Below, in pieces: positions 1 to 64,000 of a stretch of 64,000 bases of DNA (its first letter is position 1; each line of letters begins with the position of its first letter). The translations under genes and the position numbers were made by a program. The notes beneath the pieces are model-generated. The model was not told where the DNA came from. It saw only the letters and a program-made list of their open reading frames with translations, and did not search any database. The stretch is from contig OZ024744.1 of assembly GCA_964016885.1 (NCBI GenBank), positions 9,982,001 to 10,046,000 on the forward strand, in the 5' to 3' direction. This DNA is from Eledone cirrhosa (lineage: Eukaryota).

Positions 1-2075
1 CGACCCAATAGAGGGACCAGCAGTGTTAGTCGAGGGTAGTATAATAAGTAAGGCAATCAAAGATATGAAGACAGGTAAGGCGGCTGGGCCTTCGGAAATA
101 GTTGCCAAGATGCTGAAAGCATCTGGTACGGTGGGACACACCATGGTCACCCGGATAGTTAACCAAGTCGTACAGAATGGGGTTGTTCCGAAGGACTGGC
201 ATAGCAGCATCATCGTTAACTGTTATAAGGGTAAAGGAGATGCCCTAGATAGGAGTAACTATAGAGGCATTAAATTAATCGACCAGGTCATGAAGGTCAC
301 GGAAAAAGTAATAGCGCAACTAATCAGAGAGAGAATTGAACTAGATGAAAGGCAGTTCGGGTTTGTGTCAGGCAAAAGTACCACAGATGCTCTTTTCATT
401 GTACGACAACTACAGGAGAAGTACCTAGCTAAGAGTAAACCCCTATACTTAGCTTTTGTCGACTTGGAGAAAGCCTTCGCCAGAGTCCCCCGTTCCATTA
501 TCTGGTGGGCTCTTAGAAAACTAGGTGTTGACGAATGGCTTGTGAGAGCTATACAAGCCATGTATAAAGATACAGTCAGCAAGGTTAGTATTAACAACGA
601 ATATAGTGAAGAGTTTAGCGTAAAAGTTGGCGTCCATCAGGGCTCTGTTCTCAGCCCCCTACTATTTATTATTGCCCTTCAGGCTATCACAGAGGAGTTC
701 AAGACCGGTTGCCCATGGGAACTCCTATACGCAGACGACCTAACACTCATAGCTGAATCAATGGCCGAGCTAGAGAAGAAATTCCAAACATGGAAGCACG
801 GCCTAGAATCAAAAGGCCTTAAAATTAACCTGGCTAAGACTAAAGTTCTAGTTTGTAAGAAAGAAAATAAGGTGGCGGTCCCTTCCGGGAAGTGGCCATG
901 CTCTGTGTGTAGGAAAGGCGTAGGTAGAAACTCCATTTTGTGTCCCAAATGCAAAGTATGGGTGCATAAAAGATGTAGTGGGATCACAGGTAAGCTAACT
1001 AAGAACATAGATTTTACATGTGGCCGGTGCTCTGGTGCAATAAGTAGCAGCATGTGCCCACAAAATACTAGCTCTTTCAACTGCGCAGAGGGTTCTATAG
1101 AAATAGTGGACAGCTTCTGTTACCTGGGTGACAAAATCAGCAGTAGGGGGGTGGGGGTGCTCTGAAAGTACAGTAGCTAGAGTCATAACTGAATGGAAAA
1201 AGTTCAGAGAGCTTATACCACTATTAGCCGCTAAAGGGTTCTCCCTAAAAATGAAAGGCAGGTTGTACGATGCCTGCATACGAACAGCAATGTTGCATGG
1301 CAGTGAGACCTGGGCATTGTGTGCAGAGGATATACGCAGTCTAGAGAGGAACGAAGCTTGCATGCTCCGCTGGATGTGTAATAGTAATATACGTGAACGG
1401 CAAAGCATAAACGAACTAAGGAAAAAATTAGAAATAAGAGGGATCAGATGTTGTTTACTCGAGAGAAGGCTACGTTGGTATGGTCACGTGATGCGCATGA
1501 AAGACGATAGCTGTATAACAAAGTGCAGGGCAATAAAGATAGACGGTAGCCACGGAATAGGCAGACCCAGAAAAACCTGGGACGAGCTGATAAATTCCGA
1601 CCTCACACACTTACACCTCTCCAAGATAATGTCACTAGACCGAGACCTTTGGCGGTACTCAGTAATAGAGAAGACCCGCCTTACCTAAATACATAGTAAA
1701 ACCTACTACAGTCAGTAGTCATCTCTAACAAAATACACCCCCGTCCCACCACCCCCACCCCATCCACACCGCCCCTTTCAATGTAAAGTTATGTTGGTGC
1801 CACAACATCCAGGCCGAAACAAATGAGATCGTGTAGGTGTCACGACAAAAAAACACACACTCCACGCTGTAATGTGGCCGTGTAGTCAACACGGTAAAAA
1901 CCTCCCAGACCCACACTGTAAATGTGGTTGGTGTTAGGAAGGGCATCCAGCTGTAGAAAACCCGCCAGACAGTCCTATGCGAGCAAGATAATCACTCTTG
2001 CCTCAAGTGAGAAAACCCCCGTCCAAACCCATGCAAGCGTGGAACACGGACGTTAAACGTTGATGATGATGATGA
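1..2075 (+). mobile_element. RTE-clade LINE, family A (RT with internal PHD finger); 5' end outside window, one frameshift near 1145
   Basis: ORFs 23-1165 and 1128-1688 carry RT motifs ([32 protein letters not shown]) and the RTE C-terminus ([17 protein letters not shown]); 3' UTR ends in (GAT)n at ~2062-2075. Confidence 0.93.
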
Positions 2076-2107
2076 TATGTGTGTATATGTATATATATAT
2101 ATATGTG

Positions 2108-2139
<32 letters not shown>

Positions 2140-2362
2140 TATATTTGTGTATATGTATATATATATATGTGTGTGTGTGTATATGTATATATATATATAT
2201 ATATATGTGTGTGTATATATATATATATGTATATATATATGTGTGTATATATATATATGTGTATATATATATATATGTATATATATATATGTGTGTATAT
2301 ATATATATGGAAATATATATATATGTGTGTGTATATATATATGTATATATATATATATATAT
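2076..2362. repeat. (TA)n/(TG) microsatellite, representative of >25 similar tracts (e.g. 5960-6342, 20819-21100, 26890-27310, 30818-31216, 44289-44556)
   Basis: Direct reading; these tracts produce the spurious YI/YIC-rich ORFs in the track. Confidence 0.98.
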
Positions 2363-5300
2363 TTCGTTTCTGAATTTGTTTAGCAAGATTCTTTATCTGA
2401 AATCGTGTGTTGAAACCGATATTGTTATACTTTGGGAGGGTCATGTTGCCAATAAGAAACACACGCACCAGTAGCTTTCACTTCAATTTATTATAATAAA
2501 TTTATAAATTTAGGAATCTATAAATTTCTGGTTGGTTGGTTGGTTCCACAACCAGATAGTTGTTTATATATTGTCAAAGTTCTTTCGTCACACATTCTGT
2601 GACCTCTTCAGTGACTGGGGATTCTTTTCTTTGTTTTTGTGCTTCTCCTTTGTTCTGTCCTACGCCATTTTGTTTCTGTGTGTGTGTTGTGTGCTCAGTC
2701 TGTGCATGCGCCACATCCGGGTGTCTGTGTGTTTATGTTCATTTATTTATTTGTTTATTTATATGTTACTGGTTGGTTGTTTGTTCTATGTGTGTGTGTG
2801 TTTTCATTTTGTCCTTAATTGTAAGTTGTGATGTTGCTGTTCCACTCATGTTTTCTATTTAATTTTGGTTGTAATTCTTTTATTTTTATTGCCTCTGTGA
2901 TTTGTCTAAACATTGCGTCTTTTCTGTGTGTAGATTCTATTTTTATTTCTATGTTCTCTAATTTACCCTTGTGTTCTATTTTAGCATGTTGGTAGAGTAC
3001 AGATGATTCTTTACTATCTTGAAGGTCTCGCCAGTGTTCATTTATCCGTTCCCCTACACTACGAGCTGTCTCACCTATGTACACTATATTTTTGTCTCTA
3101 CATTGTCCTTCAGTACATCTTATGCTATACACTACATTTCTAGTTTTACAGTTAATATGGGGGCTTATTTTACAGATTATACATTTCTTATCTATACATG
3201 GGGGTCTTTGAAAAGGGTATGTCTTGCTAATAAGTGTTTTTACGGAGGTACCTGGTCTTTCTACTATCTTAATATTGAGTTTACGTTTATCTAGGGCCCT
3301 TCTAAATTTGTAAGCTAATTCACCTCTAGGGGTTGTATCGATGAACATTACACTCTGGTATTTATTGCTATCATACCATGAGTTTATTCTATTAGCCTTA
3401 TTCCTAGTTCTTTCTATTCTATTCCAAAATTTGCTCCTATACAAGGGGCAGGTCCCATTTATGTCGTTATTTACCATTTTTTCCCATTTGGTTCTGGCTC
3501 CTCTATACACTCTGATTTTGTCTCTCTGATTGTAACCAGAGAACTGCATACGGTGGATGAAGTGTTATATGTGTCTCTCTAGTTCTTCGGGGTTGCACAT
3601 GCGGGACACGTTTCTCATCACCCGTACCAAATCCGCAATCAGTATGTTGATTTTGGTATGGTCCGAAACAGCTGAGTTTCGGTGGATCAGATATTTGGAA
3701 GTCATGGGTTTGGCATAATGGAAATGGAGGATTTGTTTTTTGTTATTAATGGTATCTAACCAGAGCTCTGTGTCTAGTACAGGTAATCCATGGTTGGGGT
3801 GTTTACTTGGGTAGTCTATAGTAACTCTGGTGGATGGACTTAGCTATTTGGTGGATGCTTTCCATTGTGTTTTTCTCTAGTTCCTGACTGTTCTCTAGTG
3901 AGGGTGTCTTAACTACGATGTTTATATCATCAACGTAGCGGGAGTACATTATCAGGGTTAAGGGATCTTCTAATTGTTCTTTAAGTTTAAGCTTAAGTCT
4001 ACTGTCGCACCATACCATGAATAAGTTAGCTATGTCGCCTGCAATGCTAACACCAATGGCTGCTCCTTCCTCTTGGGCATATGTTTTTCCATTAAATTTG
4101 AACATATGTTCCTTAAGGGTTAATTTTATGCTGGCCCCTACCGCATGTGCAATCATTTTCTTCAGTTCATCGTGGTTTTCGGGTGTCCGTATGGCTCTGG
4201 TCCACCCGTTCCATCTATCTGTGTGGGTTTTCTTGGCCATTGAGGTAATGGTAGGTGGTCTGCCTCTTGCTGGTCTTGTAGGGCACAGGTTGCTAAGGTC
4301 ATATGTGTCTAGGTAATTATTACTATAGGTAAGTTTAAGTAGGAGTCCCAGCTCACTGGTATCAATCCCACGGAACTCAACATTGCTCTCACTAATCATT
4401 TCTACCCATTTCTCCACAGCAAAATCCACGTCAATAGATGGATACAGGGACACAACATCCATACTACCTATTATGCAGTTTGTTAGGTCCCTAGATCGGT
4501 TACTCTCGCCGATTCTGCTGAGGAGGTCCTCCGTGCTGTCACATACATCTGGGGACATTTCAATGATGGGGCGTATGATCAGGGAGAGGAAGTAGGACAG
4601 TCTGTAGTTACTAGCAATGTTAGCTCCACAGACTTGCCGTGTTGGTGGTCCCGTGACAGGGTCACTGCCCGTTTTATGGTCTTTTCGAAGCCCATACAAT
4701 GCTGGCACGTCATTGTTTCAGGCCTGGAAGTTGTTGGCAGTCCTTTTGTTGGGCTGCATTATATTCGTCCACATCACGATATGGGCATTGAGGGCTTTTT
4801 CTCTATCCTCATGCTCCTGTGGTGTTACCTCTCTTGTGTTAGTGATGTGGGGTTGCATTGCCTGGATGTAGTTTGGCAGGCTGTCAACCGACATTCTGCC
4901 AGACTTGTCTGTTGGAAAGCATGCTATCTCTCCATTACGCGAGCGCTGCATGAGCTTACGCAAGCCATTTGCAGATTTTTCTCCCAGTTGCTGGGCCTCC
5001 ATTCTATTATGCTTCTTGCTATACTGTTCTATAATATTTCTAAGTTCGGATCTAGCTATACTAAATTGTGCTTCTGTTTGTTCATCGACCTGCGACGGCA
5101 GTTGTGTGCGTTTGTTAAAAGGTAAAGTCGTGGTGTGGACTCGTCGCAGGTCGAACGACTTATCGGAGGGATTATAAAAAGTAGAGTTCCAGGCTGCTGC
5201 TTTATGTGTACTAGTGCTATTGTTATTGTTAGTTGTGTTGTTTCTATTTCTATTTCCACTAACAGCCTCGTGGTTGTTTCTATGTCTCTCATAATTACTC

Positions 5301-5960
5301 CTGTCTCTTTCCACTGGCTCATTGTTATTATCTACCCTATTTTGTGTGTCTGTGTGTTCGTCTTGGTTATTTTCTTTGTCCTTAGTCTCCCTTCTCCTTT
5401 TAATCCTATTACTTTCTCTTATTTCTGTGCTACTGTCATTACTTGTTTTCTGTGTCTGTGTGTTTGTTAAGATTGTGGTGGTGGTGAGAGGCATTGAATG
5501 TGTGTGTATTGTTGTTGATGTGTGCTGTTGTTGATGTGTGTTGTTGTTGTTGTCTCCGTGTGTGTTATTATTGTTGTGTGTGTTGTTATTGTTGTTTGTC
5601 TGCGTGTCTGTTGTTGTTGTTTCTGAGTATGCTATTATTGTTGGTGTGTGTGTTGTTTTTATTGTTGTTTGTGTCTGTGTGTCTGTAGTTGTTGGGATGT
5701 GTGTTGTATATGTGTGTGCGTATGTTGTTATTTTTGTTTTTGTTTTTGAGGCTCCAACGTAAGTTTGTAAATGATTTTTCTATTTCTGACAGACAACTAA
5801 TCATATTTACCTTGAATGTCGCAAATTTCGGTGGTAGAAGTAATAGATGACGATGAGTTATCTGTATTACTTCTACCAATTTAATTTATAATAAATTGAA
5901 GTTGAAGCAACTGGTGCGTGTGTTTCTTATTGGCAACATGACCCTCCCAAAGTATAACAA
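2363..5960 (-). mobile_element. Penelope-like element, Neptune-like family N1, disrupted ORF, inverted partial pLTR at the 5' side
   Basis: ORF pieces 4718-5494, 3803-4708 (SMDVVSLYPSI, GAAIG, YSRYVDD) and 2815-3549 (Cys linker CIDKKCIIC; GIY-YIG VVYSIRC..YIGET..R..EH); 5885-5960 is the reverse complement of ~2420-2495. Confidence 0.92.
2573..2615 (-). ncRNA. Minimal type I hammerhead ribozyme motif in the N1 pLTR
   Basis: Minus strand reads GUCA-CUGAAGA-G-GUCACA(GAAUG)UGUGAC-GAAA-G(AA)C-UU-UGAC. Confidence 0.75.
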
Positions 5961-6042
5961 TATATATATATATGTATATATATATATATGTGTGTGTGTG
6001 TGTATGTATATACATATGTATATATATATATATATGTGTGTG

Positions 6043-6073
<31 letters not shown>

Positions 6074-6120
6074 GTGTGTATATATATATATGTATATATA
6101 TATGTGTGTATATATATATG

Positions 6121-6157
<37 letters not shown>

Positions 6158-6184
6158 ATATATATATATGTATATATATATGTG

Positions 6185-6234
<50 letters not shown>

Positions 6235-6240
6235 AATATA

Positions 6241-6317
<77 letters not shown>

Positions 6318-6342
6318 GTATATATATAAATATATATATATA

Positions 6343-7335
6343 TGGAGAAGAAGTTTATGAAACGGTAATGCGGGTATAAAGAATTTATTAGGTAACAATT
6401 GTTTCTATAGTGTATGGGTTACCTATACCTCGCTATTTGAATAATATAAAAATATTATCATAAACCGAAGGTACACTGCAAGCAAACACACCATGTCGTC
6501 AGACCTTTGTATTGGAATGATATGAAAATATTTTATACACTAGATAAAAGAGAAAGAAGGAGGTAGGAAGAGAAGGGGCAGAGGGAAGTGAGTAAGGGGG
6601 AGGGAGTCCTAGGATTTAAGACTGTCAGACTAGTAGAGATTGTAAGGAGAGAATGTTTTGGCAGCAGTTAGCTTAATGAGGCGTGTTAGGGTTGGCGGGG
6701 GAAGTAAATTCTTCTAGTGGTGTTGTTCGGACAAAATTTAGTTAAAGGGGTCAAAATCGTACAGAGTTACAGACAAGTTATTGGGGCTATTATGGTAGCA
6801 GGTTATTTCTAAAGGGGTCCAGAAAACAGTGTTTAGTACTATTATTATAGAAAGCCATATCTTGTGTATAAACATATAAAACAGAAATTTGCAAACGGTG
6901 GTGTAAAAAGGTAACATTACATGCATTTAAAAAAAGAAAAAGTCGTTTTCAAACGATGGTTACAGTACAGTGAACGTTCAATTTTGCTGTTCAAAAGTTT
7001 GTTTACCGACGTTAAAATGCAGTATATCTCCATATTGCATAATTTACAGAATCGATGATTTTGCTTATATGGAGGCGCAGCTTCAATAATTTGCCAATCA
7101 AGGGAGAATGCTTGATTGTTCCTCCGGAGCTGCCAGGGTTGTTACGGAGCGCATTTTCTCGTGCCTGATCGAAGATCGATGTTGGTATAGGCAAGCTTTG
7201 ATAGAAGTTGCGGTACATCCGATGTAATACCATTTGTTGGTTTCGGAATTTATTGTACATCGGTAGACAATATTGCGTGCTAGGCACTGGTTATTCAGTG
7301 GGCACATAACTGGTTTGGTGCAGTTACAATTAAAT
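6343..7335 (-). mobile_element. 5'-truncated Penelope-like element (Hydra-like), GIY-YIG remnant plus 3' UTR
   Basis: Minus-strand NCNCTKPVMCPLNNQCLARNIVYRC...YIGCTA at ~7200-7335; hammerhead near the 3' end. Confidence 0.8.
6390..6506 (-). ncRNA. Type I hammerhead motif with ~90-nt stem II
   Basis: AGGU-CUGACGA-[CAUGGUGUGU...AUACACUAUA]-GAAA-CAAUUG-UU-ACCU; palindromic stem III ACAAUUGU. Confidence 0.8.
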
Positions 7336-7353
7336 ATATATATATATATATAT

Positions 7354-8724
7354 ACATGGAAGCACGGCCTAGAATCAAAAGGCCTTAAAATTAACCTGGC
7401 TAAGACTAAAGTTCTAGTTTGTAGGAAAGAAAATAAGGCGCCGCTCCCTTCCGAGAAATGGCCATGCTCAGTGTGTAGGAAAGGCGTAGGTAGAAACTCC
7501 ATTTTATGTCCCAAATGCAAAGTATAGGTGCATAAAAGATGTAGTGGGATCACAGGTAAGCTAACTAAGAACACAGATTTTACATGTGGCCGGGGCTCTG
7601 GTGCAATAAGTAGCAGCAAGTGCTCACAAAATACTAGCTCTTTCAATTGCGCAGAGGGTTCTATAGAAATAGTGGACAGCTTCCGTTACCTGGGTAACAA
7701 AATCAGCAGTGGGGTGGGTGCTCTGAAAGTACAGTAGCTAGAGTCAGAACTGGATGGAAAAAGTTCAGAGAGCTTATACCACTATTAGCCGCTAAAGGGT
7801 TCTCTCTAAAAATGAAAGGCAGGTTGTATGATGCCTGCATACGAACAGCAATGTTGCATGGCAGTGAGACCTGGGCATTGTGTGCAGAGGATATACGCAG
7901 ACTGGAGAGAAACGAAGCTTGCATGCTCCGCTGGATGTGTAATAGTAATATACGTGAACGGCAAAGCATAAACGAACTAAGGGAAAAATTAGAAATAAGA
8001 GGGATCAGATGTTGTGTACTCGAGAGAAGGCTACGTTGGTATGGTCACGTGATGCGCATGAAAGACGACAGCTGTATCAAAAAGTGCAGGACAATAAAGA
8101 TAGACGGTAGCCACGGAGTAGGCAGACCCATAAAAACCTGGGACGACTTGATAAATTCCGACCTCACACACACCTCTCCAAAACAATGTCACTGGGCCGA
8201 GATCTTTGGTGGTACTCAGTAATAGAGAAGACCCGTCTTACCTAAATACAAAGTAAAACCTACTACAGTCAGTAGGCACCTCTAACAAAATACACCCCCC
8301 CCCATCCACACCGCCCCTTTCAATGTAAAGTTATGTTGGTGCCACAACATCCAGGCCGAAACAAATGAGGTCGTGTAGGTGTAACGACAAAAAAACACAG
8401 TCCACGCTGTAATGTGGCCATGTAGGTAACACGGTAAAAACCTCCCAGTCCCACACTGTAAATGTGGTTGGTGTTAGGAAGGGCATCCAGCTGTAGAAAA
8501 CCCGCCAGACAGTCCACGCTGTAATGTGGCCGTGTAGGTAACACGGTAAAAACCTCCCAGTCCCACACTGTAAATGTGGTTGGTGTTAGGAAGGGCATCC
8601 AGCTGTAGAAAACCCGCTAGACAGTCCTATGCGAGCAAGACAACCACTCTTGCCTCAAGTGGTAAAACTCCCGTCCAAACCCATGCAAGCGTGGAATGTG
8701 GACGTTAAACGATGATGATGATGA
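7354..8724 (+). mobile_element. RTE family A, 5'-truncated decayed copy
   Basis: Near-identical to 787-2075 with stops and frameshifts; two copies of the ~111-nt 3' UTR unit; (GAT)n tail. Confidence 0.92.
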
Positions 8725-8850
8725 TATATATAAATATATATATGTATATATGTATATATATATATCTATATGTATCTATATATGTATATATATATATATA
8801 CATATGTATGTATATGTATATATATATATGTATATATATATATCTATATG

Positions 8851-8883
<33 letters not shown>

Positions 8884-8936
8884 GTATGTATGTATATGTA
8901 TATATATATACATATGTATGTATATATATATGTATA

Positions 8937-10025
8937 AATGAAGTAATTCCATCGGAAAAGTCCAGGAAAAAAGAGTGCTCTATGTAGGTAACAGAGCTTA
9001 ATAGTTATGTAAAAAATCTTAAGAAAAATAATTCTCCCAATTAGAACTAACACTGACCTATCACAGTGGCTAAATACTTCCTCTGTTATTTCTTGGTTTA
9101 ATAATATACAAGGTAAAAATAAGTGTAGATTTACCCAATTTGATATTGTTGATTTTTACCCCTCTATTACTGTTTCCTTATTAACTAAAGCCTTAGATTT
9201 TGCAAGACGCTTCATTAATATTTCTAAATTAGAAGAAGACGTTATATTTCATGCTAGAAAAACTTTACTCTTTACTAATGAAAATATTTGGGTTAAAAAG
9301 TCAAACCCTGAAAACTCTTTTGATGTTGCAATGGGTTCATATGACAGTGCGGATGTGTGTGACTTAGTAGGATTATTCCTTCTCCACACCCTCAAAGAGA
9401 AATTTCCGTCCCATAATATCGGTTTATACCGTGATGACGGATTGGCAGTTTCTCATACCACCAACGGCCATAACCTTGATAAATTCCGTAAAGATTTAAT
9501 CAATACTTTTGCTAATCTTAACCTTAAAATCACTATAGATACGAACCTTACTAATGCTAACTTTCTTGACATTAATCTTGATCTACTTACCGCCTCTTTT
9601 AAACCCTATCATAAACCTAATGAAAATCTTAGGTATATACACAAAGAGTCTTGCCATCCCCCTATAGTTTTTAGAAAACATTTTTTATTTACCTACCCCC
9701 CCCCCCCCTAAAACTAACCACAATAACAGGAAAACGAAAATTATTTGATTCACCCCCCCCCCCTTCTCTCTAACTGTCAACACTTATGTAGGAAGGAAAT
9801 TCCTTGAACTCTTAGATAAACATTTTCCTCCTAATCATAGATATTATAAGATATTTAATAGGAACGTAGTTAAGATCAGTTACTCTTGTTGCCCATCTAT
9901 GAAGTCCAAGATCACTAGTTCAGAGACCAGGATTTTTTCATTTTGATGATTGAAAGCAAATTTTTTGCTTTTAAGAAACCACTGGTAAATGGAATAATTG
10001 CTTTATGTTGTTTATTACATAACTA
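8937..10025 (+). mobile_element. Internally deleted Penelope-like element (Hydra-like RT) with inverted tail at the 5' end
   Basis: FDIVDFYPSI, MGSYDSADVCDLVG, GLYRDDGL; 8937-9012 is the reverse complement of the tail at ~30745-30818; degenerate hammerhead at ~9936-9994. Confidence 0.85.
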
Positions 10026-10549
10026 TATATGTATATATATATATTTGACCGTTTTCTTCTCTCTGCAAAATTTGAATTTTAGCCATGTTATATAAAACGG
10101 TCAAATGAACTAGATACATCGCACTGTCCCCCGCCACCACAATAACTTCTACACTCTCTCCCCACCATCACATGTCATTACCCTATCTAGACTAAAGTCA
10201 TCGACCTGTTGTCAAACTCTTTACTCTCTGTTGAATGTGTATATATATATACATATGTATGTATATGTGTGTATATACATCACTCAGTCAAACGACCAGA
10301 CTTCAACCCCAACATCTACAACAACAACAACACCGGCACTAATGTTTACAGCAACAACAGCTTCAGAATGAACTGAAATGAACATTTACAACAACAACAG
10401 CGGCATCAAAAGATAAAAAAAAAACTCAAAATAACAAAATACACACACACGCACACAACAATAACATCAACTGCCACCACCACCACCACTACCGCCGCCG
10501 CCATCACCATCACCAGCGACCGGGCCTTAAGAAAACAACTTTAATAATG

Positions 10550-10685
10550 TTTCTGCTTTTGGCACGGATCCAGCGCATCACTGGTACTCTCTTTTGTTGA
10601 CTCCGTGGGGATGAAAGGCAAGGTTGACCTCGGCGGGATTTGAGCTCAGAGCGTGGAGGGCCGTGACTCTATGCTGTAAAGCAAT
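10550..10685 (-). mobile_element. Decayed tRNA-derived SINE with Nin/Deu-like central domain
   Basis: Minus strand GAGCTCAAATCC (B box-like) followed by GCCGAGGTCAACCTTGCCTTTCATCCCCACGGAGTCAACAAAAAGAGAGTACCAG; recognised from memory of octopus SINE consensus. Confidence 0.65.
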
Positions 10686-10922
10686 TATAATAATACTGGA
10701 CTGTAACTATACAAACTCTTGAAAGTCAACAGTTGACATAATCTTGTAATCTTGTATCAGTAATGACGGTAATATATATATATATATGTGTGTGTGCGTG
10801 TAAGTGAGTAGAGTAGCGTGTGTGTGTGTTTGTTTGTATGTATCTGTTGCTGTATGCGCGCATATGTATGCGCGTGTGTATGTCGTACGTATAAGTGTCA
10901 ATAAGTGATTTTTTTTTTTTTT

Positions 10923-13900
10923 GCGCGCGGGGACAGAAATAATCGGGCTGGATGCCCGATCGCGCAGTTAAACCACTGGGAGTGAAGGACCCCTAGCCCT
11001 TGTCAGGGCATTCTTCTAGGAGAAGGCATCTCAGGAAACTGGGTTAACTCCGATATAAAACCTGCGGCCCAGTAGTTACCGATGATGTTGATCTTTTCTT
11101 CTTTTCGGGTTATAGCTACTGTCGCTCAGAGAGTGGGATTGGCTCAGTGCACAGTCTTTCCTCACTTTAAAAATATTCGTCACGCACAGGCATTGCACCA
11201 GTGCATTAATAATTATTAATAGTGTACTATTATTATTATTATTATTACTATTATTATTACTATTATTATTACTTTTTTTTTTGTTTCCAATTCAATGATG
11301 TTCCAGAACAATATAAAAGAGATAATTGGCAATTTAGGTTCTGGAACAAAAAAGATCATTGGCAATAAGGGCAGGGGCCCCAGGTTATCACAGCCTGGGC
11401 CCGCTCGTCATCGTGCCATTGTAATAGAGCCAAACAAGGCATTTAGTCTTGGCTGCTGGAACGTACGGACGCTGCTTGACAGGGATTCCTTGGGGCGTCC
11501 TGAACGAAGGACCGCTCTTGTTGCAAAGGAGCTTCGACGTTACGATCTTAACATCGTGGCTTTATCTGAGACGAGGCTAGCTGGAGATGGTCATCTTACG
11601 GAATTTTGTGGAGAATGTACATTCTTCTGGAAAGGAAGAGATGAAGGAACCAGAAGAGAGGCTGGGGTAGGATTTGCTGTTAAAACTGTGCTTGTGAACA
11701 AATTAGAAGAATTCCCAGTAGGGATTAGTGAGCGTCTTATGTCCATGAGAGTTCCGCTGGACAAAGGAAGATAAGCGACCCTGGTGAGTGTGTATGCTCC
11801 AACTATGAGTTCTGTCGATGAGGAAAAGGTGTCCTTTTACCATGCCTTGAAAGGTGTTTTAAGAAATATCCCTCAGGCAGACAAAGTCATCGTGCTTGGT
11901 GACTTTAATGCTAGAGTGGGTAGAGATTTTAACACATGGAATGTAATCGGAAGGCATGGGTGGGAAAGTGTAACAGCAATGGTATGCTCCTGCTGCAGAT
12001 GTGTGAGGAGCTGGATCTGTGTGTTACCAACACCATGTTCCAACAAAAGAACAAATTCAAGACCACATGGATGCATGTGGAATGGCATCTTTTGGACTAC
12101 GTCCTAGTCAGGATGCGTGACAGACAGGATGTGCAGTGTGTTCGTGTTCTTCGTGGAGCTGAGTGCTGGACGGACCACCGCCTGGTACGCGCAAAAGTGA
12201 AACTAATCACTAAACGTAAAATCCGGGCTTCTGGTGTTGCCCTGCCCAAAAGATTGAATGCTGCTCGTCTTAAGGATAAAAATGTGAAGAGGACATTGGA
12301 AGAAGAGATGCAGGCTGCAGATCTTGGAGAGGATTGGCCGACCCTTAAAAAGTCGGTTTATGATGTAGGCAGGCGTGTTCTGGGATTGGCGCAGAGGGAA
12401 CATCAGGACTGGTTTAATGAGAATGATGTATATATAGAAGACTTGTTGGCTGATAAGAGGCGTGCTCTGTCACGCTACTTGACGACAAAACCACAGGAGA
12501 GGAATACGTTGCATGAGGAACTCAGGGATGTAAAATCACGTGTTAGGCGGAGTCTTTCTCAGATGAAGGATCAGTGGTGGAGTGAGAAGGCTGGTGAGAT
12601 ACAAACAGCGTCTGATTCCAATAACACAAAGCTGTTGTACAGTCTCTTGCGTGAGGTTTATGGACCGTCTTCTCTGGTGACACCGCTTCGCAGCAAGGAT
12701 GGCAAAGAACTTCTTCGTGACTCACAAGGAATTCTACGAAGGTGGCGAGAGCACTTTGATGATCTTTTGAATCAGCCGTCTGTCGTCAGTGAAGATTTCC
12801 TCAATCTCATTCCGGAAAGTCCTGTGAAAGTAGCTCTCCCAGAACCTCCGACGCTTGTGGAGGTTGCAGTGGCTATTTCGAAGCTGAACAGTGGAAGATC
12901 TCCAGGTATGGATGGCATACATGCTGAGCTCCTACAATATGGTGGTGAGAGACTCCTGCAACATCTTCACTCTTTGTTTGGCAGGATATGGGCTAATGAA
13001 TCCGTACCTGAGGACTGGAGAGATGCAGTAATGGTGGTCTTGTACAAGGGAAAGGGTAACAGGAATGATTGTGGGAACTACAGAGGTATATCATTGCTTT
13101 CTGTCGTAGGGAAAGTTTTATGTAGGGTGCTTCTGGACGGTCTGCTGACACACATTGCAGATTGTGTTCTTCCTGAAAGTCAATCTGGTTTTCGTGCTGG
13201 ACGCGGCACTACTGATATGATCTTCTCAGCTAGACAGCTCCGGGAGAAGTGCATGGAACAAGGCTTGGATCTGTATCAGGTTTTTGTCGATCTGACAAAA
13301 GCTTTCGATACTGTTAACAGAGATGCATTATGGAAGGTTCTCCAGAAACTTGGTTGCCCTGATAAGTTCCTTGCTTTAGTTAGGTCTTTCCATGATGACA
13401 TGAAGGCTTAGGTTAATGTCGGAGGTAACATGTCGGAGCCTATCTCAGAAAAAAATGGAGTGAAACAGAGGGATATTCCAGCACCGACTCTGTTTGCCAT
13501 ATACTTTGCAATGGTTTTCTGTATTGCATTCATGAATTGCTAGCATGGTGTTTACATCCGATATCGAACCCCAGGCAGCATATTTAACATCAGGCGCTTT
13601 GCTGCGAAGACAAAAGTATTTACATCAATCACAAGAGACCTCTTGTATGCAGATGATTGCGATCTTGTAGCGCACACAGAGAGGGATATGCAGCACATTT
13701 TGAATGCATGTTCTGACGCTTGCACTGCCCTAGGTCTGACTGTCAGTCTCAAGAAAACCGTCGTCAGGTACCAACCTGCCCCTGGTAAGCAGTACACTGA
13801 ACCAAACATTTATGTGTATGGCAAACGACTTGGAGTGGTTGATCAGTTTGTCTACCTGGGAAGCACTGTCAATCGATACGGCAACCTTGACAGTGAAATC

Positions 13901-15716
13901 TCACTTAGGATTAGGAAAGCAAATGATGCTTTCGGAAAGCTAGAAAGGCGACTCTGGGGTCGGCGAGACATATGCAGGAGGACAAAGGTAAAGGTGTACA
14001 GGGCATGTGTGCTCTCTTGTCTTCTTTATGCCTGCGAGACCTGGGTCACATATTGACACCACCTTAAGCAATTGGAGCGTTTCCATCAGATGTGTCTCAG
14101 ACGGATCCATGGCGTTCACTGGAGGGACCACATCAGTGATGTCGAGATTTTGGAAAGCTCTCTGTGTGACAGTATAGAAGCTCTTGTGCTTAAGCAACGA
14201 CTCCGTTGGAGTGGTCACCTTGCCAGGATGAAGGATTCTAGAATACCAAAACAATTCTTTTATGGAGAGTTGGTTAAAGGAAAACAACCGCTATAAGGAT
14301 TCCTTGAGAGCCTCTCTGAAAGACGCTAACATCTCTGCTGATACATGGGAGAATATTGCTGCTGATCGTAATAAATGGAGAAAGACTGTATATGAGGGAA
14401 AAGTTGCCTTTGAGGCATCTCGAATCGCACACGAGAAAGTAAAGCGGGATGTGAGGAAGGGCATTGCTGTTGCACTTCCAGACGGCGAGGGTCCTCCTAT
14501 GGTGCTGACATGCAGCGTATGTGCGAGACTCTGCCTCAGCAAAGCTGGACTCGAAAGTCATCTTCGCAGTCATAAAGTAAGACCAGTGGTTGACTACCAG
14601 GCTGCTGTTGGAGATGCTACTCATCATGCTTGCCAAGCATGTGGTAGAGAATGTAAATCAGCAGGAGGGCTCAAGCGACATGCAAAAGTACACGAACTCC
14701 AACCACAGCCGACTATTCCCAGTAAATGTTTTGGTTGCCGACTCTGTGCAAGACATTTTAGATCATTGGCTGGGCTAAAAAGCCACATTCGATTGCAGCG
14801 CTGTTAGTTGCTATCGTGTGTGTGTGTGTAGATATGCTTATGTGTGTGCGTGTGTGTGTATATATATATTTATATGTATATGTCAGGTCACCAGTTGGTG
14901 CTACTGGTAACATGTATCCCAGTACAACCTGTCCCATGGTCGGGTCGTTGGCGACTAAACTGGCAACCCCACCAAGGTTTCTTGGTGAGGAGTGTGACTT
15001 TGGACATCCCGCAGGACTAAAAACAAAACCTGTCAAAGGGCAAAGGAGCTCTTAAGAGTCAATGGCCATCCAAAATCACTGGGAGAGATGACCCCTTAGC
15101 CTTTGTCAAGGCAGAATTCTAGGAGAAGGAAAACTCTGATATAACACCCGCAACCCTGATGGTATCCAATGATGTTGACTTGTTCTTCTTTTTGATAAAT
15201 ATCATCTTGGTTAAGAGAGTGGGACTGGCTTTGTGCAGTGCCTTTGCTCACTATAAAAGCTTCACGGCACAGGCATTGCTTTATATCTGGAGATCTATCT
15301 GCACTTGTCGTCACATGGTACCATGGGCCCAGCATTATGTGTCAATAATTGTCACAAGTGTAGTGTTTGTACCAGAGTTTTCAAGTCGCTGGCTGGACTA
15401 AAAAGTCACACTCGTTCAGCGCATCGGTAGGGGTCCTCCTACATGGATATAAAGTAGTGGCCGTACTCGAAAACGAGTTGGCAGCCACCATATGTATATT
15501 ATTATTGTTGTTGTCATTATTATTATTGTTGTTATTATTGTTATTAATGTTATTAATGTATGTGTGTATATGTGTGTGTGAGGGTGTGTGTGTGTGTATA
15601 TGTGTATGTATATGTATATATATATATATATATATTTTTATTTATTTATTTATTTATTATTTTTTTTTTTTCTCCTCGTGCAATGGCCATACTCGATAAC
15701 GAGGGGGCAGCCATCA
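10923..15716 (+). mobile_element. Near full-length BovB-like RTE LINE (APE + RT + 3 C2H2 fingers), pseudogenised, 3' UTR interrupted by microsatellites and a nested element
   Basis: APE motifs (GCWNVRTL, ALSETR, YAPT, GDFNARVG, TDHRLV), RT (FVDLTKAFDTV, LYADD, FVYLGS), RLRWSGHLARM; stops at ~11772, 13409, 13541, 14054; terminal stem-loop CTCG-ATAA-CGAG..GCAGCCATCAT at ~15685-15716. Confidence 0.88.
14882..15491 (+). mobile_element. Non-autonomous bipartite RTE derivative, copy 1
   Basis: ~15076-15280 resembles the RTE 5' UTR at 10973-11195; 15353-15430 encodes a C2H2 remnant; RTE-type 3' stem-loop; second copy at 35475-36084. Confidence 0.82.
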
Positions 15717-15848
15717 TATATATATGTATATATGTATATATATATTTATATATATATATGTATATATATATATTTATGGATATATATATATGTATATATA
15801 TATAAATATATATGTATATATATATATATATGTATATGTATATATATG

Positions 15849-15879
<31 letters not shown>

Positions 15880-15937
15880 GTATATATATATACATATAAA
15901 TATACATATATATATATATATACATATACGCATGTAT

Positions 15938-16275
15938 AAGCACATGGCTTAGTGGTTAGAGCATTGGGCTTGCAATCGAAAGGTTGCGAGTTCAATTCTC
16001 AGACCGAGTGATGTGTTGTTTCCTTGAGCAAGACACTTTATTTCACATTGCTCCAGTTTACTCAGCTGTAGAAATGAGATGATAGGGACTGGGGTCCCTA
16101 TCATTCCACTGCAAAGTGGCCGTGGATGTGCCACGGCAAAAAAGCACCCAGCACTCACTGTAAATGAGGTTAGTGTTAGGAAGGGCATCCCGCTATAGAA
16201 ATCAAGCCAGAATCAGTTCACATCCCACCCTTGCATGCAGGGAAAAAGCGGACATAAAATGGAATGATGATGATG
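15938..16275 (+). mobile_element. tRNA-derived SINE with RTE-derived 3' tail
   Basis: A box TGGCTTAGTGG (15945), B box GAGTTCAATTC (15988), CORE-like CCTTGAGCAAGACACTT; tail matches RTE family B 3' UTR and ends in GATGATGAT. Confidence 0.85.
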
Positions 16276-16331
16276 GATGTATATATATATATGTATATAT
16301 ATGTATATATATATATGTATATATACATAAG

Positions 16332-16424
<93 letters not shown>

Positions 16425-16433
16425 GTATATATG

Positions 16434-16464
<31 letters not shown>

Positions 16465-16523
16465 TTATATATATATTTGTATATATATATATATGTGTGT
16501 ATATATATATGTGTGTGTATATA

Positions 16524-17192
16524 TCTTATATATAAAGTGAAGTTGGGCGTTGTTTGGTGTACCCAACTTGCATGCTACACCGTTCATCCAATTTTCATGA
16601 AACCTCACACATATATAAAACTCAACGCGTTGAGTGGAATAGGCTACTTTAAAATTTCGAAAAATCGATAATCGGGACCCCAGAAGCCAAAAATCGATAT
16701 TTTCAAAAATCGATGAAACTCGACGCAAGTGTGTATTTTGATCCGGGGATAAACGTGCGCTACATTAAATTTTCGAAAAATCGATAATTGGATCACCAGA
16801 GGCAAAAATCAGGACAACTCTAACTTACTCTCTTTCCCTCTCTTCCACCTCACTGGCGCAGCCACACCTCCTGCCTGCTGATAAAATACATAGATAGATA
16901 AACACACATATATATAGTTTACATAATTTACATAAATCTTTCGTTGCACATCTGCAACATCGTCACTGGTGTTATTTTTTTTTCTTCCTGTTGTGTTGTA
17001 TGTCTACGCCATTTTTTATTCATATATTGTTATGTATATACTCTCTTTCCCTCTCTTCCACCTCACTGGCGCAGCCAAAACCTCCTGCCTGCTGATAAAA
17101 TACATAGATAGATAAACACACACATATATTGTTATGTATATATGTATGTGTGTGTGTATATATATATATATATATGTGTGTGTGTATATATA

Positions 17193-17239
<47 letters not shown>

Positions 17240-18478
17240 ATATATATGTCGTCCCACTGCATCGTCATGCCTCACCATGCCGTATCCATGCGCTGTCAGC
17301 CACCATGCCCTCCCCTTCCCTCTCCCTTACCCGCACGACTTGGTCCTTCACGAGTGCCATGGTTCACCATGCGGAATCCCTGCAACCGTCAATCCCGGCC
17401 ATCTCCCTTCCCTGCACGCCGTCGTCCCACTGCACCGTCATGCATCACCATGCCGCATCAATGCTCTGTCAGCCGCCATCCCCTCCTTGGCCCTTTCTTT
17501 TTCCTGCCCGCAGTGCTCCTTCAAGACTGCCATGGCTCACCATGCGGCATCCTTTCCACCGTCCACCCCTGCCCTCTTACTTGCCACCGTCCACCCCTGC
17601 CCTCTTCCTTGCCTGCTGGCCGTCGCCCCACTACATCTTCATGCCTCAGGATGCCGCCTCCATGCACTGTCAGCCGCCATCCCCTCCTCGGCCCTTTCTT
17701 TTGCCTGACCGCCGTGCTCCTTCAAGACTCCCATGGCTATCTATGCCGCATCAATTCCTTGCCACCCGCTTAAACGTCATCAGTATGGCTTATTGTTGCC
17801 TCATTTGATCACCGATTTTCGCAGGCTAAACACAATACCAACGTGCACGATAGTCCATGGTAAATCTTTTTAATTACATGTTCTTGAGGCTGTTGCAAAG
17901 GGCAATAACCCTAGACGCAATTTTGTTCAACATTTTTTCGCATATAGCAAATTTACCGGGACAGGTCTTTAGCTACTCAAATCTACTTCAGAGGTCACGC
18001 ATTCATGTAAAAAATCAATAAAACTGAAGCGGGGGTTCGACTTTGCGCAAAAAAAAAGGCAAAGTTGCAGATGGGATAATTTTTTACAGGAACGTCCGAT
18101 TTTCGTGAAAACTGTCGCAAATGAATCGTCCATTATGCCGCGATTCACATAAAGTCCCTTTTATTTCTTCTGCACATGTGAGCGCCAAAATTGTAAAAAA
18201 AAAATTTTTCGAAAAAATCGACTTTTTCAACCTGCTTTAAAAATCAACTGAAAATTCAATTTCAAGTTAATTTGACTTCCGTCAGTCTTGAAAAGAACAA
18301 TTTCAACGATACACTGTGAACCTACAATTGATCCATTATTTATGCGTATACTAACCTGTTTCTTTCCTTGAGGTTCGAAGGTTTTTGCACCTGTGATGCG
18401 CGGGAAGTAACTTTCGAACATTTTAACAACAGACCAAAGGTCGACTTACACCCGGGCAACGCCGGGTACTTCTGCTAG
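16524..18478 (+). mobile_element. Non-autonomous Helitron
   Basis: A|TC-TTATATATAAA 5' end; subterminal hairpin ACCCGG-GCAACG-CCGGGT (18450-18467); CTAG|T 3' end. Confidence 0.78.
17247..17770. repeat. C-rich imperfect tandem repeat (~3 units of ~170-200 nt) inside the Helitron
   Basis: GTCGYCCCACTRCA..CATGC..TGTCAGCCRCCAT recurs at ~17248, ~17421 and ~17622. Confidence 0.7.
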
Positions 18479-18515
18479 TATATATATATGTGTGTGTGTA
18501 TATATATATATATAG

Positions 18516-19587
18516 TAATAATAATAAATTTGGAGACTAAAATCCAAAGAGGGCTCGATAAGGATAAATATATATCAAATATATAAGAACCGTAGAGCAA
18601 ATATTTATTAAAATAACAGATTAAAGTTTAAGCAAAGAATCGCTGCTTTCACCCTTAACGGGATCTTCTGAAACTAACAAAGTCAATCTGTAAACACAGA
18701 ACTGGATATTTCGAAAAACGTTGCAACCGGAGGAAGACAGGAAGACGATACTTTGGTTCGTGGAAACGTTCGCTGGCTATGCAAATAAGTAAAGGTATAA
18801 ACAAAACATATACTTAGCTCCCACATCGAGACGTAAAATATCCACGTATAGATCGTACTATCCGTTAGGGTATAACGTGGGGCTGTAATACAGGAAAGTT
18901 TTGTGCAATTTATGTTTACAAGCCGAAATTGCCTCAGATTTTTTGTTTAAGATGTGGTCTGTGGCGTAGAGTATTTCCAGGGCCTCAGCGGCGCAGAGGT
19001 CACATGGTCTTTTATTTCCGTTATACGATCTAGCCCTAGCTAGGATCTCCCAGTGTAACTTATATTGGGTGTGGTTGTCTTTTAGACTCCAGATATAAGC
19101 TGAAAGTGACGTCATATTCCTTCTTAGAGGGTAACGAAAAGAATGGGTATGCATGTAAAGACGCTGCTTGAATATATTGGCGGTTAACCCTATGTAGGCC
19201 CTACGGGACGTGGGTGTTACAACCTTACATTTGTAGACAATGTTACTAGAGAGGAATTTCCCGGATAGGGGGCAATCAACCCGATTCCTACAATTACAGT
19301 TAGTACTAACTACAGGGTTGCACGTGTTCCTACGATCTATACGTGGATATTTTACGTCTCGATGTGGGAGCTAAGTATATGTTTTGTTTATACCTTTACT
19401 TATTTGCATAGCCAGAGAACGTTTCCACGAACCAAAGTATCGTCTTCCTGTCTTCCTCTGGTTGCAACGTTTTTTGAAATATCCAGTTCTGCGTTTACAG
19501 ATTGACTTTGTTAGTTTCAGAAGATCCCGTTAAGGGTGAAAGCAGCGATTCTTTGCGTAAACTTTAATCTGTTATTTTAATAAATAT
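18516..19587 (-). mobile_element. 5'-truncated Hydra-like PLE with inverted pLTR
   Basis: NCNCRNRVDCPL...IVYKC...YIGLT and ORF 18858-19154; ~18600-18860 is inverted at ~19327-19587. Confidence 0.85.
18625..18675 (-). ncRNA. Hammerhead-like motif with CAGAAGA core (inverted copy at 19513-19563)
   Basis: AGUUU-CAGAAGA-U-CCC(GUUAA)GGG-U-GAAA-GCA(...)UGC-UU-AAACU. Confidence 0.55.
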
Positions 19588-19603
19588 ACATATATATATA
19601 TAC

Positions 19604-19711
<108 letters not shown>

Positions 19712-19767
19712 ATATAAATATTTATATGTATATATAAATATATGTATATATATATATATGTATATAT

Positions 19768-20818
19768 AACTTTGAACTTTGTGCTGGGCCCACTTCTCTT
19801 CATCATCTATATTAATGACATCACTGACATCATCAAACACAGCAACATTAGAATTTTCGCTGATGATTCCAAGCTCCAAACGGTCATCAATGGCGTGGAT
19901 GACCGGATAAGCCTTCAGTCAGACCTACTGGCTGTTACCCAATGGGCGGAAAAGAACAACATGTTACTGAACGAAGACACATTCGAACTGATCAACTTTG
20001 GAAAAGAGGATGTTCTGAAACTCCCGTACTCCCTTCCCTCCGGGGAAACTCTCGTGGCATCTAACAACATCAGAGACTTGGGAGTAACCATGGACAGCAA
20101 CATAAGCTGGGCCACGCATATAAGCAGCAAAGTTGACATGGCCCGCAGAATGTGTTCCTGGATCCTCAGAACCTTCCAGTCGAGAGATTCCCACACCATT
20201 ATCCTTCTCTTCTCCACTTTTGCTCGACCACACCTTGAATACTGTTGTCCACTGTGGTCTCCCCACACGAAACAAAGTATCATGAAACTTGAAGCTCCCC
20301 AAAGGGCAATCACGAAAAAGATAGATGGCATGTCAGACCTTGACTACTGGGGTCGACTAGAAAAGCTGAAACTTTACTCACTCCAACGTCGCCGTGAGCG
20401 TTATATTATCTGCATGATGTGGAAAATGTTTCATCATCACTGCCCAAATGATGTTGGCATCACCTTCAAAATACACCCAAGGCTTGGGCCCCGTGCTATC
20501 CGTCCCATACAAAAATCTAAATCGCAACTCATAACAACAATACGGCACAATTATTTCACCTCAATTGGCCTTGCTCTCTTCAACATCACACCAGGACACG
20601 TCAAAACATAAACTGACCACACAAAATTCAAGAATTCCTCCAAGTAATCCCAGACAAACCACCCACACCCGGATATGTCTCCGCAAACAGTAATTCTCTT
20701 CTCGAATGGGCCATGGTGCCCAAATCCTGAATTGAAAGACTTCGCCAGGTGGTGCTATTAAGTTAGACATGGCCTGGGCCAATACTGGCCAAAACATTTC
20801 AAAGTTAAGTTCAAAGTT
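19768..20818 (+). mobile_element. 5'-truncated CR1/L2-group LINE
   Basis: ORF 19742-20611: [40 protein letters not shown]; short AAGTT-repeat tail. Confidence 0.88.
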
Positions 20819-20829
20819 ATATATATATG

Positions 20830-20862
<33 letters not shown>

Positions 20863-20905
20863 GTATATATATATGTATATATATATATAAATATATATAT
20901 ATATG

Positions 20906-21050
<145 letters not shown>

Positions 21051-21051
21051 G

Positions 21052-21099
<48 letters not shown>

Positions 21100-21103
<4 letters not shown>

Positions 21104-21450
21104 GAAGTGAGGTTTTTTTTACAAAATGAAAAATAACCGAGGTGTCCTACACGAGTGAAAGTATAAAGAAAAAGAGATGAAATCGAAAATGCAACAGGAG
21201 TCTTATTTAAAAAAATATATATATATTTATTTGGTTCCTTTACCGGTTTCGCAGTTCTTCTGCTTTTCAAATGGTGAGTTGAGATGGAGGGTCTTCTCAC
21301 AGATGTGAGAAAAACCACAGACCCTCCATCTCAACTCACCTTTTGAAAAGCAGAAGAACTGCGAAACCGGTAAAGGAACCAAATAAATATATATATTTTT
21401 TTTAAAAATAAGACTCCAGTTGCATTTTCGATTTCATCTCTTTTTTTTTA
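21100..21450. mobile_element. Fold-back PLE-type terminal unit, non-coding (U3-A8 hammerhead family)
   Basis: ~21165-21294 is inverted at ~21319-21450; unpaired tail at 21100-21165; same family as 28468-29408. Confidence 0.72.
21339..21376 (+). ncRNA. Minimal hammerhead motif with UUGAAAA core
   Basis: CCUU-UUGAAAA-GCAG(AAGAA)CUGC-GAAA-CCGG-UA-AAGG. Confidence 0.75.
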
Positions 21451-21540
21451 TATATATATATATGTATATACATATATATGTATATACATATATATGTATA
21501 TATATATATGTATATATATATACATGTGTGTATATATGTA

Positions 21541-21573
<33 letters not shown>

Positions 21574-21590
21574 ATATATATGTATATATG

Positions 21591-21664
<74 letters not shown>

Positions 21665-21734
21665 AATATGTATATATATATAAATATATATATATACATA
21701 TCACTTACAATATAAATATATATATATATATATC

Positions 21735-22527
21735 ACAGACAATGTCACTGGACCGAGATCTTTGGCGCTACACAGTGATAGAGAAGACCCGCCTTACCTA
21801 AGTACAAAGCGAAACCTACTACGGTCAGTAGGCACCTCTAACAAAATACACCCCCTTTCTACTACCCCCCCCCCATCCACACCACCCCTTTCAATGTAAA
21901 GTTATGTTGGTACCACAACATCCAGCCCGAAACAAATGAGGTCGTGTAGGTATCACGACAAAAAAACACACAGTCCACGCTGTAATGTGGCCGTGTAGGT
22001 AACACGGTAAAAACCTCCCAGTCCACACTGTAAACGTGGTTGGTGTTAGGAAGGGCATCCAGCTGTAGAAAACCCGCCAGACAGTCCACGCTGTAATGTG
22101 GCTGTGTAGGTAACACGGTAAAAACCTCCCAGTCCACACTGTAAACGTGGTTGGTGTTAGGAAGGGCATCCAGCTGTAGAAAACCCGCCAGACAGTCCAC
22201 GCTGTAATGTGGCCGTGTAGGTAACACGGTAAAAACCTCCCAGTCCACACTGTAAACGTGGTTGGTGTTAGGAAGGGCATCCAGCTGTAGAAAACCCGCC
22301 AGACAGTCCACGCTGTAATGTGGCCGTGTAGGTAACACGGTAAAAACCTCCCAGTCCACACTGTAAACGTGGTTGGTGTTAGGAAGGGCATCCAGCCGTA
22401 GAAAACCCGCCAGACAGTCCTATGTAAGCAAGACAACCACTCTTGCCTCAAGTGGGAAAACTCCTGTCCAAACCCATGCAAGCGTGGAAGATGGACGTTA
22501 AACGATGATGATGATGATGATGATGAT
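21735..22527 (+). mobile_element. RTE family A 3' end with four tandem 111-nt units
   Basis: ACAGTCC recurs at 21970, 22081, 22192, 22303 and 22414; (GAT)n tail. Confidence 0.9.
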
Positions 22528-22537
22528 ACATACATAT

Positions 22538-23457
22538 CATCATCATCATCATCATCATCGTTTAACGTCCATGTTCCACGCTTGCATGGGTTTGGGCGGG
22601 AGTTTTCCCACTTGAGGCAAGATTGGTTGTCTTGCTCGCATAGGACTGTCTGGCGGGTTTTCTACAGCTGGATGCCCTTCCTAACACCAACCACGTTTAC
22701 AGTGTGGAACTGGGAAGTTTTTACCGTGTTGCCTACACGGCCACATTACAGCGTGGACTGTGTGTTTTTTGTCGTGACACCTACACGATCTCATTTGTTT
22801 CGGCCTGGATGTTGTGGCACCAACATAACTTTACATTGAAAGGGGCAGTGTGGATGGGGTGGGGGGGGGGGTATTTTGTTAGAGATGCCTACTGACTGTA
22901 GTAGGTTTCACTTTGTACTTAGGTAAGGCGGGTCTTCTCTATTACTGAGTACCGCCAAAGATCTCGGTCCAGTGACATTGTCTTGGAGAGGTGTAAGTGT
23001 GTGAGGTCGGAATTTATCAGCCGTCCCAGGTTTTTCTGGGTCTGCCTACTCCGTGGCTACCATCTATCTTTATTGCCCTGCACTTTGTTATACAGCTGTC
23101 GTCTTTCATGCGCATCACGTGACCATACCAACGTAGTCTTCTCTCGACTAAACAACATCTGATCCCTCTTATTTCTAATTTTTTCCTTAGTTCGTTTATG
23201 TTTTGCCGTTCACGTATATTACTATTACACATCCAGCGGAGCATGCAAGCTTCGTTCCTCTCCAGTCTGCGTATATCCTCTGCACACAATGCCCAGGTCT
23301 CACTGCCATGTAACATAGTTGTTCGTATGCAGGCATCATACAACCTGCCTTTCATTTTTAGAGAGAACCCTTTAGCGACTATTAGTGGTATAAGCTCTCT
23401 GAACTTTTTAAATCCAGTTCTGACCCTAGCTACTGTACTTTCAGAGCACCCGCCCCA
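22538..23457 (-). mobile_element. RTE family A truncated copy, tail-to-tail with the previous one
   Basis: (CAT)n start; ORF 23017-23355 [12 protein letters not shown]...GRPRKTW. Confidence 0.92.
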
Positions 23458-23507
23458 TGTATGTATATGTATATGTATATATATATATGTATGTATATAT
23501 ATATCAT

Positions 23508-23783
23508 AATCATCATCATCATCATCACCGTTTTACGTCCGTTCTTCCACGCTAGCATGGGTTAGACGGGTTGTCCTGTTGTGGGCAGTGTCTGCTCGGC
23601 TGACCATGCCTTGCTCATACAGGAACTGATATGGCTTGATTTCTACAGCTGGATGCCCTTCCTAACACCGACCTCATTTACAGTGTGGGCTGGGTGCTTT
23701 TTTGCCGTGGCACCTCCACGACCACCTTGCGGTGGGGGGTGTGGGGGCATATTGTCTATATGCTTCAGCTTGTACCCATGGGT
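23508..23783 (-). mobile_element. RTE family B 3' UTR fragment
   Basis: Matches 47538-47852 with an internal deletion; (CAT)n tail. Confidence 0.85.
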
Positions 23784-23860
23784 ATATATACATATATAAA
23801 TGTATGTATATATGTATATATATATAAATGTATGTATATATATGTATGTATATATATGTG

Positions 23861-23898
<38 letters not shown>

Positions 23899-23904
23899 TG
23901 TATG

Positions 23905-23953
<49 letters not shown>

Positions 23954-24003
23954 GTATATATATATGTATATATATATGTATATATATATGTAAATATATA
24001 TGT

Positions 24004-25003
24004 ATTTACAGTTAATATGGGGGCTTAATTTACAGGTTATACATTTCTTATCTATACATGAGGGTCTTTGAAAAGGGTATGTCTTGCTAATAAGTGTTTT
24101 TATGGAGGTACCAGGTACCTCCATAAAAACACTTATTAGCAAGACATACCCTTTTCAAAGATCCCCCTGTATAGATAAGAAATGTATAACCTGTAAATTA
24201 AGCCCCCATATTAACTGTAAAACTAGAAATGTAGTATATAGCATAAGATGTACTGAAGGACAATGTAGAGACAAAAATATAGTGTACATAGGTGAGACAG
24301 CTCGTAGTGTAGGGGAACGGATAAATGAACACTGGCGAGACCTTCAAGATAGTAAGGAATCATCTGTACTCTACCAACATGCTAAAATAGAACATAAGGG
24401 TAAATTAGAGAACATAGAAATAAAAATAGAATCTACACACAGAAAAGACGCAATGTTTAGACAAATTACAGAGGCAATAAACATAAAAGAATTACAACCA
24501 AAATTAAATAGAAAACATGAGTTGAACAGCAACATCACAACTTACAATTAAGGACAAAATGAAAACACACACGCACATAGAACAAACAACCAACCTGTAA
24601 CATGTAAATAAACAAATAAATAAACGAATATAAACACACACAGACACCCGGATGTGGCGCATGCGCAGACTGAGCACACAACACACACACAGAAACAAGA
24701 TGGTGTAGGACAGAACAAAGGAGAGGCACAAAAACAAAAAAAAGAATCCCAAGTCACTGAAGAGGTCACAGAATATGTGACGAAAGAACTTTGACAATAT
24801 ATAAACAACCATCTGGTTGTGGAACCAACCACCCGGAAATTTATAAATTCCTAAATTTATAAATTTATTATAATAAATTGAAGTGAAAGCAACTGGTGCG
24901 TATGTTTCTTATTGGCAACATGACCCTCCCAAAGTATAACAATATCGGTTTCAACACACGTTTTCAGGTAAAGAATCTTGCTAAAGAAATTCAGAAACGA
25001 AAT
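24004..25003 (+). mobile_element. N1 PLE 3' part with a 5' fold-back
   Basis: GIY-YIG ORF 24084-24551; palindrome centred on GGTACCAGGTACC (24107-24119); complete pLTR tail. Confidence 0.9.
24753..24795 (+). ncRNA. Minimal hammerhead motif (N1)
   Basis: GUCA-CUGAAGA-G-GUCACA(GAAUA)UGUGAC-GAAA-G(AA)C-UU-UGAC. Confidence 0.75.
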
Positions 25004-25029
25004 ATATATATATATATGTATATATATAT

Positions 25030-26890
25030 ATTGTTATACTTGGGGAGGGTCATATTTGTGTAATATTGCCAGAATTAATAACAGAACACACTCACTGTTT
25101 GGTTGGTTTTCGCTTTTCGCTTCTGTGTCCTTTAAATCGGTAATCTAATTTATTCGGTCCTCAATGTTGCCATTGACTGATCAACGGTCAAAAATAATAC
25201 AGATATATATAGACACAAACACATATATATAGTTTATCAAAGTTCTTTTGTTGCACATCTGCAACATCGTCAGTGGTGCTATTGTTTCCTCCCGTTACAT
25301 TGTATGTCTACGCCATCTTTATTTAGTCTGTTTATATATTTATTTATTTATTTGTTTGTTTGTTTATTTTATTTTGTCTTCTTTGCGTGTGTGAATAGTG
25401 TTTTGTTTGATGTGTGTTCGTGATTGGGTGACTGTGTATTGGTTAATGTATTCTATCTTTACTAGTGTGTGTTTATATGTGTTTGTTGTTATTGTGCTTG
25501 TGTATGTATTTATTTATCTATTTATTTATTTATACTTCTCTTAGGTCAGTGTTGTTGTTTTTTGGGTGTTGCTGTTATTCCATTCATTCTTTCTGTTTAG
25601 TCTTGGCCTTCTAAGTTCTATTTCGCTGGCCTCTCTGATTTGCCTATCTGCTGGGTCATTTCTATGTTTAGATATTATTCTAATTTCTATGTTGTCTATG
25701 TTACCGTCATGTTGTTGTCTAGCATGTTCGTAGAGTACTGACCCGTTTTTTCCTCCTTTTAGTTCCCCCCAGTGTTGGTCTATCCTTTCACCTATGCCTC
25801 GAGCTGTCTCGCCTATGTATGTTGTCATGTTTCTGCAAGTACCCTCTGTACATCTTATGCTATAGACTACGTTTCTAGTTTTACAGTTTATCCGGGGGTT
25901 CACCTTACATATGATACATTTCCTATTAGTACAGTGGGTTTTCTTAAAAGGGTAGGTTTTGCTGATCAGGGGTTTTATGGTAGTTCCTGGCTTTTCTACC
26001 ACCTTAATCTTTAAGTGGGTCTTTCTCAGGGCCTTTCTACACTGGTTAGCTAATTTCCCTCCAGGGGTAGCGTCCACAAACATGACACTCTGGTATCTCT
26101 GGTATTTCTGGTTGTCGTACCATGAGGTGGCTTTCCCTATCTTATGTCTAGCCCTATCTAAGCTATTCCATGATTTGCTCCTGTATAATGGGCAAATTCC
26201 TTTCATGTCCAGTTCTATGAGGGTCTTATACTTCTCCATGGCTCCTTCGTATACTCTGTCTCTTTGGTTGTAGCCAGAGAACTGCATGCGGTTGATGAAG
26301 TGTTGGATGTGTCTTTCCATTTCTGTTGGGTCGCACATGCGGGACACATTCTTCATCACTCGTACAACGTCTGCAATCAGAATATTAAACTTAGCACTAC
26401 TGGACATCGCTGAGTTTTTGAGTATCAGGTATTTGGAGGCCATGGGTTTAGCATAGTGTGAGTGGAGAATTTGGGCTCTCTCGTCTATAGTGTTAATCCA
26501 GAGTTCCGTGTCTAATACAGGTAGTCTATTGTTAGGGTGTTTGGAAGGGAAGTCGATAGTTACAGTTATACTCTGGTGTATGGAATTATCTATCTGCTGG
26601 ATGCTTTCCATTGTGCTACGTTCTAAATCAAACTTGTTAGTGCTTTCTAGTGGGGATGCTCTTATAACTATATTGATATCGTCTACATAACGAGAGTACA
26701 TGATGAGGTCTATGGAGCTCTCATTAAGGAGATCTTTAAGTCTCCTTTCCTACCATACCATGAAAAGGTTGGCAACATCACCAGCTATGCTGACGCCAAT
26801 GACTGCTCCCTCATTTTGGGTGTAGATCTTCTCGTTGAACTTAAATATGTGGCCTTTTAGGGTAGTTTTGGTACTAGCCCCTATTGCATA
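25030..26890 (-). mobile_element. Neptune-like PLE family N2, 5'-truncated
   Basis: ORF 25541-26701 (YSRYVDD, LPVLD, CTNRKCIIC, YIGETAR); terminus TTGTTATACTTGGGAGGGTCAT shared with N1; degenerate hammerhead at ~25236-25277. Confidence 0.9.
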
Positions 26891-26913
26891 TGTGTATATA
26901 TGTATATATATAA

Positions 26914-26947
<34 letters not shown>

Positions 26948-26948
26948 A

Positions 26949-27030
<82 letters not shown>

Positions 27031-27113
27031 GTATATATATATATGTATATATATATGTGTATATATATATGTATATATATATATGTATATATATATGTAT
27101 ATATATATATATG

Positions 27114-27920
<807 letters not shown>

Positions 27921-28378
27921 TACATACATACACATACATAAATGCATACATATGCATGTACAAAATTAGAAAAATATACACACACCTCTACATATTCACA
28001 CACGCAAATAAATATAAGAGAAAATATATATAAAATAAAATAATAAAAACTATTATACAGTTGACAGCGATACAGGCAACGAATAAATGAACAAACACGC
28101 GTGGTAAGTAATACACACAAATGCACGTACACATACATACGTAAAAATAAATACACACACTCTCACACATAAATATACATATAAAAATACATAAAAACAT
28201 ACATACGCATACACAAATACATACATACACATATACATACACAGATATATATATATATATATATATAAATACACATACACATACACACATATATATATAT
28301 ACACACACAAATACATACATAGCTATACAATTACACACATACAAATATGTACATATCACAAACACGTACAACCAAATA

Positions 28379-28467
<89 letters not shown>

Positions 28468-28470
<3 letters not shown>

Positions 28471-29408
28471 AAGAAAAAGAGATGAAATCGAAAATGCAAC
28501 TGGAGTCTTATTTTTTTTTTTTTTTTTAAATATTTATATTTATTTGGTTCCTTTACCGGTTTCGCAGTTCTTCTGCTTTTCAAAAGTAGAGTTGAGATGG
28601 AGGGTCTGTGGTTTTTCTCACATCTGGTTGGTCTCTGAATGTTACTTGTTTTATATGGAAAAAGTGGCTCGAAATGCCAGGTTTTTCGAGAAGTAATTTG
28701 ATTGGTTTGTCAATAATTATAATAAATTTCGCGCCAGTTCGCGTTACAATAGTTCTTCAAATAAGAGGGGGGGGGTTGTCACAGGTTGTTTTTTCATATA
28801 TGAGTGTTTGAATTTCTTTTTACTTGAAAAAAGGAGGCTCACGAAGGCTTTTTTTTGGTTGGTTATAAATGAAATTATGGCTGTCACGTGAACAAATTTT
28901 CATTAAATTTTTGTGCCCTTATTTGGAAATAATTTCATAATTTCATTTATAACCAACCAAAAAAAAGCCTTCGTGAGCCTCCCTTTTTCAAGTAAAAAGA
29001 AATTCAAACACTCATATATGAAAAAACAACCTGTGACAACCCCCCCCCTCTTATTTGAGGAACTATCGTAACGCGAACTGGCGCGAAATTTATTATAATT
29101 ATTGACAAACCAATCAAATTACTTCTCGAAACACCTGGCATTTCGAGCCACTTTTTCCATATAAAACAAGTAACATTCAGAGACCAACCAGATGTGAGAA
29201 AAACCACAGACCCTCCATCTCAACTCACCTTTTGAAAAGCAGAAGAACTGCGAAACCGGTAAAGGAACCAAATAAATATATATATTTAAAAAAAAAAAAA
29301 AATAAGACTCGTTACATTTTCGATTTCATCTCTTTTTCTTTATACTTTCACTCGTGTAGGACACCTCGGTTATTTTTCATTTTGTAAAAAAAACCTCACT
29401 TTCTAATA
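28468..29408. mobile_element. Large fold-back PLE-type terminal unit (~410-nt arms plus tail)
   Basis: ~28470-28879 inverted at ~28936-29340; unpaired tail 29341-29408; hammerhead motifs at 28550-28586 (-) and 29228-29265 (+). Confidence 0.75.
29228..29265 (+). ncRNA. Minimal hammerhead motif with UUGAAAA core
   Basis: Identical to 21339-21376. Confidence 0.75.
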
Positions 29409-29554
29409 TATATATATATATATATAAAAACTGGCCACTCACAGTAAAGTGATCAGTGAAAAAAAACTTGGTACATCTACATATGTATACGTGTGTGTAT
29501 TCATATACATACTAGTATTTCAGTATACATATATGGATGTACATCTTTGACTTA

Positions 29555-29593
<39 letters not shown>

Positions 29594-29595
<2 letters not shown>

Positions 29596-29768
29596 TTTCT
29601 GAATTTGTTTAGCAAGATTCTTTATCTGAAATCGTGTGTTGAAACCGATATTGTTATACTTTGGGAGGGTCATGTTGCCAATAAGAAACACACGCACCAG
29701 TTGTTTTCACGTGAAAGCAGCTGGTGCGTGTGTTTCTTATTGGCAAATGACCCTCCCAAAGTATAACA

Positions 29769-29770
<2 letters not shown>
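29594..29770. mobile_element. Terminus-only N1 PLE palindrome
   Basis: N1 tail plus a hairpin centred on TTTCACGTGAAA (~29705-29716). Confidence 0.8.
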
Positions 29771-29805
<35 letters not shown>

Positions 29806-29922
29806 CGTGTGTGTTTGTATTTGGTTGTGCGTGTTTGTGATATGTACGTATTTGTATGTGTATAATTGTATAGCTTTGTATGTATGTGTGTGTATATATA
29901 TATATGTGTGTGTATGTGTATT

Positions 29923-29953
<31 letters not shown>

Positions 29954-30639
29954 ATATATGTGTGTGTGTGTTTGTGTATGCGTATGTATGTGTTTATGTA
30001 TTTGTATATGTATATTTATGTGTGAGAGTGTGTGTATGTATTTATTTTTACGTATGTATGTGTACGTGCATTTGTGTGTATTGCTTACCACGCGTGTTTG
30101 TTCATTTATTCGTTGCCTGTATCGCTGTCAACTGTATAATAGTTTTTATTATTTTATTTTATATATATTTTTTTCTCATATTTATTTGCGTGTGTGAATA
30201 TGTAGAGGTGTGTGTATATTTTTCTAATTTTGTACATGTATGTGTATGTATGTACGTGTGTATATAGGTATGATTGTGTGTATGTATGTATGTATATGTA
30301 TGTGTGTATGGCTATGTATGTGTATACATATATATATATATATATATATTTCTATATATATGTGTGTGTGGTTGTATATATGTATGTGTATGTATGGATG
30401 TGTTGATATTTATGTGTGTATGTATGTGTATATGTATGTGTATGTGTGTATATATATACACATATATATGTGTATATGTGTGTGTGTATATATGAGTGTA
30501 TGTATATATATATATATATGTGTGTGTATGTATGCATTTGTGTGTGTTTGCATGTGTGTTTTTATTTTATTTTTCCTTTCCTTCTTCCTTCTCCAGCCTC
30601 ACTTTCATATAGATTGCATTTTTCTTTTTAAAATCCAAA

Positions 30640-30818
30640 TTCAATAAACAGACCAGGATTTTTTCATTCTGATGATTGAAAGCAACATTTTTTGCTTTTA
30701 AGAAACCACTGGTAAATGGAATAATTGCCTTATGTTGTTTATTACATAACTATTAAGCTCTGTTACCTACATAGAGCACTCTTTTTTCCTGGACTTTTCC
30801 GACGGAATTACTTCATTT
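30640..30818 (+). mobile_element. Isolated PLE 3' end (family of 8937-10025)
   Basis: Matches 9921-10025 and continues into the tail that appears inverted at 8937. Confidence 0.75.
30662..30721 (+). ncRNA. Type I hammerhead motif, canonical core
   Basis: UUUCAUU-CUGAUGA-UUGAAAGCAA(CAUUUU)UUGCUUUUAA-GAAA-CC(ACU)GG-UA-AAUGGAA. Confidence 0.85.
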
Positions 30819-30871
30819 ATATATATATGTATATATGTATATATGTGTATATATATATATATATATGAATG

Positions 30872-30939
<68 letters not shown>

Positions 30940-31117
30940 TGTATATATATGCATATATATACATATGTATATATATATATATATACATATGTATATATAT
31001 ATATGTGTGTGTATATATATAAAAATATGTATATGTATATATATATGTGTATATATATATATATGTATATATATGTATATATGTATATATATATATATAT
31101 ATGTATTTAAATATATG

Positions 31118-31166
<49 letters not shown>

Positions 31167-31272
31167 GTATATATGTATATATATATGTATATTTATATAT
31201 ACATATATATATATATAAAATATTAAAAAAATAATGAATAAACAAAGAAACAGTTCCTTATATTAGAAAAAT

Positions 31273-31414
31273 TCATTATTTTACGATCGTTTCTAGGATA
31301 TATATGTGTTAGAGTTGGTATTCATATTCTATAGATCTATGTACAATACTTATACAAACTATCAAAGGGAATATACATACCTTCACATATATATGCTGTC
31401 TTCAGAAATAATGA
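31273..31414 (-). ncRNA. Type I hammerhead motif with 105-nt stem II
   Basis: UCAUUAUUU-CUGAAGA-[CAGCAUAUAUAUGUG...CACAUAUAUAUCCUA]-GAAA-CGAUCG-UA-AAAUAAUGA; perfect 9-bp stem I. Confidence 0.88.
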
Positions 31415-32275
31415 TACTTGTTTATTGATAAGAACAAAGATTCAATACAATAGGTCTGTTTGGGAACAGGTTTTGAATTGACCAATCAGGAGATAGTGAG
31501 GGTCAAGATAGTGATATAGAATTAGGAGAACCTTAAATTATGGGTAGAGGAAGGTAGATTTCAGTTTTGGATGGTAAAGAGTATTATGAATGAAGGATTA
31601 CTTTAGGGAAGAAGTAGGTCATATGTTGACCTCAGAAATAATTTTATTTGTTCATTGAATAAAACCAATAAAGATCCAATATAACAATGGATTACTTTAG
31701 GGAAGAAGTAGGTCATATGTTGACCTCAGAAATAATTTTATTTGTTCAAAGATCAAATACATTCTGTCTGTTTGGTAAGAGGTTTAGAATTAACCAATAG
31801 AAGGTTAATAATTGGCCAAATGGTAAAATAGTAGTAATTGAAACTTATTTTAGGGGTGAAACTAGGTCAGGTGGTCAGTAGAAGGTATTCAAGCAGTTGC
31901 TGTTATAAAATAGTAATGCCAATACAAATATCTAAGGTGACTAGAGTTTTAAGATAAGGATGTTAGTGAAAAAAAAAAAAAAAAGGAAAAAAAAAAAGGA
32001 AAAAAAAAAAAAAAATACATCTATGAAAAGGATATAAAATTAATTAATATAATTATATTGATAAAATTATACTAATACATATAGATATGATAAATAAGAG
32101 TTAGATGCAGTTGAAAAGTGCTGTTAAAGATGAGGGGAAATTAAAAGAATATAAGAATGATATATATATATATATACATATATGTACCTACATATATATA
32201 CATACATACACACATACACACATATATATATATATATATATACACATACATAGACATACACACACAAATATATAC

Positions 32276-32315
<40 letters not shown>

Positions 32316-32609
32316 GCAAATACACATGTACATATACATACACACACACACACACAGACATATATATATATATATATATATATATACTCATACACACACA
32401 CACACACATATACACACATATATATATATACATACATATATATATTTTTACACTCACATACATACACACATACATACATACACACCTATATACACACACA
32501 TCCACACTTACATATAATTATTGGGGGGGGGGGATTAAATTTATTAGTGGGAAATAGTAAATATATATAGGTTTCAAGGAACATAGAGTCATAACCTGAA
32601 GTTAAAGCA

Positions 32610-33125
32610 TTATATATGTTTACTTAATGGTATCAGTTTTAGGAAATGATATTTGTAAGAAGGAGAGCCAAATTATGTAGTTCATCATTAGTAGAATATT
32701 AATTATAGGTTAACTAAAATAAAAAATAGTTTATATCTAAATTTCTAAGGTGTATATTAATTAGGTTTATCATATTTAAAGCAGAATTATGTAGTTCATC
32801 AGTAGTAGAATATTAATTATAGGTTAACTAAATTAAAAATAATTACATATGTTTACTTAATGGTATCAGTTTTAGGAAATGATATTTGTAAGAAGGAAAG
32901 CCAAATTATGTAGTCCATCAGTAGTAGAATATTAATTATATGTTAACTAAATTTAAAATAGTTTATATATTAATTTCTAAAGTGTATATTAATTAGGTTT
33001 ATAATATTTAAAGCAGAATTTTGTAATTCATCTGTAGTAGAATATTAATTATAGGTTAACTAAATTAAAATTAATTTATATATTAATTTCTAAAGTGTAT
33101 ATTAATTAGGTTTATAATATTTAAA
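32610..33125. repeat. AT-rich tandem duplication (~233-nt period with sub-repeats) in the PLE 3' UTR
   Basis: ATATGTTTACTTAATGGTATCAG at ~32614 and ~32847; TAGTAGAATATTAATTATA occurs four times. Confidence 0.8.
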
Positions 33126-35474
33126 TGTTTTTCTCAGTTTATGATTACACGATATTATTAATTCCTGTCGCTTATTTAATAGGATATCCTTAGATTTCAT
33201 TATTTCGAAAAGTTCTTGGGAACACAATCTACATTCATTTCTACTATTTTGATAAGGGGTGGCCCTTTTGAGCACACTCCAGATCAGGTCAATATCTATA
33301 TTCCTCTTTCTATAATTATTAATTTTTTCAGCTAGAGATGTTGTATTAGCTAGTGCGGCATTTTTAAAACTATGTTTGTGGGTATTAAATCTTACCTTAA
33401 AATTGTTAGAAGTAGCTCCTATATATGAGTAAATAGAGTCCTTAGTGTTAACTTTACATTTATATACTATCTTATTAACAAGGCAATTTCCTTTTAATGG
33501 ACAGTTTGCCTTGTTTCTACAGTTACAACTTTTCGTGAGTCCTGTATCTGAGGAGATATTATGGTTAGTTTGATGTACTGGTGGTATACTTATGGTTTTT
33601 TTACATTTATATGCATTATAGGCACTTATATTTTGTTTTATGTTTTTGGTTGTTGAGTAGGAGAATTTAACTGTTGATCTATTTAAGATTTGATGGTATT
33701 TGTGGTTTGGCGGGAAGTTTTTCTCTAGGATATTAAAGAATTTTTTAGGTATATTATCCTTAATTTGTAAATTAAATGGAGCATTATACCAAGTAACCCG
33801 TCTATTACGGTTTCTATGTTGTTTATTGTTTTTATAGGATGCATCCTGATGTTTACTAGGAGAATTATTGTTAATGACCTCTCCACACACATTTTTAGTT
33901 AGATTTATTGATTTAGGTGTTTTAGCTTGTTTATTAGGAGTTTTATTATTAACATTTATTAGAGTTGTAGGATGAGTAGTTTTTTGAGAGTTACTATACT
34001 GTATATTAGAAGAGTTAGAGAAAATTGGTTTTATTTTGGTATTTTGGGGTATAGTGTGAGTGGCATTTAGGTGTGTACGTTTCATTTGGTTGTTTGTTGG
34101 TAATATTAGGTTGTATGTTTGTAGTATTATTGGTAGAAGGTATATATATTAATCTATTTTTGTGGCCACTTCTAGCTAGAACTTCGTTATAAAAGGGCGT
34201 ATTTTTATCAAATACATCTTGGTTAGACGAAAGGTTAGAAATTCTAAGTGATGTATTATATGCAAGGTTTTTAAGGATAGATTTAGGGTGATTAGATTGT
34301 GAGTGTATGTAGTGTAAATTTTGGTTGGGTTTATGGTAAGGCTGGTAGATACCCGTAGATAAGTCTAATGTTATATCTAGGAAATTAACTACTTTACTTG
34401 TGTTTTCAAATGTAATATCTAGACTATAATAGTCTTTAAGGAAAGTCTAATAAGCTTTTTATTTTTTTCTATCTCTGAGAGGCTAAGGTTATTGGAAAGA
34501 AGAAGACAGTCGTCACGATATAAACCACCTTTAAGGTGGGGAAAGGAAGCATTTATGTTAAAAAGAAGAAAGAGGCCCACAAGATCAGTAATTTGGGCAG
34601 AATCGCTTGAGCCCATAGTAATATCAAATAGATTACTATATGTGTTTCTGGTCCAGTATTCATTCTGAAATTCCAGTAGTGTTAGTCTAGCATGTGTAAT
34701 AATATTAATGTCATCCAAAGTTAAGTTAGATCTAATTTTAGCAAATATCAAGGCTTTGTTCAGGAGTATAGGTGATATAGAAGAATAATAATTATCTATA
34801 TCAAATTGTAGAAATGAAGCAGAGGATTTATATCTAATATTATTAAACCAGTTAATTACCTGGGATGTGTTTTCCCAGAGTGGTAAATTAACATGTTTTC
34901 TTATTTGTGGGATGACTCTATCTAAAATTTTTTTACTAATGATTCCAATATCAGATTTGGAAGGGCATATAAGTCTTATAGAAGGATTAGAGTTAAAGTT
35001 AGATTTATGATCTTTCAGGTTGAAGTGTGGTCTTTTCAATGCCAAAGGTTCAGTTCTATCTTCAATATTAAGTCTATTCACTATGTTGTGTGTTTTGTTG
35101 TTGATGTTGGTAAGTGACGCATTATTTGTTTTTCTATAATTTTTCCTGAGTTCTTTATATATGAACTCATTGTAATTTTCAATATCCATGTGATACAGAT
35201 TTCCAGTTTTGTCCGAGTGGACATGGATTTTTTTAGATTTTTTTAGGTCCAATAGGGTAGAATCAAGGTCCTTTTGAAAGTTAGATTTATACCTCTTAAA
35301 TTTGAGGTGTTTGATTAAATTAAAAAGGTCTTTCTCAAAGTTTTCAAGTAAAGAGTTGTGTGGTGGATTTTTATGTATATATATATATGTATATATATGT
35401 ATATATATATATGTATATATATGTATATATATGTATGTATATATATATATGTATATATATATATGTATATATAT

Positions 35475-36084
35475 GTCAGGTCACCAGCTGGTGCTACTGA
35501 TAACATGTATCCCAGTACAACCTGTCTCATGGTCGGGTCGTTGGCGACTAAACTGGCAGCCGCACCAAGGTTTCTTGGTGAGGAGGGTGACTTTGGACAT
35601 CCTGCAGGACTAAAAACAAAACCTGTCAAAGGGCAAAGGAGCTCTTAAGAGTCAATGGCCATCCAAAATCACCGGGAGAGATGACCCCTTAGCCTTTGTC
35701 AAGGCAGAATTCTAGGAGAAGGAAAACTCTGATATAACACCTGCAACCCTGATGGTATCCAATGATGTTGACTTGTTCTTCTTTTTGGTAAATATCATCT
35801 TGGTTAAGAGAGTGGGACTGGCTTTGTGCAGTGCCTTTGCTCACTATAAAAGCTTCACGGCACAGGCATTGCTTTATATCTGGAGATCTCTCTGCACTTG
35901 TCGTCACATGGTACCATGGGCCCAGCACTATGTGTCAATAATTGTCACAAGTGTAGTGTTTGTACCAGAGTTTTCAAGTTGCTGGCTGGACTAAAAAGTC
36001 ACACTCGTTCAGCGCATCGGTAGGGGTTCTCCTACATGGATATAAAGTAGTGGCCATACTCGAAAACGAGTTGGCAGCCACCAT
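35475..36084 (+). mobile_element. Non-autonomous bipartite RTE derivative, copy 2
   Basis: Colinear and nearly identical to 14882-15491 with the same ends; flanked by (TA)n. Confidence 0.85.
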
Positions 36085-36091
36085 ATATATG

Positions 36092-36142
<51 letters not shown>

Positions 36143-36192
36143 GTATATTTTATGTATATATATATATGTATATATATATATGTATATATATA

Positions 36193-39167
36193 GTATTAAT
36201 AGTACTATTTATGGTTATGAAAATACAAAAACCTTTAGCAGTTATATGTATTTTTTATACAAACCCTAAATAGTGGTAGGCAGTAATGTATTACTAGCTT
36301 ATTACCAGTAAGTTAAGTAGCTCAATGTAAAAACATCAGATGAATTACAGAGCAGTTATATGAAATGTAAGAATCAAAGAACTGTTCAAAACATTATTGT
36401 GCTTACAGCTGTTTCCTCCAAACCGAGGTTTGGATTCTTCGGAGCAATTTATTAATGAATGGACAGTTATATGACCTCCTTTTCAGCCAAGAGACATACC
36501 GATACATATGCAAATATTGTGGGTCAACATTCATTACAGCATTTAGAGTGGCAGTACACCCTTTGAGATTACATTCATAATAAAAGGTACAATCAAAAAT
36601 CAAAAATACAGGTTAAAATACAACATGAAGATAAGCGGTTATATAGTGCAAATGTTATATGTGTGGCAAGCACGTGCGTCTTGTTTATATAGTGTGGCAG
36701 AGAGATATGTGTGGTAGAAGCACTTAGGTAGGTAAAGAAGAGTGTTAGGTTGGTTGATCTGGTGGCAACTTCTTTATATGATTGTTATAGTCTGTGTGTG
36801 GAGAAAAGATATAAGCATTAAAAATAGTGCAAGCATTAAAAGTATTAAACATATTGGAGATGCACAGCGAAGGGATGACAAGGACCTCATGTACTTCGAC
36901 ATTTTCATGGTCAGGGGAGTGTATTTTTCGATTATATGCCCCTCACATAATCCACGGCAATTCTATATTGAGCGTTTGACAATCCAGTTAGAGAATCGTA
37001 GTCTGATGTTCTTTAGTTCAATACAGGAGGCTGTTACGTTTCGAGAAACGACATTGAATACTACCCGGAAGTTTGTGTGTGGCTAAGGGGAGTTAATGCA
37101 TCAGGGGAGGTAACTCCGGGGTTTCTATACCTAGCTATTGAAATGTCTCAATATAGACCCTAATTTCTATGGTTATGCGCAACTTCAAAAAAGTTCCTAA
37201 AGCATAAAGTGTTTTAACTATAGAGTAGTTTATTAAGTTGTGCTGAAGGTGTTCGTATTATTATGGTGAATTAACCCCCATCCTAGGGTGTCACAAATGA
37301 ATATTATAGACGATGAGCGAGGATTCTAAATTAATGATCCTTGTGGTTGTACCCTACTCAAAGGACCAGGCGCGGTGATTGCAGAATCACTTCAAGACAC
37401 AATGATCTCTGGTAAGTTCTGGGTCACCGCTTGCTACATTGGATGTCGAAAGGTAATCATCATCAGGACCGGCCAGAGGTCAATCCGCAGTCCTCATGAC
37501 CCCACTCTGACCATCAAACCATCCATATATGTACAACCCGCACGGCAGTTGCAATACATTCATTCTCTGCACTCAGCGTCCTGGTCCTACTGCTCAACAG
37601 CGTTACTAGATTAAATCGTTTTTCATCTGTCTAAGGAAGGCACTACCTCCGCACAACACCACCAAACTAATCAATTCCTGCTAAATTACCTATAGAGCGG
37701 TGTAGTGCAGTTCAAGTGGGTGGATGTTGCCACCCCTAACGTAGAGGTATAAATGGGTATTCTCCCAGCGAAGGGTTCCGGAGGGATGTCGTAGTTTGTG
37801 TTATATTAGATCAGTTAGTGTTGTGTATGTGGTATAAGGTGTGCCCCTGGTGTTAGATGCTAGATGTGGTGTTTGGTTCAAGTCCGACATTGCTATATAT
37901 TGGGCTTAAAGTTTTGGAAGGAATGTCTGAAGCGGTGCTGGCAAGTTGCAAACACCTCAGATTTTTTGTTAAGTAGGTTACGGTTGGAGAAGATAATATT
38001 GTGGGTCTCTAGTATACAGAGGTTACAAAATTTATTAGGTGGTTTGTACGAAGTCGCGCTGCCTATCACTTCCCATTTGAGTGTGTATGGTTTATTTTTA
38101 GTTTTTAGATAGTGTATGTAGCTAGATAGTGAGGTGGATAGCTAGGCTGTGCTTTTTGAACGAGTGGATGTGCGAATTATATCTGATTTTGAAGCTGTTA
38201 GAAGTGGAGCCTACATAGGTTTCTGAAGAGTTGCTAGTTGTGACGGTGCATGAGTATATGATATCCTTGGTTAGACATTTTTTATCCAAAGGGCAGGTTC
38301 TATTAGCTCTACAGTTACAATTATCCTGTGTGTTAGTCTGCAGGTTATAATGCAGTGCAGGAGTCTGGGTGGTAGCTATAGGATTTTGGACATTCGGGTT
38401 GTCAACCCCGGTGTTATTTCTTATACTAGTGTTATTTCTATTGTTACTGCCGTTACTATGGTTGCTTGCTACAGAGGTATTTATAAGGTTTGGATCCTGT
38501 TGTGATTTCGTTTGTTGGAAGTAAGAATTAATTTTATTTTTATTACTGCTAGCTATGTGGTATGCTAAGTTAGGCGTCATAGAGTATGAGATTTTAATAG
38601 TGTTTTTGTTTAAAAGGTTGTGGTATTTGTGTCCTAGAGGGAAGTTTTTATCTAGTAGTGAGAAGAAAGCCCTAGGTATGTTGGTGGAGACATTTAGGTT
38701 GAAAGGAGGGTCGAAAAATGTATTATTTCTTCTTCTATTTTTGCTTTTAGTGTTTGGTGTGTTGTTTCTTCCTACGGCACCACAGTAGTTTGCGTGGTAA
38801 TGGTTACTTCCGGTGGCACCCTCCGCTTTGGTGTACTTGTGGTTGCTATTCCTATTATTAGGTTTCCTCATGGACATGTTGTGCGAGATGATGTTGTAGC
38901 TATGTGTTTTCTTAGGTAGGAACTCAATTTCTATATTATGGCCGGATCTAGCTAATGCTTGATTGTAATATTGTGAGTTTTTGCTAAATATGTTTGCGTC
39001 ATAGGACAGGCTAGAGATTCTATTGGATACCCCCTTAGAGATAGAGTTTAATATTGATCTAGGGTGGTTAGACTTAGTATCTACGTAAATGAGTTTTTCG
39101 TTAGGCTTATGGAAAGGTGTATATATTTTTGAGTCTAGGTATAGTATGGCGTCTAGGAAGTTTACAA
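36193..39167 (-). mobile_element. 5'-truncated Hydra-like PLE (thumb + GIY-YIG, long 3' UTR)
   Basis: VNFLD..PFHKPNE..SNHP, ORF 38122-38877 ([21 protein letters not shown]) and a frameshifted C-terminus to ~37896. Confidence 0.82.
36400..36446 (-). ncRNA. Hammerhead motif with CCGAAGA core
   Basis: UGCU-CCGAAGA-A-UCCAAAC(CUCG)GUUUGGA-G-GAAA-CAGCUG-UA-AGCA. Confidence 0.7.
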
Positions 39168-39290
39168 TGTATATATATATATGTATATATATATATATGT
39201 ATAGTATATATATATGTATATATATATGTATATATATGTCTATATATATGTATATATATATATATATATGTATATATATGTATATATATG

Positions 39291-39322
<32 letters not shown>

Positions 39323-39635
39323 CATATATATATGTTTATATATATATATATATATATGTATGTATATATGTATATATATATATATGTTTATATATATATA
39401 TATATATATATTTCGTTTCTGAATTTGTTTAGCAAGATTCTTTATCTGAAATCGTGTGTTGAAACCGATATTGTTATACTTTGGGAGGGTCAAGTTGCCA
39501 ATAAGAAACACATGCACCAGTTGCTTTCACTTCAATTTATTATATATTTATAAATTTATAAATTTACAAATCTACAAGCTTATAAATTTCTGGTTGGTTG
39601 GTTGGTTCCACAACCAGATAGTTGTTTATATATAT

Positions 39636-39680
39636 AGTCATAGTCCTTTCGTCACACACTCTGTGACCTCTTCAGTGACT
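39636..39680 (-). ncRNA. Minimal hammerhead motif (N1)
   Basis: AGUCA-CUGAAGA-G-GUCACA(GAGUG)UGUGAC-GAAA-G(GA)C-UA-UGACU. Confidence 0.8.
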
Positions 39681-39957
39681 GGGGATTCCTTTCTTCGTTT
39701 CTGTGCCTTTTCTTTCTTCTATCCTACGCCATTTTGTTTCTGTGTGTGTGTTGTGTGCTCAGTTTGCGCATGTGCCACATCCGGGTGTCTGTGTGTGTTT
39801 GTGTTCATTTTTCTATTTGTTTATTTATTTATTGTTGGTTGGTTGTTTGTTCTATGTGTGTGTGTGTTTTCATTTTGTCCTGTGTGTGTTTTAATTTTGT
39901 GTGTGTTTTCAATTGTAAGTTGTTTGTTCTATGTGTGTGTGTGTTTTCATTTTGTCC

Positions 39958-41550
39958 TTAATTGTAAGTTGTGATGTTGCTGTTCCACTCATATTTTCTA
40001 TTTAATTTTGGTTTTAATTCTTTTATGCTTACTGCCTCTGTAATTTGCCTAAACATTGCGTCTTTTCTGTGTGTGGATTCTATTTTTATTTCTATGCTCT
40101 CTAATCTACCCCTGTGTTCTATCTTAGCATGTTGGTAGAGCACAGATGATTCTTTATTATCTTGGAGGTCTCGCCAGTGTTCATTTATTCGTTCCCCTAT
40201 ACTACGAGCTGTCTCACCTATGTACACTATATTTTTGTTTCTACATTGTCCTTCAGTACATCTTATGCTATACACTACATTTCTAGTTTTACAGTGAATA
40301 TGGGGGCTTATTTTACAGGTTATACATTTCTTATCTATACATGAGGGTCTTTGGAACGGGTATGTCTTGCTAATAAGTGTTTTTACGGAGGTACCAGGTC
40401 TTTCTACTATCTTAATATTGAGATTATGTTTATTTAGGGCCCTTCTAAATTTGTAGGCTAGTTCGCCTCTAGGGGTTGTATTGATGAACATTACACTCTG
40501 GTATTTATTGCTATCATACCATGAGTTTATTCTATTGGCCTTGTTCCTAGTTCTTTCTATTCTATTCCAAAATTTGCTCCTATACAAGGGGCAGGTCCCA
40601 TTTATGTCATTATTTACCATTTTTTCCCATTTGGTTCTGGCTCCTTTATACACTCTGATTCTATCTCTCTGATTGTAGCCAGAGAACTGCATACGGTGGA
40701 TGAAGTGTTGTATGTGTCTCTCTAGTTCTTCGGGGTTGCACATGCGGGATACATTTCTCATCACCCGTACCAAATCCGCAATCAGTATGTTGATTTTGGT
40801 ATGGTCCGAAATGGCCGAGTTTCGGTGGATCAGATGTTTGGAAGTCATGGGTTTGGCATAATGGGAATGGAGGATTTGTTTTTGGTTGTTAATGGTATCT
40901 AACCAGAGCTCTGTGTCTAGTACAGGTAATCGATGGTTGGGGTGTCTACTTGGGTAGTCTATAGTAACTCTAATGCTCTGGTGGATGGAGTTTGCTATTT
41001 GCTGGATGCTTTCCATTGTGTTTTTCTCTAGTTCCTGACTGTTCTTTAGTGGGGGTGTCTTAACTACGATGTTTATATCATCTACGTAGCGGGAGTACAT
41101 TATCAGGGTTAAGCTGTCTTCTAATTGTTCATTAAGTTTTTGTTTAAGTCTACTGTCCCACCATACCATGAATAAGTTAGCTATGTCGCCTGCAATGCTA
41201 ACACCAATGGCTGCTCCTTCCTCTTGGGCATATGTTTTACCATTAAATTTGAACATATGATCCTTAAGGGTTAATTTTATGCTGGCCCCTACCGCATGTG
41301 CAATCATTTTCTTCAGTTCATCGTGGTTTTCAGGTGTCCGTATGGCTCTGGTCCACCCGTTCCATCTATCTGTGTGGGTTTTCTTGGCCATTGAGGTAAT
41401 GGTAGGTGGTCTGCCTCTTGCTGGTCTTGTAGGGCACAGGTTGCTAAGGTCATAAGTGTCTAGGTAACTATTACTATGGGTAAGCTTAAGTAGAAATCCC
41501 AGCTCACTGGTATCAATCCCACGGAACTCAACCTTGCTCTCGCTGATCAT
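39958..41550 (-). CDS. PLE RT (partial) + GIY-YIG endonuclease, 530 aa open frame
   Basis: [40 protein letters not shown]; upstream in-frame TGA near 41558 and 5' truncation. Confidence 0.8.
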   Translation of the reverse strand: MISESKVEFRGIDTSELGFLLKLTHSNSYLDTYDLSNLCPTRPARGRPPTITSMAKKTHTDRWNGWTRAIRTPENHDELKKMIAHAVGASIKLTLKDHMFKFNGKTYAQEEGAAIGVSIAGDIANLFMVWWDSRLKQKLNEQLEDSLTLIMYSRYVDDINIVVKTPPLKNSQELEKNTMESIQQIANSIHQSIRVTIDYPSRHPNHRLPVLDTELWLDTINNQKQILHSHYAKPMTSKHLIHRNSAISDHTKINILIADLVRVMRNVSRMCNPEELERHIQHFIHRMQFSGYNQRDRIRVYKGARTKWEKMVNNDINGTCPLYRSKFWNRIERTRNKANRINSWYDSNKYQSVMFINTTPRGELAYKFRRALNKHNLNIKIVERPGTSVKTLISKTYPFQRPSCIDKKCITCKISPHIHCKTRNVVYSIRCTEGQCRNKNIVYIGETARSIGERINEHWRDLQDNKESSVLYQHAKIEHRGRLESIEIKIESTHRKDAMFRQITEAVSIKELKPKLNRKYEWNSNITTYN

Positions 41551-43166
41551 TTCTACTCATTTCTCCACAGCAAAATCCACGTCAATAGATGGATACAGGG
41601 ACACAACATCCATACTGCCTATTATGCAGTTTGTTAGGTCCCCAGATCGGTTACCCGCGCCGATTCTGCTGAGGAGGTCCTCCGTGCTGTCACACACATC
41701 TGGGGACATCTCAATGATGGGGCGTATGATCAGGGAGAGGAAGTAGGACAGTCTGTAGTTACTAGCAATGTTAGCCCCACAGACTGGTCGTGTTGGTGGT
41801 CCCGTGACAGGGTCCCAGCCCGTTTTATGGTCTTTTCGAAGCCCAGAGTTACTATAGAGTTACTATAGTTACATTAGAGTTACTATAGACTACCCAAGTA
41901 GACACCCCAACCATCGATTACCTGTACTAGACACAGAGCTCTGGTTAGATACCATTAACAACCAAAAACAAATCCTCCATTCCCATTATGCCAAACCCAT
42001 GACTTCCAAACATCTGATCCACCGAAACTCGGCCATTTCGGACCATACCAAAATCAACATACTGATTGCGGATTTGGTACGGGTGATGAGAAATGTGTCC
42101 CGCATGTGCAACCCCGAAGAACTAGAGAGACACATACAACACTTCATCCACCGTATGCAGTTCTCTGGCTACAATCAGAGAGATAGAATCAGAGTGTATA
42201 AAGGAGCCAGAACCAAATGGGAAAAAATGGTAAATAATGACATAAATGGGACCTGCCCCTTGTATAGGAGCAAATTTTGGAATAGAATAGAAAGAACTAG
42301 GAACAAGGCCAATAGAATAAACTCATGGTATGATAGCAATAAATACCAGAGTGTAATGTTCATCAATACAACCCCTAGAGGCGAACTAGCCTACAAATTT
42401 AGAAGGGCCCTAAATAAACATAATCTCAATATTAAGATAGTAGAAAGACCTGGTACCTCCGTAAAAACACTTATTAGCAAGACATACCCGTTCCAAAGAC
42501 CCTCATGTATAGATAAGAAATGTATAACCTGTAAAATAAGCCCCCATATTCACTGTAAAACTAGAAATGTAGTGTATAGCATAAGATGTACTGAAGGACA
42601 ATGTAGAAACAAAAATATAGTGTACATAGGTGAGACAGCTCGTAGTATAGGGGAACGAATAAATGAACACTGGCGAGACCTCCAAGATAATAAAGAATCA
42701 TCTGTGCTCTACCAACATGCTAAGATAGAACACAGGGGTAGATTAGAGAGCATAGAAATAAAAATAGAATCCACGCACAGAAAAGACGCAATGTTTAGGC
42801 AAATTACAGAGGCAGTAAGCATAAAAGAATTAAAACCAAAATTAAATAGAAAATATGAGTGGAACAGCAACATCACAACTTACAATTAAGGACAAAATGA
42901 AAACACACACACACATAGAACAAACAACTTACAATTGAAAACACACACAAAATTAAAACACACACAGGACAAAATGAAAACACACACACACATAGAACAA
43001 ACAACCAACCAACAATAAATAAATAAACAAATAGAAAAATGAACACAAACACACACAGACACCCGGATGTGGCACATGCGCAAACTGAGCACACAACACA
43101 CACACAGAAACAAAATGGCGTAGGATAGAAGAAAGAAAAGGCACAGAAACGAAGAAAGGAATCCCC

Positions 43167-43211
43167 AGTCACTGAAGAGGTCACAGAGTGTGTGACGAAA
43201 GGACTATGACT
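43167..43211 (+). ncRNA. Minimal hammerhead motif (N1), inverted copy
   Basis: Same sequence as 39636-39680 on the plus strand. Confidence 0.8.
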
Positions 43212-43405
43212 ATATATATAAACAACTATCTGGTTGTGGAACCAACCAACCAACCAGAAATTTATAAGCTTGTAGATTTGTAAATTTATAAATTTATAAA
43301 TATATAATAAATTGAAGTGAAAGCAACTGGTGCATGTGTTTCTTATTGGCAACATGACCCTCCCAAAGTATAACAATATATATATATATGTATTTATATA
43401 TATAT

Positions 43406-43455
<50 letters not shown>

Positions 43456-43490
43456 ATATATATATGTTTATATATATATATATATACATA

Positions 43491-44286
43491 CTATACGAAC
43501 TAAGGAAAAAATTAGAAATAAGAGGGATCAGAGGTTGTTTACTCGAGAGAAGGCTACGTTGGTACGGTCACGTGATGCGCATGAAAGACGACAGCTGTAT
43601 AACAAAGTGCAGGGCAATAAAGATAGACGGTAGCCACGGAGTAGGCAGACCCAGAAAAACATGGGACGAGCTGATAAATTCCGACCTCACACGCTTACAC
43701 CTCTCCAAGACAATGTCACTGGACCGAGACCTTTGGCGGTACTCAGTAATAGAGAAGACCCGCCTTACCTAAATACAAAGTAAAAACCTACTACAGTCAG
43801 TAGGCATCTCTATCAAAACACCCCCCCCCCCCTGTCCCACCACCTCCACCCCATCCACACCGCCCCTTTCAATGTAAAGTTATGTTGGTCCCACAACATC
43901 CAGGCCGAAACAAATGCGATCGTGTAGGTGTCACGACAAAAAAACACACAGTCCAGGCTGTAAATGTGGCCGTGTAGGCAACACGGTAAAAACCTCCCAG
44001 TCCCACACTGTAAATGTGGTTGGTGTTAGGAAGGCCATCCAACTGTAGAAAACCCGCCAGACAGTCCACGCTGTAATGTGGCCGTGTAGGCAACACGGTA
44101 AAAACCTCCCAGCCCCACACTGTAAATGTGGTTGGTGTTAGGAAGGCCATCCAACTGTAGAAAACCCGCCAGACAGTCCTATGCGAGCAAGACAACCACT
44201 CTTGCCTCAAGTGGGACTACCCCCGTCCAAACCCATGCAAGCGTGGAACACGGACGCTAAACCTGATGATGATGATGATGATGATG
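43491..44286 (+). mobile_element. RTE family A 3' fragment
   Basis: [10 protein letters not shown]...IEKTRLT*, 3' UTR with two units, (GAT)n tail. Confidence 0.9.
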
Positions 44287-44317
44287 ACATGTATATATAT
44301 ATATATATATGTATGTA

Positions 44318-44362
<45 letters not shown>

Positions 44363-44507
44363 ATATGTATATATATATGTATATATATATGTATATGTAT
44401 ATGTATATATATATATATATGTATATATATATGTATGTATATATATATGTATATATATATGTATGTAAATATATATATATATATATGTATATATATGTAT
44501 ATATATG

Positions 44508-44556
<49 letters not shown>

Positions 44557-44563
<7 letters not shown>

Positions 44564-46150
44564 TGAAGAGTTTAGCGTAAAAGTTGGTGTCCATCAGGGC
44601 TCTGTTCTTAGCCCCCTACTATTTATTATTGCCCTTCAGGCTATAACAGAGGAGTTCAAGACCGGCTGCCCATGGGAACTCCTATACGCAGACGACCTGA
44701 CACTCATAGCAGAATCAATGACCGAACTAGAGAAGAAATTCCAAACATGGAAGCACGGCCTAGAATCAAAAGGCCTTAAAATTAACCTGGCTAAGACTAA
44801 AGTTCTAGTTTGTAGGAAAGAAAATAAGGCGGCGGTCCCATCTGGGAAATGGCCATGCTCAGTGTGTAGGAAAGGCGTAGGTAGAAACTCCATTTTATGT
44901 CCCAAATGCAAAGTATGGGTGCATAAAAGATGTAGTGGGATCACAGGTAAGCTAACTAAGAACATAGATTTTACATGTGGCCGGTGCTCTGGTGCAATAA
45001 GTAGCAGCAAGTGCCCACAAAATACTAGCTCCTTCAACTGCGCAGAGGGTTCTATAGAAATAGTGGACAGCTTCCATTATCTGGGTGACAAAATCAGCAG
45101 TGGTGGAGGGTGCTCTGAAAGTACAGTAGCTAGAGTCAGAACTGGATGGAAAAAGTTCAGAGAGCTTATACCACTATTAGCCGCTAGAGGGTTCTCCCTA
45201 AAAATGAAAGGCAGGTTATACGATGCCTGCATACGAACAGCAATGCTGCATGGCAGTGAGACCTGGGCATTGTGTGCAGAGGATATACGCAGACTAGAGA
45301 GGAACGAAGCTTGCATGCTCCGCTGGATGTGCAATAGTAATATACGTGAACGGCAAAGCATAAACGATCTAAGGAAAAAATTAGAAATAAGAGGGACCAG
45401 ATGTTGTTTACTCGAGAGAAGGCTACGTTGGTACGGTCACGTGATGCGCATGAAAGACGACAGCTGTATAACAAAGTGCAGGGCAATAAAGATAGACGGT
45501 AGCCACGGAGTAGGCAGACCCAGAAAAACATGGGACGAGCTGATAAATTCCGACCTCACACGCTTACACCTCTCCAAGACAATGACACTGGACCGAGACC
45601 TTTGGCGGTACTCAGTAATAGAGAAGACCCGCCTTACCTAAATACAAAGTAAAAACCTACTACAGTCAGTAGGCATCTCTATCAAAACACCCCCCCGTCC
45701 CACCACCTCCACCCCATCCACACCGCCCCTTTCAATGTAAAGTTATGTTGGTCCCACAACATCCAGGCCGAAACAAATGCGATCGTGTAGGTGTCACGAC
45801 AAAAAAACACACAGTCCACGCTGTAAATGTGGCCGTGTAGGCAACACGGGAAAAACCTCCCAGCCCCACACTGTAAATGTGGTTGATGTTAGGAAGGGCA
45901 TCCAGCTGTAGAAAACCCGCCAGACAGTCCACGCTGTAATGTGGCCATGTAGGCAACACGGTAAAAACCTCCCAGCCCCACACTGTAAATGTGGTTGGTG
46001 TTAGGAAGGGCATCCAACTGTAGAAAACCCGCCAGATAGTCCTATGCGAGCAAGACAACCACTCTTGCCTCAAGTGGGAAAACCCCCGTCCAAACCCATG
46101 CAAGCGTGGAACACGGACGCTAAACCTGATGATGATGATGATGATGATGA
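44557..46150 (+). mobile_element. RTE family A, 5'-truncated, open frame to the stop at 45641
   Basis: ORF 44718-45641 with intact PHD finger; (GAT)n tail. Confidence 0.93.
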
Positions 46151-46312
46151 TGTATATATTTATATATGTATGTATATATGTGTATATACACATGTATGTA
46201 CACATATATACACATACATACACATTTATTTATATATATATATATATATATACATACACATATTTATTTTTATATATATATACAGACATACACATATTTA
46301 TATATGTATATG

Positions 46313-46391
<79 letters not shown>

Positions 46392-46432
46392 ATAGATATA
46401 TATATATATACATATATATATATGTATATATA

Positions 46433-47192
46433 TTCTCCCTCAGAATGAAAGGCAGACTGTATGATGCATGTATCCGAACAGCAATGTTGCATGGTAGTGA
46501 GACCTGGGCGCTGAAGGTGGAAGACTTACGTAGATTAGAGAGAAACGAAGCCTGCATGCTCTGATGGATGTGTAACAGTAATATATGCGAATGGCAAAGC
46601 ATAAACGAATTGAGAGAGAGACTGAGCATAAGAGGAACCAAATGCTGTGTGCAGGAGAGGTGGTTGCGTTGGTATGGACATGTGATGCGTATGAAGGATG
46701 ACAGCTGCATAAAAAGGTGCAGAGCACTAGAAGTTGATGGAAACCGCGGAGTGGGGAGACCCAAGAAGACCTGGGATGAGGTGATAAAAGCCGACCTTAC
46801 CCAATTACACCTCTCCAAGGGGATGACACACGACCGTGACCTCTGGCGTCACGCAGTAATACAGAGTACCCGACCTCCCATGGGTACAAGCTGAAGCATA
46901 TAGACAATATGCCCCCACACCCCCCACTGCAAGGTGGTCATGGAGTTGCCATGGCAAAAAAGCACTCAGCCCACACTGTAAAGTAGACGGGTAGGCGCCA
47001 CGAAAAAGCACCCAGCACTCACTGTAAATCAGGTTGGTGTTAGGAAGGGCATCCAGCTGTAGAAATCAAGCCAGATCAGTTCCTCTATGAGCAAGGCATG
47101 GTCAGCCGACCAGACACTGCCCACAACAGGACAACCCGTCTAACCCATGCTAGCGTGGAAGAACGGACGTAAAACGGTGATGATGATGATGA

Positions 47193-47195
<3 letters not shown>
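46433..47195 (+). mobile_element. RTE family B 3' fragment
   Basis: [13 protein letters not shown]...STRPPMGTS*; B-type 3' UTR; (GAT)n tail. Confidence 0.9.
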
Positions 47196-47265
<70 letters not shown>

Positions 47266-47266
47266 A

Positions 47267-47514
47267 TTTCGTTTCTGAATTTGTTTAGCAACATTCTTTA
47301 TCTGAAATCGTGTGTTGAAACCGATATTGTTATACTTTGGGAGGGTCATGTTGCCAATAAAAAACACACGCACCAGTTGCTTTCACTTCAATTTATTATA
47401 TATTTATAAATTTATAAATAATTTATAAATTTATAAATATATAATAAATTGAAGTGAAAGCAACTGGTGCGTGTGTTTCTTATTGGCAACATGACCCTCC
47501 CAAAGTATAACAAT
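47267..47514. mobile_element. Terminus-only N1 PLE palindrome
   Basis: Tail plus ~47326-47420 inverted at ~47420-47514. Confidence 0.82.
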
Positions 47515-47537
47515 ATATATATATACATATATACATA

Positions 47538-49220
47538 TCATCATCATCATCATCACCGTTTTACGTCCGTTCTTCCACGCTAGCATGGGTTAGACGGGTT
47601 GTCCTGTTGTGGGCAGTGTCTGGTCGGCTGACCATGCCTTGCTCATACAGGAACTGATCTGGCTTGATTTCTACAGCTGGATGCCCTTCCTAACACCAAC
47701 CTCATTTACAGTGAGTGCTGGGTGCTTTTTCGTGGCGCCTACACGTCCACTTTACAGTGTGGGCTGGGTGCTTTTTTGCCGTGGCACCTCCACGACCACC
47801 TTGCGGTGGGGGGGGGGGCATATTGTTTATATGCTTCAGCATGTACCCATGGGAGGTCGGGTACCCTGTATTACTGCGTGACGCCAGAAGTCACGGTCGT
47901 GTGTCATTGACTTTGAGAGGTGTAGTTGGGTAAGGTCGGCTTTTATCACCTCATCCCAAGTCATCTTGGGTCTCCCCACTCCGCGGTTTCCATCAACTTC
48001 TAGTGCTCTGCACCTTTTTATGCAGCTGTCATCCTTCATACGCATCACATATCCATACCAGTGTAACCGCCTCTCCTGCACGCAGCATTTGATTCCTCTT
48101 ATGCTCAGTCTCTGTCTCAATTCCTTTATGCTTTGTCATTCACGTATATTACTGTTACACATCCATCGGAGCATGCAGGCTTCGTTTCTCTCTAATCTAC
48201 ATAAGTCTTCCACCTTCAGCGCCCAGGTCTCACTACCATGCAACATCGCTGTTCGGATACACGCATCATACAGTCTGCCTTTCATTCTGAGGGAGAAGCC
48301 TTTTGCAGCTAGCAGTGGTAGTAGTTCCCTAAACTTCTTCCATCCCGTTCTTACCCTAGTTATTGTACTTTCTGAGCACCCACCTCCGTTGCTAATTCGG
48401 TCACCTAGGTAGCAGAAGCTGTCTACTGTTTCTACAGGGCCCTCCCAGAGATTGGTGGTACTTGTTTCCTGTGGCTGTTTGCTTGCTGTTTCAGCACAGC
48501 TGCTGCATGTGAATCCTACATTCTTAATTAAGCTTCCTGAGATCCCGCTACATCTCTTGTGTACCCATTGTTTGCATTTGGGGCAGAGAATGGAGTTCCT
48601 ACCTACACCTTTCCTACATACTGAGCAAGGCCATTTCCCTGAGGGGATCTGGGTTCTGTTTTCTCGTCTACTTATAAGGACCTTAGTCTTTGTCATGTTG
48701 ACTTTGAGGCCCTTTCTCTCTAGTCCCTGCTTCCAGGTTTGGAATTTATTCTCTAGTTCTACCATAGATTCAGCTATGAGTGCGAGGTCATCAGCATACA
48801 GGAGTTCCCATGGGCATCCGGTCTTAAACTCCTCCGTTATTGCCTGCAGGACTATGATGAACAGGAGAGGGCTAAGAACAGAGCCCTGGTGGACCCCAAC
48901 CTGTACGCTAAATTCCTCGCTATACTCATTGCCAATCCTAACTTTGCTGACTGCTCCCCTATACATGGCTTGTACCGCTTTCACAAGCCATTCATCTACT
49001 CCTAGTTTTCTAAGAGCCCACCAGATTACAGCACGTGGAACTCTGTCAAAGGCTTTCTCAAGGTCGACAAATGCCAAGTAGAGTGGCTTACTTTTAGCTA
49101 GGTACTTTTCCTGTAATTGCCTCACAAGGAAGAGGGCATCAGTGGTGCCTTTCCCTGGTACAAACCCAAATTGCATCTCGTCTATATTCACCCGGTCCCT
49201 AATCAGCTGTGCTATAACTC

Positions 49221-49221
<1 letters not shown>
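47538..49221 (-). mobile_element. RTE family B, 5'-truncated
   Basis: ORF 48136-49191 (RT + PHD) and 47836-48120; (CAT)n tail. Confidence 0.93.
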
Positions 49222-49256
<35 letters not shown>

Positions 49257-50139
49257 CATATAATTTAATATCATGAATTGTGATTTTTTTTTATTTAATT
49301 GTTTTTTGTGTGAATATAGGCGTGTATGAATATGTATGTATGCAGGCAGTCTTCAAGTTGCTAAAGTCCCACATACAAACAATCATAGCTATGAATTATC
49401 AATCATTTATATTAAAACTTCTAGTTACATGCAAGGATTTCCCGGAGTTGCAGAACCAACCAACAGATAGTATCACCTATGGAAAGATCAGTGGAAATTT
49501 TTTTTCCATGTTCCGGTCTGATGATTGGTGCTTTTCCTTTTCTTTCCTTAATAGAAAACAAGTGAACTACTTTTTGAGGCACATCGAAATGCAGCATGAT
49601 TTCAGTAGCCATCTCTTGAACGTTTTATCCCATCATTGTTATCTCAATAGTGAATCAAGTATTCCCTCTCCACTCCCTTCTTGGTATGTAAAGACATCAA
49701 TAGGAATAAGAATAAATGAAAACCCTTTAAAACATTAACATTTTTTCCTTTGTATCCAGACACAGCTAAAAAACGGGGACAAAACAAACATGTTTCCTTG
49801 TTCCGATGCAGTGCTTCATTATTATTCCATCTTGTTTAAAACAGACAACGTGGCCGCCTCATTCACTCGCCCCATTTTTTCTCTCCTTTCTTTGCTGAGG
49901 TGGAAGCAGGCTGCTAGGCAGAACTGCGAGTCATCTGCGACGAGCATCAACAACCTACCCAACCCTTCTTGAAACATGGAGGACTCCCAGTCAGTTGAGA
50001 GTCATTGGAACAAACAATCTAGCTAGCTAACTCTGACTGTGCAGTGAATGTGTTTAAGAAGTGTTTATATCTATGCACAGATTCAAACTCTGTTTCTCTC
50101 ATACCCTTTCTCAATTATAAATATTATACACTGTCAGTA

Positions 50140-50310
50140 GATTGGCAGAATCAGTTGAGCTCTAGACAAAATGCCTTGTGAACTAAAGTTATGTTCCCTT
50201 GCTGTCTTAATTAAAATCCTGTAGAGGCTAACTCAGTTTCTACAAAATAAAATACCAGTTAAGAATTGGAGTGGATATAATTGACTGTCCCTTCCCACAT
50301 TCATAAATTT
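50140..50310 (+). mobile_element. Highly decayed tRNA-SINE
   Basis: TGGCAGAATC A-box-like start, AAATGC, TACCAGTT..TGGAGTGGATATAATTGACT; resembles octopus SINE consensus as remembered. Confidence 0.4.
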
Positions 50311-50327
50311 GGAGCTACCTGTATATA

Positions 50328-50363
<36 letters not shown>

Positions 50364-50788
50364 AACATACATATTACATTTCTGTGTATATATGTATATA
50401 CATGTACACTCTTTCATAGCTTAGCATATTCGTTTATTTATATTTTTCTTGCTGTAAACTCTTAAACTTTTTCTATTGAACTTTAACAGTTCAATAGATG
50501 ACAAATTGTTTTTCTTCCTATACTGTCACTTTGAAATGTTCACTTTTTTATTTTTAAGAAACCCCCCTGGCCACCCAGTCACCCTGAATAAAATAAAATA
50601 AAACCCTTATGCAGCTGCCCTTTATAAATGTATACAACTTATATACTTCAGAGTGCTTTATTGTTTTGGATGTAGTAATACACAAAGATTAGCTGTTGAA
50701 AACTCATTGTGAATAAAATGCAAATAAAATGAACACTTGCAAAAGTTTTTCCTTATTATTATTTTTTTTTTCCATTTGACCTTTTTAA

Positions 50789-51004
50789 CCTTTTCATGAA
50801 CACATTTCTAATGAAATACATTCTGTTTAAATTAGTTGATGGAGAATTTTGAAGAATTTATTAAAATTATTAATTATTTCATTACTAAGTAACTTAATGT
50901 AATATTCTTATACAATGCTGGAAGATTTTAATATAAATTGGAAACCTTAAAAATGGGTGACTTTAGAACCGGAGCCAATTTTGGCTGGTCTGGTAACAAA
51001 AGGG
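50789..51004. mobile_element. piggyBac-like MITE; a second decayed inverted copy probably follows at ~51020-51204
   Basis: TTAA|CCTTTT ... AAAAGGG|TTAA termini. Confidence 0.55.
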
Positions 51005-52629
51005 TTAACCAAAAGGGTTAACCGACCCATAATAAAGAGTTATTAGAATGAATATCTTCCAACACAATTTTATATCAGAACCTTATTTTAAATTACTATC
51101 TTAGTAATGAAATAAATTAATAATTTATAAGGCACTCAAAATCCTTCATCAATTAATTGAAACACAGGGTTTATTTCATTATAAATATGGTCATGAATGT
51201 GTTAAAGTGTATATATTTATCTAAAAACCTTCAATAACAGTTATATATAATAACTAGAAATTAATGCTACTAAATGTCTGTAAATAAGATATCGAAGTAT
51301 TGGGTGAATTGAAATAAATGTAGAAAATCTTCAAATTCTGTTCTGAAATTCCAATTGAATTCATCCCGAATTTGAGAGGAATAGTTTTTTTCTATCTCCA
51401 AATTCTTGATTATTTTCAAAACTATTTGAAAACCATAGGCATTGACCTTCATTAGAAATAGAGTACTGACATATATGATGTATAAGTTGAAAAATTTCAA
51501 TTGACTAAAATTATCCATACAATTAATTGACAAAAAATCAATTTCTAATAGTGTTTAAAATCCTTAAACAACAAACAACAGAAATAACTCCAATAATATA
51601 AGTTAATCCAAATTTATGGAAAATAAAAATAAAGCCAACTGGTAAATGTAAACAGACATGTTCTCCACAGTGAAAAGAAAACACTTTAATCTTGTTGGGG
51701 ATGAGACAACTTCTCTAGTGCTGGTACCACAATAAAATACAACCAGTACATACTGTATAGTAGCAATATACAAGTGAGACAAGGTCCTACAACCTACCTT
51801 GAAAGGCAGTCAACTCTGAATAGAAAGCAACTTGGACTAGAGAAACCTATTAGGACCATACTAGCATAGAAAAACAAGTGTAAAGCTGATGATGAAGAGG
51901 ATGTATATATTTGTGTACTTTGGGTGTTTTAATGATTGGGGTCCCGGTCAATAAAACACCCTAGAAACTTACTGTATTCCAACCACATAAGAAGCCTGCT
52001 AAAACTACATAGGTGTGAAGTGTAACAATATCAACAACAACAACAACAACAGAAAAGGAAATACCTTCTTACCAAAATATCAGACCCAACATCTCAACAT
52101 GTAATGTTTGCCTAAAAGAGTTGGAGAAATTTTTTAAATATAAAGATTTGTAAATATAGTTAACCAGAACGGGACAACTGCAAACAGAAAACATATTTAT
52201 AATTATGGTTTCATGGCAATTATTAAAACAATAAAATAATCACCACAAATACAGAACCAAACTAAAAAACTTTCATACATACAGAAAATAACACTACTAG
52301 GTACTTCATACATATTAGAAAATACAAAAATAAAACCATGACCCACCCACAGAGCAGCATACAGATGTGCAATAAAATTAAGATTGGTTTCCTTATTTAT
52401 ATGAGAGGCACAACAAGGAGAAAACAAAACCATTGTGTGGGCCAAACCACATATTTACTCTTTGAACCCTCTCCACTGAATTTTAGAAATTTAAAGGAAC
52501 ATGTTATATCAATACTTATTTCACTTTCATTCATATTTTCATCAATCTTATTTTATTCAATGGTTAAGTTACCTTTGACCTAAAGGGATGCGAACATTTC
52601 ACATGTACACATTCACACAATATTTATAT

Positions 52630-52923
52630 GGTGACACAACAAAAAGTGTCCAGCCAACACTGCAAAGTGCTTGTAGGTTTCACAAAAAGCATTCAGTCCA
52701 CACTGTAAAGTGATCATGTAAACATCATGACAAAAGATACCCAGAACTCACTGTAAATGTGGTTGGTTTAGGAAGGGTATCTAGCTGTAGAAACTAAGCC
52801 AGAATCAGTTCTGTATGAGCAAGACATGGTCACCTGACCTGGCCTATCTCACAACAGGACTACTCATCTAACCCATGCTAGCATGGAAAATGGACGTTAA
52901 ATCGTATTGATGATGATGATGAT
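52630..52923 (+). mobile_element. Old RTE/SINE 3' tail
   Basis: Three CACTGYAAA modules, GGAAGGGTATCTAGCTGTAGAAAC, GGACGTTAAA, (GAT)n. Confidence 0.75.
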
Positions 52924-52933
52924 ATATATAGTA

Positions 52934-54620
52934 ATCATCATAATCATCGTTTTTACATCCACTTTTCCTCATTTGCACAGGTTTGATGGGTCCTCCTCAG
53001 CATAGCATCTCCCCACTTGCTGCATTCCTTCGTCATTTTCTCCATGAGTTGCAGTGATTTGAGCTCAGCTCTCACAACTTCTGCCTTGGTGTACCTCTAC
53101 TGCAGCTTCCTTCCACTAGGACTTCTTCACCCAGCAATCATCATCCCTGCCCAAAATATGTCTGTACCAACACAGTCTTCTCTCCTGCACACTACCTCAG
53201 ATTTCTCTTAAACCTAGTTTCTCCCTCAGTCCGTCCAAGCTCTACCTTTCTCTCATACATACATTGCACATCCAATAGAGCATGGTTGCTTCATTTCTTT
53301 CCAGTCTATACATGTCCACTCTAGTCACAGCCCATGTTTCACTACCATGTAGCATCACACTTCACACACAGCTGTCATACAGTTGTTTTATTGTACATAG
53401 TGGGAGACCTTATGTTGTCAACAATGTGAGTAGCTCTCTAAACTTCTTCCATCCTTTCCTTATTCTAGCTATTATGCTCTCAGAACACCCCCACCCCCCA
53501 GCTCCATTGCTAATTACAATTGCCTAGATAGCAGAAGCTATCAACTACTTCTATGGGTCCTTCCTAACTGGAATAGGTTTACATCACTGGTTATCTTCCC
53601 CTCACTTACTCCCATAGATCTACAAACAAAGTCTTCCTTTCCTGTTAGTCTACCTCTTATCGCACTACATCTCTTGTGTATCCAAGGCTTACATTGTGTA
53701 CATCATATAGTTTATACCTACTCCCTTTCTACGGATTGATCAGGGCCATTTCCCTGAGGGAATCAAGGTCCTATCTTCTATCTTATTCACTAGCACTAAG
53801 TTTACTCTCAGACCTTTTGATTCTAAATTTTGTTTGCACAGTCAGAACTTATTTTCTAAGTCTTTAACGGATTTAGCTATAAGGACCAGATCATTTTCAG
53901 AGAGAACTTCCCATGGGCTGGCTGTCTTAAACTCCTCTATTACTGCTTGGAGGAATATAATGAATAGTAGTGGGCTAAAAACCAAACCTTGATAAACTCC
54001 TCCTTGTACCTTGAATTCCTCACTAAACTCATTTCCTACTCTCACAAGATAATAGATGAGGGTACTGTCAAATGCCTTTTCTAGGTCGATGAAAACTAGG
54101 TAAAGTGGCTTATTTTGGGCTAAGAACTTGTCTGTAGTTGCCTCACTAAAAAGTACTTTTTACTACTCTAGTACTTTTCCCAGGCATGAAACCAAACTCC
54201 ATCTAATCTATTTGACTATTTCTCTAATTAGCTACAATTACACTATAATACACTATAACTCTTTCTGTCACTTTCATAACTCAGCCCATTAATTTTATAG
54301 TTGCTCCTTTCTAGAGCATCACCTTTGCCCTTATAGCAATTTACAATTGTACTGCTGCACCAGTCATTGGGTATGACTCCATCATGTATTACCTGATTGA
54401 CTATGCAGGTTACTAGTTTGAATGATGCTTTCAGCTATCTCTGATTGTCCTGCAGCATTACCATTTTTCATCTCTTTGATTGCTTCTTTAACCCTATAAC
54501 ACTCAACTTCAATGGTGACCCTTCTGTTAGGTAGGTCAGTGGTAGTTTCTTCCTCTCATTTGTTCTCTACATTCATCAGTTTCTCATAGGAACATTTCCA
54601 GGCCACTTTCTTTTGAACGT
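52934..54620 (-). mobile_element. Old divergent RTE family C (PHD-type), heavily decayed
   Basis: RVGNEFSEEFKVQGGVYQG..PLLFII, PSGKWP..RKGVG..WIHKRCS, DSFCYLG remnants; CAT-repeat tail. Confidence 0.82.
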
Positions 54621-54859
54621 TAGTTTAGCCTCAGTAAAAGCGAGGAGATATGTAGTCTTGATAACCACTTATAAGTCAGAATTGGTGGCAAAATCGATTA
54701 CTTGCCCCGCTTTTGCTAAAGCTAGCATGTGACGATCGTCACAACCTTAAAATTCATTGCGAAAGGACTCCAAATATTTTTCATAAACATCCTGTACATT
54801 ATTGAATATACAATACATACATTCATATGTATATCGGTATATCGGAGCACCCATACAAA

Positions 54860-55637
54860 TCTGTATATATATAAAATTAAGTATGTGTGTGTGTGTGTGT
54901 GTCTGTGTGCTACCTATAGGGGCCTACATCTTACGACCGATTTTCATGAAACTTTACAGGTTCATAGATTAGTCATCAGGGAGTGTTTTCTATATATCAG
55001 CGTATCGTTTTTTTTTTTATTCCAGGGTCATTCTGCAGATAAAAATCCATAGGAGGGTCACCTTTTTTTAGGTATCGAAAAATAAGATTTTTGGCTCTAG
55101 CTCCCACATTTTGCCACCGATTTCGTTCAAATTTTAAAGCAAAATAGAATTTATCATTGCACATCCTGTAATGGCTTTATATTTTGCATTTGTTGTTCAG
55201 GGACGGCGTGGCAGCCTCTTAAATATTCAAAAATACCACTTTTAGACTAAAATTTCCGCTTTTTCGGCTCTAGCTCCCACATTAATCAATCTACTTTGTT
55301 CAAATTTTACACTACACTAGATCTGATTATTTCACGTCTTAACGTGGCTTTACATTTTGGATTTTTTTTTGTTCAGGAATGGCGTGGCAATCATTGCACA
55401 TCTTATAGTAGCTTTACACTTGCATTTTTTGTTCAGGGACGGCATGGCAGGCGTTTAACTCTTCAAAATACGATTTTTTCCACCTCCCACATATTCCATA
55501 CGATTTCACTCAACCTTTCGCCATTTGCTACACCTTACGACCAATTTTCAAGAAACTCGCAGTCTCTAAGATCAACACCTTTTCATCAAAGCAGATATTA
55601 TTTTACCTACCCAGGTAACGCTGGATACTGCTGCTAG
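54860..55637 (+). mobile_element. Non-autonomous Helitron
   Basis: A|TC-TGTATATATATAAA start, ATTTTCATGAAAC shared with the 16524 element, degenerate hairpin CCCAGGTAACGCTGG, CTGCTAG|T end. Confidence 0.7.
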
Positions 55638-55979
55638 TTATATATATAAACAAAGTTATCTCAAATATCAAGTTTGAAGCGCGAATGTATTAGAATTCGT
55701 AGAATAATGAGAACTCAACACAAGGAAGCTGTTAAAACAATAAATTGCCGGCAATGACAGCATTGGGTAAAATTTACCTCAAAGGATGGAAATCAGTAGC
55801 TAGGAATGTGTTGGCTTGCAGAAGTGATAGGAAGAAAGGAGAAAGGGAAGAAAATGGATGAGAGAAGATCACACAAACATTTATATACACTCATCAGCTT
55901 TTAGACCGACTGTAGTTTCAACAATTTAATGATTTAAACGATTTAGATATATATGTATATACATATATATAAACATATA

Positions 55980-58900
55980 TTTAAAAGCATATTACTTGAT
56001 GCCTTTGACAATAAGGAAGAGCAATTAGAGACGTACAATATAGAGGAACAGTGGGAATTCCTGAAAGCAAACCTGCTGAAGGCGACAGATGAAGTCTGTG
56101 GCTGGAGCAGGCCTGTAGGCAGGAGGAGAGTAATGTGGTGGTGGAACAGTAAGGTGGAGGAGTCAATCATGGCCAAAAAGCAGGCTTGGAAAGTATGGCA
56201 GGATGGGGGAATTAGAGAGAACTATCAAGTTGCCAGGAGAGAAGCTAGGAGACAAGTGTACCTTGCAAAAAGGGTAGCAGAGGATAGAAAGTGCAAGCAT
56301 GTTCTACAAGGCGAGGACCAAAAACGTGAGGTGTTCAGGATTGCTAGGCAATGTGTCAAGGAAAACCATGATATTGTTGGGGAGAAGTGTGTGCTTAATG
56401 ATGATGGTGTACTTGCCATCACTGACGCTGATAAGAAGGTAGCTTGGAAGTGTCACTACGAAAGGCTACTAAATGAGGAGAATAAATGGGAAAAAAATAG
56501 TCTGCCCCACATCGATCCAATAGAGGGATCAGCAGTGCAAATTAAAGGTAGTATAGTAAGTAAGGCAATCAAAGATATGAAGACAGGCAAGGCAGCTGGG
56601 CCTTCGGAGATAGTTGCTGAGATGTTGAAAGCATCTGGAATGGTGGGACACACTACGGTCACCCAGTTAGTAAACCAAGTAATACAGAATGGGGTCATAC
56701 CAGATGACTGGCATAGCAGCATCATCATTAACTGCTACAAGGGTAAAGGAAATGCTCTTGATAGGGGAAACTATAGAGGCATTAAGTTAGTTGACCAGGT
56801 CATGAAGGTCACAGAAAGAGTTATAGCGCAACTAATCAGAGAGCGAATTGATCTAGATGAAATGCAGTTTGGTTTGTGTCAGGCAAAAGTACCACAGACG
56901 CTCTTTTCCTTGTACGACTACTACAGGAGAAGTACCTAACTAAAAGTAAACCCCTCTACTTAGCTTTTGTTGACTTGGAGAAAGCCTTTGACAGAGTCCC
57001 CTGCCCCATTATCTGGTGGGCCCTTAGAAAACTAGGTGTAGATGAATGCCTTGTGAGAGCTATACAAGCCATGTATAAAGAAACAGTCAGTAAGGTTAGA
57101 ATTAACAATGAATCATCATCATCATCACCATTTTACGTCCGTTCTTCCACGCTAACCTGGGTTAGACGGGTTGTCCTGTCGTGGGCAGTGTCTGGTCGGC
57201 TGACCTTGTCTTGCTCATACGGGAACTGATTCTGGTTTGATTTCTACAGCTGGATGCCCTTCCTAACACCAACCTCATTTACAGTGAGTGCTGGGTGCTT
57301 TTTCGTGGCGCCTACACGTCCACTTTACAGTGTGGGCTGGGTGTTTTTTTGCCGTGGCACCTCCACGACGACTTTGCAGTGGGAGGGTGTGGGGGCATAT
57401 TGTCTATATGCTTCAGCTTGTACCCATGGGAGGTCGGGTACTCTGTATTACTGCGTGACGCCAGAAGTCACGGTCGTGTGTCATCGCCTTTGAGAGGTGT
57501 AATTGGGTAAGGTCGGCTTTTATCACCTCATCTCAGGTCATCTTGGGTCTCCCCACTCCGCGGTTTCCATTGACTTCTAGTGCTCTGCACCTTTTTATGC
57601 AGCTGTCATCCTTTATACGCATCACATGTCCATACCAGCGCAACAGCCTCTCCTGCACACAGCATTTGATTCCTCTTATGCTCAGTCTCTCTCTCAATTC
57701 GTTTATGCTTTGCCGTTCGCGTATATTACTGTTACACATCCATCGGAGCATGCAGGCTTCGTTTCTCTCTAATCTACGTAAGTCATCCACCTTCAGCGCC
57801 CAGGTCTCACTACCATGCAACATCGCTGTTCGGATACACGCATCATACAGTCTGCCTTTCATTCTGAGGGAGAAGCCTTTTGCAGCTAGCAGTGGCAGTA
57901 GTTCCCTGAAATTCTTCCATCCCGTTCTTACCCTAGTTATTGTACTTTCTGAACACCCACCTCTGCACCTAATTCGGTCACCTAGGTAGCAGAAGCTGTC
58001 TACTGTTTCTACAGAGCCCTCCCAGAGTTTGGTGGTACTTGTTTCCTGTGGCTGTTTGCTGCTTGCTGTCTCAGCACAGCTGCTACATGTGAAGCCTACA
58101 TTCTTAATTAAGCTTCCTGAGATCCCGCTACATCTCTTGTGTACCCATTGCTTGCATTTGGGGCAGAGAATGAAGTTCCTACCTACACCTTTCCTACATA
58201 CTGAGCAAGGCCATTTCCCTGAGGGGATCTGGGTTCTGTTTTCTCGTCTACTTACAAGGACCTTAGTCCTTGTCAGGTTGACTTTGAGATCCTTTCTTTC
58301 TAGTCCCTGCTTCCAAGTTTCAGCTATAAGTGCGAGGTCATCTGCATACAGGAGTTCCCATGGGCATCCGGTCTTAAACTCCTCCGTTATTGCCTGCAGG
58401 ACTATGATGAATAGGAGAGGGCTAAGAACAGAGCCCTGGTGGACCCCAACCTGTACGCTAAATTCCTCGCTATACTCATTGCTAATCCTAACTTTGCTGA
58501 CTGCTCCCCTATACATGGCTTGTACAGCTTTCACAAGCCATTGATCTACTCCTAGTTTTCTAAGAGCCCACCAGATTATAGCACGAGGAACTCTGTCAAA
58601 GGCTTTCTCCAGATCAACAAATGCCAGGTAGAGAGGCATAATTTTAGCTAGGTACTTTTCCTGTAATTGCCTCACAAGGAAGAGGGCTTCTGTGGTGCCT
58701 CTTCCTGGTACAAACCCAAATTGCATCTCATCTAGTTTCACCGGGTCCCTAATCAACTGTGCTATAACTCTTTCTGTTACTTCCATGACCTAGTCCATCA
58801 GCTTTATACCTCTATAGTTTCCTCTATCTAGTGCATCACCTTTACCTTTGTAGCAGTTGACAATGATGCTACTGCACCAATCTTTGGTATGACACCTAGT

Positions 58901-61570
58901 ATTACCTGGTTAACAATACGTGTGGTTATAGTGTGACCTACCGACCCAGATGCCTTCAGCATCTCGGCAGCTATACCCGATGGACCGGTTGCCTTCCCCA
59001 TCTTCATATCTTTGATTGCCTTATTACTACACTGCTGCTGACTTGTACTGCTGGCCCCTCTATAGGGTCTACTTGGGGTTGGGTTTCTTCCTCCCATGCA
59101 TTCTTCTCATTTTGTAATCTATCATAATGACTCTTCCACGCAGCTTTCTTCTCAGCACTTGTGAGGGCAAGCTCACCTTTATCATTACGGATACAATTCT
59201 CTCCAATGACATCACAATTCTCTCTGACACACTGCCTCGCAATCTTGAACACCTCCTGTTTCTGGTCCTCACATTGCAAAACATGTTTGAATTTTCTATC
59301 CTCTGCTTCCGTCCTAGCTAAGTATACTTGTCGCCTAGCTCCCCTCTTGGTCTCTATGTAATGTACCCTGCTCCCCCCGTTCTTCCATTCTTTCCATGCC
59401 TGTCTCTTGGCCTTAACTGCCTCATCTATCTTATTGTTCCACCACCAAGTCACTCTCCTCCTCCCCGTGGTCTTGCTCCAGCCACAGATCTCATCCGTCG
59501 CCTTTAGTAAGTTAATTTTTAGGAACTCCCAGTTCTCTTCTACATTGAATGTCTCTATCTGTTCTTCTTTCCGGTTGTAGGCGTTGAGTAAACTATCTTT
59601 AAATCTGTTACTGGCTGAGGGGTCTTTCAGCTTCCAGATCTTTCTTCTCCGGGTTGCCTTCTGTTTCCAAGTTCATCTAGTTCTGACAATGAGGTCGCTG
59701 ACAACTAAGTTATGTTGGGAGGTACATTCCTCACTAGGGAAGGCTTTTGTGTTTACAACCAACCATCTGTCACGTCCTCTGATGAAGATAAAATCTATCT
59801 GACTAGAATGCTCCCCTGATCTGTAGGTGATCAGATGGTTGTCGGGTTTTTTGAAGTTTGTGTTACATATCGACATGTCATTGGCATTACAGAATTCTAG
59901 AAGCCTGAATCCTTCTTCATTTCTTGTGCCAACCCCATGGCCTCCATGGACTCTATTGAAGCTGTCATGGATGGATGGATGGCTGGAACGTGGTTTAGCA
60001 GCTCTAGTGATTCATTTTAGTCTTTCAGAGTCAAGTGTATCTTATCTCTATAAGAACTTCAAGATGAGTGAGGAAGGAATGGATGAGAGGGAATAGGTGG
60101 CTTAGAGAGAGATAGAGAGAGAGAGGGTAGCCATCATGGCCTGTAGCATCTCATGGCAAAATAAACCGATAGGAGTAGATGACTTTGAAGAGACAGCAAA
60201 ATGATAAATACAACAAAGAATTGAGCATAAAAGTTGGTGTTCATCAAGGCTCTGTCCTCAGCCCCCTCCTATTTATTATTGCCCTTCAGGCTATAACAAA
60301 GGAGTTCAAGACCGGCTGCCCATGGGAACTCCTATACGCAGATGATCTAACACTCATAGCTGAATCAATGGCTGAACTAGAGAAGAAATTCCAAACATGG
60401 AAGCATGGCCTAGAATCAAAGGGCCTTAAAGTTAACTTGTCTAAGACTAAAGTTCTAGTTTGTAGAAAGGAAAATAGGGTACAGGTGCCCTCACGGAAAT
60501 GGCCATGCTCAGTGTGTAGGCAGAAATTCCATTTTATGTCCCAAATGCAAACTATGGGTTCATAAAAGATGTAGTGGGATCACAGGTAAGCTAACTAAGA
60601 ACATAGACTTTATATGTGGCCGATGGTCAGGTGCAATAAGTAGCAAGTGCCCACTGGATACTAGCTCCTTCTATTGCCCAGATGGTTCTTTAGAAATAGT
60701 AGACACCTTCCGTTACCTGGGTGACAAAATCAGCAGTGGTGGAGGGTGCTCTGAAAGTACAGTAGCTAGAGTCAGAACGGGATGGAAAAAGTTCAGAGAG
60801 CTTATGCCACTATTGGCCGCTAAAGGGTTCTCTCTAAAAATGAAAGGCAGATTGTATGATGCCTGCATACGAACAGCAATGTTACATGGCAGTGAGACCT
60901 GGGCATTGTGTGCAGAGAATATACGCAGACTGGAGAGAAACGAAGCTTGCATGCTCCGCTGGATGTGTAATATACGTGAACGGCAAAACATAAACGAACT
61001 GAGAAATTAGGAATAAGAGGGATCAGATGCTGTTTACTTGAGAGAAAACTACGTTGGTATGGCCACGTGATGTGCATGAAAGACGACAGCTGTATAAAAA
61101 ATTGCAGGGCGATCAAAATTGATGGTAGTTACGGAGTAGGTAGACCCAGAAAAACCTGGGATGATTTGAAAAATTCCGACCTCACACACTTACACCTCTC
61201 CAAGACAATCTCACTGGACCGAGATCTTTGACACCATACAGTAATACAGAAGACCCACGTTCCCTACGTGCAAAGTTAACCTACAGTTAGTAGGCGCCTC
61301 CAAACCAAACAAACATCCAAACCCATTACCCCTACTTCACCCTTCCACCCCTTTCTCTATAAAGTTATGTCGGTACCACAACATCCAGTCCAAACTAAAG
61401 AGGTCGTGTAGGTGTCACGACAAAAAAACACAGTCCACGCTGTAATGTGGCCGTCTAGGTAACATGGGAAAAAGCTCCCAGTCCACACTGTAAATGTGGT
61501 TGGTGTTAGGAAGGGCATCCAGCCGTAGAAAACCTGCCAGACAGTCCTATACGAGCGAGACACGGTCACC
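55980..61570 (+). mobile_element. Older RTE family A-like copy split by a nested insertion (55980-57110 and ~60210-61570)
   Basis: ORF 55953-56939 and 56876-57110 stop at KVRINNE; the sequence resumes at [12 protein letters not shown] (~60218). Confidence 0.85.
57111..59967 (-). mobile_element. RTE family B copy nested in family A, extending into the APE C-terminus
   Basis: ORFs 57533-58786, 59004-59453 and 59673-59876 (SQIDFI, SQHNLV); (CAT)n tail at 57111. Confidence 0.92.
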
Positions 61571-61574
61571 CAAC

Positions 61575-62050
61575 CAATCTTTAAGACCTTTTGATTCTAT
61601 GCTTTGCTTCCAGGTTTGGAATTTCTTCTCTAATTCAACCATTGATTCAGCTATAAGGGTTAGGTCATCTGCATACAAGAGTTACCATGGGCTTAAACTC
61701 TGCCATTATAGCTTGCAGGACGATAATAAACAGGAGAGAGTTTAGAACTGATCCCTGATGGACACCAACCTGCATGCTAATTCTGACTTTTCTGACTGTT
61801 CTTCTATACATATTTTCTGCTGCCCTTCATTCATCGACTCCTAGTTTTCTGAGAGCCCACCAGATATTGGAATAGGGGACTCTGTCAAAAGCTTTCTACA
61901 GGTCCACAAAGGCTAAGCAGAGGGGTTTACCTTAGCTAGATACTTCTACTGAAGTTGCTTTAAGCATCTCAGCAACTATCTCTGAGGGACTAGCTGCCCT
62001 GCCTGACTTCATATCCCTGATTGCCTTACTTACTACACTACTGCTAATTT
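61575..62050 (-). mobile_element. Decayed RTE RT fragments with deletions
   Basis: [21 protein letters not shown] and LLYADD remnants. Confidence 0.75.
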
Positions 62051-62069
62051 GTATATATATATATATATA

Positions 62070-62677
62070 TAGTGAAAGAGTGAAGAATAACATGGTCAAC
62101 AGTACAAAAAGGGTTTTATTTACAGTATTAATAATTGTTTCATTGATTAGGGTGTCTAAAAATTGCTAATCACTTGAAGTTGTGTCACTCAATTTTAAAT
62201 ACAATGTATGCCTAATCAAATCATCAGAAAAACTGATTAAAATTATACACAGCGTTTGTAATATACTAGGAAAATTCAAATCACAACTTTATTACTGATG
62301 TTGTGATTTAAATTTTCCTAATATATTACAAACGCCGTGTATAATTTTAATCAGTTTTTCCAATGATTAGGCATACATTGTATTTAAAATTGAGTGACAC
62401 AACTTCAAGTGATTAGCAATTTTTAGACACCCTAATCAATGAAACAATTATTAATACTGTAAATAAAACCCTTTTTGTACTGTTGACCATGTTATTCTTC
62501 ACTCTTTCACTATTATTACTCCAAGATTAACCTGCATAGGAATACCCGAGCACTCACAAACTCGCTACCTGAGGAAACCTCTTGTTGAGTCAAACAACAC
62601 CGTACGTTAAAACTATCCACAATACAGAGTACTCACAACCTCTAACTGGATTACCTGTAACGATAATTTGTTATCCC

Positions 62678-62680
<3 letters not shown>
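62070..62680. mobile_element. Fold-back PLE-type terminal unit (~220-nt arms plus tail)
   Basis: 62070-62288 inverted at ~62300-62513; degenerate long-stem-II hammerhead at 62123-62236 (-). Confidence 0.7.
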
Positions 62681-62711
<31 letters not shown>

Positions 62712-63063
62712 CAGTGTACCCCCAGCACTCGCAGTCCCAGTTATTCACGGAATTTTCCTCAGAACCTAACTAATAATTGTTCATGGACCCCACCACATAT
62801 TCACAGAATCGTAAATATCTTATTTTTTTAATGGCTTTTTCATGGCAATATATATTTTTTAATACTAAATTATTAATAACAAGATACGATATTTGCTGGC
62901 CTATTGGATGCCCCTTCGTATAAGATGTTCCCTCTTTATTTTATATATTTTACATCATATTTTGATGTTTATAGGCATTTTTATGGACCACATCCAATAT
63001 TTGAGGTTTTTCACTCTTCGCAGGTACTCTAGGAACATAACCCCTGCCAATACCGAGGGACAA

Positions 63064-63066
<3 letters not shown>
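62712..63066. mobile_element. Tc1/mariner (pogo/Tigger-like) MITE
   Basis: TA|CAGTGTACCCCCAGCACTCGCAG ... CTGCCAATACCGAGGGACAACTG|TA imperfect TIRs. Confidence 0.6.
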
Positions 63067-63099
<33 letters not shown>

Positions 63100-63599
63100 T
63101 TGTATAATCGAAATGAATTCTAGCTGTTGGCCGATTCTGTAATGTTGAAATTTCAATCATTCTTCCTGTCTGTAAATCCATTTAGAATTAAGTACTCCTG
63201 TTAGAAAAGCAGTTATGTCTCACTTATTTGTTTTTCCAGTATCTCCCAGGCTGGCTACGCACGTCCAGAAATCCCCTTTTCCCTCCCACCCACCCCCACT
63301 TACCACCATAGTTATTGGGCCATTCAAAGCTCAGCAGTTTTATAGTAAGGTTTCTAAGGCTAATCTCTGTCGCAAGGCTGATACTTCTTCAACTTAAACC
63401 TGTGTTCACTATGATAAATGGATTACGGAGTTGGGGAATATGAACACTCACAATGACAACCACAAAGATAAATTCTCCTTCCGTTTCAGGACAAGCATGC
63501 AAACGCTCCTCTTTATATCAGATATGGAAGCCCAAGACCAACATAATTTTGTCTCTCACACGCCTTCTTGTGCCTCCATCCCATCCCTTTCTCCCTCCC

Positions 63600-64000
63600 A
63601 GCGAAATCCAAAACTTCAGAGTTGGTACCATGAACATAGGCACAGTGAAACGGGGTTGTAGAGATGCTTGAATGTAAGGAAGTCAATGTTTGTTGTGTTC
63701 AAGAGACCAGGTGGAGGGGTGGGTCTGCTAGATTCATTGTGGGCAAGAAACAATGCTATAAGCTTTTCTGGATGGGTTGTGATAGCGGGCTGGGTGCTGT
63801 TGGAATTATGTTAGCAGAAAAATGGGTAGACAAGAAAATTACCATAGATAGAGTGAATGACAGGATCATTAAAATAAGATTAGTACTAAATAGGACAACT
63901 GTATCTAATATTTCTGCTTATGCACCCCAATCTGGCCTACCTGACGTTATAAAATACAGGTTCTATGAGTCTCTAATGCTCAGTACCTCCCAGATACCTA
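63600..64000 (+). mobile_element. 5' part (APE endonuclease) of a decayed RTE LINE, continues beyond the window
   Basis: LRVGTMNIGT, CCVQETRWRG, YKLFWMG, VGI, VNDRII, ISAYAPQ. Confidence 0.85.

What the first reader, a model, noticed from the sequence alone, without database searches (positions are those of the whole stretch)
31273..31414. Recurring class of PLE hammerheads with giant stem II and a mismatched 10.1-11.1 pair
Seen: the best example has a perfect 9-bp stem I, CUGAAGA, a 105-nt two-segment stem II, GAAA, palindromic ACGAUCGU and GUA, at the 3' end of a Hydra-like PLE. Three more motifs with dissimilar stems share the design (6390: 90 nt; 27362: 49 nt; 62123: 79 nt). The first stem II position is C-A in three of them and U-U in the fourth, and it is also mismatched at 18625 and 36400. 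Established: this pair is normally G-C and PLE ribozymes are typically minimal. Inference: a possibly undescribed hammerhead subclass whose long stem II serves another role (RT/EN binding, dimer scaffold or tertiary contact), with the mismatch being a feature rather than decay.
Basis: partly seen in the sequence, partly recalled or inferred. Interest (0 to 1): 0.82.

Follow-up and report, generated by a model that had tools for sequence, protein, structure and literature searches.

The report
Long-armed hammerheads in Hydra-type retroelements
This is a hammerhead RNA motif, predicted to cut itself slowly, at the end of a Penelope-like jumping gene; its mismatched first pair is already known, while its folded arm, four times longer than in listed relatives and present in about 20,000 copies, is a real variant whose use is untested.

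Summary
Confirmed: a type I hammerhead at 31414-31273 (-) with 9-bp stem I, CUGAAGA, 105-nt stem II, GAAA, palindrome ACGAUCGU and GUA site. It ends a Hydra-clade Penelope-like element; tandem copies show motif-816-aa ORF-motif. The motifs at 6390, 27362, 62123 and 36400 are real families; 18625 fails the core test. The mismatch is not new: U.U is in Perreault 2011, in a cleaving axolotl ribozyme (Cervera 2020) and 15 of 25 Hydra families in Craig 2021 File S2 are mismatched. It is also not tied to the long arm: long-stem patterns give C.A 14,125, U.U 4,026 and G-C 1,439 genome matches, and single lineages switch between these. What remains is the 41-126-nt stem II (listed Hydra maximum 26), with compensatory changes out to the distal hairpin; I did not find it in print. 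Most likely a slow, dimer-boosted ribozyme with a self-folding extension; a protein-sensing arm or hidden intron is not excluded. Cleavage and expression are untested. This scan noted long-armed octopus hammerheads before on other DNA.

The parts
31273..31414 (-). Type I hammerhead motif, family A (105-nt stem II, C10.1.A11.1)
   Evidence: 40 top matches at 96-100% identity; 10,779 exact genome matches to the 3' half
31406..31414 (-). Stem I 5' strand; 5'-end hot spot of short copies (possible transcription start)
   Evidence: 11 of 30 position-sampled copies begin within 8 nt upstream of C3
31399..31405 (-). Core C3-A9, CUGAAGA
31294..31398 (-). Stem II region: C.A, two pairs, C.C, 11-bp helix, 13-bp helix (one pair broken in this copy at 31322), two short distal helices
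31282..31293 (-). G12-A13-A14, palindromic stem III ACGAUCGU, predicted cut after A17 at 31282
   Evidence: palindrome duplex -10 kcal/mol, monomer stem III pair probability about 0.05
31273..31281 (-). Stem I 3' strand
31215..31272 (-). Element 3' end up to the (TA)n target; other copies carry a further ~110-nt tail that is the 5' UTR of the next tandem unit
31421..31486 (-). Conserved reverse CCAAT box (31486-31478) and TCAATAAA (31428-31421): candidate promoter or poly(A) signal
   Evidence: kept in all six subfamily copies aligned (coordinates); function inferred
31415..33101 (-). 1.7-kb 3' UTR with internal repeats and (TA)n tracts
   Evidence: collinear in many other copies; endonuclease end 1,683-1,756 nt upstream of the motif
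33102..35374 (-). 5'-truncated, frameshifted RT plus GIY-YIG-type ORF of the Hydra-clade element
   Evidence: 92-97% identical to the intact 816-aa ORF of L032
6390..6506 (-). Family C hammerhead (90-nt stem II, C.A); Hydra-type endonuclease about 423 nt upstream in other copies
27362..27443 (-). Family B hammerhead (49-nt stem II, C.A), part of a non-coding 522-558-bp tandem repeat (retrozyme-like)
62123..62235 (-). Family D hammerhead (79-nt stem II, U.U), damaged stem III in this copy
36400..36446 (-). Short-stem hammerhead (20 nt, A.G, U4C core), very young family
30662..30721 (+).

Best explanation
This is a type I hammerhead motif in the terminal repeat of a Hydra-clade Penelope-like retrotransposon, predicted to cut its RNA after GUA (31282) slowly alone and faster as a dimer, and its 105-nt stem II is likely a lineage-specific extension kept because it folds on itself and so leaves the core assembled. 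Shown: the motif, its place between tandem ORFs, the fold with compensatory changes, and the free exchange of the first pair. Inferred: the element is transcribed; two motifs of a tandem transcript pair their ACGAUCGU palindromes into an 8-bp stem III and cut out unit-length RNA; the mismatch and the two-pair stem III keep single motifs slow, so that uncut RNA, which spans the motif and the 3' tail, survives as the template for copying. The relaxed first pair is a general Hydra-clade trait, independent of arm length.
For: Intact core and stems; hammerhead fold 1.7 kcal/mol above the minimum, stem III weak as monomer, palindrome duplex -10 kcal/mol. Motif-ORF-motif units 4,616 and 4,687 bp apart; ORF has RWR, DKT, CxCx5C, CxxC-E, N-CxH as Craig 2021 lists for Hydra. 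Covariation: B family 12 of 25 pairs change on both sides, 7 of 9 in the distal helix; A family 5 of 45, 96% of cells paired. Stem II interiors differ in length (41-126 nt), sequence and shape (rod, two helices, multi-branch) between families, as expected if fold and not one ligand matters. First pair switches within lineages. Closest tested analogue, axolotl HHR_Amex2 (2-bp helix III, U.U at helix II base), cuts 22% in 1 h alone and much more as a dimer. In a lizard PLE uncut RNA was the main insertion substrate; genomic copies here span the cut site.
Against: No cleavage or RNA data: activity of a C.A pair is untested here, and Perreault 2011 says U.U is the best tolerated mispair. Distal covariation, a UUCG-type loop in most B rows and the invariant GTATGT strand and C.C pair in family A are more than closing stem II needs. 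Mismatch is commoner in long-stem clusters (11 of 13) than short ones (7 of 18; Fisher p 0.025, clusters not independent). A-family covariation is modest (25 of 500 shuffles reach 5 pairs) and related rows inflate these tests.
Confidence: 0.55

Rival explanations
1. Natural allosteric hammerhead: the long arm is a binding site for the element's RT/EN protein (or a host protein), and the weak base (C.A, two pairs, C.C) passes binding on to the core, so cutting happens only in the assembled particle.
For: Weak base under a very stable distal domain, with C.C invariant in 15 of 15 A rows; distal covariation; the lizard PAc hammerhead cuts only with ORF protein added; same layout as engineered aptazymes (recalled; only a search listing seen).
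Against: Unrelated arms in different families, G-C first pairs on equally long arms; B family has no ORF of its own in any locus examined; short-arm families thrive in the same genome.
Confidence: 0.2
2. In some families stem II hides a spliceosomal intron whose acceptor is A11.1-G12; spliced RNA loses the hairpin for translation and unspliced RNA is the template.
For: Family A: G|GTATGT at 31380, CTCTAAC at 31314, CCTAG|A at 31293; GTATGT invariant in 15 of 15 rows while its partner strand varies, position 11.2 always a pyrimidine. PLEs are known to keep 5' UTR introns.
Against: U.U, A.G and G-C families have no AG there; several C.A families end GAG or AAG; B lacks a usable donor; the branch-like motif is lost in the sister subfamilies.
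Confidence: 0.1
3. The internal loop 4-7 bp out on stem II stands in for loop 2 and docks on stem I, giving a fast canonical-type hammerhead; the rest is a scaffold.
For: B, G and F families have an internal loop after 4-7 bp, about where loop 2 of canonical motifs lies.
Against: Family A has an unbroken 9-bp stem I with no bulge and 11 further pairs at that place; no loop-stem I covariation was tested or seen.
Confidence: 0.08
4. The motif no longer cuts; core and hairpin are kept as a structure for the protein, for RNA stability or for cDNA fold-back during insertion.
For: Copies span the cut site; many are head-to-head fold-backs; catalysis was dispensable for PAc insertion in vitro.
Against: All catalytic nucleotides and NUH are kept across unrelated families.
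Confidence: 0.07

Closest known systems
Hammerheads of Hydra-clade Penelope-like elements (Craig et al. 2021, PMC8557442, section 11 and supplementary Files S1, S2 read)
   Same: Type I, near the 3' end, (TA)n target, short palindromic stem III; 15 of 25 listed families have a mismatched first stem II position (14 U.U, 1 U.C; my count); C.A is listed for PLE-X1_cBra.
   Different: Listed Hydra stem II regions are at most 26 nt (longest in that file about 54 nt, PLE-X1_sMoe); here 41-126 nt with several helices. C.A is not listed for a Hydra family. The family differs from Hydra-1_oBim.
Axolotl retrozyme hammerhead HHR_Amex2 (Cervera and de la Pena 2020, PMC7229834, sections 14 and 15 read)
   Same: Two-pair helix III with tetraloop, mismatch at the base of helix II, slow alone and faster as a dimer; family B here also forms tandem non-coding repeats.
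   Different: U.U rather than C.A; canonical loop contacts described there; repeats of 330-350 bp against 522-558 bp.
Minimal PLE hammerheads (Cervera and de la Pena 2014, PMC4209133, parts 1-2 of text and parts 1-2 of supplement read)
   Same: In PLE terminal repeats, palindromic stem III, proposed dimer cleavage; Fig. S3 shows a Hydra example with U.U.
   Different: Consensus has one extra nucleotide after A9 and G10.1-C11.1, helix II up to 7-8 bp; the 18-nt motifs of the other PLE in this window fit that form, the motif studied here does not.
Natural U10.1-U11.1 hammerheads (Perreault et al. 2011, PMC3088659, passages read)
   Same: Stem II starting with a mismatch in nature.
   Different: Those stems II are very short and weak; U.U only.

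Membership tests
Type I hammerhead ribozyme | Core CUGANGA, GAAA and NUH site | tested here: met
Type I hammerhead ribozyme | Three helices with open stem I | tested here: met
   stem III only 2 bp as monomer
Type I hammerhead ribozyme | G10.1-C11.1 pair (usual, not obligatory) | tested here: not met
   C.A; natural mismatched exceptions
Type I hammerhead ribozyme | Self-cleavage at NUH | not testable with these tools
   no kinetics; no RNA reads
Rfam hammerhead models | Score against an Rfam hammerhead family | tested here: inconclusive
   none among the 150 best of 239 matches shown; 89 weaker ones not shown
Hydra-clade PLE | RWK-like and DKT motifs before the RT | tested here: met
   RWR and DKT in the L032 ORF (definition)
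Hydra-clade PLE | C-terminal GIY-YIG-type EN with CxCx5C linker, CxxC and CxH around E and N | tested here: met
   motifs read in families A and C; Pfam gave no RT or GIY-YIG hit for the two family A fragments
Hydra-clade PLE | Insertion into (TA)n, tandem terminal repeats with hammerhead | tested here: met
Hydra-clade PLE | Element shorter than about 3 kb (typical) | tested here: not met
   unit 4.6-4.7 kb because of a 1.7-kb 3' UTR
Hydra-clade PLE | RT phylogeny with reference Hydra proteins | not tested
   reference proteins were not in my working files
Minimal metazoan PLE hammerhead (2014 consensus) | Extra nucleotide after A9 then G10.1-C11.1 | tested here: not met
   symmetric C.A then A-U
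Non-LTR retrozyme (family B, 27362) | Tandem non-coding repeats each with a type I hammerhead | tested here: met
   periods 522, 542-544, 558 bp
Non-LTR retrozyme (family B, 27362) | Circular RNA expressed | not testable with these tools
   no RNA run laid on this family

The most novel reading that the evidence does not exclude
The first natural protein-switched hammerhead: a long structured stem II that binds the retroelement's own RT/endonuclease and, through a deliberately weak base (C.A, two pairs, C.C), turns self-cleavage on only inside the assembled retrotransposition particle.
Probability: 0.17. Interest if true: 0.82.

Novelty: new variant of a known kind. Interest (0 to 1): 0.42.

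Why it matters
What hammerheads do in Penelope-like elements is still open. This genome holds a natural series: arms from 13 to 126 nt and first pairs G-C, A-U, U.U, C.A, A.C in closely related families, some with an intact ORF (L032). That allows direct tests of how arm length and the first pair tune cleavage, dimer need and protein help. It also shows that size-limited descriptors can miss at least 19,590 motifs in one animal genome (sum of three patterns), so hammerhead counts are likely too low. It does not define a new ribozyme class.

Tried and rejected
Rfam scan: only microRNA-like and microsatellite matches among the 150 rows shown. RNA evidence: no RNA holder listed; four guessed-RNA runs laid 0, 0, 0 and 6 tiny contigs; X5, X6, X8 cover the whole element and look like DNA, with no joint at the predicted intron, which says nothing on expression or splicing. 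18625 as a hammerhead: rejected. Long stem plus mismatch as one subclass: rejected. Splice acceptor as the general cause of A11.1: rejected, kept only for families A and C. Tree of long-arm against short-arm families: not possible, since only A and C had a repeated link to an endonuclease; single links were neighbouring insertions. One G-C copy of the A lineage (L330) has a C-run expansion and a damaged stem III and was not counted as a switch. My first count of 5' junctions collapsed identical copies and overstated the share; one search replaces it. CCAAT box and 5' hot spot at stem I are not general: other families have other upstream sequence. Protein search gave 75 relatives, 74 unnamed, no help for clade assignment. 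Lunse et al. 2017 on PLE hammerhead variants could not be read and may describe long or mismatched stems. Literature searches for the long arm: 'hammerhead, long stem II, natural' 0 papers; 'extended stem II' 0 occurrences in the 15 listed of 132; 'hammerhead, octopus, Penelope' 4 listed, only Craig 2021 relevant by title.

Full report
1. Observation. The motif is at 31414-31273 on the minus strand as described: 9-bp stem I, CUGAAGA, 105 nt starting with C and ending with A, GAAA, the palindrome ACGAUCGU and a GUA site (A17 at 31282). Folding gives stems I and II with high probability; the hammerhead arrangement is 1.7 kcal/mol above the minimum, stem III is nearly unformed in a monomer (p about 0.05) and the palindrome makes an 8-bp duplex of -10 kcal/mol between two molecules. 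The motifs at 6390 (90 nt, C.A), 27362 (49 nt, C.A), 62123 (79 nt, U.U) and 36400 (20 nt, A.G) are real and each belongs to a repeat family. The one at 18625 fails: none of 22 copies shown has an intact core in register and I found no stem I or A15.1-U16.1 pair.

2. Context. The genome is 3.0 Gb; an octopus is my inference from size, chromosome-scale contigs and one named protein hit. Other copies are collinear with the window from 31150 to 33100, so the motif ends the 1.7-kb 3' UTR of the broken ORF at 35374-33102. L031 and L032 show motif-ORF-motif units of 4,687 and 4,616 bp; in L032 an intact 816-aa ORF starts 476 nt after C3. It has RWR, DKT, a CxCx5C linker, and CxxC and CxH around the endonuclease E and N, the marks Craig et al. 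2021 give for the Hydra clade; Pfam did not recognise the two window fragments and I made no tree with reference proteins. Family C is tied to a similar endonuclease, about 32% identical, 423 nt upstream in at least ten loci. Family B is a non-coding tandem repeat of 522-558 bp. The 3' half of the family A motif has 10,779 exact genome matches, the family B pattern 3,242.

3. The mismatch. It is a family trait: C.A in 65 of 66 unique A copies and 51 of 54 unique B copies (most loci were fetched with queries containing these positions, so this is partly built in), and invariant in 18 of 18 diverged B rows while the second pair below shows four pair types. It is already in print. Perreault 2011 reports natural U10.1-U11.1 and calls it the best tolerated mispair (passages). 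Cervera 2014 Fig. S3 has a Hydra example. Craig 2021 File S2 shows it, without comment in the passages I read, in 15 of 25 Hydra families, and C.A in PLE-X1_cBra (my count). Cervera 2020 tested an axolotl motif with U.U at the base of helix II and a two-pair helix III: 22% cut in 1 h alone, far more as a dimer. It is also not coupled to the long arm. With the same pattern (41-127 nt, 6-nt stem III insert) the genome gives C.A 14,125, U.U 4,026 and G-C 1,439 matches, controls 22, 21 and 7; these are copies, not events, and other pairs were not counted. One 48-59-nt lineage shows G-C, A-U, U.U and A.C; the 93-97-nt lineage shows G-C and U.U; the 62-nt lineage C.A and U.U. Among 31 clusters, 11 of 13 long and 7 of 18 short ones are mismatched, a tilt that shared ancestry could explain.

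4. The long arm. Listed Hydra stem II regions reach 26 nt, and the longest in that file about 54 nt. Here 13 clusters have 41-126 nt. Eight arms tested fold better than shuffles (z -2.8 to -8.9). In family B, 12 of 25 pairs change on both sides, 7 of 9 in the distal helix, with 0 of 500 shuffles reaching the covariation score and slid controls far lower. In family A, 5 of 45 pairs change on both sides (25 of 500 shuffles reach this) and 96% of cells pair; a distant subfamily has replaced the AU-rich helix with a G-rich one and kept C.A, G-C and C.C at the base. The structures were derived from these same sequences and the rows are related, so the tests lean in favour. The arms of different families share neither sequence nor shape. 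I did not find this form in the searches; Lunse 2017 was not available. Earlier notes of this scan report long-armed octopus hammerheads on other DNA.

5. Mechanism. Shown: motif, place, fold, labile first pair. Inferred: tandem transcripts bring two motifs together, the palindromes form stem III and unit-length RNA is released, possibly circularised, as proposed in 2014 and shown for retrozymes in 2020. A single motif should be slow, which suits an element whose copies span the cut site and agrees with uncut RNA being the main substrate of a lizard PLE. On this reading the arm is an extension that must fold on itself so as not to disturb the core (0.55). Rivals: a protein-sensing arm (0.2), supported by the weak conserved base and by the protein-assisted lizard ribozyme; an intron inside stem II of families A and C (0.1), with GTATGT invariant and YAG at 11.2-12, but absent from other families; loop docking (0.08); no catalysis (0.07). 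Sequencing runs gave no usable RNA data.

6. A side result. Of 30 family A copies taken in genome order, 11 (8 loci when head-to-head pairs count once) begin within 8 nt upstream of C3, 16 run further upstream and 3 are cut inside stem II. A sister subfamily is mostly a head-to-head pair joined at this point. With a conserved reverse CCAAT box and TCAATAAA upstream, this suggests an RNA 5' end at the start of stem I, by transcription start or 3'-end processing. It is untested and not shared by other families.

7. Verdict. A real hammerhead variant of a known kind. The mismatch is known and the proposed two-feature subclass does not hold; the long covarying stem II is the new part, and its function is open. 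Interest 0.42.

Noticed in passing
window 31414-31406 (-) and L210-L239: 11 of 30 position-sampled family A copies start within 8 nt upstream of C3; with a conserved reverse CCAAT box and TCAATAAA upstream this may mark the RNA 5' end.
   Followed up: partly
L180 about 1330-1750; L181-L209: Sister subfamily with 116-nt stem II occurs mostly as two inverted motif-plus-3'-end copies joined head to head in stem I, flanked by (TA)n.
   Followed up: partly
L261-L264, L252, L266; window 27340-27950 (-): Family B is a retrozyme-like tandem repeat of 522-558 bp, larger than the 150-450 bp described; most copies have a UUCG-type loop at the tip of stem II.
   Followed up: partly
window 36400-36446 (-): Very young family (41 of 42 listed matches 100% identical) with U4C core and A.G first pair, two changes expected to slow cutting.
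   Followed up: partly
window 18601-18857 and 19331-19587: Abundant PLE 3' end with a fixed non-standard CAGAAGA...GAAA hairpin that does not fit a type I hammerhead in my reading; it may be a decayed or differently wired motif.
   Followed up: partly
window 31380-31293 (-): Splice-like signals inside stem II (GTATGT, CTCTAAC, CCTAG); similar in family C.
   Followed up: partly
window 2573-2615, 24753-24795, 39636-39680, 43167-43211: A second PLE type (Pfam RVT_1 and GIY-YIG weak hits, 39958-41556) carries 18-nt hammerheads of the textbook extra-nucleotide plus G-C form.
   Followed up: partly
L032:4713-7160 (-): Intact 816-aa Hydra-type ORF between two hammerheads, with a long N/T/K-rich linker; best database relative only 39% identical over the full length.
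   Followed up: partly
window 47327-47515, 28824-28991, 29672-29748, 62230-62370: Long perfect inverted repeats made by head-to-head retroelement ends; they score on Rfam microRNA models below cut-off.
   Followed up: no
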